A program made the translations under genes and the position numbers. The notes beneath the pieces were generated by a model. That model was not told the DNA's origin. It saw only the letters and a program-made list of their open reading frames with translations, and searched no databases. A stretch of 64,000 bases of DNA. Source: Marsupella aquatica (Eukaryota; Plantae; Marchantiophyta). The first letter of the stretch is position 1. Each line of letters opens with the position of its first letter. Shown in pieces: positions 1 to 64,000 of this stretch. Location: assembly GCA_973895155.1 (NCBI GenBank), contig OZ316891.1:26343972-26407971 (forward strand). The letters are read 5' to 3'.

Positions 1-555
1 TGGTAGGTGTGCCCACAAGATGCTGGAATCCAGTTGAAGCAATGAAACCCATTGCAACACACTGGACAAACAGTAAGTGAAGCTTGGACTCCTACAGATC
101 GACAAGAAGTAGGAATAAAACGAGGAGCTAACACAGGGCAAGGATGCTTCAAAACTTTGTTTAAAATGGAATGTTCTTGAGATTGAGCTTCCAGAAGCTC
201 CTCCACCCCCTTAACGACAATCTCCCTTTCTTCCACGACTTTGGTCAATCTTGCCACCTTGCTTGGCAAGTCTTTGAACATATGATCTTTGTCGGTGTGG
301 AGCGTCCTCAACACAATCAACTCATCTGAAATTGATCTTGACCAGGAGTTCAACATCTCAATTGTGGCCTCATGCTGCTTCAGATCAGTTTGAAGGTGTG
401 TCAAATAATCGTTGGGGGTCTGTCACAAAGAATAAAAAACAGAGTGTCATTCATCAACTCACAAATCATATTAGCTGCAAGCTACTAATCTCAGATTTCC
501 AACGTTAGTGAAGAGAATAAATAGAAAGTGCGATAAAAACTAATGTGGAAATTGA

Positions 556-1845
556 TCAGAGTGAAACCTCATCGTCTTCACATTGGTTGCCTTCTTCCAA
601 CTCAATGGCATTCGTGGTTTCTTCATGCTTCTCTTCTTCATTTGATACTGAATCCTTTACAAGCTTCAACTCCTCCTCTAGTTTGCAAATTTGATGATGA
701 ATCCGCTGCAATGCACTTCGCCGGTCACACTCTGAAGATTTCAAATTTTCCAGGCTTTGAAGAAGTTTCTGAACATCTTCGCGGGCCTCTCTTACTTGGT
801 TCTTACTCCATGACATTTCTGATTCAAGCATGGATAGTAACAAGGCACGAGGGGGGGTACTTGGCGACTGCGCAAGAGTGGAAGGACTTGGCCGCACCCA
901 CGGAATAGGGGAGGCAGATGCAGTACCAAGTAGCTCAGCAGGAACTTTTTCGAGGGAAAGAACATCTCATCCGCTCTCGGGGATTGGAGACTTCATCGTT
1001 GGCTCTTTCAAAGAGAGGCCTGAAGGAACTCGGGGAGGAACTGCCTCATGAATTGCATCCTCAATAACTTGTGGATCTGCGTGCTTATAGACACGACCAG
1101 TCTTCCTTACACAAGGGGGCCCATTAGGCTTACCTTTGCCTTCTCTATGCCACTGAACAATCTGGCCTTTCAACTTAGATGCAGCGTATGCGGCCCAATT
1201 AACTGTCCTCCCCAACACTCGCTCAACATACACTCCCTTAACAAATGTATGTGCCAACACTCCATTGACCGGCTTCTCATATCCATCGACAACTTGGGAT
1301 AAATGTAAGACATCCTCTTGTGGCAAGCCTGTGCAACTACCTAGTTTGTAACCGCTCCGTCCCTTATCTCCAAAGCACGTGACTAGCATTTCCTCACTGA
1401 TGTCAATGATTCTATGGAGATTTTCGCCTTCATTCGGAAGGCCAAACTGGGTAGCAAAGAAGTGAGCGTCCTTGTAAAAATCGGCTGGATCCCATTCGTT
1501 GTCTGTCGCCTCTGAAGCTGGCTTCACTCTACCTTTAGATTTCTCAATAGATGCTACCGCTCGAGCAACACAATCATCTGAACTGGGTTTTCCTTTAGAG
1601 AGTTTGACTAACATAGACCCGGCTGGATCCCATTTGTTGTCTGTCGCCTCTGAAGTTGGCTTCACTCTACCTTTAGATTTCTCAATAGATGCTACCGCTC
1701 GAGCACCACAATCGTTTGAACTGGGTTTTCCTTTAGAGAGTTTGTTGACTAACACAGACCCGGTTGAGCGTTCTTGAGGAGAGTTTTCTAATGACCCTAC
1801 ACCCTCACCTCCATCAACGGGCAATGGAAGTGGGGTATCCATCAA
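556..1845 (-). CDS. Gypsy accessory ORF downstream of pol (unknown function, coiled-coil C-part), frameshifted near 970 and probably spliced to a further exon below 420
   Basis: ORFs 967-1845 (292 aa) and 556-897 lie in the same orientation as pol. There is an internal ~123-bp duplication (1487-1750) encoding KLSKGKPSS...ATDN.WDPA twice. Confidence 0.5.
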
Positions 1846-2728
1846 AACAACTATGAAAAGTCCTGACTAAATCTGATGAGAGTTCTGGTAAATCTAAAGT
1901 AGAGAAGGTTACGTCAAATATCGATGAAAGGAAGTAGAATAGGTGGTGCATTAGGTATCAAAGTTACAAGCGTACCCTCAGTCTGGCCTGCGGAGCACGT
2001 CACGCTCATGAAGTAGCACTTCCACCCAAACCTGCGCAAACTCTCCATGCCCACAACATGTCAAAGACCATGTATGCAACATTTGCACCATCGCTGATTT
2101 GAAAGTTCTTGAGTTTACAAGCACCTATCGCCGAACGCGTTGCGACTGTGAGGAATATGAAGGTCTGTCTAGAATTGGTTGAAACTGCAACAAAGCAACA
2201 TTTGCTTACCCGAGCTCTAAACCAATGTCACCAAACCGCACCACCTTAGAAAAGATTTGAAAGAATAGAATATTTCCTTCAAGCACTAAAATTGAAACAT
2301 TCGGCAGAACTCCTCAACGTTCATTGTCGACGTTTACTGCTGACATCCACTACTTTGCGACATTCAATCTCGTTCAGTCTCGCCACCACTATCATTGACA
2401 ATCCCCTAAGCCTCCCAAACAAACTACTTTGCGACACTACTCGGCGTTCACTCCCCCCGCCACTGTCATTGAGTATCCCCGAAGCCTCCCGAACATCTAG
2501 AAATCTAAGGCACAGCAGGCCCCAGCGGCCAATTCCTCACCGTTGATGGAAACCCGCGGATGGCACGGAAGCCTCGCGGCTATTTCAAACTTGGCGGCGA
2601 TTTCAAACTGCGGGAATGACGGAACTGGTCCCCTCCTTCTCCGTGGAAGGACCTTAGTGGCTAGAAATGATGCGATGTCCTTTTGCGTCATTAATTCCTT
2701 CACGGGGTTGAAGTCCTTGGTGGCCCCA

Positions 2729-5464
2729 CTATCCTTCAATCTTGATCGTTGATCTTCGTATCACCACAAGGACTACCTCTCCATTTTGGTGATCCTTTTT
2801 GCGTCCTTTTGCCCCCCTCAAGCTTGCAATTGACCATCTCTGAATGTACCGGTGGACATCCCAAAAAAGAGTTGGCCACCAATAGCCAGCATCCAGTATC
2901 TTCCTAGCTGTGGTTTCTCGTGCAAAGTGGCCACCGACTTCCTCCTCATGTAGTGCCGCCATTACTGTACTTATCTCAACCTCCTCCAAACAATGACGAA
3001 GGCGTCCATCCATCCCGTATTTGTGAAGTACTCCCTTCACAAGCAAGTAGGGCCCCATCTTGCGTAAGAACACTGTTGCACGTTCCGGACCCAACCGTAA
3101 TGGAACCCTGGCCGTACGGAGAAATTCAAGAATTTCTCCATACCAAGTGGTGGCCTCCGCAGTCACCTTGAAGACCTCTTCATCGGGAAAACGATCATCA
3201 ATCTCTTGAGAGTCAGATGCTCCCTCAATACGGGAGAAGAAGTCAGCATTGCTGTGACTCTTCCCGGATCTCACCCTCACCTCATAGTTGAACTCCTGCA
3301 ACAATAGAACCCAACGTGCAATCCTTCCAGACAAATCCAGCTTATTGACCATGTACTTCAAACTATTGTGATTCGTATGGAACACCACTTTGTAACCCAA
3401 CAAATAGTGACGATATTTCTTGCAAGCGTAAATGATACCAAGAGCCTCCCTATCGGTGGGTGAGTAATTCCTTTCGGCCGGTGCCAACTGTCTACTAGCA
3501 AAGTAGATGGGGTGATCCCTCCCATCCTCATCCAGTTGGCTGAGGACAGCACCTATGCAAAATCCTGGTACGTCAACATAAACATGGAACTCTTTTGCCC
3601 AATTGGGGGTAATGAGTACCGGAGCCTCTAACAATCTCTTTTTCAATTCGTCAAAGGCAGCTTGCAAGGAGGGAGTAGGTTCAAACTCACTTCCCTTCTT
3701 CAACATGGACGTGAGTGGCATGGCCACCTTGGCAAAGTCTTTGATAAATCGTCGATAGTAGCCAACACAACCCAAGAACCCTCTCACCTCCTTGACATTG
3801 GTTGGAAAGGAGACGGCCACCCACACGGCCACCTTCTCTCGATCAACTTCAATTCCCCTAGCGGACACCTTGTGGCCCAACAGAATCCCCTCCTCAATTC
3901 CAAAGAAACATTTCTCAGGATGGAGCTTCAAGCATGTCTCCCGGCACCGCTGAAAAGTCAACCGTAAATGTTCAGGATGATTGACTCGCTTGCCATAGAC
4001 AGCAAAGTCATCAATAAAAATCTCCAAAGAACTGACGCAAAAAGTCATGGAAGATGTTCATCATGAGTCGTTGGAACATGCCCGGGGCATTGCACAACCC
4101 AAAAGGCATCCTTCTAAACGCAAAAATTCCCCACTCCGTCGTGAACGCCGTCTTGAGTTGGTCCTCTTGCCGAATCCAGATCTGGTTGTAGCTAGACTAA
4201 CCATCCAGGAAACTATAAATTTCCCACCCTGCTACCATGTCTAGCACAATGTCCATGAACGGAAGGGGGTAATGGTCCTTCTTGGTGGCCTCATTTAATT
4301 TTTGAAAATCTTGACACACACGTATTTTCACCTTGCCGTCTGGCCCTTCTTCTTGGGCACAATGACAATGGGTGATACCCTCTCACTGTGCATGACTAGG
4401 TAAATGAAGCCCGCATCCAACAACCGATCGATCTCCTCTTTGACCATCAATGAATACTTGGGATGGAGTCAGTATTGGCGCTGTTGTACCGACCGTGCTC
4501 CCAACATTAGGTCAATGCTATGCTCACCAAACTCAGGAGGTACCCCCTTCAAGTCTCGGTGGCTCCACGCAAATACGTCTTGGTATTCTTTCAACAACTC
4601 CTGAATGGTGTGTTGATCTATAGCGGCCAACTTGCGGCCAATGTTGAGGGTCTTCCCTTCACTGACCACCACCCTCGTATATTGCTCTGGTCTAATTACA
4701 TCCAACTTATTGTGGGTTTCTTTATCAAACGTTTCCTCCAAATATGCAAGCCTCATCCCCCCGTACACAGGCGCGTCGCTCTCTTGTTGGTCTGGCCGGG
4801 GCCTAGACGGGCCATGGGTCACATGGCTCATCATCTCCTCTACGTCCGCCTCATTTACAAATGCACATAGCTCCTCTCTTAGGTCATCATCTAGGATGTC
4901 ATTGACAAATCGCTCTCTCTGCTCATCATCAAACATGATATTGTGGGTCTGCCGTTTCACCTCCTCTGAGTGATCCTCCTCCACTGAGTGATCCTCCTCT
5001 TGAGTATCAGGGGTATGTAGTGGTTCAGCTCCCACAACTTCCACTCGCTCGTCTTTGGTTTCTTCTAGCATGATGCAACCTTGGCCAAGTGGCACCTCCA
5101 CTCCATTCTCCTCTGGGGTAGTAGCTTGGGGACCAAAAACATCCTCCTCTGTAAGGTGAGAAATCAATTTCACCATGTATACTTCATCTTCCTCTGAGGT
5201 GACCTCCAAATCGTATTGTTCCTCCATTGATGTAGTTTCCCCTTGAGGTGACTCCGCTGACCATGGAATGATGATAGTGGGGGTGCCAAACTGGAACTGT
5301 CGTTTTCCCCAATCGCTAGTCACCTTGGCCACGTACAACCACGGGCGGCCAATCAATATGGGAAAACCGTATGGCCTGATCGGCCGCATTACCAAGTAAT
5401 TGAGGGGAAAGGATTTGCCTCCAATCATTGTGGGTATCTTGGTGAGGCAACCCAACGGTACCAC
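2729..5464 (-). pseudogene. Gypsy pol pseudogene (protease C-half, RT, RNase H, truncated integrase)
   Basis: Motifs ILIGRPWL, WVSPIVIVPKK, DHYPLPF, MPFGLCNAP, FIDDF, VRGFLGCVGYYRRFI, IGAVLSQ, ERNYS, RIARWVLLLQEF and H..GGHF...YWWPTL. Stops and frameshifts lie in 4047-4470. The integrase core is deleted after HRYIQR (about 2840). Confidence 0.92.
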
Positions 5465-5699
5465 TCGTGCACCATCTTATTGTACGTAAACTATCTTTGG
5501 CGAGGTTGTAAGAGAACAAAAGCAAAAACAACTTGACATGTGCGCGTCACTACTACCCTTTAAAATCATTCTTTGGGACCATTGGCCCCGTCACATGGCC
5601 TGTCGGCCTAGAGTGCAGTAAAGCTCTTGTGTGTTCCCGTGGACGTACACTACAACATATTTGATACTTTTGTGAAGGTATTTTTGTCGACGCTCTTGT

Positions 5700-6145
5700 A
5701 TTTCCGATGGGCGGCGCTTGGCATAATTTGCGAATCAACCCGCATCGCAATTTGCGATTCTATCCCTATCGCAAAGATAACACTTGAAGCGCATTATATC
5801 GCTAATACGTTGTGAAGTAAGTGATTTTGCAAGTTTTACCGAAACGCGCCGAATGGAAAGCTGCCTTCTGAAGACGAGAAAATCGCTCGCCGACTCTGAA
5901 ACTAACTGATATAAATATTTGCGAAGAAGGTTGGATTGAAAATGTTTTGCGATAGTAGTTGTTTGACAAGTTTAAGAATGTCGGAGGATGGAAGATTTGT
6001 GAAACGGTGAGAATATGAAATTTGTGATTGATTTTGAATCACAAGTTTGCGAAGAGTATAGTATGGAAATATTGAGAAATGAGAAGCTTCATAGAAATTG
6101 CGAGTCCGGTGAGATTTTGTGAGCTTCGCAAATTGTTCGCAAACT
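5700..6145. repeat. CACTA left subterminal repeat cluster (TTGCGA/TCGCAA motif in both orientations)
   Basis: Many copies, e.g. aatttgcgaa, tcgcaatttgcga, tttgcgaaga, ttcgcaaattgttcgcaaa. Confidence 0.8.
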
Positions 6146-6606
6146 AAAAATTAAGATTATTGTGAGGTGAGACAATGAAGAGGGTGGATGGTCCAATATA
6201 TGGATGGGGCAGGAGGGAAGAGGAAGGGAGGATGGAGGGAGGTACAATGAAGGATGGAAAAGGGAGGGGAGTACAATGGAAGAGGAAGGAGGGAGGAGAA
6301 AGAGGAAGAGAGGAGGGACAAACGTACCACGGAGGAGGGAAACACGAGGGTGAGAATGAAAATTATGGAATAAGTAGGAAATAAAGTTATATTGAGCAAC
6401 AGAGGTTAGATAGAAAGTTGCATGTAAAATTCACAAGTGATCACAATAAAACAATACAATACATATGTCATGAGTATGACTCATTCAAAAGTGAATGGCA
6501 AATATAAATATAGACAATACTTTTTTTTATATCACCAAACATGAACAAATCAAATATAACATGAACAAATGTCTAGGCTGGACCCAAGTGCATATAAATA
6601 TGTCCC

Positions 6607-9600
6607 TCACACTTGGTCCTCATCAGCCTCAAGGTCATCTAGGTCTGATACAATAACATCTGGCTTCTCAGAAACAATGGAACGAGAACGTGGCACATAG
6701 GTGATGACAATTGACCACTCGGTGTCTAAGGGGTATGGAATGTAGAAACATTGCTCCAAGTGTGATGGGAAAGCAAATGGTTCTGATGTTTGCCAATGAG
6801 ATGCTTGAACACTAGTGGCACTTGTCTTCAACCATGTAAACCCACTCTCATCTTGAAGTACAATGCAATTTTGACCAACAAGGTTCACTTTGAACCACTT
6901 GCACTTGAAGACATATTCCTCAAACTTTAAATGGTTGTCATATGATACCACCAAGATCTCCTCTATCTTCCCATAGTGTGGCACAACATCTCTAACAATG
7001 TTCCTGTCATGGCGGCTGCTTCTGGAGTCTTGAGAAAATTCCCCTTGAACTCCACAATCAAAAGTATGACCCCTCTTCTCATCAAGGGAAGAAACCCTGA
7101 AATTAACAAAACCCACAAATTTTTATTACACAAAAGATACCATTAATGTAATAATCATCAAAATATGACACCCATCCCTAAATAGCCAAAACCCACATGG
7201 CCTATGGCATAAATATAGAAGCCAACATTATAGTTATGGATGTCATTAATGATAATAGAAAGTTTTTAAACAATAGAAATAACTAATCAAAATAAGGTCT
7301 ACATGAATTAATAGAGGAAGAAAGGTTAGGTACTAGTGGACCTGAAGTGTCTCCCTTGTGTCCACATAGCCGTCTTGGATGTCACCACTCTCAAAGGGCC
7401 ATGAACAATGGTCCGAACGTCATCTGTGATGGTAGGAAAGTGGGACACATCTCCTCCTTGTGTCACCATGTCATCCAACTCAAGCAACTTTTGCTTCATA
7501 TACTCATGCATCTTAGGAAAAATTCTTGCTCTTTGACTTGTTCTCTTGGCATTCTCATAAAACTCTCTCCATTTCTCCATGATATTACTATTACTCAACA
7601 TAAATGTTGTCAACTGTGACCACTCTGTTGATGTCAACATGCGTGTTTTTGTGGCACCTGTTAAATGGTCCTCCTCCTCTTCTCTTTCCTCCATCCAAGT
7701 ACGTGGACAAGTAGGATCAATGGTGGCCAAGATGTTACTACAATAAAACATACTCTGCTGCCAAGTATCCTGTAGCTATGCTTCCCTCCACCCGTGCACG
7801 GTTACGTACATAAGCCTTCAACACCGCCATGTAACGCTCAAGCCAATACATCCATCTACAATGCACTGGACCTGCAATGGCAACCTCCCGCACAAGATGC
7901 ACAAGTAAATGAACCTGACAATCAAAGAAGGAAGGAGGAAGGGCTTTCTCCAACTTGCATACCACCTCAGCTGCCAATACCTCCATCCTAGGGATCTCTT
8001 CTACATATATCTCCTTTGAGCATATCCATCTCAACAAATGACCCAATGACCAGATGGCATCTTGCACTTCTTCACTCCCTATACCTATAATTGCCACTGG
8101 CAATATATGCTGCAATAGGCGATGATAGTCATGTGTCTTCAGATATCATGGCCACTTGTGATTGTCCTCCATCCCAAAAGCTTTTCGAAGGTTGGCACCA
8201 TAGCCTGTAGGAAACCGCATCTCTCCTATACGGTTCTGAAATTCACGTCTTTGGCCAACACTCAACATCCAAGGAGCAGAAGGACGATTCTCCACATCTA
8301 TGATAGGATCAATTGTCACCCAAACATCTGGATGCATTTCCATCTCCTCGCATGCCTCCCTAAAATTAGTGTCCTTCTCCCCATAAAAATGCTTTATCAA
8401 AGCCTTCCCCACATTTCCCTCTATGTGCATGGGGTCTAAGAGATGGCGGATCTTCAACTCAGACCAATAGGGCAAAGTGGCTAGTATACTCCACCTGGTC
8501 AAACCTGTCCTATCAAAGGTGAAGGAATCATTTGGGTCTGCCACCCTATCAGCTAGTGACTTCCAATGTGCAAAACTTGTTGCATCAGGAATTTCACGCT
8601 CATCACCAAATGGCATGTCAAAGGAGGAGAATAGAAGTGGATCAAACCTCATCTCATGCCCCATGGGAAGAAACTTTGTATGCCCAATATAAACAATCTT
8701 TCTAATCCATGAACAATATGTGGCCATGTCCTCTAAGCTTGGGCCACAAGTAGAGCAAGCTTTGTACCCCTGAGTTTGCAATCCAGAGACAAAACCAAAC
8801 CCTGCTTACATAGAAGAAATCAAACCATGCAAACTTTATGTTAGGGTTGTCACATGAGAAACAACAATAGGAACTACACATTATTGAAGGGTTGCAAATG
8901 GCATGGAAGTTATCTTACCAGGATAGTCATGCATTGTCCAACAAATGATCCCTCTCAATTGAAAGACACGTGGAAAACCTCCTATAATTTTCCTGCCATC
9001 ATATGCCCACACTCCATCCCATAATTTTTGAAGTTCTCCAACCAATAGTGCCAAGTAAGTGTCAAAGTTCTTCACCTTTTTTGGACCTGGGATAATCAAA
9101 GACAATAAAAGGAACCCCTTCTTCATGGATAGCCATGGTGGGAGGTTATAATTCATGACAACCACAGGCCAAACTGATGTAGGTTGCCCCTTTCCTCCAA
9201 GTGAATGAGGGCTAACTCCATCAGATGCCAATCCTAGCCTCACATGGCGAGGATCATGTGCAAAGTCTGGCCATGTTGCCTCAATATGTTTGTGAGCAGG
9301 GGAGTCAACTAGCAAACGCATGACACCAGACTCTGATCGATGAGTCTTATGCCATACCATCAACTCTGCCAAGTCAGAACACCGATACATGTGCAACAAC
9401 CGAGGAATGATGGGAAACCAACTAACAGCCTTCCTTGGCACCTTCTTTGTTAGCATGTTGGGGTCATAGCAAGGCTCATCACATGTTGTACATTGTGTCA
9501 TGTTTGCATTGGCCCCATGAAATAACATGCAATCATTCACACATGCATGAACAATATGATATTCCATGCCAATAGATGAGAACACTCTTTGCCTCCTTCC

Positions 9601-11420
9601 AAGTTGCTGGCAACACATTCTCAGTGGGTAACATAAGGTCATGGCAAAGTGCAAACATATCAGATAACAAGGCATTGCTTGCCTTGTGTTTGGCCTGTAG
9701 GTTCATCAACCCCAAGATGGCTGAAAGACGACTCAAACGAGCACCCTCATAGATAGGTGTTCGGGCATGTTCCTCTACTTCTTCCCATTGGCGTTGTCCC
9801 TCAGGGGTATGTCTTGGGCGTGGATCATTGGGGGGCACCTGCCCTTCATTGGGAAGGTCATCACCAGGGTTGTCGGCACCAAACCAATCAACCATAAAGT
9901 CATCCATGGCTCTATCCTGGTCATCAGTTACTTGTTCATCCGTCCAAGGTACCTCTTCATCAGGGTTACTGCTTCCACTAGCACTTGATGAGGAGTGTGA
10001 CTCTGATCCATGTCCTTCTTCTGGCATACCCATTTCTCGATATGTTGCTCTCAATCTCCATGGTAACATATTTGGAGAGGGTCGCACATTCTAAAAACAA
10101 AGCAAACAACTGAAAGTTATATTGCAAAGAGAACACACACAAAAATGGGCTAGGGGTGTGCAAAAATGAAATAATATTGGTTGTGGTGCAAATACAAAAT
10201 GTGGCCAAAGGCCATATGTAGTGTCCTTTGATATGCAACATACCACCTATGACCCTTAACTTAACCCTAATCCCACTCATAATGAGTAAATAACTCATCC
10301 CCTGAGTTAATGGTCCTCGTCGCTACAACTAGGCAATGGTCATGATGATATGTCTGGCCATAAGGTGCTGGGGGAGGACCCTCAATGAAAACCCACTCAC
10401 AATTTTGCCTACGCTTAGGGCGAGTCCCCACGGTACTGTTTATGAAACCAGAAATATTCCCAGTCCGTATGGGGTCCCCATCTATGACACGTTGCTCACC
10501 ATACCTTCTAGTGTTTTCATCAAAAGTATCCATGTCCAATGCATAAGTCTTCCACTCAGGGTGTTGTGCAAGGATCATGTTCCAATGTCTTCTCTTGTAG
10601 ATGGGTCCACCATAAGGAAACAAAGTAGGCCCCTCTCGGCCGCGTCCACCTCTACCACTCTCGGCGTCCACAATGATGTCCTCACAGGCAAAAAATCCAT
10701 AGCCATGTCTATCCCCAAGTGTGGAAGGTTTGATAACCCAACATCTACCCCAAACCTCTACCTCCTCACCGTAGGAAAGTTGTTGTGGCAAACCAAGAGT
10801 CTCAGGATCCCAGTCCTTGATGATAGGGACACATCTGCCAGTGAACTCACAATCACCCCACCTACCCGTAACCACTGCCTTGTACAAATCAGTATCCCCT
10901 CGGGCCCGCCTCTTGGAATGCTTTCTCCCTCTTGGGACAATAGCCTCAACCCCAACTTCCCTAGGACTGGTGGGCCTTGCCGCTAGACCCAAGGCTTTTG
11001 AGAATGCATTGCCTATAGCATCTAGAACACCTTGTGATGGGACATAGGGTGCTTGTGCCGTAGGTCTAGGCCTATTGGATACCTATTCCACCGAAACCAA
11101 AACAAACAAAAGTAGGTGTGAAATTAAAAACCTTCAACCATTGAGTAATGGGAATAGGGTAGGAAAACTAAGGCATAACACTTACCATATGAGATGAAGA
11201 AGCCCCCTGCCGTATGACGTCCACAACGCCCATATCTCTCAATATGTTGGGCACATATGTAAGATTTTTGGGAAACCTGACCCACACATCTGGAACATTC
11301 ACAAAGTTGACAGGGTGGACCGTGAGGAGGAGGTGCGGTTGTGTGATGTTGAGGTGGAGGTGGTGTATCTTCATCAGAGGAGGACGAGTCTGTGGTGGAG
11401 ATTTCAGAAGATGAAGACAT
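6607..11420 (-). pseudogene. CACTA TnpD/Tnp2-type transposase, spliced and disabled. Predicted exons 11420-11186, 10090-8919, 8801-7342, 7096-6607
   Basis: Motifs HACVNDCMLF, WFPIIPRL, RLGLASDG, WPVVVMNYNLPPW, WTMHDYPG, LDPMHIEGNV, KTHDYH, HLLVHLV..GPV...WMYWLER..LK.YVRNRARVEGSI and FKCKWF. GT-AG introns keep the frame. There is a stop at 8146-8148 and frameshifts near 9590, 7745 and in exon 1. Confidence 0.93.
10267..11082 (-). CDS. SET-domain (lysine methyltransferase-like) terminal exon nested in intron 1 of the CACTA transposase gene
   Basis: Open 271-codon exon after a pyrimidine-rich AG acceptor (11083). SET motifs in order: GYGFFACEDI, PYGGPIY, YALDM, IDG...GNISGFINS, NC, VATRTINSGDELFTHY. 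Basic NLS-like stretch PRGRKHSKRRAR. Confidence 0.85.
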   Translation of the reverse strand, partial: VSNRPRPTAQAPYVPSQGVLDAIGNAFSKALGLAARPTSPREVGVEAIVPRGRKHSKRRARGDTDLYKAVVTGRWGDCEFTGRCVPIIKDWDPETLGLPQQLSYGEEVEVWGRCWVIKPSTLGDRHGYGFFACEDIIVDAESGRGGRGREGPTLFPYGGPIYKRRHWNMILAQHPEWKTYALDMDTFDENTRRYGEQRVIDGDPIRTGNISGFINSTVGTRPKRRQNCEWVFIEGPPPAPYGQTYHHDHCLVVATRTINSGDELFTHYEWD

Positions 11421-11859
11421 ATCCCCTGTAACAAGATATAATTAAAATGGGCATGTTATGACCAAAACATACCACAAAATGATATAAATCAAAGTTCCCA
11501 AATAATGATGACAAGAAACCCAAACCAAAATGACCATAGCAATAAAAAATGTACCTTTATGAGACCCGGGCTCAATAGTGCCAATAGGTCTTGTGGCTCT
11601 AAGATAATTAATGAACCCAATCTGAAAGTATGAGGGAAAAGCTGCAACCATTCCATGTATATGTAAGCATAATAATCTGGACCAGACAAGAACAAAAAAC
11701 CCTATATACATGTCCCCTTTATACATAGTGGCAACCAAAAGTGTTAAGTACATGAAAGGAACACTTGAGCCGATCATGCAATGTTTACCTTTCAGATGCC
11801 CGGGCTCTCACAATGCATATGCATTAGTATCAAATCATCAAAAAGTGCCGCACCCTGCA

Positions 11860-12560
11860 AGCTATCATATATTCCCCTCCTTTGTTAGCAAAACCCATGC
11901 CAATCCCTTTTTGATTCATAAACCCAATGAACCTCTCTTAAACCCAAAAGGCTCCAATATAAATCTCATGAAACCTTGCTTTGTCTTATCCAAACCTTCA
12001 ACCCCAAACCGCATCCTACCTATTAAACCTAAATCTGCCTTACACACAAACCCAAACCTTTCTTCAACCCTAGAGACCTTTCTATTTAGAAACCCCAAAC
12101 CCTAAAACCCTAAACCCAAACCTTACTTATTTCTTGTAAACCAATTCCCACACCTTTATTATTTCTTCTAAACTAATGTAAACCCAAACCTTAGCCTAAA
12201 CCAACACCATACATAACCCATTAACCTGAAATCTGCCTAACCCTTCAAACCCGCCTTCAAGTATTATCTAACACCCAAAACATGGCCAAAAAGCATTCCA
12301 AATATGAGTATAGAGGGGTCCACTTCACCTTTGAAAAAAACCCTTTCAAATGAAACCAACATTCCCCCCAGGACGAGTTGCCAATGTCTTGCGAAGCCGC
12401 TTTCTTCGCAAATACCATCACAAATTAGAATTGAGGTTTGCGAAGCCTTTCACGTCGCAATGGTTTCGCAAAATTGAGAAACTACATGCGAAACGAGAAG
12501 GATCGCAACTTGCGAAACGGGTTGCTTCGCAAGTCTTTCCCGCTTGTACTTTTGCACTCG
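11860..12560. promoter_or_regulatory. Divergent promoter region between the transposase/SET gene and the second CACTA gene
   Basis: Lies between head-to-head ATGs (11420 minus, 12646 plus). Contains AAACCC(T)A telo-box-like repeats and an internal TTCGCAA/TTGCGAA cluster at 12388-12535. Confidence 0.5.
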
Positions 12561-12645
12561 TCCGCGGTGTACTCAGCGGCATTTGACAAACTTCAAGCGT
12601 AGGGAGGGAGAAGGGAGCTCGCGCGCGCTCGGGGGTGGCTTAGCT

Positions 12646-14593
12646 ATGGATTCCAGTGGAGCAAATGGAGGTGATGGGGCAGGGGTGAGTGACAGTGGCA
12701 ATGGGAATGAAGGCAATGGGGAGCAGGAGAGGAATCGATGGACCGATTTGATGGCTGAGCACCTCAATGCAGCACAGTTGAGCTGCTTAGATTTGACTAC
12801 ACCAGCAGGGATTGCTTCTTTGAGTGCAATCCTAGGGCAAGCCTTGCAAACGGGAGTAGATGCAGGGAACATTGCAAGGGAGGAGGAGCAAAGGAGTGCA
12901 GCTCAACAGAAGGCAAGAGAGAAGAAGCGTAAGAAGGAGGAGAGGGCCAAGGCAGGAGTAGTCTCACCTGCTGCCCTAGAAAAGAAGAGGAGGAGAGAGG
13001 AACAAGATGAGATAAGAGCACAGCGGGAGGAGCAGCAAAAGAAGGAGGAAGAGAGGAAGAAGCTGCCTATGATTGCCTTGATCGAAGGCATTCCTACTGA
13101 ACTGGCCTACACCGGGGCAAAGAGCACTATCAGGCTTATGGTGCGCTCCAATTTTGCACGAGGAGTTGAGTGGGGGAAACTCAGCAAGGCAGACCAGAAG
13201 AAAGTAATGAGTCAAATCAAAGATTCATTTTGAAATGGAGCAGAGATTGATGAACAGTGGCTTGCAGATAGAATTTCCAATTCAATGTCTCAAGCACGGT
13301 ACCATGATAGGAAGAAGGTAAGGGCCTACCTGGCAAACTTGGAGGAGTACAAAAACGTGAGGAGGCCGCTGTTCACTGAGGACGTGTGGAATGCCTTTTA
13401 CAAAGTGGAGGTGCAGATGAGAGCTGCCAGGAACCTTCTCTTCTGGAAGGAGATGGAAGCCAAGGCACAGAAGGCCGGGAAGTCCGACCGAGACCTCAAG
13501 GCAATGGCTGAGAAGGTGTCTCACATGCAGCACATTCTGGATGAAGTGGGGGCACCACCCCAAAAATTCATCCTTGCAGCTGAGCGAGTCAGCAAACGGC
13601 CCAAGACCACGCACAAGATGGGCCAAGGTGGACTTCCCGGCCTCAAAGCACACTTTGTGAGTGGGCCCTCTCCTCCCCTGCTTCTGTTTCCTTGCTTTCA
13701 ATTGGTATCCAAACCTGCAATGCCCCCTGCATACCTCTTGTTTCTTTCTTACGGCCTGCCTTGTACTTTAGGTCACCCTGACACATTGCGTGCCTTAGAG
13801 ATTTCTCGGAATTTTTTAAAAATAGAGTTTGCGAAGCTTTTGCGATGCGGGTTGCTTCGCAAATGTTTCGCAAAGTCTATCATGGCATTTTTTGAAGTTG
13901 TAGATGCGAAGCTATTGCGAACTAACCCGCTTCGCAAACTACTTTGCAAACAGCCAATTTATTTGAAAGTGGGGAGTTTCGCAAGTGTGTATTATGTTTA
14001 AAAAATACCGCTAAGGGTTATTGAGCCCAGTTTTGTGTTAGGGGGCACCCTATTAGCACCTCCATGCATTTTTCTTGGGTTTATGGCATATTAACCTCGA
14101 TCAATTTTGGTTTTGGAATGTTTGGTTGTGGTAGTATAAGAGGTACCACAGGAAGATAACAGCAAAAGAGATGGAGATAGGAGCTGCGCATGGAGCCAAA
14201 CATCTCTTTGACTTGGTTGACGCAGAGTTGGCAACTATAAGTGCATGTATTCCCTTCAATTTTTCCCACCCAATCCACTTATCTTTTCATTCCGTAAACC
14301 TAAACCAATTTGGCGTTGTGCTGTGCAAATAGGATGATGAGGATGCCAGTGATACCGGCAGCACTGATGAGAACAATGAGGGGACCACGACAAAGGGGCC
14401 CAAGGTAGGAGGGAGTAGTGGATCTGGACCAGTAGGAGGAGTTTCCCAGCAGGAGGGGGAGGATGAGGACGAGGATGAGGAGGAACCAGATGTGGAGGAG
14501 CAGCCAGCACCACCTCCTGTGCCACGTCCGGATCGTTGCAAGAGGGACAAGGGGAAGAGGCCAGCGACAAGGAGTAGGAGGACCCCATTCTAG
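12646..14593 (+). pseudogene. Second CACTA gene (positional TnpA-like accessory protein; charged coiled-coil, acidic C-terminus), spliced, with a premature stop
   Basis: ATG at 12646 (MDSSGANGG). In-frame TGA at 13231-13233 with the reading frame continuing. Donor GTGAGT at 13657, a middle exon at about 14141-14240, and a last exon from about 14333 (DDEDASD...RRTPF*). Confidence 0.7.
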
Positions 14594-14844
14594 AGCTTGG
14601 TGGTGTAGTGCCTATGGGATGCCCATTTACTTAGTGTAGTATATAGTTTTGATATGGGTAGTCTTATAGGGACCTAGCTTGTCATATGACACCCATCTAG
14701 GGTTTAGGGTTCAGGAAACCCTAATTTTTGTGTACCTATCAATTTTCTATAAAGCAATTTTGATTCAGACCTCATTCTCCGTGTTGGACAACAAGACCCC
14801 AACCATAATTCAAAACTCTAAATCTAAACCCTAGCCTCAAGACA

Positions 14845-15256
14845 GCTTGCGAAACCTATGCGAACAACCCAAATCGCATATTTACCATACTGAAGGTATC
14901 GCAAACATTATGCAAACCACATAAGTTCACACAAATGCGAAGCGATCTTCATGGCATAACTACCATTCATTTAATATCGCAAACATATTACCAAACTCCT
15001 GGGATTGCAAATATGGAACTGCTTGATTATTATTGCAAGCCTCTCGTGACGCCCACGGAGTTGCTTAAATGTGAGTCCTTTGCGATTCTATTAGTGTCGC
15101 AAGTTGCGAAGGCGTTGCGAAGGTCTTGCAAAAGACCGGATGCAAACCTTTGGGCTTCGCAGTTTGCGATTCTATTGCGATGCACGATACTTCGCAAAGG
15201 CGAGTTTTGTTTTTTGATTTCCTTTGTTGTTTGCGATGCTTTCAAGTTCGCAAAAG
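14845..15256. repeat. CACTA right subterminal repeat cluster
   Basis: Dense TTGCGA/TCGCAA copies adjacent to the right TIR. Confidence 0.8.
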
Positions 15257-15378
15257 GTGTAGGTAGTGTTGTAGTGGTAGCCTCATGTGAAGGGGAACCA
15301 CGTATCTCTCTATGTCGACTCTTGTGCGTTGGATGGTTCATGGGCTTACCGTTACGAATGTCGTTTATGCTCCACAAG

Positions 15379-15390
15379 TGGTATCAGAGC
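15379..15390 (+). promoter_or_regulatory. Primer-binding site (initiator tRNA-Met) of the Copia element
   Basis: TGGTATCAGAGC, 2 nt after the LTR end ...CCACA. Confidence 0.92.
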
Positions 15391-15402
15391 ATGCCTGGGA
15401 GG

Positions 15403-15932
15403 GGGGTACACAACATCATCAGTTATCAGTGGCTGATAACTGATATTAGTCGTTGATATCAGTTATCTCAAAAATTTCATAATCTCAGTTGAGGAGTTGA
15501 GATGGGGCCTTCGAACTTCCGCACATCTCAACTGGGTAGCCAAGGTTGACTCAATCTCAGTTGACCTTGCCAAGATGGGCGTACAAATTTTTTCGGAAAA
15601 TTTGGAAATTTTTTCCCCATCTCAACTGGCCTCGCCGAGATGGGGTGTACGGACCAAAAAAAAACGGGGGGGAAAAACAACCAAAAATTTGAAAAAAAAC
15701 AATTCGGAAATTTTTTTCCCATCTTGGCTGGGCTCGCCGAGATAAGTGTCCGAAAGGTACGAACGCCTCATGGCGAAAATTGTTTTTTGAAAAAAAAAGT
15801 TATCCTTCAAATTTTTTTCTTCATTTTTTTAATTTTTTGCATCGCAACTTGGCAACCTCTCTAAGATGAGGTGGCAGCTGATATCAGGTACACTGATGAA
15901 AGTGACTGATAACTGATGAGATTACCTATCTC
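15403..15932. mobile_element. Mutator-like MITE inserted just after the Copia PBS
   Basis: 9-bp TSD CCTGGGAGG (15394-15402, 15933-15941). The TIRs start with G and share the inner core TCATCAGTTATCAGT. Confidence 0.8.
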
Positions 15933-16632
15933 CCTGGGAGGTGACGAGGGTTTTTTGTGACAGGTTTTTCCAGCGTTCATTGTCGGTGGTACATTCTGAG
16001 TTTCATCACATGAAACTCGAATGTGTGTGGCTGAGCGGATAGGTTAGTGAGAAGGCTTTCTAAAGGTGGTTAGACTCGTTGATCGGTATCCGTGGTGCGG
16101 AGGAATTGAAGTTTGTGTCATTCAGATTTTATTCGTGTTCAACGGCTTTTTGGGGAGAGACCAGAGTTCGCATTTTCAACGGTGTGAGCTGTGCGGTGTT
16201 TGAGGGATCGCACATTATAGCTCAAGTTCAAGGTTGAAGCGAGTTGGTCGTTTTGGTAGCTGGATTGCTATCGAGTTGTTACCGGTGAGACGTGACGAGT
16301 GACAGAGGCGTTCAGGTTTTTTCACAAGCTATGGAGCTTGTTCTCATCTGAATCGGGTTTCTCTTTGTGACGTCTAACTTGGTGGAAGGAACGCAAAGTG
16401 CTACGGCTCAACAGATTGATCCCGGCGAGGCGGTCGTTTTGAGCCCGGGATTGGCACTTGACGCAAAGTGAAGGTGACGCGGCGGAAATCTTTTCCAGTG
16501 TTGGAGTTCCAGACTATACCGGTGAAATTCGGAAACATTTCCCGTTGGCGGTGTTCACTTTCCTCGTTTAAAACTGCGGCTATTCAAGTGAGTTTTTCCT
16601 TTTAATTTCCCGGGAGAGTTTTTTGAATTTTA

Positions 16633-17439
16633 AGGGGGTTTGTAACCCCTTGTGTGTGTTTATACACACACCCCCGGCCCTATATACTTGTTTACCCCCC
16701 CCGCACCCCGTGTTAAGTGGCACACAATGCATGGCGCCCTGTGCAGCGCCGGCCGACGCAATAGCTGTCGCCCAACAGCTGCTCGCTCATCCCCCGCCCC
16801 TGCTACCCCTTCGCGTGCCAGCAAGCCTTTCACGCCCGCCCTCCCCCCTTTGGCCGGCCGCTCCCCGTACTTGCGCGCCCCTTTCATGCTAGTCCCCACG
16901 CCCTTGTACGCCTTAGCCCACCCCGTGCCCTATTGTGCTGCACCGTGAGTTATAAGGGGCTCACTGCTCCTTTTTGGCCGGCCGTTGCTGCGCCGCTTTT
17001 TTCCTTGTATTCGCCCGCCTCTACGCTCTGTACACCCGTTGGCCCGCCTTTTTTCCAGAATTTTTTGTTTTAAGGGGCTTTGCACCCCCTGTAGGGCATT
17101 TTTTATAGCATTTTTTCTTCTCCTTTCATTGTCTCTTGTGCCGGGACCTACCGCCCTCCATTTTAACCGCTTGGACAGGGGGAACGGCCCCATGTGAGAC
17201 CAGTCGGACTGTGCGGGAATATTCCCAAAAAACATAGAACTGTTTTTTGGCCGTCCAACAAAGATTTTGTCCGCCAAACGGTAACTTTTTTGGTTCTTTT
17301 TCAGCGAGGATGTTGCCACTGGAGTTAGCAATGCGGCGCACCAATCACATTGCAATTCCAACGACGGGTTGTACTTGGTTTTTTTGTTATTCCGAGAGGT
17401 GGTCAAAACGGGGGAGTTTCCCAAGGTTTTACCCACCCC
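16633..17439. mobile_element. Possible non-autonomous TIR element in the Copia 5' UTR
   Basis: Imperfect inverted ends GGGGGTTTGTAACCCCTTG / CAAGGTTTTACCCACCCC and a compositional shift. No TSD found. Confidence 0.35.
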
Positions 17440-17588
17440 GACCAAAATTTGAATAACTTTTCTGTCAAATTTTGATTTTGATTTCGGCTTTCAATATTGG
17501 ACTTCTAGCTTTGTGGGCTATGCGGCGGTGTTGAGTTTTGAGTTTTATGAGAAGTTTTTAAAAAAGACATTTTTTTGTCATTGTTTCA

Positions 17589-20500
17589 TATGAGTTACTC
17601 GGAGGATACTGAAAGAATTGGCATCGGTGGAACTTCAGGATCGCGACAATCAGACGGAGAGTCTGAGGAGGAGCTGCTACCGTTTGAGGAAGAACTAGTG
17701 TCACCGGTACGATCACCGATTCGGCGTGCAGTGGAGGAAGCTATATTACTACCAAAGCTGTCGGTAGTTGGGAAGAAGAGACAAATGGTTAGATTTGGAA
17801 GAGTGAAGTTTGAGGTGGAGAAGTACGATGGTCGTACTGATTACTTGCTCTGGGAGAAGCAAGTGAAGGGTGTCTTTCAAGCCATGGGCTTAGCTCATCT
17901 ACTTTCTTTGCAAGAGCAGTATGACAGAGAGGAGGAGATTTCTGTGAAGCAGTGGAGACAGGAGCTGGTGATTGCTGTCAATGTCAATGATGCTACACCT
18001 CAAGACGTATATCATCAAGAAGCTGGATGATTATGATGACTGTGCATCACTCTTCAAGGCCCTAAGAGAGAAGTACTACCAGGAAGATGCGTCAGACCGG
18101 CTTTACAAGAAGTCTCTCTTGATGAGCCTCAGGCTCAAGGAAGGGAGCAAGCTGCAAGATCACCTAGATGAGTTTGACAGTCTAACGGTGGATCTATCAA
18201 ACCTGGGTAAGGGAGTTGAAGATAAGGATAAGGCCTTGCTTCTGCTAAGCTCCTTACCGCCATCTTCTCAGGGCTTCAAACAAGTGCTATTGTACAGAGA
18301 TTTGAAGTCTATTTTGTATTATGAGGTGGTGAGCTCTTTACTGTCTGATGATGCTCAGAAGAAGCTGGGTCAATCACAAACAGCATCTTCTTCTGGCACT
18401 ACGTTGAATGTGAACCGTGGAAGACCAGCGCATCGCACGAATGGGCAGAACAGGTTTAGATCTACATCACGGGGGAGATCTAAATCCAGAGGGAAATTGC
18501 AAGAGAGGAAGCCTCTTGCATGTTGGAAATGTGGCAAGCCTGGCCACATGAAAAGGGATTGTCGAGTAAAGGACCCTACTGCATCAGCTAACGCGGCATC
18601 GAGCTTGCGTGAGGTAGATTTTCTCGATGATGATGACATATTGTGATGCCAAGGTTATGCTCTCAACGTAGTGTCAAATCCAAGTAGTGATGACTGGATT
18701 CTAGATAGTGCATGTACTTTTCACATTTGCTCTAGGAGAGATTTTTTTAGTTCTTACACGGTTTCCAATGGGTCAGTGTTGATGGGAAATAGAATCTCAT
18801 GTCAAGTAGTTGGACTTGGATCTGTAAGAACGTTGAGGAATGTGAGACATATTCCCAGCATGATGAAAAATCTCATTTCACTTGGAGTTTTAGAAGCAAA
18901 TGGCCATCAGTGGAGTTCTGCTAATGGTGTCCTTTAGGTTTCAACTGGTACTAAAGTTGTATTGAAGGGAAAGAGACATAACTATCTATACGTTGGAGGG
19001 CAGAGTAGTCTGTGATGAAGCCAATGTAACTTTATCTCATGAGAAGATAGCCCGGCTGTGGCACTTCCGTTTGGGCCACATGAGTGAAAAAGGTTTGGTT
19101 GTTCTTCAGAAGAAAGGATTACTTTCTAATTTGTAATCTTGTAAGTTGGATTTTTGTGAGCACTGTGTGCTTGGGAAGCAGCACAGGAAACCCTTCGAAG
19201 TTGGAACTCACACCAACAAGGAGGTACTTGAGTATGTACATAGTGATGTGTGGGTCCAGCCCCTACTCCCTCATATTCTAGATGGTTATACTATGTCACG
19301 TTCATAGACGATTACTCAAGGTATGTGTGGATATACTTTCTACACAATAAGTCTGATGTTTTTGCCACTTTTAAGAAGTGGAAAGCCCAAGTTGAGAATC
19401 AGACTGATAATAAGGCCTGTGAGATATCTTCGATTGGATAACGGTGGTGAATACAGTTCCGGTGAATTTGGAACGTATTGTAAGGAGTAGGGGATTACAT
19501 GCCATCTCACAACAAGTTATATTCCTCAACAGAATGGTATTTGTGAGAGACTCAACCGAACATTATTGGATTGCTCGAGGAGTATGTTGAGTCAATCATG
19601 CTTACCACATGAGTTTTGGGCTGAAGCTGTCAACAATGCAACTTATTTGGTAATCATGTCTCATGAGACAGCCACTAGGCTTTATGAAGAAGGGCCAAGA
19701 GAACTTAGTTTGCAGATTGCTCAAGTCCTTGTATGGATTGAAGCAGTCTCCCAGATAGTGGAACAAGCGGTTTGATGATTTCATGTTTGCTCAAGGTTTT
19801 ACAAGGATGGTATATGATCCTTGTGTGTATACAAAATCAGTCAAGCATGATGTGTTTGGTTTTATCATTCTGGTTATCTATGTGGATGACATGCTGATTG
19901 TGGCTAAAGATCAATCTGAGGTTGACAAACTCAAGGCAAAATTGAGTGTTGAATTCAGGATGAAGGATCTCGGTAAGGCTAAGAGGATCTTAGGGATGGA
20001 GATTTTTAGGAACTCTGATACTGGATAGTTGTGCTTGAGTCAAGGCCAGTATGCAAGGAAAGTACTTGCACGATTCAACATGGAAAATTGTAAGCTAGTG
20101 AGTATTCCTTTAGCTTTACATTTCAAGTCATCATCGGCTTTCTCTCCTACGGATGCTGTGGAGAAAGGTCTGATGACAAAGATTCCTTATGAGAAGGCAG
20201 TAGGCAGTGTGATGTATTTGATGACTTGTACTAGGCCTGACTCGGCCATATCGATGGGCAAGGTTAGCAGATTCATGTCAAATCCAGGAAAGGTGCACTA
20301 GGAAGCTGTGAAATGGATTCTCAGGTACATGATGTGAAGGGAACACAGGACTGTGGATTACTATTTGATAATAGATCAGATAGAACATTGGTTGGCTATG
20401 TAGATTTTGACTATGGAGGCTGTCTGGATACAAGGAGGTCTACAACTGGGTTTGTATATACTCTTGGAGGAGGATGGGGGTATTTACAAACGATAGGAAA

Positions 20501-21027
20501 CAGGAAACAGTTACTGGTAACAGGAAAGTGGGTGGTAATTTTTTTGGATTTTTCTTTCTGGATTTTTTTTGGAAAATGTTTTTTTGGGGAAAAAGAGTTT
20601 TTTTTGTTTTGGTTTGTCATCATCATATTGCTAGCGCCCGGAGCTAACAATAGCAGCGCTTGGCGCTCGCAAAAAAAACCCATGATTTTAATTATTTTGA
20701 AAAATAAGACTTTAAATGGTATATTTTTAGATAGTGTTTTTTACTGGTAATAGTAAAATTTTCCTGGTACCAGTAATCCTGTTTTCCTGTTTCCTATCTC
20801 GGTGGTGATGCCCGAGGAGGATGTATCAATTGGAAATCTACCTTGCAGAAGTGCATATCTTAGTCTACTACAGAAGCAGAGTATGTTGCAGCAACAAAAG
20901 CAACAAAGGAAGCGATTTGGTTGGACAAGTTGATCGCGGAGATGGATTTAGAGCATGGCAAAATGTCTCTAAACTATGATAGTTAGAGTGCTCTTCACTT
21001 GGCTGCTAACCAGGTGATGGATAGCGT
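17589..21027 (+). pseudogene. Copia gag-pol pseudogene
   Basis: KFEVEKYDG..DYLLW, zinc knuckle CWKCGKPGHMKRDC, protease WILDSACTFH, LWH.RLGH, YYVTFIDDYSR, PQQNG, RT IYVDDML and RH GYVD.DY..CLDTRRSTTG. Many stops and frameshifts, and an internal deletion joining IN to RT at about 19655. Confidence 0.93.
20476..20813. mobile_element. Mutator-like MITE inserted in Copia RNase H
   Basis: 9-bp TSD GAGGAGGAT (20467-20475, 20814-20822). ~50-bp TIRs with core GATAGGAAACAGGAAA...TTACTGGTA.CAGGAAA. Removing it restores YTLGGGCINWKS. Confidence 0.88.
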
Positions 21028-23032
21028 GTTGGAGGAGCATTTGAGCTCTACTCCTATCACCAATGTTGTCTATCATTGGGCTGAGCATGTGTAGCAATTG
21101 CCTATGCAGTTGCCTATGGATCAAAAATTGCATGCTCTGCAGATCGATTGTCAAGTATTACAGGTGTTTTTTCCAAAGAGAAATGTTGCTGCCCAGTCTT
21201 GCCAACCTTCAGCTGGTCAGGAGAGTAGAGAAGTTGTTGTTGTAGACACCTGGGAGTTTTTGAGGAAGAAGAGGGAAAGTTTATTGTGGAAAGTGGGACC
21301 AAAAGAAATCAATTTTGACAATGCTTATTGTCGTATGCTATCAAAAGCAAATATCATCGAATATATGCTAAAAACTTGGTGTTCGTTCCCGTGGAAGAAC
21401 AAGAATGGGATGAAAAGTTGTTTTAAAGTGTTTTGAGTGGCTTAGAGATGATACTCAACATCTATAAGAAAAATAGAATCTTAAACAAAACACATGCAAT
21501 TAACAAAATAGGAACAAAAATGACATCTGGTGAATAATAGAATCTTAGAGCTTTTAGAGGTATAGTTTAGCAATATTTAACTTCGTCACCATATCTTAAG
21601 AAAGAGCTATGGCAGTATTTAAGACGTTGATAAGTCAAACATAACCTTGCTATAATTGCTCTCTAGGTTTCTATCATAAATCTAAGTTTAAGAAGTGTCT
21701 ATGCTCACAAAACCCAAGATAAGTTTCGGATTGTGTGTATAGTAGTGTGTCATTAAAATGCCGGCAACATGTTTCTTTCTTCAGCGATACGCAATTCCAA
21801 AGAAAAACTAATGCACATTCAGTATACCACAATGGTACTTCAAATCCGTGAATTAAGAATGTTGCTACTTCTTATCATAGAGATTTCTATTCCTTGATTT
21901 CATGCAATACTTATCTTCCAAAGATAAGTCCTTCATGTAAATACAGAATTTGACAACAAATGTTGTAGTTTGGATTAGACACCGACCAACGAATCTTCTA
22001 ATACATTCCACAAACTGTATTTTTATGGGTTTTACTTCTTACGGCAATTGCAACATGCATTACCATACGAAGGAGGGGTAGACTCCTAGCACAAGTAATC
22101 AAATTCCAAGGCATACAAATATTCCTTGAAAAATTGCATTACACGTACAAGGGACAAAACTCCAAGATGAGGAGATGCAAATAACTATCCACACTGTCTC
22201 AAAATGAGACCGGCATCACAATAAGTACATGAGATCGCCCACGGGCTAAGGAGAATGAAGAGACATGCCTCTTCATTTTCTAAGTCTAAACTAAGTAAAA
22301 TAAAAGTCAACTTTGACTAAGGGATAGTCAAATAGTCAAAGCTAAGTAAAAGTCTACAAAATAAAATACTAATCTCATACTGTAATAGGAGGAGGGTCAA
22401 AGCTCGCGCCCTACTGCCGGTCGCCATGGACGTCCCTCGAAGAAAAGTAGAAAAGTGTGATCAGGCCGGCGCGGACGTTAAGTTAGGTCGTGACGGGGTG
22501 GACGTCTCGGACGTCCCTACGTGGAGGCCGTCCAAGACGTCCTCAAGTTTTTCACGCAGGCCGGCGCGGAAGGAGTCGGCCGTCCTTGGCAAAAATGGGT
22601 GCCGTCCCGGCCGTCCAGGCCATCACCTCATTTTTGAAGCTCCTTTCAACTTCTTGTCGTCTTGACGCTTACTATGTGAAAACCAGGGTGGCCTTGACGT
22701 CTTCCAATGGTACCCTTACCCATTTGAGCTTATACTAACTTAATTTTGCTTAAAGGGCCTCATAAAAAACTTAAAATTTTAAAAAAATTATGATTTTGAT
22801 ACGTTAACTCTCTTTTAGAATAATTATACTTATCCAGACTATGTGAAGTGGAAGAAGGAGCAGAAGCATTTGTCAGTTTCCATAGCCAGTCAAACTTGTG
22901 TGCAAGATTACAAAGGTGATGGCATGTCACAAGAAGAAGCAGAGAACACGATATGTACCACATTAATTTTGCTTGCCTTTGCAGTTTTGTTTATACTTCA
23001 AGCATAATGTTTACACTAGTTTTTATATTCCA

Positions 23033-23839
23033 GGCTGGAGATCATGAAGTGTGGGTTGATACCTCGGATGAAGAGGGGTATAAGCCCACCCTTGACAAGT
23101 GGGGATTAGAGTCCTCTGACAAAGAAGATGCAACAAAGGTATAGGTCCTCTTCCCCTTCAGCCAATCATTTTTTTCTGAATCTGCAGAGTTTGAAAACAT
23201 TGACCGGAATGTCTACCAAAATTTAGGTTCCTTTGAATGACGGAGCTCAAGCCAAAGAATATATATAGGGACTAAACACATGTTGACTTGATATATATGG
23301 TACTAAACACATGATTGACTTGATACTGATTTCAGCCTTACAATGCAAGATTCACCTGAACAAGTGGAGGATGTCGATGCTCAATTAGGACTAGAGGGAG
23401 GCAACACTATTGATACTGAGGGTACTGCCCTTCCACCGAATGTGTCTGCAATCCCATCAGGAGAGGTGACTGCACCGGTAGGGGCAAGCACACAGTCCTC
23501 CTTTAATTGATTTTGGTGGCTACGATTCATTGGTAAGATGCGTTTGTTTGCTGATTGCTTTCATATGTGAATTTGCAGGAGTACCAGAAACCACCTGATG
23601 TGCAACCAGACCCATATACAAGTAGACATTGGACAAAGTTGACAGTCCCTGAGCCATTGCGGAAGGCGCAAAGTGAATTTGTAATCTCGGGGTCTGTATC
23701 ACAAGAGGTCACTGTGCAAGAGGATGACATTTTGGATTCCTTGCATGCATCACAAATTCTCCAAGACTGTAGCCAGGCTGATGTTAGCTCTTTCCACAAG
23801 GCAATTGCTATAATCATGAGTAATGTGGATGAAGTTTAG
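23033..23839 (+). pseudogene. 3' exons of an unidentified spliced gene fragment, probably TE-derived
   Basis: Short acidic exons bounded by CAG acceptors and GTA donors (about 23033-23139, 23336-23477, 23579-23839). No 5' part is recognisable. Confidence 0.35.
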
Positions 23840-23989
23840 GGTACAATTAGCAATCCAACGGATAGTTTAGGGTATCTAGCCCTATTTTGTCACCAATGTG
23901 TCAATTTGTGATAATAAATAGGAAATGTTGCTTCATTTCTTGCTCTCTTTGAAGACAATACAACATGATCTGCTCCACAAATGGTCAGA

Positions 23990-24720
23990 GTATACAAGAA
24001 TGCACAGACCATGATTGGATGGTATACATGCCACACAATGTAGTCATTACTCAAACTACAAATATGGTATTCATGACTCCGCAACCTACAAATGGACAAA
24101 ACCATTTTACCTTGGATACACAATGGACATTGTATTCAAAGATCGCACTTAAACAAAGTTAGGACTCCCCTGCCTTACATACAGGCAGCAAGGCCTGCTA
24201 TAATGGACAAAACCAAAACCTGTTCAACATAGAATGATGTGTGTCTTGCATAGAATATGCACGTTGTATTCACATTTTCTCTGACTTTACAATGAAGACA
24301 CCCCCCTGCCGAAGCCTTCCCAAATGGACAAAACCTATCGTTTACAACACAAATATGATTTGTTATGTATACACTTTGCACGTTGTATTCGGATTTCACA
24401 CTTAGAAAAAAATTTGTCCCTTTGACTTTACAAAGACACCCCCCGCCGAAGCTTGCCCAAATGGACAAAACCTATTGTATTTCAACATAGAAATATCATT
24501 TGTCATGTATACACTTTGCTCGTTGTATTCAAATTTCACACTTATAAAACCATAATGTCCCTCCAACTTTACAAAGATGCCCCTGCCAAAGCCTGCACAA
24601 ATGGACAAATCCAATTGTATTTTAACGTAGAAATATGATTTGTCATGTATACACTTTGCACGTTGTATTCAGATTTCACACTTAGAAAGAAAGGTTGTCC
24701 CTCCAACTTTATGAAGACCC
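23990..24720. repeat. Degenerate tandem repeat, ~140-bp unit, about 5 copies
   Basis: Recurring AAATGGACAAAACC and GTATACACTTTGCACGTTGTATTC. Confidence 0.8.
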
Positions 24721-24833
24721 TAAACTTTAGAAACTCCCTATACATAGTTTACACAATATTATCTGGGTTTACTATTACATAGGCATCTCACTATAGCTTA
24801 TACATAGTTTACACAATATTTTGGTTTACCTAT

Positions 24834-25055
24834 TAAAGTCTCCGAAACTCACTATATACATAGTTTCTAAAGTCACCGAAACTCACTATACATAGTTTCT
24901 AAAGTCTCCTAAACTCACTATACATAGTTTCTAAAGTCACCGAAACTCACTATACATAGTTTCTAAAGTCTCTGAAACTCACTATACATAGTTTCTAAAG
25001 TCACCGAAACTCACTATACATAGTTTCTAAAGTCACCGAAACTCACTATACATAG
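24834..25055. repeat. 32-bp minisatellite, about 7 copies
   Basis: Unit GAAACTCACTATACATAGTTTCTAAAGTCACC. Confidence 0.92.
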
Positions 25056-25783
25056 GCATAATCTTAATTGGAATTATGAATATGTATTGTGTAAACTCTA
25101 TGTTTATCCCAGAAATTTGTTGGATGGGCTACTCCCATAAAGCTTGTTACCCAGATGGATGAAGTTACACTTGATTGAAAAAAAGTATGCATTAATTTAC
25201 AAAGGAAAACAATTTATAAGTACTTTACCACTAAAGTTGTTTTAATTGATAAGATTGTCACTATTTTTCTTGTATATACAAAAATAGCACCATTTTGTAT
25301 ATAGATAACAAGTTCACCAAGATAACTATATACTAAAAGCATAGCATATATGATAGTATTGTAAATTCAAACACGACAAAGTACTTAAAAACTGCAAAGG
25401 GAAATTCGGACTACAAATAACTAATTCTGCTGGGCATCGGTCAAACGTTCAAGTCCATGACGAATGTTCGTCCCCAAAATATTGCGTTAATGGCATCTGA
25501 AAGTTTAATCTTTATCTAATTCTGCGCGAAGGGGATCTCCTTTGCCTATATCTCTACTCTGAATACAATAGTGTAAATTTGTAAGGAGGTTTACCGTTTC
25601 CCACCGGATACCTCGACTGAGAACGGTACAGTAGGAAATGTATGGGACCGTACTGTACTGGGATGGCTTTTTATTTCACGATTAGCAGCTGATAATTCCG
25701 TAGCGTAGAGTTATTTTCACGTTCACTGACAATATCGACGGCAGGAACTTGTTTCAGCCTGTCTTGCTTTTCCTCACACCTGC

Positions 25784-25976
25784 GGGCAGGGCAGGGCAGG
25801 GCAGGGCAGGGCAGGGCAGGGCAGGGCAGGGCAGGGCAGGGCAGGGCAGGGCAGGGCAGGGCAGGGCAGGGCAGGGCAGGGCAGGGCAGGGCAGGGCAGG
25901 GCAGGGCAGGGCAGGGCAGGGCAGGGCAGGGCAGGGCAGGGCAGGGCAGGGCAGGGCAGGGCAGGGCAGGGCAGGG
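25784..25976. repeat. Perfect (GGGCA)n microsatellite, about 38 copies
   Basis: Read directly from the sequence. Confidence 0.98.
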
Positions 25977-27730
25977 TCAGAAAAGTATGCACGTTTCTGA
26001 CCAACATGTGGGGCGAATCTTCCTGATTCCCAGATTGTGCAGGGCTGCCCATAGTGTACGCTGTGTCGATGCATACTATAGTGGTTCTCTAAGTGCACAT
26101 TACACGGGGTTTGCAATATGTACAATACGGTGTTGGAAATGTTGAGGGGAGCGTTTTTCAGAAAAGAACGGTCGAAAGATTTAATACATTTGATATTTGA
26201 CAAGAAAAATGGAACTACCCCCACTAAATTTGGAGGATACTCTGAAATATGATTCGCATCCATTTGGGCCTAAATCTCTTTTGTTATATATATATATAAC
26301 TATTATTTTAAATATTTTTTTAGCCTTAACCCGTTCCAGCCTAGTATGAGGGTTGTGAGAGTTAGGCCCCCTTGGCTAGCCACCTGAATAATTATCCATT
26401 TGCAGACCCAATTTTAAGCTATAAACAAAGTAAATCACACGCTGGGCATATGCTTTTGCAGTGAGGTAACCTAAGTGTAAATCTGTAATTTGTACATTTA
26501 TCAATAAGAGTGCACCCTCTGTTAGTGAGGTCTAGTGACTCCCAAGTCCCAACCCAAATTGTAGATCTCCACCCTAAATTTGGTATCTTAATCCATAAGT
26601 GCATACTTTAATGAAAAATTGGCTCTCGTACTTTAAGGATCCGCTTATCACTTAATGCAATTGGATGGGATTGTGCTTATAAAGTTGTCATAAAGTGCCC
26701 ATATTTAAGGCTTGTTTGCACTTGAGTATTATTGTTTCACTTATCGAGGGCCGACTGTGTTCTGTAACGCAAACTTTAGTCCACGGCCAAAACGGATCTT
26801 CCTGGATATACGTGTGGCGCACAGTCGGGCAGGGTACCTTACAGAGTACACACCGTGACTGCGTGACACGGATGGCGTTTACACTTTAACCAGAGTTAGA
26901 GAGCCAGATGCATGGCACACGTGTCAGTGGTGGGACCGTCCTGCCTCGAGCTATGAGTCGGCTCGGCAAAAGCCTGAAAAAGACCGACAATGTGAACGAA
27001 CGGCCGAGAGCTTTATTAGTGACGCCGAAAGGTTTTGCAATGGATCGTTGGAAGATTTTCCTGACTCTCATCACCTTCGTCCTGCTAATGCCAGAGTAAC
27101 AGTGACTAATAGCTTTGCAGGGTGAATGCATGGCAATTGTAAGCACAATGCATTTGCTTGATGAGGGTGATGATGATCGGTGCAATTGATAAGCGTAATT
27201 TCAGGAAGAAAGGTTACCATTCATGAACGTAATTTCTCTCCCGAAGAAAGGTCAATGGTATGTAATTATTTTTATTAGGTGTTATCATTTTCATAACCCT
27301 GTGCCCTAACTATATTACCCTGTCATCTTTTAGTCTGAAACGTGTTCTCACAAAACTCAGAAAAACTTTCATGCTAGTGCTGATGAGCATTTCTTCACTT
27401 TCTGGTCACCGGGTTACAAACAAGTAATCCCCGACCAAACCATCATTACTCTATACTTAAGGTCCTGTGAAATGATTTTCCTTAATATTTGAGGTATTAG
27501 TGAAGAAGATTTCACAATCAATATGATGATCACTCCTCATAAGAATTCTCAATCTACTTTTCCTTAAAAAATTGGTAAAGAAAACAGTCTCTTACATTAT
27601 CACCTGCATTTAGGTCCTCCTTACCATACTATTATGGGCAAATATAGCCTCCCCAAAACTTGAGCTGAGTCTTTAGAGTTGTGAGGTATTACAATGCCCT
27701 ATAAACACTACTTTACTATATACATTTTTA

Positions 27731-28190
27731 TTTGCCGAACCACCTCACTGAATAGTCTTAGCTACTTCTGGCAAAAATTAGTCAGGTGTTTTGGCTTCTA
27801 TAAGTCAGTTTCCCACCCACAAACAAAGTTATACTTCAATCTCGGGAGATCAAACGGTAGAAAAATTATCTAGTGAAATTAAACAAACAGTATTCTTAGC
27901 ATCTTCTCCTTTGCACAAACCCCCATGTACCTAAAGGTGATTTTTAAGGTTTCTTCTTTCTCGCCTTTGCAAATCTCGCCTTGTGCAAAGTTGAAGATGC
28001 TACTAATATTCTTCATTAAAGTTCACTGGGTTATTTTTCCCCTTTAGTCATCCGTGGATTAAAGAATTATTGTCAGATTCTGGCTAAGGCTCTGTGGGGT
28101 AGGTAGGAAACTGGCTGATAGAAGACAAAGGAAAACCTGGAAAATTCTTGCAAGAAGTGTCCATACTATTCAGTGAGGTAATTTGGCAAA
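27731..28190. repeat. Degenerate inverted repeat (fold-back), ~190-bp arms and ~65-bp spacer
   Basis: TTTGCC.AA..ACCTCACTGAATAGT pairs with ACTATTCAGTGAGGTAATTTGGCAAA. TAGCATCTTCTCCTTTGCACAA pairs with TTGTGCAAAGTTGAAGATGCTA. Confidence 0.75.
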
Positions 28191-29869
28191 ACTTCTGTCC
28201 CTCAAATAACACTGGTGTTGATATCCATTTCTACCGAAGTCAGCATATTTCACCTCATGACCGTTCAATCCGAGCACCACCTGAAGACAACAAAGGATTA
28301 TAAAGTTCTGGAGCACAAGGAAAGAAAAAAAGTTGTGAAGAGATGAACGAGGAAAAACCCTCCCTCGTTAGTTCATACCCACAACAAAAAGCTCTCAAGA
28401 AATGAGCAGGGCATGCTCCTCAAGCTGTGTCTCGAAATATGTTGCTCCATGTTTGTAAAGTAGGGATTAAATGTATCTACATAGAAAAATAGGGAGTTGC
28501 GACTAAAGTACCCAATAATCAAGGACATTCGCCTAAGTTGTGAGGGTTTACTATTGCCCATAATGCCCTGGTAATGAGGGCTTCATTCACTTTAATCTCC
28601 CCAAAAATATCTCTTGCACTGTGTTTTTTTTTGGATCTCCGTTCTTTCGCCCTCGAAGACAAACCCAAATTTCATGCACTTCAGGATTCTAGTTTTCTTC
28701 ACCCAGAGGCAAGTACAGGAAAATACCCCCCCCCCCCCCCCGCCCCCCCCCCCCCCAAAAATGCCTTTACATCCGAGCTATGGGCAATCTCTCCATTCAG
28801 TTCAGAAATATACAAAGAGAAAATCTTGCAGGGATTTAGGTACGTTTTCCAATTCTTTTTAATTAGGATGTTGGCACAGCTTGTCATCCACCTGAGCACC
28901 GCATTCCACTGTTGGCAAGTCCAACCATCCACAATCCCTCAAAACGGTTGTCAAAAATCCCATTTCCGACACCCTCACCAAAACGTAGCACACTTCTTCA
29001 TGGAGCCCAACAACCTAATAGCCTGGGCACCTCTCAATATCTAACTTTCCCAGTCAGGCAGGTCATAATCAGCATTTTCATTTCAGTGCCAAAATAGTTA
29101 AATTCCGCCTCACTGAAAGTTTTTGCCAGGCTTTATGTCTTTGATTAGCCTTTCACCATAGGATTACCATAAGACAAAAAGCCTCTTAGGTGGTGATTAT
29201 GGTGAAAGACTAATCTTATGGTAATCCTCAAAGGTGGCAAAGTTCTTAGCATCTTCACTTCGCTTTCAATCCCCTCCTTGATTTTTCTATTTGTAATGAC
29301 CTGCTTTATAGAGAAGAATGCACAGTACATTTTGAAACTTCTCCTCTACTATTACTGATGAAGTCAGATATGAAATTTCTATCATGGAGTTAGATGTATC
29401 AAACAGAGCATTATGGGCAATAACAACCCCTCAAATTTGAGCTGAAGTCCGCAATGGGTGGTGTTATGGCCTACGCTCAACATTTCATTGTTGTTAGTGT
29501 CAACAAAATCCTAGGTTTCTTGTCCGTTTACTACCAAGCTACAGACCCCATCAGCCAGAATCTAACAGCTTTCCTGACATCTAGGGAGATCTGGTCAGAT
29601 ATTAATCTAGGACAACTAGACAAAAAATATATTCCCCACAACTTCACCTTCATTGGAAAAGGTGACATTCACCACCCCTGGACCACAGAAAAACCAACAA
29701 AAAAATATCCAACCTTTAATGCCGTTTGTGATTTTCTCCCTTTGTATATTTCAGTGCATTCTTGGAGAAGGGTGCCTCTGTCCTACTATATCCAAAGTGG
29801 CATAATTATGGAGGTTCGTGATGCACCCTGTGACCGTTGGGTCTGAGGAAGTATCTGGAAAAAGTACAG

Positions 29870-30450
29870 GGACGATAAATCAGTTTTTGTCTTTGACAAC
29901 TGATACATTAAATCATCGGTCTTCAACACCTTATTGGGAGAAGATCCAATCATAGAAATGAAAAGGGGGAATTATTCCAATCTCTCAACTGGACCGGAAC
30001 GATGGTGGTGCAAGCAATGCCATGAGGAAGGTCATCAGGACATCCTTCATTGTCTGTGGCTATGCCCTGAGTTTATGAGGATCTGATCCTAGTTTAAGTG
30101 GGTGAATTCAGCAGGCTCTTGAATCACAGGGATCCCCTTTTGGCTTTGAGGGTGTGCGAGCCTTTCTGGGAGCGCCCTGTTCTGGGAGTGGAAGGGGTTT
30201 CCTCTCAAAGTCTGACATCTTGTTTGAGGTATTAGTTGCTAGCAGCTATGGAAAGCTCACAGCTCATTAGAGAAGGAGAAGGTGAGAATTTCCACAGGGA
30301 GGATCTAAGATTAGATTTGGCAGGAGTTTAGACTGAATATGAAGATTGCCTAAAACAAGGGTTTGGCCTGGGTCATGCTGAATGGAAGATGCAAATTGGA
30401 ACTTATTGGGAAGATGAAACTGGATTTTGGCCTTGAGGGAGGTCTATACA
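29870..30450 (+). mobile_element. LINE ORF2 3' remnant (C-terminal CCHC zinc motif)
   Basis: WWCKQCHEEGHQDILHCLWLCPE at about 30003-30072, followed by a degenerate Trp-rich tail. Confidence 0.55.
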
Positions 30451-32699
30451 ATATGCAGAATGGACTGTTAGTTGTGGACTTTAGCCCCTTATGGCTTTTT
30501 AACCACCCTGAATAAGTAGTTTTAGTTGATCCTTGGCTTCACTTTTTGGTGAGTGCTCCAGGTATAGTTGTTAAACCACACCTGCCACTATAAAAGCCTC
30601 ATTCCATGTCTCACTACTCACCATAAACTGTGTGGAACACTAGCACCTTTTGTGGAGTACTTGCCAAAAAAGGGTTTGCAGTCAGCACCTTTTGTGGAGC
30701 TCAAAGCCCATTTTCTGAACTTGTACTCTTTAGAATGAGAGCCACGGGTTACCCGTAGCCCTTTATAGGGGCAGGTGTGGTTTAATGAACTGTGTAGATA
30801 GATTATCCTTATTTCAAATTTTGGTCTGGGTTCGGTGTTTCGGATCTTGTTTTTTGTGGGTGACTTTGACTTAAGTTCTAATGTTCCCTTTTGCCTTTGT
30901 CCCTCATGATTGGACGTGTCTGGCTGGTTATTACCTGATTTATTGGTAATCTACTTTTCTCATGAGTAAACTGTTCCGTTCAAAGAGAAAAAAATTTGGA
31001 TTGTCCTCTTTCACCTGATCTTTCTATTATTCATGATACACCTATGCATGATGTTTGCCTGCCCCTCCTTCCATTGATGTTGTGCCTTCATGTCCCCCGA
31101 TCTATTGCCCACCCCATCGTCAATCAAACTAGTCTTCACCTCTCTCTTCACAACATGTACCACCCCAACCCCTCCAGCCTCCTCATCAAGCCTCTTTGTC
31201 CACATTTGTTCTGCTTCCACCTATAGTCTAGTCTTTCCTTCCTACCTCCCAAGAGGAGCATCCCAGCACACCTGTTTGGACTGTGGTTGGGTTGACATCT
31301 CCCTCCCTCATCATCGAGGGTGAGGCAAATGCCAACATTGCCAAGAGGTGCAATCCCAGCCCCAGCCCCCTCCAGACCTAGTTCACTCTGCCCCTCCATC
31401 TTTGGAGGCTTCTGGGCAGGCTTGGCATTTGGATTCGCACTATGGATCCCATTGCAACATACCATCCTGTGTACATAAGACCCCAACTTATAACCACATT
31501 CCTGATGCATTGCCTCTCTTAGTTTCGTCCTCCTTGTTACAAATCATGCAACTTATCTTAGCGCATCCTTTGGAGATCTCCTATTGGTCTATACTGTCTT
31601 GTGTTTTCTCCACAGTGGGCTCTTACACTCCCTAGTCATGGTGGTCGTGTGGGTCACCTCATGTTTACACTATCTTTGAGAGGAGATTGGGAGCAGCGAT
31701 CCATCTTGACCTCGCACTTTTGTCAGCGCATTTCAGTGGCCTTACACATGCCTAGCTCGAGCAATTTATCATTGATCCCTCAAAGTGGGTGCTATTGTGC
31801 CTCCGCAGACGCTTGCCGCTGGAGCATGTCCCACTTGCTCAATTAGTTAGGACATAATTGGATGTGGACCATTTTCTCTTGCCACATTTTCCAAATGTGG
31901 ACACTAGTCCTTCACACTAGTGTAGTGTTAGACACTTTTCCCTTTCTCTTTACATTTTTTAATGTTGCACTTGCTTTCATTTTCCTTGTTTGGTGTTTGC
32001 CCTCTTTGCACCTTTGTTTCTTTCCTTTCATTGTACTTTGTTTTTTTCCTGTTTATAAATTTTTGTGTTAGTTTTCTTTAGGAAGATTTCTCTCACCTGG
32101 ATAGTAAGATTGTCCGTTAGTTTTACTAGAATCTTAAAAAAACAAATTAAAGTCCTTTTTGCCGAGCATTACGGGAGATTATAGCCACTCAAAAGTTGAA
32201 CTGAAGCTCTCTTTTTTTAAGGGAATTCTAGCTGGGTCACAAATGAATGCCCTCTAGAAAAAAGTACTTTAATATATCCATAATGCCCTGGTACCTAGAT
32301 ATGACGTTGGTTACCCTCACCAAAAAAGAAAAGCCTGATAATAATCTCCCTCCCTTCTTGAGAGACGTGAGGATGGGGGCGCAAACTGACACAACCTGTC
32401 TTCCTCGGTTCCCCCACCCCCTTGGCGCCCCCCCCCCCCCCCCCCCGAAATCCCGACCAATAGGCACACAATGCGCTCTCCCTGGTTATTTTTTTTGCAT
32501 TACCAGAACAGCACTCACGTTTACGTCACGCGCACTCACATGACACGCAAAGCAGTTGAGACTTGTGACATCTCGACCGGATTTAATTTTTCTCGTCCCC
32601 TTTTTTTCGGGTAATGTGCACCCACACAGTTTCCCTTGTCGTTGATGAAAAGGGAGCGGAAAAGGATCTCTCGTACTACTGTACTAGCAAAGGCTTTTT

Positions 32700-34400
32700 T
32701 CTGCTGGTTGCAAAGTTAGAACGACTCTGTTTCCTAAGTGCATTTTGATTCCAATATATAGAGGTATCTGTTTGATGGACCCCAACGATAAAAAGTGTTA
32801 CTTGAGACTTTGAGTGTTCCAGACAGTTGATAGACCTTCTTAAATTAACTTACCCAACATTTCGTTGGTTGGGAAGAAAAGTTTGGCTCTGATATGGATA
32901 TGACACTCCCAAGAATAAAAAAAACGAGGATTCCAGAAGTAGGCCCAAGAAAGGGGAGACAAGAAGAAAGTAACTCCATAATTTACTGTTAATATTGTCA
33001 TTCTCTCTAAGGAACACCCAACTCTTATCAATACTGAAATTGTTTATGAAATAAAAATCTAAATGCATGCTGCTTATTTATCCAAAGAGCAAAAAGTGCC
33101 CAACTGGGAGGCAAGATCCCGTAAGGCAAGGGACCCAATAAAGAAGACAAAACAAGGGAAACACCCTGGAAGCCCAGAGAGCCAACGAGTGCAAGAGCCA
33201 ACTTACTTAACCCGTGAGTGCGTAACATTAGCAAGACAACTAAAATCCTGGTAGAGCTCCTGAATAAACCACATTGGAGGGTCAATAAATGAGAATTGAC
33301 TAGAGGCCCTAAACAAACAGTCTGGGCCTTACAAAGAGTATTGAATGTCTGAGGGCCCTTTGTAGTGGAACTAACACCCATTGTCAAACTAAGGTAGTGA
33401 GGACCAAACTTGGGGATGAGGCCTCAATTCTACACAAAACTTGCACAAGCTCAAAAGAAACAGTCAAAGATAGGGTGCAGAGTCCCAAAGACTTCAAATG
33501 CTAACAAAAATTATCCCCAGGGTAACCAGCCTTACATGCCTCCTTGTTAAGCTGGGCTGCCTTAGCTGCAGCATGAACTGGTACATGGGAGCAATCACAT
33601 ATGTATATTCAAAAACACTGCAAAGAACCAAAGGGGCACATTGTTAGGAGACATGAGCCCAAATGCAAGAAACCCAATAATGGGGGAAAAGCTTTTTGCA
33701 AACAGCAGCCTAAAAGTAAGTGCCACTTGCGTCTCCAAATTCATTCTTGCAAAGCCAATTCTTCCCCAGGTAGCCAAATGTGAATTTTAAGGGTTTCTGT
33801 GAGGCCCCAATGGATTTCCAAAGTTAGGATGGAATGACACAGATCAAGAAATGCTCAGATAACACTCTTGACAGTTTTGATTGAAATATGACCTGTAAAT
33901 GGGTTCCTGACGGTTAAAGCAGTGGTAAGTCACTCTTGTGCACAGACTACTCAGGGATGTTCTTCACAAAAGTAAATCATCATTCCCAAAAGTGGTTGAT
34001 AGTTTCTCATGCCAAACTACTCAGAAAGATCTCAAACGTTGTCACGTAATAGATTGAACATCAGAGAAGATGCTGAAATATGTGAGCTTCAACAGAAATC
34101 CAAAAGTTGTCCAAAGAAATTCACAAGTCTGTGCAAAACCCACATTTTAAACTTGGCCGGGGCATCTAGAAAAACTACTCAGGACGTCTTCAAAAGTGAA
34201 GTGTCCATCCAAAAGCAGCCGGTAAGTGTGAATTTAGGGTGTAAAGTGGTGCAGCGTGTTCTCTTAAACCCCTTGGTCCATCCAGGCAGAAGTTTCAACT
34301 ATATGTATTACAACATTTAATAACTATATTGTACCAAAACAGGAGAAAACATTATTTTGGAAAAAATCATCAATAATTACCATTATTGTTTAGTTCTTGT
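32700..34400 (-). mobile_element. Highly decayed repeat, possibly a LINE ORF2 3' part
   Basis: Only weak translated remnants (EHFLIC...LWK near 33830-33860). No intact ORF. Confidence 0.25.
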
Positions 34401-37400
34401 CTGACAAAGTTCATTCAAGCACCATCTCAACCGTTTTTGTCTCTCCTGGTGTTTCTGTCAACAGGTTTAAAAGGGATGTATGGAAAAGAAAGATAGTTTC
34501 AGACACATACAGTAGTTATATAAAGAAACAATACAAATTTTTCAATTTGAGTCCTATATGTATGGAAGATAGAACCTTCCTTTTCGAGTTGAAAAAAGTG
34601 GTTTCAAAGCAAACATGTCCACTTGAGGAAAGTGAACGATGGAGGCTTAAGTGACTTATAAGTTCTGAATTACAATAAAATTGATGCACAGATGCCATTT
34701 TTCATGGACACATGGAATCAAGATCCAGATGTGACAATGCACAATAAGATTTGAAGGCTTTTTGCAAGTCAATGGAACTATTCTGGATAGATTTCCTTAC
34801 ACTTAGGGCCAACTCGTGAGCAGCCCTACCCTTTGCCTAAAACTGACTCGCGGCAGTGTATTAGTGCATGAGAGAAAAATGACGTCACCTCCTCCCCTGC
34901 CAGTCCCTACTGCAGAAAAACTTAGCAAATCCTCAAACTTACACATAAAACAAATGCCCTAAGTAACACAGTTATATTGCGACAGTCTGCCATTGCAAAT
35001 TTTGGGGTAGTGCACATGACAAGTACTGAGTACAAAGATTGACTTGTTAATGTACAAAGATTGACTTGTTAATGTACAGATTCAATTGTCCTAAAGTGTG
35101 GCCTAAAGTGTGGCCTAAAGTGTGGCAAGGGCAAACATGCTAGTTGGCCCTTAGTTGAACAGGGATAGAGCTCTGGGACCAAACCTTGTAGCGAACAGAA
35201 GGTGGGAACTGGGAAGGAGCTTGAATATTGATATTTCCTACAAATTTGCTGTCAACGGCCCAACCGTGGAATGCTGTTTGTGTAGGGCCAATGTGCCCAT
35301 ACAGTTGTTAACGAATCCCGCTCCGAGTCTCAAGCTAAAGGGAATGTTCCATGGATGAGCACCCCTTCCAGCATGGGCGAGGGTACGGAAGAATCTCATC
35401 ACAGTGTTGCATGCAAAGGAAGGATTGGTAGAGCCCGTGGGAGAGTTAGATGACTGCTGGTTTCAGAAGCCAAGACACATGTAGAGACGAGGTGGAACAC
35501 CTACGATACCACAGTGGTCTGTTCATGGTCATGTTGCTGTAAAATGTAAATTGCTCTGTTCTATAGCCTGGAGACAATCAAAACGTACACATTCCTTTTG
35601 TGTGATGACAAAAAAGCATGGAGGACTCGCGACTGTGATCCGAATCAGAGAGAGGAATTGACCCGAGTTCTCCGTAGGATTTCAATTTGTCTTCAACGGT
35701 TGGAACTTGCACTATCGAGGATACGCTCCACAATTTATTGACTAATACGTTTAGCATGTTACTATCCTCTCCATTTCGATTCATCCTATTGGCCACTATC
35801 CCAAGCAGTCAGGTAGCATATTACTATCCTCTCCAGTTCAATTCATCCTATTGGCCACTATCCCAAGCAGTCAGGGAACTACATTTCATGGCCAAGAATA
35901 TATGGAGACTTGGACTACACTATCGGTATTCTGGCAAGTGAAGCACGTACACAATGAAAACGAGAAACTATTCTCAAGTGAGTTGGCACCCTTGTCTATT
36001 GGTCACCACCCCTTATCAAAGAGCAATAAAGGGTTTTTTGTCCATAACACCTGTAGTACAGAATTAGAGAGGGGAATTGGGCCCACTTGTCAATAGCCTG
36101 ATGACAAGAACGCGGCTCTACTGTAAGTTTATTGCTAGGGCTAGGCCCACAAAGGCCACGAATTGCTTCAGGCTGGGATTCTGGAAGCTATAGGCAAGTT
36201 TCTTCGAAAGATTTACGTGAGGACAGTGACGGCGATACTTCGTATGTGTTCGCCTTAATTGAAAGCCTTACGTGACTCAAGCGTCAAAGCATCAAACGTC
36301 AGGAACAGAATGGTGAACAGTTCACCATATCCTCAAGGACAACCTCACGCCTTCATCGTATCTTTTGATGACTCGAGCATCAAGGATATGGCTATGGCAA
36401 GTCAGCTCCCCTCACCGTTTGCGATGTCGAGTCATTGTTGTCATGGCGACAATAAACGGATGGCTATGTCAAGTCAGCTCCCCTTATAGTTTGAGATGTT
36501 GAGTCAAGATTGTCGTTGAGTCAAGATGTTGAGTCAAGATAGTTTGAGATATTGAGTCAGCTACCCTTACAGTTTGCACTTAGATGTCAAGTCATGATTC
36601 ATTAGGACAAAACAAGTGGGGCACACCAGTGTTTGAGCGTGTCTACAGTAGTTACTCATGATCATGTATTCAGTGGTGTAGGAAGCTTGCAAACATGCAT
36701 CAAGTATTGAGGCTGGAGCTTCCAAACAGTAAGTTAACAAAGCCCGAGTGGCTTTAAAGACTGGGTTGCACCTGCTTTTTAGTCGAGTGACTCTCATCTC
36801 GGGTTGCACCTGCTTCCGTTACACTCACCTTGGGCTTCAACAACAGGTTTCTAACTTTGAATCGAATTCACGTCTCTTGCTTTCGTAATTGATTGAGATC
36901 ACTCAAAGCTTTGGTCGTGGATTAAGATTAACTCGGAGCATTTGTACGAGGTTGATCTCTCGATTGATAGACTTAAAAAGGATACTGCCCAGAATCATCA
37001 CGGCTCTTGGGTTGTTAAATGTGCTGTTAAATGATCACAGCACTCATTTCAAGTTCTGCAACCAAGACCGTGGATGTATTTCCAGATGTATTTTTGAAGG
37101 TCCATGGCCTCATGCATCCATGTCCAGTAGAGCAGACACTGTTCAATCTCTAAATTGGTACTTCTATTTGGGTTCTCACGAAAAGTTTATCCATGGTGGT
37201 CAGAGTATACGGGGAGAAAGAAATGGAAGGCTTTCCAATTTTCCAAAACTCAAACGGTAAGGTCAGGCCAGCAACCTAAAGCCTTCCTGGGCATAGGGAA
37301 AGCGAAAGCTCCAACAAAGACTCAAAACTACAGTAGGGTCTCCCAACGATAAGACCAGCACGGTCTTTTCATGGTCCATTACTGGCACCTGCACCTAATG

Positions 37401-39381
37401 TCCAGGTGATGCATCGAGACTACCTGGCCCACAATCAGAATCGAGCCCTTTCATAATCATCCCTGTAGAATGAGATCTGTGATGAAGGAAATTCTCGATT
37501 AAGTAGCAATTAAAAAGACGAATCCCGAGAAGTTTTCCTGCCGATGCAGATAGATGTGTGAGGTCAGCTTCATCTTTGTTGTCCATCTGCATATGCATCG
37601 CCAATGGCATTTCGTGCTCGCATTTCGTGCTCGCCGTGTCTGGTCAATGCGTGATGAGTAGTGTGTAGAGCCTCGAGATCTCCTTGGTGGAAGAGCATGT
37701 GGGCCCTGAGAAAATGGTTTAGACCTGGCCACCACCACAACTAACCAGTTACGCAGACCAAGGCACATGTGGCGTGCAGAATCTAAAGCATGGGTTAAAC
37801 CACTTTGGAAGACCCTTCAGACCTGTGAGAGCTCTAAAACTTCAATGTCTTCAAAATTTCCCATTAGAGGGAGCCCCAAAATTCTATACAATTCATGTAA
37901 AGAAATGTCTAGAAGGGAGTGCCCGAAGGTGGATGTGGTGGGGCCAGCGCGTTAGGATTACATCTCAGAGCTCAAAATTACAGTAGCTCTGGGGTAAAAC
38001 AGACTGGGCACTAATGAAGGTACAGGAATGAAAGATCTCGATTCCTCGATAATCGAGAGGACCGTAATCGAGAGGACCATAATCAAGAGGACCCAATCAT
38101 GAGATGGCCGGGACATTGGAGAAAAAGACAAGACACGCGTTCTCCATCCTGGAGGAACCGTTGCAGTTACGAACCTATAATTAGAAAAAGGCCGAGCGGA
38201 CATAAATGAATTCAATCTATAACAGCGGAAAATTAGAATGTAGGCAGTAACAGTGGAGCTTCTGAAGCAAGTCTTGCAAAGGTCAATGCAGAGGACAGCT
38301 TCCCCTGCGTGAGACGTGGAAGAGTGGACAATTAGAACTTCAGCCAGAATCGAGGGGATATCTGCAACCAGCGAATATTGAAGACAAAGGGCACAGTGGA
38401 GTAATCAAGGAGAAAAGTACAGTAAGTAGAGAGGGTCTCCAAGGATAATTCCAAACGGAACCAACTTTGAAGGAAGGTGATTTCTTGAGGTCCAACAGTG
38501 GGTGCACATCTCTCGATAAAAGTCCGAGATCACCACAAATCAGTAGAGAAACGTCTTGTTCAACAAGATATAAAGCACTAGGTAGTAGATTAATGATAGA
38601 TACCAGCAAGAGGCGAGGTCAGACCCGCAACCGGCAACGAACAGACGTAATCATCCATACTACTACTGTGCCTGCTCATATGAGGCGAAGGACAACAGAC
38701 TATTACTTCGTACCATATAGACCAAGGCCACCCGATAGGTATAGTATTTGGATTCCCTCAATCCTGAGAAGTAGGGTTTGGGAATTGCTTCACGCAAATT
38801 CTTGCAACCGGTACTGGAGGAGCAAAGACTATTATGCGCACACGGAAAAAGTGCTACGAGTTTCTGAAAGTAACGATCATAGCTGTAGCCATTAGTAGTC
38901 AATTGTAGACAGGGACTGTAGAGACCGACTGACGAGCCTGACCACCTTAATGAGTACTAACGACCAACCGCCCAGAGACGGAACCGACAATGATAAATTA
39001 TACATAACGAGATATGCACGGCAGTGAGATGGCATCACGTGCCGATGGGTACAATCAATGAAGAATGGTTACAAGAAACGAATTGTTTACGAGGTTTAAA
39101 CGCCATGGCTAACTCACTGATATCAGCATCTGTGGTGAAGGGAGGGGTCTAGATCTTATCTTACATTAGACTGATGATGAAAGAATCTACTAGTCATTTG
39201 CTCTGGTACTTTAGCAAAGGCGTCTCACAGTTTCTGCTGTAATGTGCATGCCGAAGTACCCAAGTTCTCGAGTAGGTAGGTGATTTACCATTGCCTTTAC
39301 CGACATCGATTCATGTACTGCTTGCCACAGGTGACTATGACGTTGGTAACGTTCGCTAGACGAAAGAGCTTTTCTCTGGTC

Positions 39382-42300
39382 CTACACCCATTTCTGCCTG
39401 CCCCTGCCAGCGTTTTCCTTGGGCTTATGCAGAGAAGAATTGGGCCTCTCCTTGCTTACAGCTGAGGACCGATTGGGCTTAAAGGGCGTATTTGGGCCAA
39501 CCGCTGAGAGAACACCTGTGCTCGCTCTATGTCTGTCGTCTCGATTTTTGGACCTTACAGTGACGGCGTTCATGTTGGCAACAGATTTTGACAACTCCTT
39601 TCGATAGACGGGAATGCCTCTTATGTTAGCATTCCTGGCTTCTCTATGAATGTTGACTGTCGGTCTGTTCTCTATGTCTCCACTGCTGCCGCTGCTGCTC
39701 GGACCATTGTTGGGATCTAACCCACCACCCGGCGTTGAGCACAACTTCCGCAAGGAGCTTCTCAAAAACTCTTGCGATGAAGTAACATTTTGGAAAACAC
39801 CCAAAGACCGACCATGGAAGGCTGCCTCTTCAATTATGTTGAAGTCCTGTCCAGCAGTGAGTTCTGAGCTCCAGGGAGTATCGATGATGTGAAACTCCTG
39901 GGCAGATAAGTCAGAGCCCCACGAGGTTCTTCTATTTTCACTACCACAGATGGATTGGTACGAGCCACGAAGTTGGCATTCTTCCCCAAACGCCCTGTAG
40001 GCATTTTCGTCGTCAAAAAGATCATCTGTGGATTCTGCGTCTTCTATTTCCCGTTCTGTTGGGGGTAAATTCATGGGACGCAGCTGGGCCGGAGTTTGGC
40101 ACGACTGTAGTTCTTGAACCTGCAGGCCCACAGATGCTATAGACGTCAGAATTGAGACGGTCGCATTTCTAATTGCCAATTCATGAATACCTGCAGAAGA
40201 AAATTGTTAGCAAAACTTTCAACAATTTTAAATTTTTAACTTAAATTGTTAGCAAAACTATATTGACGAAGCTGAACATTAATAGTGCATATCTTCAGTA
40301 AACGAGATAATAATTAGGGACGATGAGAATTGAGGGTAGGTATATAGCCATCAGACATGACCATTACCTTGCCCTCCAGCTCGAAAATCTCCTGCTTCAA
40401 GCTCATGATTGAGCTGTCTTTTTTGCGACAGATTTCCTCCAGCATTGCAAGCCTCTGCACGGTGATGACCCAGGCGAATTTTTGCGAAATAATGTCAGGA
40501 TTTTCCTTCTATACCAGCCATTACCTCGAAGGAACGCATCGTTGGTACAGACATCCACTTATATGCGTTGACGACTTCCTCTTACACGCCGAGTCCAACT
40601 ATTGAGCAAAAGATACGGTAAGTCAATATCACATAGCTTACCTTTTCACCGGATTCTTGCGTAGCTTTTGCGGCTGACGCCATATCTTGCAGAGCCATGT
40701 TGTGCCGCCGACAGTCCTCTCGCAGCTCGGCTATTTCTCTAGCTTTGGACGAAACCAGTGCCTAACATGCAATGACAGAAGTTAGTCGGACAGAAAAATC
40801 ATAGATTCGCCGGCCCAGAACAAACACCGAAGAGGATACACGAAGTGTAAACTAACAAGGACTCCTGAATCTTTCAAAAATAGATTTGATTTTTTGAAAG
40901 GGAACAAAACTCAGAATCCGAGTTGAAGGCACATTCGTCCCATCAAACCAACCACGAAGCACTAGATCCTCGCTCTCAAATATTATGAAGAAACACCGAT
41001 TTGGACATACGGAATTAGAAATAATACCCATGAGAGAGTGTGGTGCACGACAATTTAATCCTAAGGTACAGTATTCCGTTGAATTTCATGGTTATAGCCT
41101 ATTGGCTTAAAAACAATCAAATCTCAAAGAGCAGAGACCCAAATCAATGGAGTTCCCATGAAAACACCAATCACCACAAAGCATTTAATCCTCATCGAGG
41201 AATTTTGGAGAAACACCCAATTCGAAAATGGAATTCTGAGTAAAACAGACTAGGGAAATTAGAAGATTTAGATGCTTGACTGTATAAATCAGTCATAGAA
41301 CTGAGTGGCCTTTCGGTCTCGCTCTCCCCGGCGTGGTGTATAATTTCATGAGTCAAGACACTGCGGTAGAAGTGGCCAGAGATGGTGTGGGGGATACGAG
41401 TCTTCTCCCTCCTCTCAGAACACGGAAGTGATCAGACAATGGCAGGCCGAAGGCGACCAGATGGAACAATAGGAGCACCTTCTCGACGGGGATGCATACT
41501 GGAGCACCCTTGATCCCCTCTACCCCGTGGCAATTCCATTTTGACTCCATAAAGCAGGGGAGAGCTTGTCCGAAAGGACACCAAGATTATGACTCTTTCA
41601 AAATGGCAGGCATCTAAATCTTTTCAATTTCCTACATGGACCGGGATGCTTACAGTTGTGCTTTTTATATGTTACTAGGACTCCATACGGCAGTTTCGGC
41701 TGAACTTTTGACGGTTATTCATCCCGTAAATTGTGCACGTTGCGGAATCAAGGACGTATACAATTCCTCGGTCCTAAGTCCAGCTAGGCCAGAGGACGAC
41801 AAATATACATTACTGATCACATTGCCAGCGCTCTGGTTTGGGTTTAGACATCGTTGGTGGGGATCTATATACAAAATCCGTTCGAATAATTTTCTTGGTC
41901 CATCACCAGACGAGCACTTAAACAAGGATTTGGTAGACCAATCTGGTGAGGAAATGATAAATGAAGAAAATCCCATTTGTCTTTCTCGCAAAAACTGCAG
42001 GGGCTGATAATTGAGGTCACAATTCGAGAACAAAAGAACCGGAGATTGTCCAACTTCATTGAATTGACTTATTTTCATGCAAGTCAGCATTATATATTCA
42101 TCACCTAACGAGTGACAATGTTTAAAACGAAATGTTCGAGTACCTTTCGACTGGCAATCAACTGCTGGTACACTGCTTCTTTGAGGCGAACTTGCCTCTT
42201 CAGCTCCGTTATCTCGTTCCCGGATTTAACCTATACATGAAAGCAACAAAGAAGAGAAGAAAATGAGAATCGAGAATATGCAAGCCATTTACAGAGGATA

Positions 42301-45300
42301 CAGCGCGAAAATTTTCAGGAAACGGAATGTGTGGCTGCCTTGATGGTTCGGATCCATGTGCCCCGACTATATATGGAAGAGGGATAAAAAGTAGTTCAGA
42401 CTAATTGATCCTTGTCTATCCGACCATGTACTTGAAGTTGACACTTCCGTGATCTATCGAAGGTGACTTGTATCTGATACCAAATATTCCACAATCTGTC
42501 TGATAACCAACAGACTGGAAAGTAACTCACCTGATTCTTGCTGTCTTGCTCCCAGGCCTCCAATAGCTTTTTCTCCACTTGTTTTCTTTTCGCATCGCAA
42601 GCTCTAACGTAGGTCTTCAAATTAGCGACCTGGACAAGGAGTTTTGAAGTGAATAGTCAGATCTCTCAAGTCTCGGACACTAATCTAGTCCACCCCAAAC
42701 CAAATAACGTTTCTTTTGACGCCATTAGCACGATACAGAGGGCTGCCACCCACCTTTGTCGCCGTTTTTTCAAATTCAGCAACCAGCTCCTCTCTAACTG
42801 TCACTAGGTTGGAGGTCTTCTCGAGAGATGCAGGCTCTGCTATGTCAAACAAAGGAAGCATCATCTTCTCCACTTTCTGCCGGACTGCCTCAACACCTGG
42901 GGATAAATTCTGAAATTTCAAGCTTCTCCCAGCAGAAGGCGGCCAATTAGACAATGACTCTGCTTTTTCCCGTATGGGAGTTTCGTTTTGGGATTCGGAT
43001 TCCGCCACATCAGAAGATTGTATCCTTCTCAAGAAAGAAGACTCCGGGTTGTCGAGGCCGCGTCGGAACCAGTCCTTCCAAGTCTGAATGTTCACACTCC
43101 CAGTAGACAGATCGCAGGCGTCGTCATTCAAAATCTGTCACAGGGCAAACTACCAAATAAACTTCCGAGACGGCATATTTGACCAAACCGTGGCGAATGG
43201 AATGGGAAAAGTAAAACGTGTGCATCTGAACTGACAAACTCGATCTGCATTTCAGCGAGTAGAATACACATACAATTAGGAATATGAATTCCATACCTTC
43301 GCAATCTGCAGGTTGGCGAGGTAATCATCAAAATCGGATGGAGAGATATCTAGAGAACCTATAGCCTCAGGACAAAGAGAATCCCACAACTGCACCATTG
43401 CCGCTTGCAACTTGGCGATCTTATCGGATGCCCTACTCACGTTGGCCATAATTGCTGCAGAAACTGCCCACACAGTAAATATATGAGACTCCTCTTCTTT
43501 TAAAAAATGGCTTCGTACATGACAGTGAACTTCGGGAAGGTGCTTCACGGGACGTGTACTTCAATAGGAGAATCGCGCATTCACAATAAAACGAGCTAAA
43601 CCAATCAATGCATCCAAGCTGAATAACCGACCTTCAGGTTTCTTGTCCAAGGCATCGTCCTCTTGATCAAGGGCATTTGTCACTGCAGTTTCTAAATGTC
43701 GGGCCTGTAGCGAGACAGAAGGATTAGAGCTCATTCACCTCAACAAGACCAACTCATACGAGCCATCAAAGATTTTGAACTTCTTGTAACTGGAATACCC
43801 TCAATCTTACTTACCTTTTCGCCGACGAAGGTTAACGCTTCCAGGACATTAGAAGCTGCCTCGTCTAGTAACGTTATGACTTGCTTCTGCAGGGTTTGAA
43901 CAACACCATGAAAATGAACAACTGGCTGGTTTATGGTCCGACCATTAAGTAACAATTTGCTAGTTGTAGTGTACATAACAGAAAGGCCGGCAAAAATAGT
44001 TCTTCAGCTAAATTTTCTAAATATCTGAAACCACGGTTGTACAAGGGTCAGAAACTTCTTTACAACCTTAATACTGAGAATGATATTAGCACATCGAGCA
44101 CGATCAGTGAAAGACTTCTCTTCGGTCGCTGTCTTTGGCCACCAGTCCTTGGAAAAGTCTTCAGTTCCCTGGAGCCAAATACAAGTCTTTGAGCTAAGGA
44201 TGAGACCTGTAAGCATCCTCCAGCCGACCAAAAGAAGGGTAAAGCAAGGACGAATGCAGGCCACCAATAAATCCTAACAAAAAGATTTAGGACAACCTGT
44301 GACTACTAAAATGTTTTGGAACGATGTTACTAGCATTGTCTGCTTTAGGTAAACCCTGCCACTTCCAGTTTTACCTGATGAAGATTCCCATGCTTCTCCG
44401 ATGGCATTGGACTGAAAGGATCCATGATTACGGAGGAAGTCTCTGAAAGCCACTCGATGGCGCTATGGTTGTCCGGAACGGTGTCCGCGGGCGTTTTGTT
44501 ACAATCTTCCCATGTTCCATTACTAGAGTACAAGTCTACCTTCGAAGGTTCCGTAATTTCCTTCTCAAGCTCCTGCTCACCAATACTCTGCTCAAACACG
44601 ACGTCTTTATTCACCGAGTCTTCAGCAATGGAATATTCCTGCTCTTCAGCCTGCTCTTCCAACAATAAACCAAGGTCCAAGGACTCTATCCAGCTACTTG
44701 ACATCAGCATTTTCTCCATCAGGTCGTGATTACTTCCAGGAGATTCCTCTTGGATGGGAGAAATTCTTTTCGTCAAGTCAGAAAAGGTCAAAAGTTTGTT
44801 TACTGCTGGCGTAGTAGTGAACTGCTCCGGAATCTGTTCGGACAGCTGCACATCTGAATTGCTCAAGCCATGCCCCTCATTGAGGTAATCCACAGTTTGG
44901 TCTGGGCCCTCATCCGATAGTCTCCGATCTGGTATATCAATTTGACTCAATTCCGATAATCTCCGATCTTGTATGTCAACTTGGCTTAAGAGCTCTACCA
45001 GCTCATCGAGTGAATCTGTTAGACAGGGCTCCCCTTTCTTGGCATCCATTTCGGACGACTGACTGTCAACTTGGGTCAATAAGCTTCCGAGCTCCTCTCG
45101 CATGAGCATTAGATCACTCTCCTGAAACAAACACGGATTTGGTGTCACGACACATGAAATTACAGAGCAATCTGTGGATCCTATGGCAAAATGATAGCTT
45201 CACAATTATAAACGTTTAAGGGCTACAGAAGGTACGAACCCTTTCGTAGATAACTCGTCGAAGACGTCTTAATTCCTTAGCATTATTCTCCTTCGCTTGA

Positions 45301-47960
45301 GAAGCCGCGGCTGCTCCCACTGCCACAACCAGCACTCTCTGAAGGGGGCTTAATCCTTCCCAAACAAAAGACTCTTGGTCTCCCAACTGTGCACCAACTT
45401 TAGTCAAGCCTGTGGCAGTCTCAGAGTTCACAAGGCGCCCATTGAGATCTATCCAAGCCACGCCATCGTGGCAGCGGTTGCTACAACCGAGCTGAGGATC
45501 GGAGCCGTGTCGGTCGTATAGAGCGAGGTTAGAGAAGACAGTTGGTCCATGTGGAAGGCCTTCGAAGAGCTTAAGGTAGGAAGTGCTTCGAGATCTCAAG
45601 CGACCTCTCCAGGGCCTTGGCGCTCTCTTGCCACGTACGCCCCAGAAAGAAACACGCTCTCGTGAGGAAAGTAAACCCAACTCCCCGTGGAGAGCCGGTA
45701 GTGCAACTTTGGCTTCGTCAGGAGATTCGTCCTTCGGACTCCCTGAAACGCACAACAATTCATCAAATTCGTTTAGACAGGCCGTGCTTACATTTCCTCC
45801 ATATAATGGATAAACTTGCCAGGACCCCGCGACTCTACAGAGCACCATCTAGAATCAGTGGTGATACACTCATGTTAAAGACAACGTCGAAATGGAGAAA
45901 CTAAGAGGGAGATTTGCGTGACATTAATGTGTTAGTAAGCTTCATCACCGTAAAGAACGACCATATAATTTAGTAGCACTAGATAAGGCCCTTCTTTCTT
46001 CTGTAGATAGTGATCATAATGGGAAGGCGAGAGCAAAACTGAGTATCGCAAATTGCGCACATTATCTACAACGTCAGCACACTTCCGAGAAAACCCTATG
46101 CCCAGATGCATCGGCAAGCTTCTTTCCGGACAATTTCAAGAACAATCTCATTGGAATGATTGTGTGCCAGATATTCAACGAGATTGTGCCCATTTTGAAG
46201 CTTTTGAAGATGAAATCAACGTTCAAGTCATAGGAGACAGACTTTTATTCCTTCCACAAAAAAGTGCAGATTCTTCAGAAGCTTTGGTATGATTATCTCC
46301 TAAGAACAACGCTACGTATCCACAGGAGGATGGAGGAAATTTCTAAAGAAACCACACTCCAAATCACATGGCTACTGCAGAACGCCAACATATAAGCAAA
46401 ATTGTGCATAAATTGTCCCGCTTCGACCTAGTTAATGTAAAGAATTAGAGACGTGGAAAGTTCAATTGAATCTACCAGGCGAAGGGGTTTCTACAGCCCG
46501 ACACCAGGGAAGTGATCTGGTTGTAGCACTATCAACAACAACACTATGTTCAAGACCAACCAATGTCCCCGCCAAGGAAGGCAATATCAAGGAATCAGAT
46601 AAAGAAAACCAGAAATCTAGAGAAACTGCAATCTCGGAGAAGACATGAACTGCAATGACAACAGAGTTGCATATTGCAGAACCCATCTTCCCGATCAACT
46701 ATGAAATTAGCAGGCCTGCAGAGTTTCCTCTATGAAACTGCGGTCCACTGCTCTTTGTCACTTAAATTGAACGGGAGGCGAATCATCATGTTCTTCCAGT
46801 GGGCAGAAAAAAAAGTCGGCTTCGCATTTCCAGATTTAGAATATGAAAGTTGTAGTCTGTGAGCAATCGATTCGAGTATCAGCTGTTGTTCGACGGATCG
46901 GTGGAAGTCCGTCTGTAATGGCAACAAGGAATTCCAACGCATCGTGAACTGGATTCCCCAGGAAATCACACTACCAAGTGCTTCACAGTTTGGAGCCTTG
47001 CCCGGATTACAGACCTGGGTACTAAGTCATACTTTTTCCACAAATCAAGTCACTGTAGTCTACTGGACATCTTGCAATGGATTGGATTTGAAACTTGAGA
47101 AAATATCCAGACTACCAAGAGGAAAGCTCGTTTACTTTACAGGCAGCGAAAAGATATCTTACATACGAACTTGGTAGGCGAAGAAAATGGAAATCAAGGT
47201 TTTGACAGGACGTTGTTGTCAAGGGACAGTCCAAAATAAAGAAGGCACATTGGACACCCTAGCGCATAGTAAACAGACAAAAGAGAAAGATAAACAGATG
47301 AAAGAGAAAGAGAAAGGTAAACAGACGAAAGACAACGAGACTTTTTTCCAAAAGCTGAAGAAATGGTTTTGGGCCCCATCTGAAAGTAAACGCGGCAGGC
47401 GTCAGAGTAAGCTCTTGACAGGATGTTGTTCTGAAGGAAAAGGCAAAAACATAGCAGCCCTAGGGCACGGTGATCAGGAAGGGACGGAGACTTTTTTCCA
47501 AAAGCTGAGAAAATGGTGTTGTCCCCAATCTAATGGTAAACGCGAGAGGCGTCAGCGCAAGCCTAAGGGCAAGAGACGATGGCCGCGAGTCACCACAAAG
47601 TCCCAAAAGATGGTCAGAAGCCGAGTTTGCAGGGCCTGTGTTCTCAAATCCTGGCTTGAAGCGCTTAAAGTTGAAAAAGGGTTGCGAGGTGGTTTATAGT
47701 CGTCTCCTGCCCTACGCCTTCCTACAGGCGACTAGCTAAAGACGCTCAAACGAATACTGTCTGATCGCTTCCCGAAATCCGCAGGAGATGCTAGGCACTG
47801 AAGGATTCACCAAGCAGAGTCCCCACTAGCCTGGCTAAAGGTCTACTGAGTCAACAAAGTAGGAAGCCTGATCTGTGGTAAGAAGTTGACGGCAAAGATA
47901 CGCACAATATGATGCAAATCAGGAGACATTGAGAACCATACCTCCACTTCCCTTCGCCAT
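39382..47960 (-). CDS. Host multi-exon gene encoding an uncharacterised coiled-coil protein. Predicted exons 47960-47942, 45742-45240, 45121-44375, 44168-44067, 43886-43815, ~43705-43633, ~43560-43298, ~43140-42754, ~42629-42531, ~42230-42144, ~40762-40642, 40454-40368/73, 40190-39382
   Basis: Chain of GT-AG introns with consistent phases. The motif AWIDLNGRLV..E.A..G..L..E..VWE.LSPLQRVLVVAV followed by a heptad region, and the C-terminal coil IAELREDCRRHN...RLAMLEEICRKKD..I..LKQEI, resemble a conserved land-plant family of unknown function (from recall, not searched). Confidence 0.8.
41251..41634. mobile_element. Intronic MITE-like element
   Basis: Inverted ends TAGGGAAATTAGAAGATTTAGATGC / GCATCTAAATCTTTTCAATTTCCTA. 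The outer TA may be the TSD. Confidence 0.55.
47187..47699 (+). CDS. Putative small basic protein (170 aa), antisense within intron 1 of the host gene
   Basis: ATG in a good context (AAAATGG). Two internal repeats, LTG.C.C.G...ETFFQKL.KW...S..KR.RRQ.K. No known domain recognised. Confidence 0.35.
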   Translation: MEIKVLTGRCCQGTVQNKEGTLDTLAHSKQTKEKDKQMKEKEKGKQTKDNETFFQKLKKWFWAPSESKRGRRQSKLLTGCCSEGKGKNIAALGHGDQEGTETFFQKLRKWCCPQSNGKRERRQRKPKGKRRWPRVTTKSQKMVRSRVCRACVLKSWLEALKVEKGLRGGL

Positions 47961-50825
47961 TGTTGAATCCTCCCGGCTTGTCCGGTCAATTGCACGTTAA
48001 CATGGCCCGAAGCTGTCGCTGTGATACCTTCGTGCCCGCCGCAAAATCCATGAACTGCGGTGCTTCATACTTGAAACTATTCCAGCAACAAGCTACTTGC
48101 GTGACGATCGAAAAGCATCACCTGAAACCAAGCAATATCAAGAGCGTAGTCAGTCGGAGGACGTCAGGACCTTGAAGTGTTTATTTACTGCACCCGTCCA
48201 TGCATTGGACATTCGAACACCTACAGACCCCAGTGGTAAATCGCTATTGCATCTATGGGCGGTATGGAATCCCAAAGACGAGACCGGAATCTTATATCCA
48301 CTTTATGTTTCACTTTGAATTTCCTGAAACCTGGGCCAATCCACCCGAAGTGCAACGCAAGCGATCTGTACAGAGTGGGCTGCCATTATGTTTGAGTAAG
48401 AAAATCAGCTATACTCAGCAGACTTAAGTCGATGCAAATGCCTCTGAGAGAAAAACTTATAGAAGAGCAGAGAGCGCATTTCGCACATTCTATGCGCTTC
48501 CCGTCCTCGTCGAATATAGATTTTTGAAACAAGTGAAAGCCAATTTCTCGCCTCAGAACTTCTGCATTACTGGCCCAGACAGATCTCTCATGAAATCGAC
48601 TCGTTCGATACGAGAAGAGTGAGGCACGGCAGATAGCTCAGGTCACTGCATTTTCATCTCGAAGTCCGAAAAGTATGCTCGAAGGTACTAAACAGCACAC
48701 GACACGGTTCACTTCGCAGGTACAGCACGGACACCGAAGGTACCACTCAGAGAGATGTGTATAAGGCGGAGAATTCCGACGTCGATGTTCCTGTTGTAGG
48801 TAATGTGAGCACGATGACCGCAAGCTGCTCCAACTTAGTTCATTCACAATTTCCTCCCTACTTCAGTTTGACAAGGGCTGGCAGGCTTCTCGGGGAGAGA
48901 AGTTCACCGCAGCACCCACAACTGAAATATTGTTCACAATCAAGGAATGTAACACCGAGGGAGACATGGGAGCCGTTCACAAGAGAGTACCAGGAGCATA
49001 CATAAACCCCCGCACCAAAAGCACCCGACCTTACAACAAACCCAATGGCAAGCTGAACGCAGAGGACAACGGAGAAGGAAACCTTTGAAAGAGAGTAAAG
49101 TGCTAGAGAGATCGATGAACGCAGACTTTTGACAGTGGGATCAGCGAGGCAGAAAAGCTCACGAGGAGATAGATCGAGGAAAAGATATTGCCAGAGCTTG
49201 TGAGAGGGGCACAGATGTGAAGACCGAGCGAGAGTGAGAGGGAGTCTTCAGAAGAGGATGACAAAGGAGCACAACAGAAACCCCCTCACCTCCAGGAACA
49301 CTCTCGAGATGGCACAGACCCTCAATTGAGTTCCAATCCGGTTTTAGACATCAACCACTCAGGAGTGCAAACACCACGACGACCCAAAGCACAAGTCGGA
49401 ATGCTTTTACTGTCAAAGAGGCACAGACCGTGCCAGCTGAAATCCCGTCCCAGGCACACAAATTCACCACACTCCAAAGAAAGAAGCGCTCGGTTTCAGC
49501 GATCAAACATTCACTCGAGAGAACCAAAGCTTCGCCAACCCCAAAACCCACAGCTCAATTAATAATCAACAACACACCCACCTCAGCGCACTTGCGAATT
49601 GCAGAACTTCGCCCGGCGAGGAAGCTCCAGATTGCGTCGAAGGGGGTCCACTTCATCGCCATCGCGTCCCATTGTTCTCGAGGACGCTGATGCCGAAGAA
49701 AGCTCAAGAGAGGCGTGGAGGCCCTGGAGGGGGAATGAAGCAACTTTTGAATTTGAACGACTCCTCCAGTCGGGCCCCACCCTCGCGCCACACAAAACAA
49801 CGGGTCGCGAGAAATAACTTCGTCGCCGGGCACCTCGTAAAGTTCGACGGCGCGAGGGTTGCCCCTGCCCCTCGTGACAGCCCGTTCCTCCTGCCCGCGC
49901 CTCCATGTACGGGACACTTTCGCCCTGACCGGGACTCCCCTCCCCGCTGCCCGGACCACTTTCGCCCTGACCGAACGCTCTCCGCCGTTGGATGAGGTTA
50001 CTTTCGCGCTGACCGCGAAGAATGAGCCTGGCTGCCCAGATGTCATCATTGTAATTTCGCTCCTAAAACATTTTGTGATTTTGTGAGACAATAAAAATAG
50101 TACTTTATTTTTTCAAGATTTGATGATTTTAGGCCGAGATGGATTGGCATGTTGTATTGTATGGAATATAATATAGTGTCCCATTTATTTTGAAATTACA
50201 ATAGCTAGAGAGAATCAGGACTAGGTCAAAGATAGAAATAATAAACATCTGCGTTAAAGTTAAGGCTCAAGATTTAACCCACCATGCTCTCACCCAAAAG
50301 ACAACAACATCAAATAAGATCAAGTAGTTTTTTGAAATAGTTTACTTATGGTTTCTTTGGAATTTGCTTTTTTATAAGTTTATTTATGGTTTGATTTGTG
50401 ATTGTTCTATTTTGCATTCTGCTATTTCATTTCTTGTGTAAAATTTTGATGATTGGGATGGCTCTTCACAGATTCTCTTATCAAAGGAGGTAATTTTATC
50501 TTCATATAGTTTTGTGAACCATTGTGATAGTTCTTCAACTAGAAAGCTTTAACCTTGATGGCAATGGGATCTGGTAATCCTTCTAGAATGGGTTTGTCGA
50601 CATAATGATCTCAAGCATATGGTCATAAGCATGTATGCACATCAAGTTATCATTACATGTACTAGGAAAAACCATGGAGAACCAATGACGATTTGACTTA
50701 GATTGTAAACTATTCACATGGAACGCGTGATATACCTGGGAGTATTTTTAAGCACTTTGAGGAACCATATTTATCTTTTTTCAAGTTCATTATCCCCTTG
50801 TCTTTCCTTAGCACTATCCTAAATT

Positions 50826-53634
50826 TGTCATGCAAACCCTCGTCGGCGCTTAACCATGTACTCGGGTTTGAGCGGCTACCCTAGTTAGCGGTGATCCTGA
50901 TTAATTTAGGGCATTGCCAGGTAGATTTAGCGGCTGGTGAGCGACCGGCGCTAGGATTGCGGCTCGGGATTTAACCCGCCTCGCCGCCACCTAGGAGACT
51001 ACGGCACCGAATAGGGTCAGATGGTCAATTAGGTTAGTTGGCTGGTAGATTTGCCTAACCTGGGATTATTCTAATTTTGCACACCACTGTTTCGTCCTTT
51101 ATGGTGAGGCTTCACTGGCTGGGAGGATTCCTCACAAATTGCCTTATCGGGTGAGGCAGCCCATCCCTTGGGATCCAGGGGGTATACCTCCTGGGCCTCT
51201 CCTCATTCACTTCAGTTCTGAAGTGAATCCGGTTACAGTTTTTAGTTTCTTGCTTAGCAGCGCTCATCGATTACACGTAGATGATCGTTGCATAGCGTGT
51301 CTGTCAGTTACATAGACAACGGTTGGTTTTTCATCGTTGAGTAGTGCTTACATTGCTGCCCTACGATTTTCCGCCCATTCTAATAAAGTGCATTACAGAT
51401 TCGCTTACTCCGGACTCATTTTGTCTCACATTTTATTCACTTCAGAACTGTCATGCATTGAAATCTAGGATTTCGGCGCGATAGAAGTTTCAATAGATTG
51501 CATATTTGGATTCCTCTCGAGATTTTAGGTTGAGAAAGTGGTCTTAGTTTTTTGATTCGGGTCCCGAATCAAAAACTAAAATTACTTTAGCTTCTGACGG
51601 TTTTTCAATTTCGCAATATTTTTGCACTCGACTTGTCCGTACGACCGTACCGGCGTACCATATCGTACCGATATACCGCATCGTACCGGCCGTATCGCAT
51701 CGTATCGCATCTGTACCTCGTACCATTGTTGGATAGCCCTTGCATCAGGTACTTGCTATGCACATCTTGTATTTGGAAGCAATTAGTTTTGTGCCAATGC
51801 AATCATATCTGCCTCTCATATTACGTACCTTCTCTGCACATGTACTTACTTTGCACATCCTGTACTTGAGAGCAATTGCATAAGGTCTTGTACTAGAGCA
51901 AGCGTACCTGTTTCTCACCAATTTCCTTCCCTGCTACACTTAGTACTCGTACCTGCTTTGTGCAACCTATATCTGGGAAGTCTTGCATGTATTGTACCTC
52001 CTGGTACATGTACCAGTTCTGCACATGGTGTACTAGGAATCAGTGAGTCAAAGTTGTATCATGTTAATCGTACTTGTTGAGCACAATCTTAGAACATTGT
52101 ACCTGTATGCACCTTGTTTCTTTACGTAATTTCACTTGGAAACACCTTACGTAATCTGCCAATGGATTATGCTCAATAGGAATTAAAATTAAAGACAATT
52201 TTCTTCCTAGAACCAATACGTACATTGGTTATCGGTAGCACAAAGGGTTGAGAATCTCTTTTGTGATGTAATATTCTAGTGTGAGAACAGTAATCTTTCT
52301 CACGGAGATATTATGGATCTCTCCTTGTTGGTACAAACATTGTGCAAAATATTATGAATTTCGGTGTCTTTGCTCCCTTTGAAAGACTCACTGCCGTTGC
52401 AATGGGGCACGGCGGTCTTGTTGGGATGGATTTGTCAGCATCGGGATTGCAGCCATGGCGACACATGCACGCATGCGCATCAGGCCATCCATGTACCTAC
52501 TGAGTGATACCATTGAGCACCATCGACGACCGAAATATGATTGTAGATTGCTGACTTGGACAGTGCGGTATATTTAGGCAGATTTTGAGCATGCGGAGCA
52601 GCCGCTACCAGTATCATACCAGATTCGTTGCTTCATCGATTCATCCGAGTATTGTTCTCAGCCACTTTTGCAGCGGTTTGGGTACTGGTAGTCTGGTCAC
52701 TCCTCACAGCTCTTTCATGCACAGAGTTTGGCTTCTACTTTCCATGCTGGTGCTTTCGTTCGTGATTGATCGGTGGCTCATTTACGTACTATGGGTTTCT
52801 ATCCACAGTATGGAGTCAGTTCCCGTGCTTTTGAGACAGTGACACTCTCCATCCGCGATACGGATCAGTTGCTCAAACAGGTGGTCTGTCAGTCCACACG
52901 ATGCTTGCGCCCGTATCATCCAGTCACTGTTGATCAGATTTTGCACTATCTTGTGGTGGAGTACTCACTAGCTGACCTTGAGGAGTTGGTGCACTAGTTT
53001 CTTCAGCATTTTGTACAGGGATTGGCAGCATGGGAGCAGTATGTATGTGATGCACCTGGCTGCCACCCATGGGCTAATCATTTATGAGCAGATGGTCAGT
53101 TTCCCCTTTGGAGGCATGATGAGGCCTTTGAGGAGATTTCTAGCAGGCTTCGTACACCGTCTGCTCGACTTCATCATTGGACTTTTGATCTAGTTTGGCG
53201 ACGGGTGGATGTAGAGGATGATACAGGCAATGATTATAGTTTTTTGGATGTGAGTCCATATCCTTGGTGCACTTCTGGACAGTTACCAGCCCCTATTGCC
53301 CCCGGGCAAGTTAGAGGCCGTCCACAGTATGTGTATCGTAATGGCACTCCACATCCAAACCATGGTCATGATCATGATTGAGTTAGGGCATTGCCAGATA
53401 GATATCGTGGCCGATGAGCGATCGATGCTATGGTTGCAGCTCGAGATCCATCCCGCCTCACTGCCACCTAGGAGATGACGGCACAAGAAAAGGTCAAGTA
53501 GTCATTTAGATTAGTTGACTGGTAGGTTAAGTCTAATTTATGATCACTCTATTCTGCACCTCATTGTTTTGTCTCTTAAGGTGAGGTTTCAGTGGTTTAC
53601 TCCACAGGGCAGCCATCTCTAGTCGGGTCTCACA
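50826..53634. mobile_element. LTR-retrotransposon-derived remnant with a diverged ~215-bp direct repeat (50905-51120 and 53382-53597)
   Basis: TTAGGGCATTGCCAG...CCGCCTC.C.GCCACCTAGGAGA..ACGGCAC occurs twice. Candidate TG..CA ends, but no TSD. Confidence 0.5.
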
Positions 53635-53679
53635 TTATATAGTGGTCATTTTCATAATCGTACCCCTCACAAAATAGAG

Positions 53680-54950
53680 GTAAGGAAAAGGCTCGGTCTA
53701 AGTCTAGATCTAAGTCTAGAGAGAAATCTCTAGAAAAAAAACTGGTTATATGCTGGAAATATAATAAGTCCGACTATATGAAAAAATATTGTCGAGTCAA
53801 GCAGACTAATCAACCATGAGCAAATGCAGCAATTGATGTTGATATGATTTACTTGCTCGATAATGAAATCTTGTAAAATCAAGATGTTGTCCTTTGTAGT
53901 TTATCTAGAAACAGCTATGATGAATGGATTTTGGATTGTACCTGTACATATCATATAACATATAAAAAAAAGTTTGTCAGTTTTTACTAGGTATCAAACG
54001 GTTCAGTATTGATGGGGAATGATCACCTTTGTCAAATTATTGGAATTTGATCTGTAAAGATTCGGATGTTTGATGAAGCTGTGCGGACAATGAAAGATGT
54101 TAGACACATTCTTGACATGAAAAAGATCTTGATTTTGTTAGGAATGTTGGAAGCGAATGAACATCAATAGAGTTCTGTTGATGGTGTACTTCAGGTGTCA
54201 ATGAAAGACAAAATTGTCCTGAAGGGTAAGCGGCATAATAAGCTCTATTTATTGGAGGGTAACTTAATCAGTGACGAAGCTAATGTAACTAGAACTCGTG
54301 AAGAGATGACTCGATTGTGACATTAGAGATTGGGACACATGAATGAAAAAGGCTTGGCAATCCTTTATAGGAAATGACTTATTTCTAATTTGGAATCATC
54401 TAAGTTAGACTTTTGTGAACATTGTGTGTTTGGGAAGCAGCACAGAAGAACCTTTGGTGTTGGAACTCACAATGCCAAAGCTATACTTGAGTATACATAG
54501 TGATGTATGGGGTCCAACCCCAATTTCCTCACTTTTTGGAAAATTGTACTATGTCACGTTCATTGATGATTACTCACGATATGTGTGGATCACATTTGTA
54601 CACGTTAGTCTGAAGTTTTTAGCACTTTTAAGAAGTGGAAAGCCCAAATTGAGAATCAGACTGTCCGATCCAAGGTGAAATATATGTGATTTGGATACGG
54701 CAGGGAGTACGGTTCCCATAAATTTGAACTATACTATGTAGAGTAAAGAATTACTCGTCATCTCACAACAATTTATACTCCTCAATAAAATGGTGTTTTT
54801 GAGCGGCTAAACCAAATACTATTGGAGCGCGATTGAGGAGTATGTTGAAGCTATAATTACGGTAATTTATTTGGTAAATCTTTCTCCTTCAAGTGCAATC
54901 AATTTCAAGATGTCGTTTGGAGTGAGGTATGGACGGCAAACAGACTATCT
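53680..54950 (+). pseudogene. Second Copia remnant (gag end, protease, integrase), related to the element at 17589-21027
   Basis: RSKSRSKSR, decayed zinc knuckle, EWILDCTCTYH, RLGHMNEKGL, HSDVWGP and YYVTFIDDYSRYVW. Many stops. Confidence 0.88.
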
Positions 54951-54959
54951 TTGGAAATG

Positions 54960-55560
54960 ACCAACTCCAATCCAGAATAGAGATTAGGTCTTGATCTATG
55001 AAGGAGGATGGAACAACAACATTCTACTCTGAAGAAGTTTGCATGTCATTGGAGAGGACCTTTTATGATGGAGGAGGTTCGTCCTAATGCAACATATGTG
55101 GTAAGAGAACTTGATGAAGCCAATTCATCGTAATCCCTATGGAGGGAAGCTAGTGAAATTGTTTAAACGATGAACTCGATTTGTGATAGAGGAAGAGTTT
55201 GAACCAGACGACTATGAGGCTTTAGATGAAGAAGACATATAGTGATTCTAGGTGTGGTGCATACTGGAGAATGCAAAGTTGTGGTAGAGATGATGTATTG
55301 TGATTTTCTCTTAATATATGAAAAATTGTTTATTTTAATATATTATAGATTTATATAAGTAGTTTAGTAGTTACATTATTAGATTTAGACTTTAATAATT
55401 TCTTTAGCTATAGTATACAGACTACAATAGTTCCATCAACTATAATAGTTTCACCACGTATAGTAGTTTCATCAACTATAGTAGTTTCAATGCACAGCAG
55501 TTCCACTAATGCATAGTAATTCCACCAACGCACAGTAGTTTTACCAACTATGAACAATAC
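54960..55560 (+). mobile_element. Gypsy integrase C-terminal remnant, followed by a purine tract and a probable LTR start (TGT at about 55294) with short AGTAGTTTCACCAAC-type repeats
   Basis: LKKFACHWRGPFMMEEVRPNATYVVRELD is a typical Gypsy IN C-terminal W.GPF...Y motif. Confidence 0.65.
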
Positions 55561-56944
55561 TAGCACACTTATAGGTAGTTGAGTTTGCCACTTGGCTTTG
55601 ATCCGAGTGTTTGGGCTTGATCCATGCCCTCTTGGTGAGCACTATAATTAAAGTGGAGAGGGACACTCTTCCCTCATTTCGTAGTTTTTATCAATCAAGG
55701 TTGTAAAGTTTTTTGTGCCTTAAACATAGTAAATATGACGTCCTTTGGCTCAGATAGCAAATGAATGAGTAGTAGACTTATAGATGGAACCTTAGGAAAT
55801 AAGGTCTCTTTGGGAATTAGAGGTGGGGTGTTTTTTGGCCCAGATAGCAAAAGAATAAGAGAGTCATCATGAATCCAGGAGATAGAGCTATCCCTTATCT
55901 TCCCCTTTGTAATCTATTTTTTATTAGAGTCCATCTTTTAGACAAGTCATCTATGATGCAACATTTAACCTATCATTTTGGAGCTTAGTTTGCAATTGTT
56001 GTTATGGATTCTAACGAGCCAATAGTATACCCAGTAATGTCGTACCGAGAGAAGTGAGAGTGCATTATCTTTGTCTTTTATTGAAGTCATGGATCTGAAT
56101 AGGAGGTCTGCAAGTATGGTGAAATAGGATTTAACAATATATTAGTTTCACCTAAACCTTTCTTAATATCCACTACCCTTGTTACTAGAATTATCATTTG
56201 GGTTTTAGTGTAGAACTTATGGGCATGTAAGGTTAACTTCATAAGAGCCAACATGCTCTTACCAGAAAACACGATCACCCGGACACTGTCTCACATGGTA
56301 TTCAAAGAGGCCAACATGATAGAGCTGATCCTTCTGATAATACATAACGAAGAGCATACGTCTGAGTCACCTATATTGGATATCATGGACTATATGTTTT
56401 ACTCCAAATATTACACACTGGATGAAGTCACACTATTGACTAATGACACTACAGTCGCTACTTCTATTAAGGTTGAGTATCCAATAGACACACAAACGAT
56501 ATTGGAGAAGACACATATTTGGATGATGAAAGCGCTAGAGTACTCTGCAGCGCACAATCAAGATACGCTGCACACCCACTCCATTGCTTCTTCAGTATCC
56601 AGTAGGCCATCGGGCTTGAAACTGTCCTCAAGTGTAGATTACGAGTACACAAGTATGTATTAGGGTTTAGGGTTCCTCAAGTGGCAACCCCCTCATGATG
56701 GGAGCTGGACTTAGACTAATGGCCACCAGCCCTTGTCTTGGACAGGTGGTGATAAATGAACCAACACAAAGTGAGTCGCGAATACAACTTTCACCCACTC
56801 GTAATTGCTCCGGCGTTGCCTAACTCCAGCATTGAGCTCCTCTTAGATTTGCTACCATCATGGCCATTAGGGATGCGACTAACAAAGAGGATGCTAGTCA
56901 GAGCAAGGACAAGACTTGAGAAGAGCGCGCTCCAATTAACTTTA

Positions 56945-57570
56945 TTGGGCCCATTGCCGATCATGGAAATATGAACTATTTTTCTTACAGATCACCATAG
57001 GGGCCCGAGAAGCCCCACATGAGCCCGATCATGGGGCCGCATATTTCTCGGCCAACGGACCCAGGGGCCAAAAGTTATGACCGACTCAAGCCGCATACTT
57101 GTAATTTGGGCCCGTTGCCGATCATGGAAAAATGAACTATTTTTCCAACGGATCACCATAAGGGCCCAAGAAGCTCCACATGAGCCCAATCATGGGGCCG
57201 CATATTTCTCGGCCAATGGACCCAGGGGCCAAAAGTTATGGCCGACTCGAGCCTCATGCTTGTAGTTTGGGCCCGTTGCCGATCATGGAAAAATGAACTA
57301 TTTTTCCAACGGATCACCATAGGGGCCCGAGAAGCCCCACATGAGCCCGATCATGGGGTCACATATTTCTCGGCCAACGGACCCAGGGGCCAAAAGTTAT
57401 GGCCGACTCAAGCCGCATACTTGTAGTTTGGGCCCGTTGCCAATCACGGAAAAATGAACTATTTTTCCAACGGATCACCATAGGGGCCTAAGAAGCCCCA
57501 CATGAGCCCAATCATGGGGTCGCATATTTTTTGGCCAACGAACCTAGGGGCCAAAAGTTATGGCCGATTT
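56945..57570. repeat. 161-bp tandem repeat, about 4 copies
   Basis: TTGGGCCCGTTGCCGATCATGGAAAAATGAACT recurs at about 56945, 57106, 57267 and 57428. Confidence 0.93.
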
Positions 57571-59170
57571 AGACTCAATTAGAGTCGTCGCGCATCGATG
57601 GACCAAGAAGGGGTTGTCTGGACCAGGGGGGTTGCCTGGACCAGAGCGGGGTTAGGGCCGTAACTTTTAGCCCCTTATGCCACAATTTGCGCTCGAGGCC
57701 AAGTTACATAAGGTTTTCAATTATCTTCGTTTCGAGCTAAGTGGCGGGGCCCACGGACCCTCGGGTAGGGGGCCAAAGATAGGGGACCAAAGCTGGTCCG
57801 GGGTGGCAGGTCCCCAGAAGCATATATGAGGGGAGTGGTCCTCTCAAGTTTGAGCTCGAGCTGATCGCGATCAACGAAGATACGTCGTTTCGAGTTTTGA
57901 AGCGGAAACAAACATAACTCGATGACCGGATCTCCGTTGGGGGAGTTCTTGGGCTCGTTGGAAAGCTAATGAAGAAAGCTACCTCATGGTGCTCTCTGAT
58001 TGTGCATTGAATGATTTTGGTTTTGAGGCTTGCAATGGGAGGAGTCCCTCTTGCCGATCCGAAGTCGAACAGTGACCAAACCGCATTTGGTTCCCACGGG
58101 GACCTGATGTTGGAGAGATAGAACCAAGTAGACTCTGGGGGCTGCCATTGAGATCTGGTCCCGATGCATGGTGAGAGGTTGAGCGGAACCCGATTTCGCA
58201 GAGAGGTGGCTAAGATCTAGAAACTGAATGGTCCCGACGTGTTACTACTAGTTTGTGACAAACTGAGTTTGGGCCATGGGCATGTCCTGGAGGCAGGGCG
58301 GTCAGCCATTGACGGGTAGAAAGTGGGGAAGCTTGGGCGACATCCGGTAGATAGACTATTCCAGACGAACAATGATGTCGACCTTAGTTTCAGCTTATGG
58401 CAAGGCCATGCGGGCCTGGGAGGCTCTATCCGCTGACCTACTTACTAACGACTGTTGAGCTTGATGCAAGACAATGGTTTTGGGAGTTCCGAGATCAAGA
58501 CGAGTTCTTATCGGTTGGTTGGTTGCTTGTGCAGATAGCAAAGACCGTTGAGCGACGGTTGTGCTGACGAGGGCAAGTGCGGCTTCGTATGGGAGGGGTC
58601 GCTAACGACAAGGAGTATAGTCGGGGAGAACTTGCCCCAACATTCCGTGTTAGTGCAAGGTTCGACTTGTTTCAAGGCTAAGAAACGAGTTTGGACGGAC
58701 ACGTGGTGGGAGGGCCACCACTAAGTGTGAAGGATCAACTCTCAACATCCATTTAAAGATAGGGGTCATTTGGCCCCTCTCTTCTTGATGCCTCCCCCTC
58801 CCTAGATAGGCCGGTAGGTAGGAGTAGGCCCATAGAATTATGGTTAGACCCACTTGGATGTGCTGCTAACTGAACATGCCCCTGGGTGGCACAATGCTTG
58901 TCTGTGGAGATTCCGTAGATAAGAAGACCCGAATCAGCAGGCTCCGACATTTATCCGGATTCCTTCTGTGTTGTAAGAAATGATGAAACGACCCACCTTG
59001 GCCCAGGCAAAAAAGGCAGGGAGGTGTCCCTACTCAGGATTATTGACCCGTGTGCATCATGGAGTGAACCGGCCATTTGAAAGTCCCTCGAAGTAAAGTT
59101 CCCGGTGGACCTCCTTCCTCGCATTCTTGTGGTGAAGCGATGATTTTGCCGAGGAAAGAACTTTATTATT

Positions 59171-62100
59171 ATGGCCGTTCGCACTGATGCCTTTGCTACC
59201 TTGGCTCCTCAGTTCAAGCAGTTATTTACCCGAGTATTCCCAGTGGCCTGTAGGGGGAGCCGGTCCCCGCCCCCTTGTAAACTATTAACGATTGTCCTGA
59301 CAGTTTCCAGAGCGAAGTCCCTGACCCCACTCATCCAGGTTACCTTTGCGTCCCTCAATGTTAATGGTCTTCGAGCCAAGTTGAAACAAGTTCGGCACCA
59401 AGCCTTGGAGGATGAATGGAGTGTGTTTGGGCTCCAAGAAACACTACTCCCATCGTCCCGTCCTCCATGTCTTGGGCATTTGAAGTTAGTCTCTCCTAGA
59501 TCAGACCGCCCCAGCGTGAGGGGAGTTGCCTTGGCGGTCAGGAAGGGACTTTGCTCTACGATCCACTTCTTGGATCCCAACTTCATCATTGCGGTAGTTA
59601 CGTTCGCGGGGTTATCTCAACGTACCTGGCTCATTGCTACAGTGTATGTCCCGTGCATCCGAGTAGAAGCGGATGCACGAACTAATATGCTTGCAAGGTT
59701 GGAAATTGCCTGTCAGACTCTTATCACACGGTGTCGTGATAACTTTGGTGCAAATAGTACACCTAAGTTACACGGGTATATTTTGGGTTTGCAACATCTC
59801 GACTTAAGATGACAAATAAGACCATAAGTCGGGTACCTATGCTTGTAGCGGGTTGCCGATTCATAAAGAAACAAGGAACGAGAGGAGGAGGCAACAACTC
59901 TAAGGCAAGAAAGCAGCAATGGACAGAGTGCACGGGGCGCCAGTTGGATTTTCAAATCACGTTGAATTTCAGTTTTGGGTTATGGAGAAAGTTCATTTTC
60001 GGCAATTCATCGTGCATCACTTTGGTGTGCGATTCCTTCGGGAGGTTGAAGAATCCGCTCAACCTTTGTTCTTACCCACGCTTACATATGCACATAAGTG
60101 GGTTATATGTTTTTATGTTTTAACATAGTAGCTAGTTTGGTGATTCATCATGCCTAATTATAAAATTTAGGCATCCTATGATGGGTTAGAGTGACAACAA
60201 AGCACTTCTAAATAAAGTATTGTGGGCTATAGAAATAATTATCATAAACTAGAGTATAGGCCTACTAGGTGGCTTTACTTTTCCACTAGATTTGTGACAT
60301 AGCAAAATATATAGGGATACGTGGCATACATGTGTAAAAAGGCCTTGCATGATTGCATGTCCATTTAGAATCAAGCACATGGCCAATTAGGTGTCGAAAG
60401 GAGGATAAGCATGAAAACATGCCCAATAGCATTCAAACACCTTGTTGTTTACATGTTCAAATATTATTGGACCATGTGTATCAAAGGGGTGAGTCATTAC
60501 CCCTCCAAAACACTATAAATAAGAGGCCTGCCCCTTGGGGGTGGCATGGTGAGTTTTCTTTGTTATTCCAAACTTATGTGCAAGAATAGTGTGGGAAGTA
60601 TAAGAATTCATAGAATGTGCTTGGAAGCTAGAGATGTGACATTAGTAAAAAGTTATTAAATAGTAAAAGTTGTACTATATAGGAAATCATTATGATATAT
60701 TTTTCTTAGGGAAATAGTATTCTAACTTTGATCACCTTGATGAGCACACCAAGTTTGCTTTTGGAATCACTTGATTTTGGTATAATACTAGAAAGTTATG
60801 ATGACTTGAAGGTTTAGATTATGCTCAAATAGAACCATATTTTTCTGAGTTTGAATATTGCTTGTAATATTTTCCTAGAATAAGATGTATATTTGAAATT
60901 TTTTCCTGAAAATAGACAAGAAGCTATGTCATGCCTAGGAAAAATTTTCGAGGGTATATCTATCTTTAATTGAGATATATAGTATGGTGACGGTGATAGG
61001 GTCTTCATAGCCTGCAATCTAGATAGGTCCACCATTTTTCTTTGTACCTATTGATGGAGATAGAGTTTTGACTCGAACCTTTGAGGGATGATAGGATAGT
61101 AAGTACTTGGCTTGTTTGATATGGTACAAAGGAAATTGACAATCGTAGGTGAATTTCCTATGTTCAAAAAGCTTGTACTATGATTCTGAATTACAAGATG
61201 GACCTCAATAGAGTTCCTAGGCCTAATTTTAGTATAGATTGTAATGTTCGGGTGATATGTCACCAAAAAACTGAGTTTCAAGCCTTCATCATCAGAAACT
61301 TTGGGGAGTCGGCATATACCATGATCATTTCATCCCCGATTCCATTCGTTGTTCCCATGACAATTGAGTGATTTCGGGTAATGATCGAAGTGTTTTATTA
61401 GCACGTCGTAGCACATTGTTCTTCCGACAGACAGAAGCCCGGGCTTTCCCGACATCGCCCACAAACTTCACGACAACGGTATCCACTACGACCCTTTATC
61501 ATTATGGGAGACTTCAATTGCCATCCGTAGAACATGGTCGACCTTGTTTCCAATCTGGCCCCTTCTCTCTACTGGCTTGCACCTAGTGGGGACGTGCGCT
61601 CGTACCGCAGTAGGGTGAATCCTCAGGTTACGAGCGGCATTGCCCCGATGTCATATTCCCTAGACCATTGCGTTGCCAATCGATCGGCCAGGAGATTCCT
61701 TTTGGCCCCTACTGTTGACCGCACTATTGATATCGCCGATCATTACCCGATCGTGATTAAAGTCGAGAAACTGATGACCCTCGACCAGGACTTGTTACCA
61801 CCCAAAAATCGGTTTGACAAAAGAGGCTTGCGTTTCATGGACACCGAGTGCTTAATGCAGGATAGAAGATGTGAGAGGCTGCTCCAAGAGAATACACCTT
61901 CGACAGGCGAGGTGTTTGAGACCATGAACATGGTGGCTAAGTCTGCTCGCCTCATCCGGCCAATACGGCCCCATAAAGTCAGGGCTTTGGACCTCTTGCT
62001 CCGACGACTATTAAGGAGGCGCCGCTCCCTCTTCGTCCGATACTTCAATGGGCTCTCCATGGGGAGCCCAACCTACCTTGGCATACACCCAGTACCTCCA

Positions 62101-62432
62101 GATTTGGACCCGATATACTAATCGGGTCCGAACTTTATGGAACAAACACTTTAGTGACCGCCTTGAGGTTGACATCTCTTTGATTCAGGAATGTGATTTT
62201 GGGGGGTTCTAAAAATGGATTCGATCACTCTCAAGGAATGGACGTAACTACTTCATCTCGCAAATTAGCCCCGTCATTGGGGCTGATGGGGTTCTTGAGG
62301 TTGAGACGGATCCAATCATTGCGGTTTAGCACAAATATTGGACTCCTTGTACGCTTACACATCTCCGCCGAATATTGAGGACTTATGGCGACAACGCGAA
62401 GCTAGTGTCCCGCAGCGACCCAGGTTGCGGGA
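59171..62432 (+). mobile_element. LINE ORF2 5' part (APE endonuclease), interrupted by a solo LTR and cut by a Copia at 62433; ORF1 remnants probably lie at about 58250-59170
   Basis: SLNVNGL, GLQET, RGVALAV, ATVYVP, IIMGDFN (after removing the insert), SLDHCV and ADHYPI motifs. Confidence 0.85.
59732..61475. mobile_element. Solo LTR (1744 bp) inserted in the LINE endonuclease
   Basis: Ends TGTCGTGA / TCACGACA with a 4-bp TSD ACGG (59728-59731, 61476-61479). Excision restores LITRYPLRPFIIMGDFN in frame. Confidence 0.88.
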
Positions 62433-62759
62433 TGTAGGATCGAAACGGACAGCATGATGTCTCATAATCGTCAGTCGTACAATACTTCGGTACACCGACA
62501 CAAAGATATGTGGTTCACCCCCCGTCTGGGCTATGTCCACGGCCGCACCCAGAGTTTCACTATGAACACAAAAAGTACATATCACCATAGCTCCATGGTC
62601 CAAGCTCTCTCTCTCTTTCTCACAAAGTTCTCAACTAAGTGTTCTCTCTCCATGGGACACCAAGAGGGTTATCCTTTCATGAAGAGTCTAGTCAACTAAT
62701 GTTAACTTTGGTTAACTTACTCTAGTTAACCTAGCCAAGGTTGAGTCAAAACCCTAACA
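62433..62759 (-). repeat. 3' LTR of the third Copia element (327 bp), with the polypurine tract at about 62761-62770
   Basis: Minus strand reads AAAGGGGAGT then TGTTAGGG...GATCCTACA. It shares CCGTGGAC.TAGCC...GAACCAC.TATCT with the LTR split by the CACTA element. Confidence 0.85.
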
Positions 62760-62804
62760 AACTCCCCTTTGACTCTAGCCTTGAGCTAGCTGCTAGCAAT
62801 CTAA

Positions 62805-64000
62805 AGCTAAGATCTACAGTGAATTGCAATGTCTTGTAAAATCACCATGAGGAATAACCTTGGTTAACATGTCAACTGGATTGAGTTTACCCTCAATCTT
62901 GACTAGCTCAACCTTTCCTGCTCACACTGCCTGTCTGATGAAGTGATACCGGATATCTATGTGTTTAACTCTGTCATGTGTCATTTGGTTGGCAGCAATG
63001 TGTAAAGCACTATTGCTATCACAATGGAGAAGCACAATGCGTTGTGTAATCCCCAAATCTTTCACCAAGTTGCTTAACCAAATCGCTTCCTTAGTTGCTT
63101 CAGCTGCTGCCACATATTCAGCTTCAATAGAAGATTGAGATATGCATTTATGCTTTGTGGACCTCCAACTCACACATCCACCCGCAAGAGTGAAAGTGTA
63201 TCCTGAGGTGGACTTCCTCTGGTCCAAATCTTCTCCATAGTTAGAGTCCACATAGCCAATCAATGATTCTGCATCTTCACTGTGTGCATCAAACAACAGT
63301 CCAACAGTAGAGGTTCCCTGCAGATAACGTAGTATCCACTTCATTGCTTCCCAATGTATCTTTCCTGGATTAGCCATGTACCTGCTCACCAATCCAACAG
63401 CATGTGCTATATCGAGCCTGATATAAACCATAAGATACATTAAATTACCCACAGCACTATCATAGGGAACCTTAGACATATGACCTCTCTCAATTGCATC
63501 TGTGGGGCAGGATACAACTTAAAGCTTAAAATGTGATGCCAAAGGAGTACTCACAGACTTGGCACTTGCCATATTGAACTTGACAAGAACCTTATTAGTG
63601 TACTTACTTTGTGTCAACCACAATTTGCCATTTTGCCTATCCCTATGAATTTCCATGCCCAATATGCACTTAGCAGCACCCAAATCTTTCATACTAAACT
63701 CAGAGCTCAATTGAGCTTTCAGCTTAGTAATGTCAGATTTATTCTTTGCTACTATGAGCATATCATCCACATAAAGAGCTAGCAAGATAAAACCAAAAGT
63801 TTTATCATTCACTCTTTTCATGTATAGACAGCAGTCATGCACACTTTGAATAAATCCAAGTAACAACATAAAGTCTTTGAACCTCTTATTCCACTATCTT
63901 GGACTCTGTTTCAATCCATACAAGGATTTTAACAGCTTGCACACCAGATGCTCCTTGCCTCTTTTGACATACCCTTCAGGCTGTCTCATGAAGATCACCT
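62805..64000 (-). pseudogene. Copia RT and RNase H (third copy), running off the window
   Basis: LLKSLYGLKQSPR*W, LYVDDML, MKDLG, GYVDSNY..D.RKSTSG, EAEY, CDS.SA and KHIDIRYHFIR. One stop and frameshifts. Confidence 0.93.

Follow-up and report, generated by a model that had tools for sequence, protein, structure and literature searches.

The CACTA transposon in the 64,000-nucleotide stretch of the Marsupella aquatica genome analysed here (contig OZ316891.1; hereafter the window) encodes a SET-fold protein, and its layout, a land-plant CACTA element with SET as a likely alternative last exon on the zinc module of the transposase, is likely new. Our main reading, which we hold at a probability of roughly 0.45, is that an old CACTA lineage has a SET-fold exon of its own, likely used as an alternative last exon behind the zinc-module exon of the transposase, and that the product would act as a lysine methyltransferase on the element's own nucleosomes and keep the element expressible.

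Table 1 Features of the CACTA element, in window coordinates.
Feature	Position	Strand	Description
Left target-site duplication	5645-5647		GTA; sequence and empty-site joints with 3 shared letters
CACTA element	5648-15276		9.6 kb, complete; 10-bp terminal inverted repeats, GTA duplication
Left terminal inverted repeat	5648-5657	+	CACTACAACA
Left subterminal repeats	5727-6143		2 palindromes TTGCGA-N11-TCGCAA and TCGCAAA half-sites; likely TnpA-type binding sites
TnpD-like transposase body	6607-10090	-	Transposase_21, DUF4218, DUF4216; has introns
Distal acceptor	10091-10120	-	TAG (10093-10091) with T-rich tract; joins the transposase frame in phase 0
Terminal SET exon	10267-11082	-	271 codons, TAG stop; short helix followed by Arg-rich linker, strands of the pre-SET and SET core (~aa 105-268), no post-SET
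Intron, exon 1 to SET exon	11083-11185	-	103 nt, GTAAGT...TAG
Coding exon 1	11186-11425	-	ATG at 11420; Ser-rich or acidic beginning followed by the zinc module C-x-C-x2-C-x13-H-I-x2-YGR
Upstream short exon	11555-11621	-	AG...GT bounded; likely non-coding 5' leader
Second conserved upstream stretch	11789-11830	-	ends in donor, conserved in L001; likely leader exon
Palindromes	12389-12532		3 copies of TTGCGA-N11-TCGCAA, between the two divergent genes
ORF2	12646-14593	+	divergent from transposase; inferred exons 12646-13656 and 14333-14593
Right subterminal repeats	14899-15254		3 palindromes and half-sites
Right terminal inverted repeat	15267-15276	-	reverse complement of CACTACAACA, ends at 15276
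Right target-site duplication	15277-15279		GTA; next to right terminal inverted repeat

The first-pass annotation had described a complete CACTA element, bounded by inverted repeats and a target-site duplication, that carries the SET exon, and its ends held: an empty-site joint (5644>15277, 3 shared letters) was present in contigs of all four DNA runs compared, out of 16 (X1, X2, X3 and X6). CACTA...TAGTG terminal inverted repeats are described as a feature of CACTA/EnSpm elements (PMC4158355), and the window element combines them with a 3-bp duplication, Transposase_21 (TnpD) and subterminal repeats in both orientations. Within the 64-kb window we found no further copy of the element and no second SET. 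The transposase matched PF02992 (E = 4e-37), DUF4218 and DUF4216 in Pfam and is broken at ~9577, 8146 and 7752; an in-frame TGA occupies 8146-8148, and family contigs have two extra bases relative to the window, at 9577/9578 and 7752. The window copy is dead, with lesions in exon 1, in the transposase and in ORF2. For exon 1, a frameshift near HIERYGRC had been assumed earlier; one extra base is real, but it sits a few codons later, in a G run at ~11203 after HIERYGRCGRHTA. Measured from the ATG, exon 1 is 235 nt in the window copy, one base out of frame, and 234 nt in phase 0 in L001, the family member confirmed in metagenome contigs, while all covering depth of X1, X2 and X3 and one X6 contig also lack the extra base. 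The frameshift is a lesion private to the window copy.

Two phase-0 acceptors following the donor ATG/GTAAGT (11186/11185) had been proposed, and both were located, at 11083 and at 10091, the second having been given as an "11091-style" position by a slip. The stretch from the donor to 9990 has 31 YAG sites; among the best 12 of them, these two rank highest in T content and lead into the longest frames in phase 0 (271 codons from 11083, 185 codons from 10091). When the 1095-nt stretch was shuffled with dinucleotides preserved, 1 of 5000 trials gave an open frame of 271 codons. L001 has a 111-nt intron at the same position as the first intron. Of the 11 gene models named by source, which are predictions, 8 contain the proposed junction between exon 1 and the SET exon, and X1 contigs connect SET with exon 1 on one side and with the transposase on the other. 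The contigs of X1, X2, X3 and X6 come from DNA runs and span introns; 15 of their 71 joints were listed, and no CT..AC intron was among those 15.

The splice from exon 1 to the transposase is predicted from splice sites and frame. Exon 1 was joined directly to the transposase in 0 of 6 longer transposase matches, and a weak search found no zinc module in proteins of 602-2000 aa. Two genes are therefore conceivable, if doubtful, with exon 1 serving SET alone and the transposase starting from its own ATG at 10069, the first in its frame, behind a separate or non-coding first exon. The transposase's own Met (MLPxRL) is conserved in P0042, P0043 and P0044, and no protein joining exon 1 to the transposase was found among the database proteins covered by the weak search. 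Against two genes, the 10091 acceptor that leads the best 12 sites in T content is in frame with the family's exon 1, the SET stop lies only 176 nt from this acceptor, and the residues ahead of Met 10069 are partly conserved, the P-S preceding it recurring in P0042. The zinc module also resembles the N-terminal domain of TnpD, a domain otherwise missing from the transposase body. That resemblance comes from PF13963 (Transpos_assoc), which matched 1 of 14 zinc-bearing sequences below its cut-off (P0090, E = 0.031, 14.9 bits against 27.7); an Atlas search with the exon 1 zinc module gave no usable match. Of the earlier claim that exon 1 encodes a motif like the TnpD zinc domain, the CxC zinc module stands, and the single sub-threshold match faintly suggests that it is the N-terminal domain of TnpD. 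The module lies ahead of SET in three branches other than that of the window and is retained in members at 35-44% identity. The SET tree was built without an outgroup after 19 of 82 rows were dropped for <75% core coverage and a slice of P0089 was added, and its label-shuffle table was uninformative.

By profile and predicted structure, the SET fold is real, as the first-pass annotation had read from ordered motifs in a stop-free exon. PF00856 matched the SET exon above its cut-off (E = 3.1e-5, 24.8 bits against 22.4) and 43 of 90 distant matches at E up to 0.01. The AlphaFold model of the SET protein reached a pLDDT of 90.3 and a pTM of 0.85 (an earlier model from 35 close rows, at pLDDT 42, was unusable), and all 41 Foldseek matches listed from the PDB were SET enzymes. 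VIA structural matches gave Z of 11-12 with rmsd 2.2-3.3 Å over 117-136 residues, one match having Z 12.1 and rmsd 2.6 Å with 124 residues aligned. Searches of PDB sequences with a single sequence or a close-family profile found no match, and the 82-row family profile was needed for one that spanned the whole SET core (best E = 3e-6). Within a viral fold library, 21 matches at E up to 0.001 included none clearly closer than host enzymes.

YxG is a motif of active SET enzymes, and the GxG, YxG, Asn and Tyr motifs of active SET lysine methyltransferases are present in the family. Conservation across the 82 rows is high in the SAM pocket and core, at G127 (68/72), G129 (70/73), Y/F157 (76/76), G159 (75/77), N215 (69/80), N227 (76/76), E263 (65/67) and the catalytic Y268 (59/63). 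GxG is likewise described as an active-SET motif (PMC10653858), and RFINHxCxPN and ELxFDY as SET methyltransferase motifs (PMC3980110). The His of RFINH is replaced by Ser in 76 of 80 rows; the best profile match, a solved bacterial SET, also has no NH-motif His (YINFS) and is reported to be active (PMC10653858). The stop right after the catalytic Tyr is conserved, with the chain ending 3 residues past Y268 in 14 of 15 close members (median tail of 6 in 59 rows), and the model stops at SET7/9 residues 337-338, the post-SET segment, described as helping cofactor and substrate binding (PMC10653858), being absent. It is rather unlikely that the zinc-SET protein is a pseudo-enzyme, a decoy or reader that protects the element through occupancy, by binding SAM, a histone tail or a host factor of silencing, with no methylation. 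The absent post-SET and the change of His to Ser speak for it, as does the precedent of SUVH2 and SUVH9, inactive SET proteins that act as readers in plants. Pseudo-enzymes usually lose the catalytic Tyr and SAM-pocket residues, however, and here the Tyr, GxG and SAM-pocket Asn are kept in members at 27-45% identity.

The substrate cannot be read from the structure, because SET1, EZH2, SET7/9, SET8 and ASH1L are equally distant from the model (identity 13-27%, Z tied within ~1). Such a structure, with no preference for any histone-specific subfamily, would also suit an active enzyme that methylates the transposase, ORF2 or a host protein and tunes transposition rather than chromatin; the common zinc module would put SET in the transpososome, and many non-histone targets of SET enzymes are described (PMC10653858). 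We consider this improbable, since the Arg-rich patch before the SET core fits nucleosome contact (at least 4 K/R within a 10-mer in 31 of 44 rows; median K+R of 0.23, compared with 0.11 for the core, with no matched control), and other transposon SETs are presented as histone enzymes, by description only.

The first-pass annotation had also proposed a search for other copies and a test of selection on the SET exon, and both bear out its view of SET as cargo of the element. We found 39 close homologues, of which 11 are source-named (Sphagnum 8, Calypogeia 2, Riccia 1), and a distant family of 92 clusters at 50% identity. L001 was the 1 confirmed of 229 pattern matches in metagenome contigs; 0 of 12 in viral contigs and 0 of 10 in prokaryote genome contigs were confirmed. 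By these homologues the CACTA lineage is old, with relatives in mosses and liverworts. Between the window and L001, the only pair compared, dN/dS was 0.20 over 162 codons of the SET core (bootstrap 0.12-0.33) and 0.29 over 39 codons of the zinc module. Other parts of the SET exon gave high values, 0.84 for 35 codons of the pre-SET and 0.59 for 51 of the linker. Sequence comparison thus supports SET as a stable cargo of CACTA elements that purifying selection maintains. The rival view, that a piece of a host gene was captured passively as in Pack-CACTA elements and has no function for the transposon, is largely refuted and hardly credible now: CACTA elements are described as often picking up host fragments (PMC8195511, PMC8616336), and the window copy is broken, but against this stand the core dN/dS of this one pair, the layout shared by gene models from mosses and liverworts and by members at 35-44% identity, and the lack of any host-like parent or host domain among the 39 close and 92 distant matches, with no host-type partner domain in 90 distant matches.

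Three gene models (P0028, P0089 and P0127; two distant, one close) run from SET sequence into Transposase_21, which links the two in distant members too; the first-pass annotation had proposed a test of this linkage. SETMAR, a domesticated host fusion of SET and transposase, also places a SET beside a transposase; in the window, by contrast, a mobile element likely makes the two as alternatives. That they form one polypeptide, as in SETMAR, is very improbable: part of SET is fused to the transposase in these three models, yet the joins differ and truncate, as expected of mis-predictions, the GTGAGT donor of P0028 is missing in L001, and the stop after the catalytic Tyr is conserved.

Under our main reading, a single promoter would give one pre-mRNA holding exon 1, the SET exon and the transposase. 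Splicing of exon 1 to the near acceptor, across the 103-nt intron, would yield a zinc-SET protein of ~349 aa, and splicing to the far acceptor, skipping 1095 nt, the full transposase; with the near acceptor chosen, SET would be made by default and the transposase only rarely. More speculatively, the ORF2 protein could bind the TTGCGA-N11-TCGCAA palindromes at the ends and promoter in TnpA style and, once bound, recruit both isoforms through their common zinc module, and the Arg-rich linker could function in nuclear import or in contacting nucleosomes. The place of the absent post-SET could be taken by a partner or by the long loop that precedes the final strands. A bolder version, which we think unlikely, has an ancient land-plant CACTA encoding a post-SET-less histone methyltransferase as its default splice product, with the zinc module docking either isoform on a palindrome-bound TnpA-like protein, a permissive self-mark, and a splice choice, possibly set by intron chromatin, that switches between self-protection and jumping.

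SET as transposon cargo is not itself new. The first-pass annotation knew of no SET domain described as CACTA cargo, a premise that is wrong in part: the red-algal Plavaka accessory gene PAG2 is described as SET cargo in an element of the EnSpm/CACTA superfamily (bioRxiv 10.1101/2025.02.11.637652), and HarbingerS, Phytophthora MuDR families and Helitrons are reported to carry SET genes (PMC12730594; Bostrychia preprint). As described, PAG2 shares with the window element a PF00856 SET as stable cargo with a proposed chromatin role, but is a separate gene in 17-19 kb elements, with an N6-adenine DNA methylase (PF01555) fused to SET. The window element is a 9.6-kb land-plant element with CACTA ends and Transposase_21, and its SET, compared with that of PAG2 by description only, follows a zinc module inside the transposase transcription unit and has no methylase partner; PF01555 was found in none of the window frames or scanned homologues. 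HarbingerS, MuDR and Helitrons are likewise DNA transposons with their own SET protein, but belong to other superfamilies and hosts and carry SET as an accessory gene, the available parts of these accounts mentioning no shared first exon. Minimal SET enzymes (SET8, SET7/9, bacterial LegAS4/RomA and giant-virus SETs) share the core fold, GxG, YxG, N and EL-x-x-x-Y, at 13-27% identity; the solved ones have a post-SET, whereas the window family has none and has long core insertions. No paper in our literature search, which extended to neither Repbase Reports nor subscription journals, describes a SET exon in a CACTA element of bryophytes; a Repbase entry is possible.

A close parallel is found in maize En/Spm and Arabidopsis Spm3, described as making TnpA and TnpD by alternative splicing (bioRxiv 10.64898/2026.08.24.746577; PMC13547354). 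There too one CACTA unit gives, as it likely does here, a transposase and a regulator by splicing, and motifs with a TCGCAAA core cluster at the ends; the spliced partner is the DNA-binding TnpA there and a SET-fold protein here, where the TnpA-like candidate is encoded apart, in a divergent gene. Anti-silencing can do without a histone writer, because Arabidopsis TnpA reactivates Spm while H3K9me persists, acting via host DNA demethylases and leaving H3K9me in place by the same accounts. VANDAL VANC21 is also described as element-encoded anti-silencing, with a fold unrelated to SET, and the known plant anti-silencing proteins VANC and TnpA are described as acting via DNA demethylation; a transposon SET protein, if the main reading is true, would extend the ways of countering silencing to histone methylation. 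Bryophyte transposons are reported to carry H3K9me2 or H3K27me3 by lineage (10.1101/2022.10.24.513474), and the earlier transposon SETs are described from oomycetes and red algae. Function is testable here because the family occurs in relatives of Physcomitrium and Marchantia and the domain is small and well folded. If the bolder version is true, the protein would be the first transposon-encoded histone writer testable in a genetically tractable plant, and the conservation of a SET enzyme with no post-SET at all would be an enzymological oddity.

The ten palindromes all lie within the element (0 in 100 shuffles), including two in the ORF2 intron (13840-13937), and L001 has one copy at a place like that of the intergenic group. 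Their TCGCAAA core matches the motif CCVTCGCAAA, reported to be bound by Arabidopsis TnpA-Spm1 (bioRxiv 10.64898/2026.08.24.746577; PMC13547354). ORF2 has an in-frame TGA at 13231 and matched nothing in Pfam (including Transposase_24) or among PDB sequences. By analogy of position and an H-x2-G motif, which we take to be TnpA-like, it is likely a TnpA-like gene.

Upstream of exon 1, the two putative leaders gave no conserved RNA structure (z of -2.3 in the window against -0.8 in L001 for the first, nothing for the second). L001 has the first one too, differing by 4 nt in length, although the introns on either side have diverged, and contigs have loose ends at 11552, next to it, and at 11786, beside the second.

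We found that the SET exon is a genuine part of a CACTA element in a bryophyte. The element is complete, as the first-pass annotation had claimed: CACTACAACA lies at both ends with GTA on either side, and in contigs from all four public DNA runs compared (X1, X2, X3 and X6) position 5644 is joined to 15277 with three letters in common, indicating an empty site bearing a 3-bp duplication. Because the flanking sequence is repetitive and deeply covered, the joined contigs may be paralogous empty copies; these would define the element ends equally well. Pfam placed Transposase_21, DUF4218 and DUF4216 on the minus strand, and a second gene, ORF2, runs head-to-head with the transposase gene.

Coordinates of features in the window and in the related locus L001
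Feature	Window	Strand	L001
CACTA transposon (9629 bp)	5648-15276
Flanking LTR-like repeat (~210 bp)	5537-5647; 15277-15392
Gypsy-like pol remnant	2729-5476
CACTA-like pentamer, rejected	5548-5560
Exon 1 donor	11186/11185	minus
SET exon acceptor	11083	minus
Transposase acceptor	10091	minus
Surplus exon 1 base	~11203	minus
Upstream exon	11555-11621	minus	433-495
Upstream exon	11789-11830	minus	267-308
Transposase lesions	~9577; ~8146; ~7752	minus
ORF2 (start approximate)	12646-14593	plus
Palindromes between divergent genes	12389-12532
Palindromes in ORF2 intron	13840-13937
X1 contigs, exon 1 to SET exon	11026-12292
X1 contigs, SET end to transposase exon	9730-10363
Copia-like stretches	17551-20900; 53706-54848; 63076-63991
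Tandem array, ~161-bp unit	56945-57567
Other tandem arrays	24202-25055; 1482-1766

The SET exon had 39 close homologues, 11 of them source-named (five Sphagnum species, Calypogeia fissa and Riccia sorocarpa), with the best match in C. fissa at 71% identity. An exhaustive search returned 92 clusters at 50% identity, and among the 90 new ones SET was found in 43 (E ≤ 0.01), Transposase_21 in two and a host-type partner domain in none. Linkage to Transposase_21 is borne out by homologous gene models P0089, P0127 (distant) and P0028 (Sphagnum), in which SET sequence continues into transposase, indicating the same order of parts. In run X1, single DNA contigs at ~99% identity cover exon 1 together with the SET exon, and likewise the end of SET together with the transposase exon. 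A zinc-module profile built from four close sequences and searched among 134 proteins placed the module ahead of SET in homologues P0057, P0050, P0082 and P0090 (E 5e-7 to 1e-4), and alignment made it evident in P0075; these five fall on three branches outside the window's clade (unrooted tree, 64 rows), P0050, P0057 and P0075 with 35-44% core identity. In the one pair compared, window against L001 (a locus from metagenome contigs), dN/dS was 0.20 (0.12-0.33) for the SET core and 0.29 for the zinc module, and, for two short parts, 0.84 for pre-SET and 0.59 for the linker. Passive capture was rejected because of the family's spread, the linkage and layout kept in distant members, and the core dN/dS of 0.20 (one pair). 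The most distant SET relatives (P0110, P0113, P0114, P0128 and tree neighbours; 25-35% identity) retain the core insertions and may belong to other mobile elements; the zinc module was not seen in them, and the P0110 N-terminus is Cys/His-rich.

The donor and both acceptors lie where they had been placed initially, and the two acceptors are the most T-rich and open the longest phase-0 frames among the 12 top-ranked of the 31 YAG sites between the donor and 9990. Chance hardly accounts for a 271-codon frame, which arose in 1 of 5000 shuffles, and its product exceeds the Pfam SET cut-off. Splicing of exon 1 to the SET exon is highly probable from conservation and from gene models: 8 of the 11 source-named models (predictions) make this phase-0 join with the same first exon. 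Splicing of exon 1 to the transposase is probable to a lesser degree, favoured by a far acceptor that is strong and in frame, partly conserved residues ahead of the first transposase Met, and a zinc module resembling the TnpD N-terminal domain (PF13963, matched sub-threshold by P0090, 1 of 14 sequences, E 0.031) and in keeping with the spacing of that domain. Against it, no database protein was found to join exon 1 to the transposase, whose own Met is conserved. Both observations would also suit two separate genes, SET and transposase, an architecture we consider unlikely.

Exon 1 is 235 nt in the window copy, with a surplus base within a G run; the entire covering depth of X1, X2 and X3 lacks this base, as does one contig of X6. 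In L001 exon 1 is 234 nt, its splice donor and acceptor are the same, and the intron measures 111 nt. The frameshift previously assumed therefore exists and is confined to this copy, unless it is a sequencing error. The transposase carries further lesions and ORF2 a stop, and the copy is dead, though its SET exon is open. Two short upstream exons are far better conserved than their own introns between window and L001 and terminate in a similar GAGCCCGGG...AAAG/GT motif, and diverged contigs stop at the donors of both. They are likely non-coding, possibly a regulatory leader; their RNA folding in window and L001 gave no signal in common.

AlphaFold gave no usable model from 35 close rows and a confident one from 82 (pLDDT 90.3, pTM 0.85, residues 55-271), and Foldseek rows were SET enzymes throughout. 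VIA-align Z values of 11-12 were alike for SET1, EZH2, SET7/9, SET8, ASH1L and LegAS4, so that neither subfamily nor substrate is assignable. The family profile best matched bacterial LegAS4/RomA over the whole core (E 3e-6) and ESM Atlas listed plant, giant-virus and haptophyte SET clusters, neither of which shows the origin of the SET. GxG, YxG, Asn and the catalytic Tyr are conserved; the RFINH His is Ser in 76 of 80, and the active bacterial enzyme likewise lacks this His. The chain ends three residues past the catalytic Tyr, hence without a post-SET, and its +2 position is a conserved aromatic residue (W, F or Y, 43 of 59). Post-SET segments assist cofactor and peptide binding according to PMC10653858. 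Mainly because this segment is absent, we rate catalytic activity of zinc-SET, the predicted product of exon 1 spliced to the SET exon, as only somewhat probable; a non-catalytic decoy, which would suit that absence and fit poorly with the conserved catalytic residues, seems decidedly less so. Ahead of the core, 31 of 44 rows carry an Arg-rich patch, a count made without a matched control.

The palindrome TTGCGA-N11-TCGCAA occurred 10 times in the window, every one within the element (two at the left end, three between the two genes, two in the ORF2 intron and three at the right end), and never in 100 shuffles. Its placement inside the element, between genes and in an intron, suggests that a DNA-binding protein encoded by the element regulates the element's own genes; one internal palindrome is retained in L001. 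ORF2 had no Pfam or PDB sequence match and may be termed TnpA-like only by position and by an H-x2-G motif. TnpA-like proteins are described as restricted to flowering plants, and ORF2 is from a bryophyte; its head-to-head layout also differs from the head-to-tail or shared-transcript layouts described for Arabidopsis Spm. The palindrome core agrees with CCVTCGCAAA, bound by Arabidopsis TnpA-Spm1 (bioRxiv 10.64898/2026.08.24.746577). In our main reading, to which we assign a probability of roughly 0.45, zinc-SET would be recruited to the element, probably via ORF2 protein on the palindromes, and would methylate nucleosomal lysines there, such that the element stays expressible. The most far-reaching version of this reading, which adds a splice switch, is improbable. 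Action on a non-histone substrate would be compatible with the uniform Z values and sits less easily with the Arg-rich patch ahead of the core; we think it improbable.

SET cargo in DNA transposons is not new, and the first-pass premise that it was unknown in CACTA elements fails in part: the Bostrychia preprint (bioRxiv 10.1101/2025.02.11.637652) describes PAG2, a methylase-SET gene of Plavaka elements in the EnSpm/CACTA superfamily, and adds Helitrons with SET, and PMC12730594 cites SET genes in HarbingerS and Phytophthora MuDR. For Spm it is already known that a single unit yields both transposase and regulator through splicing. Our literature searches, which also took in PMC11982613 and PMC11960707, turned up neither a land-plant CACTA element carrying a SET exon nor a transposase gene using SET as an alternative exon; either could be in Repbase Reports or supplements.

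The insertion site is an LTR-like repeat (TG...CA, then TGGTATCAGAGC, which we take to be an initiator-Met primer site) that all four runs cover at very high depth and that lies within a Gypsy-like pol remnant; the window held no second LTR copy. A CACTA-like pentamer (CACTACTACCC) in this flank, 100 bp outside the actual left end, was rejected as an element end, being without matching partner or duplication. Elsewhere, degenerate gag/integrase/RT stretches, presumably Copia-like by their motifs, are mutually ~67-78% alike, and one tandem array has 92% identity among units, the others being shorter and more diverged.
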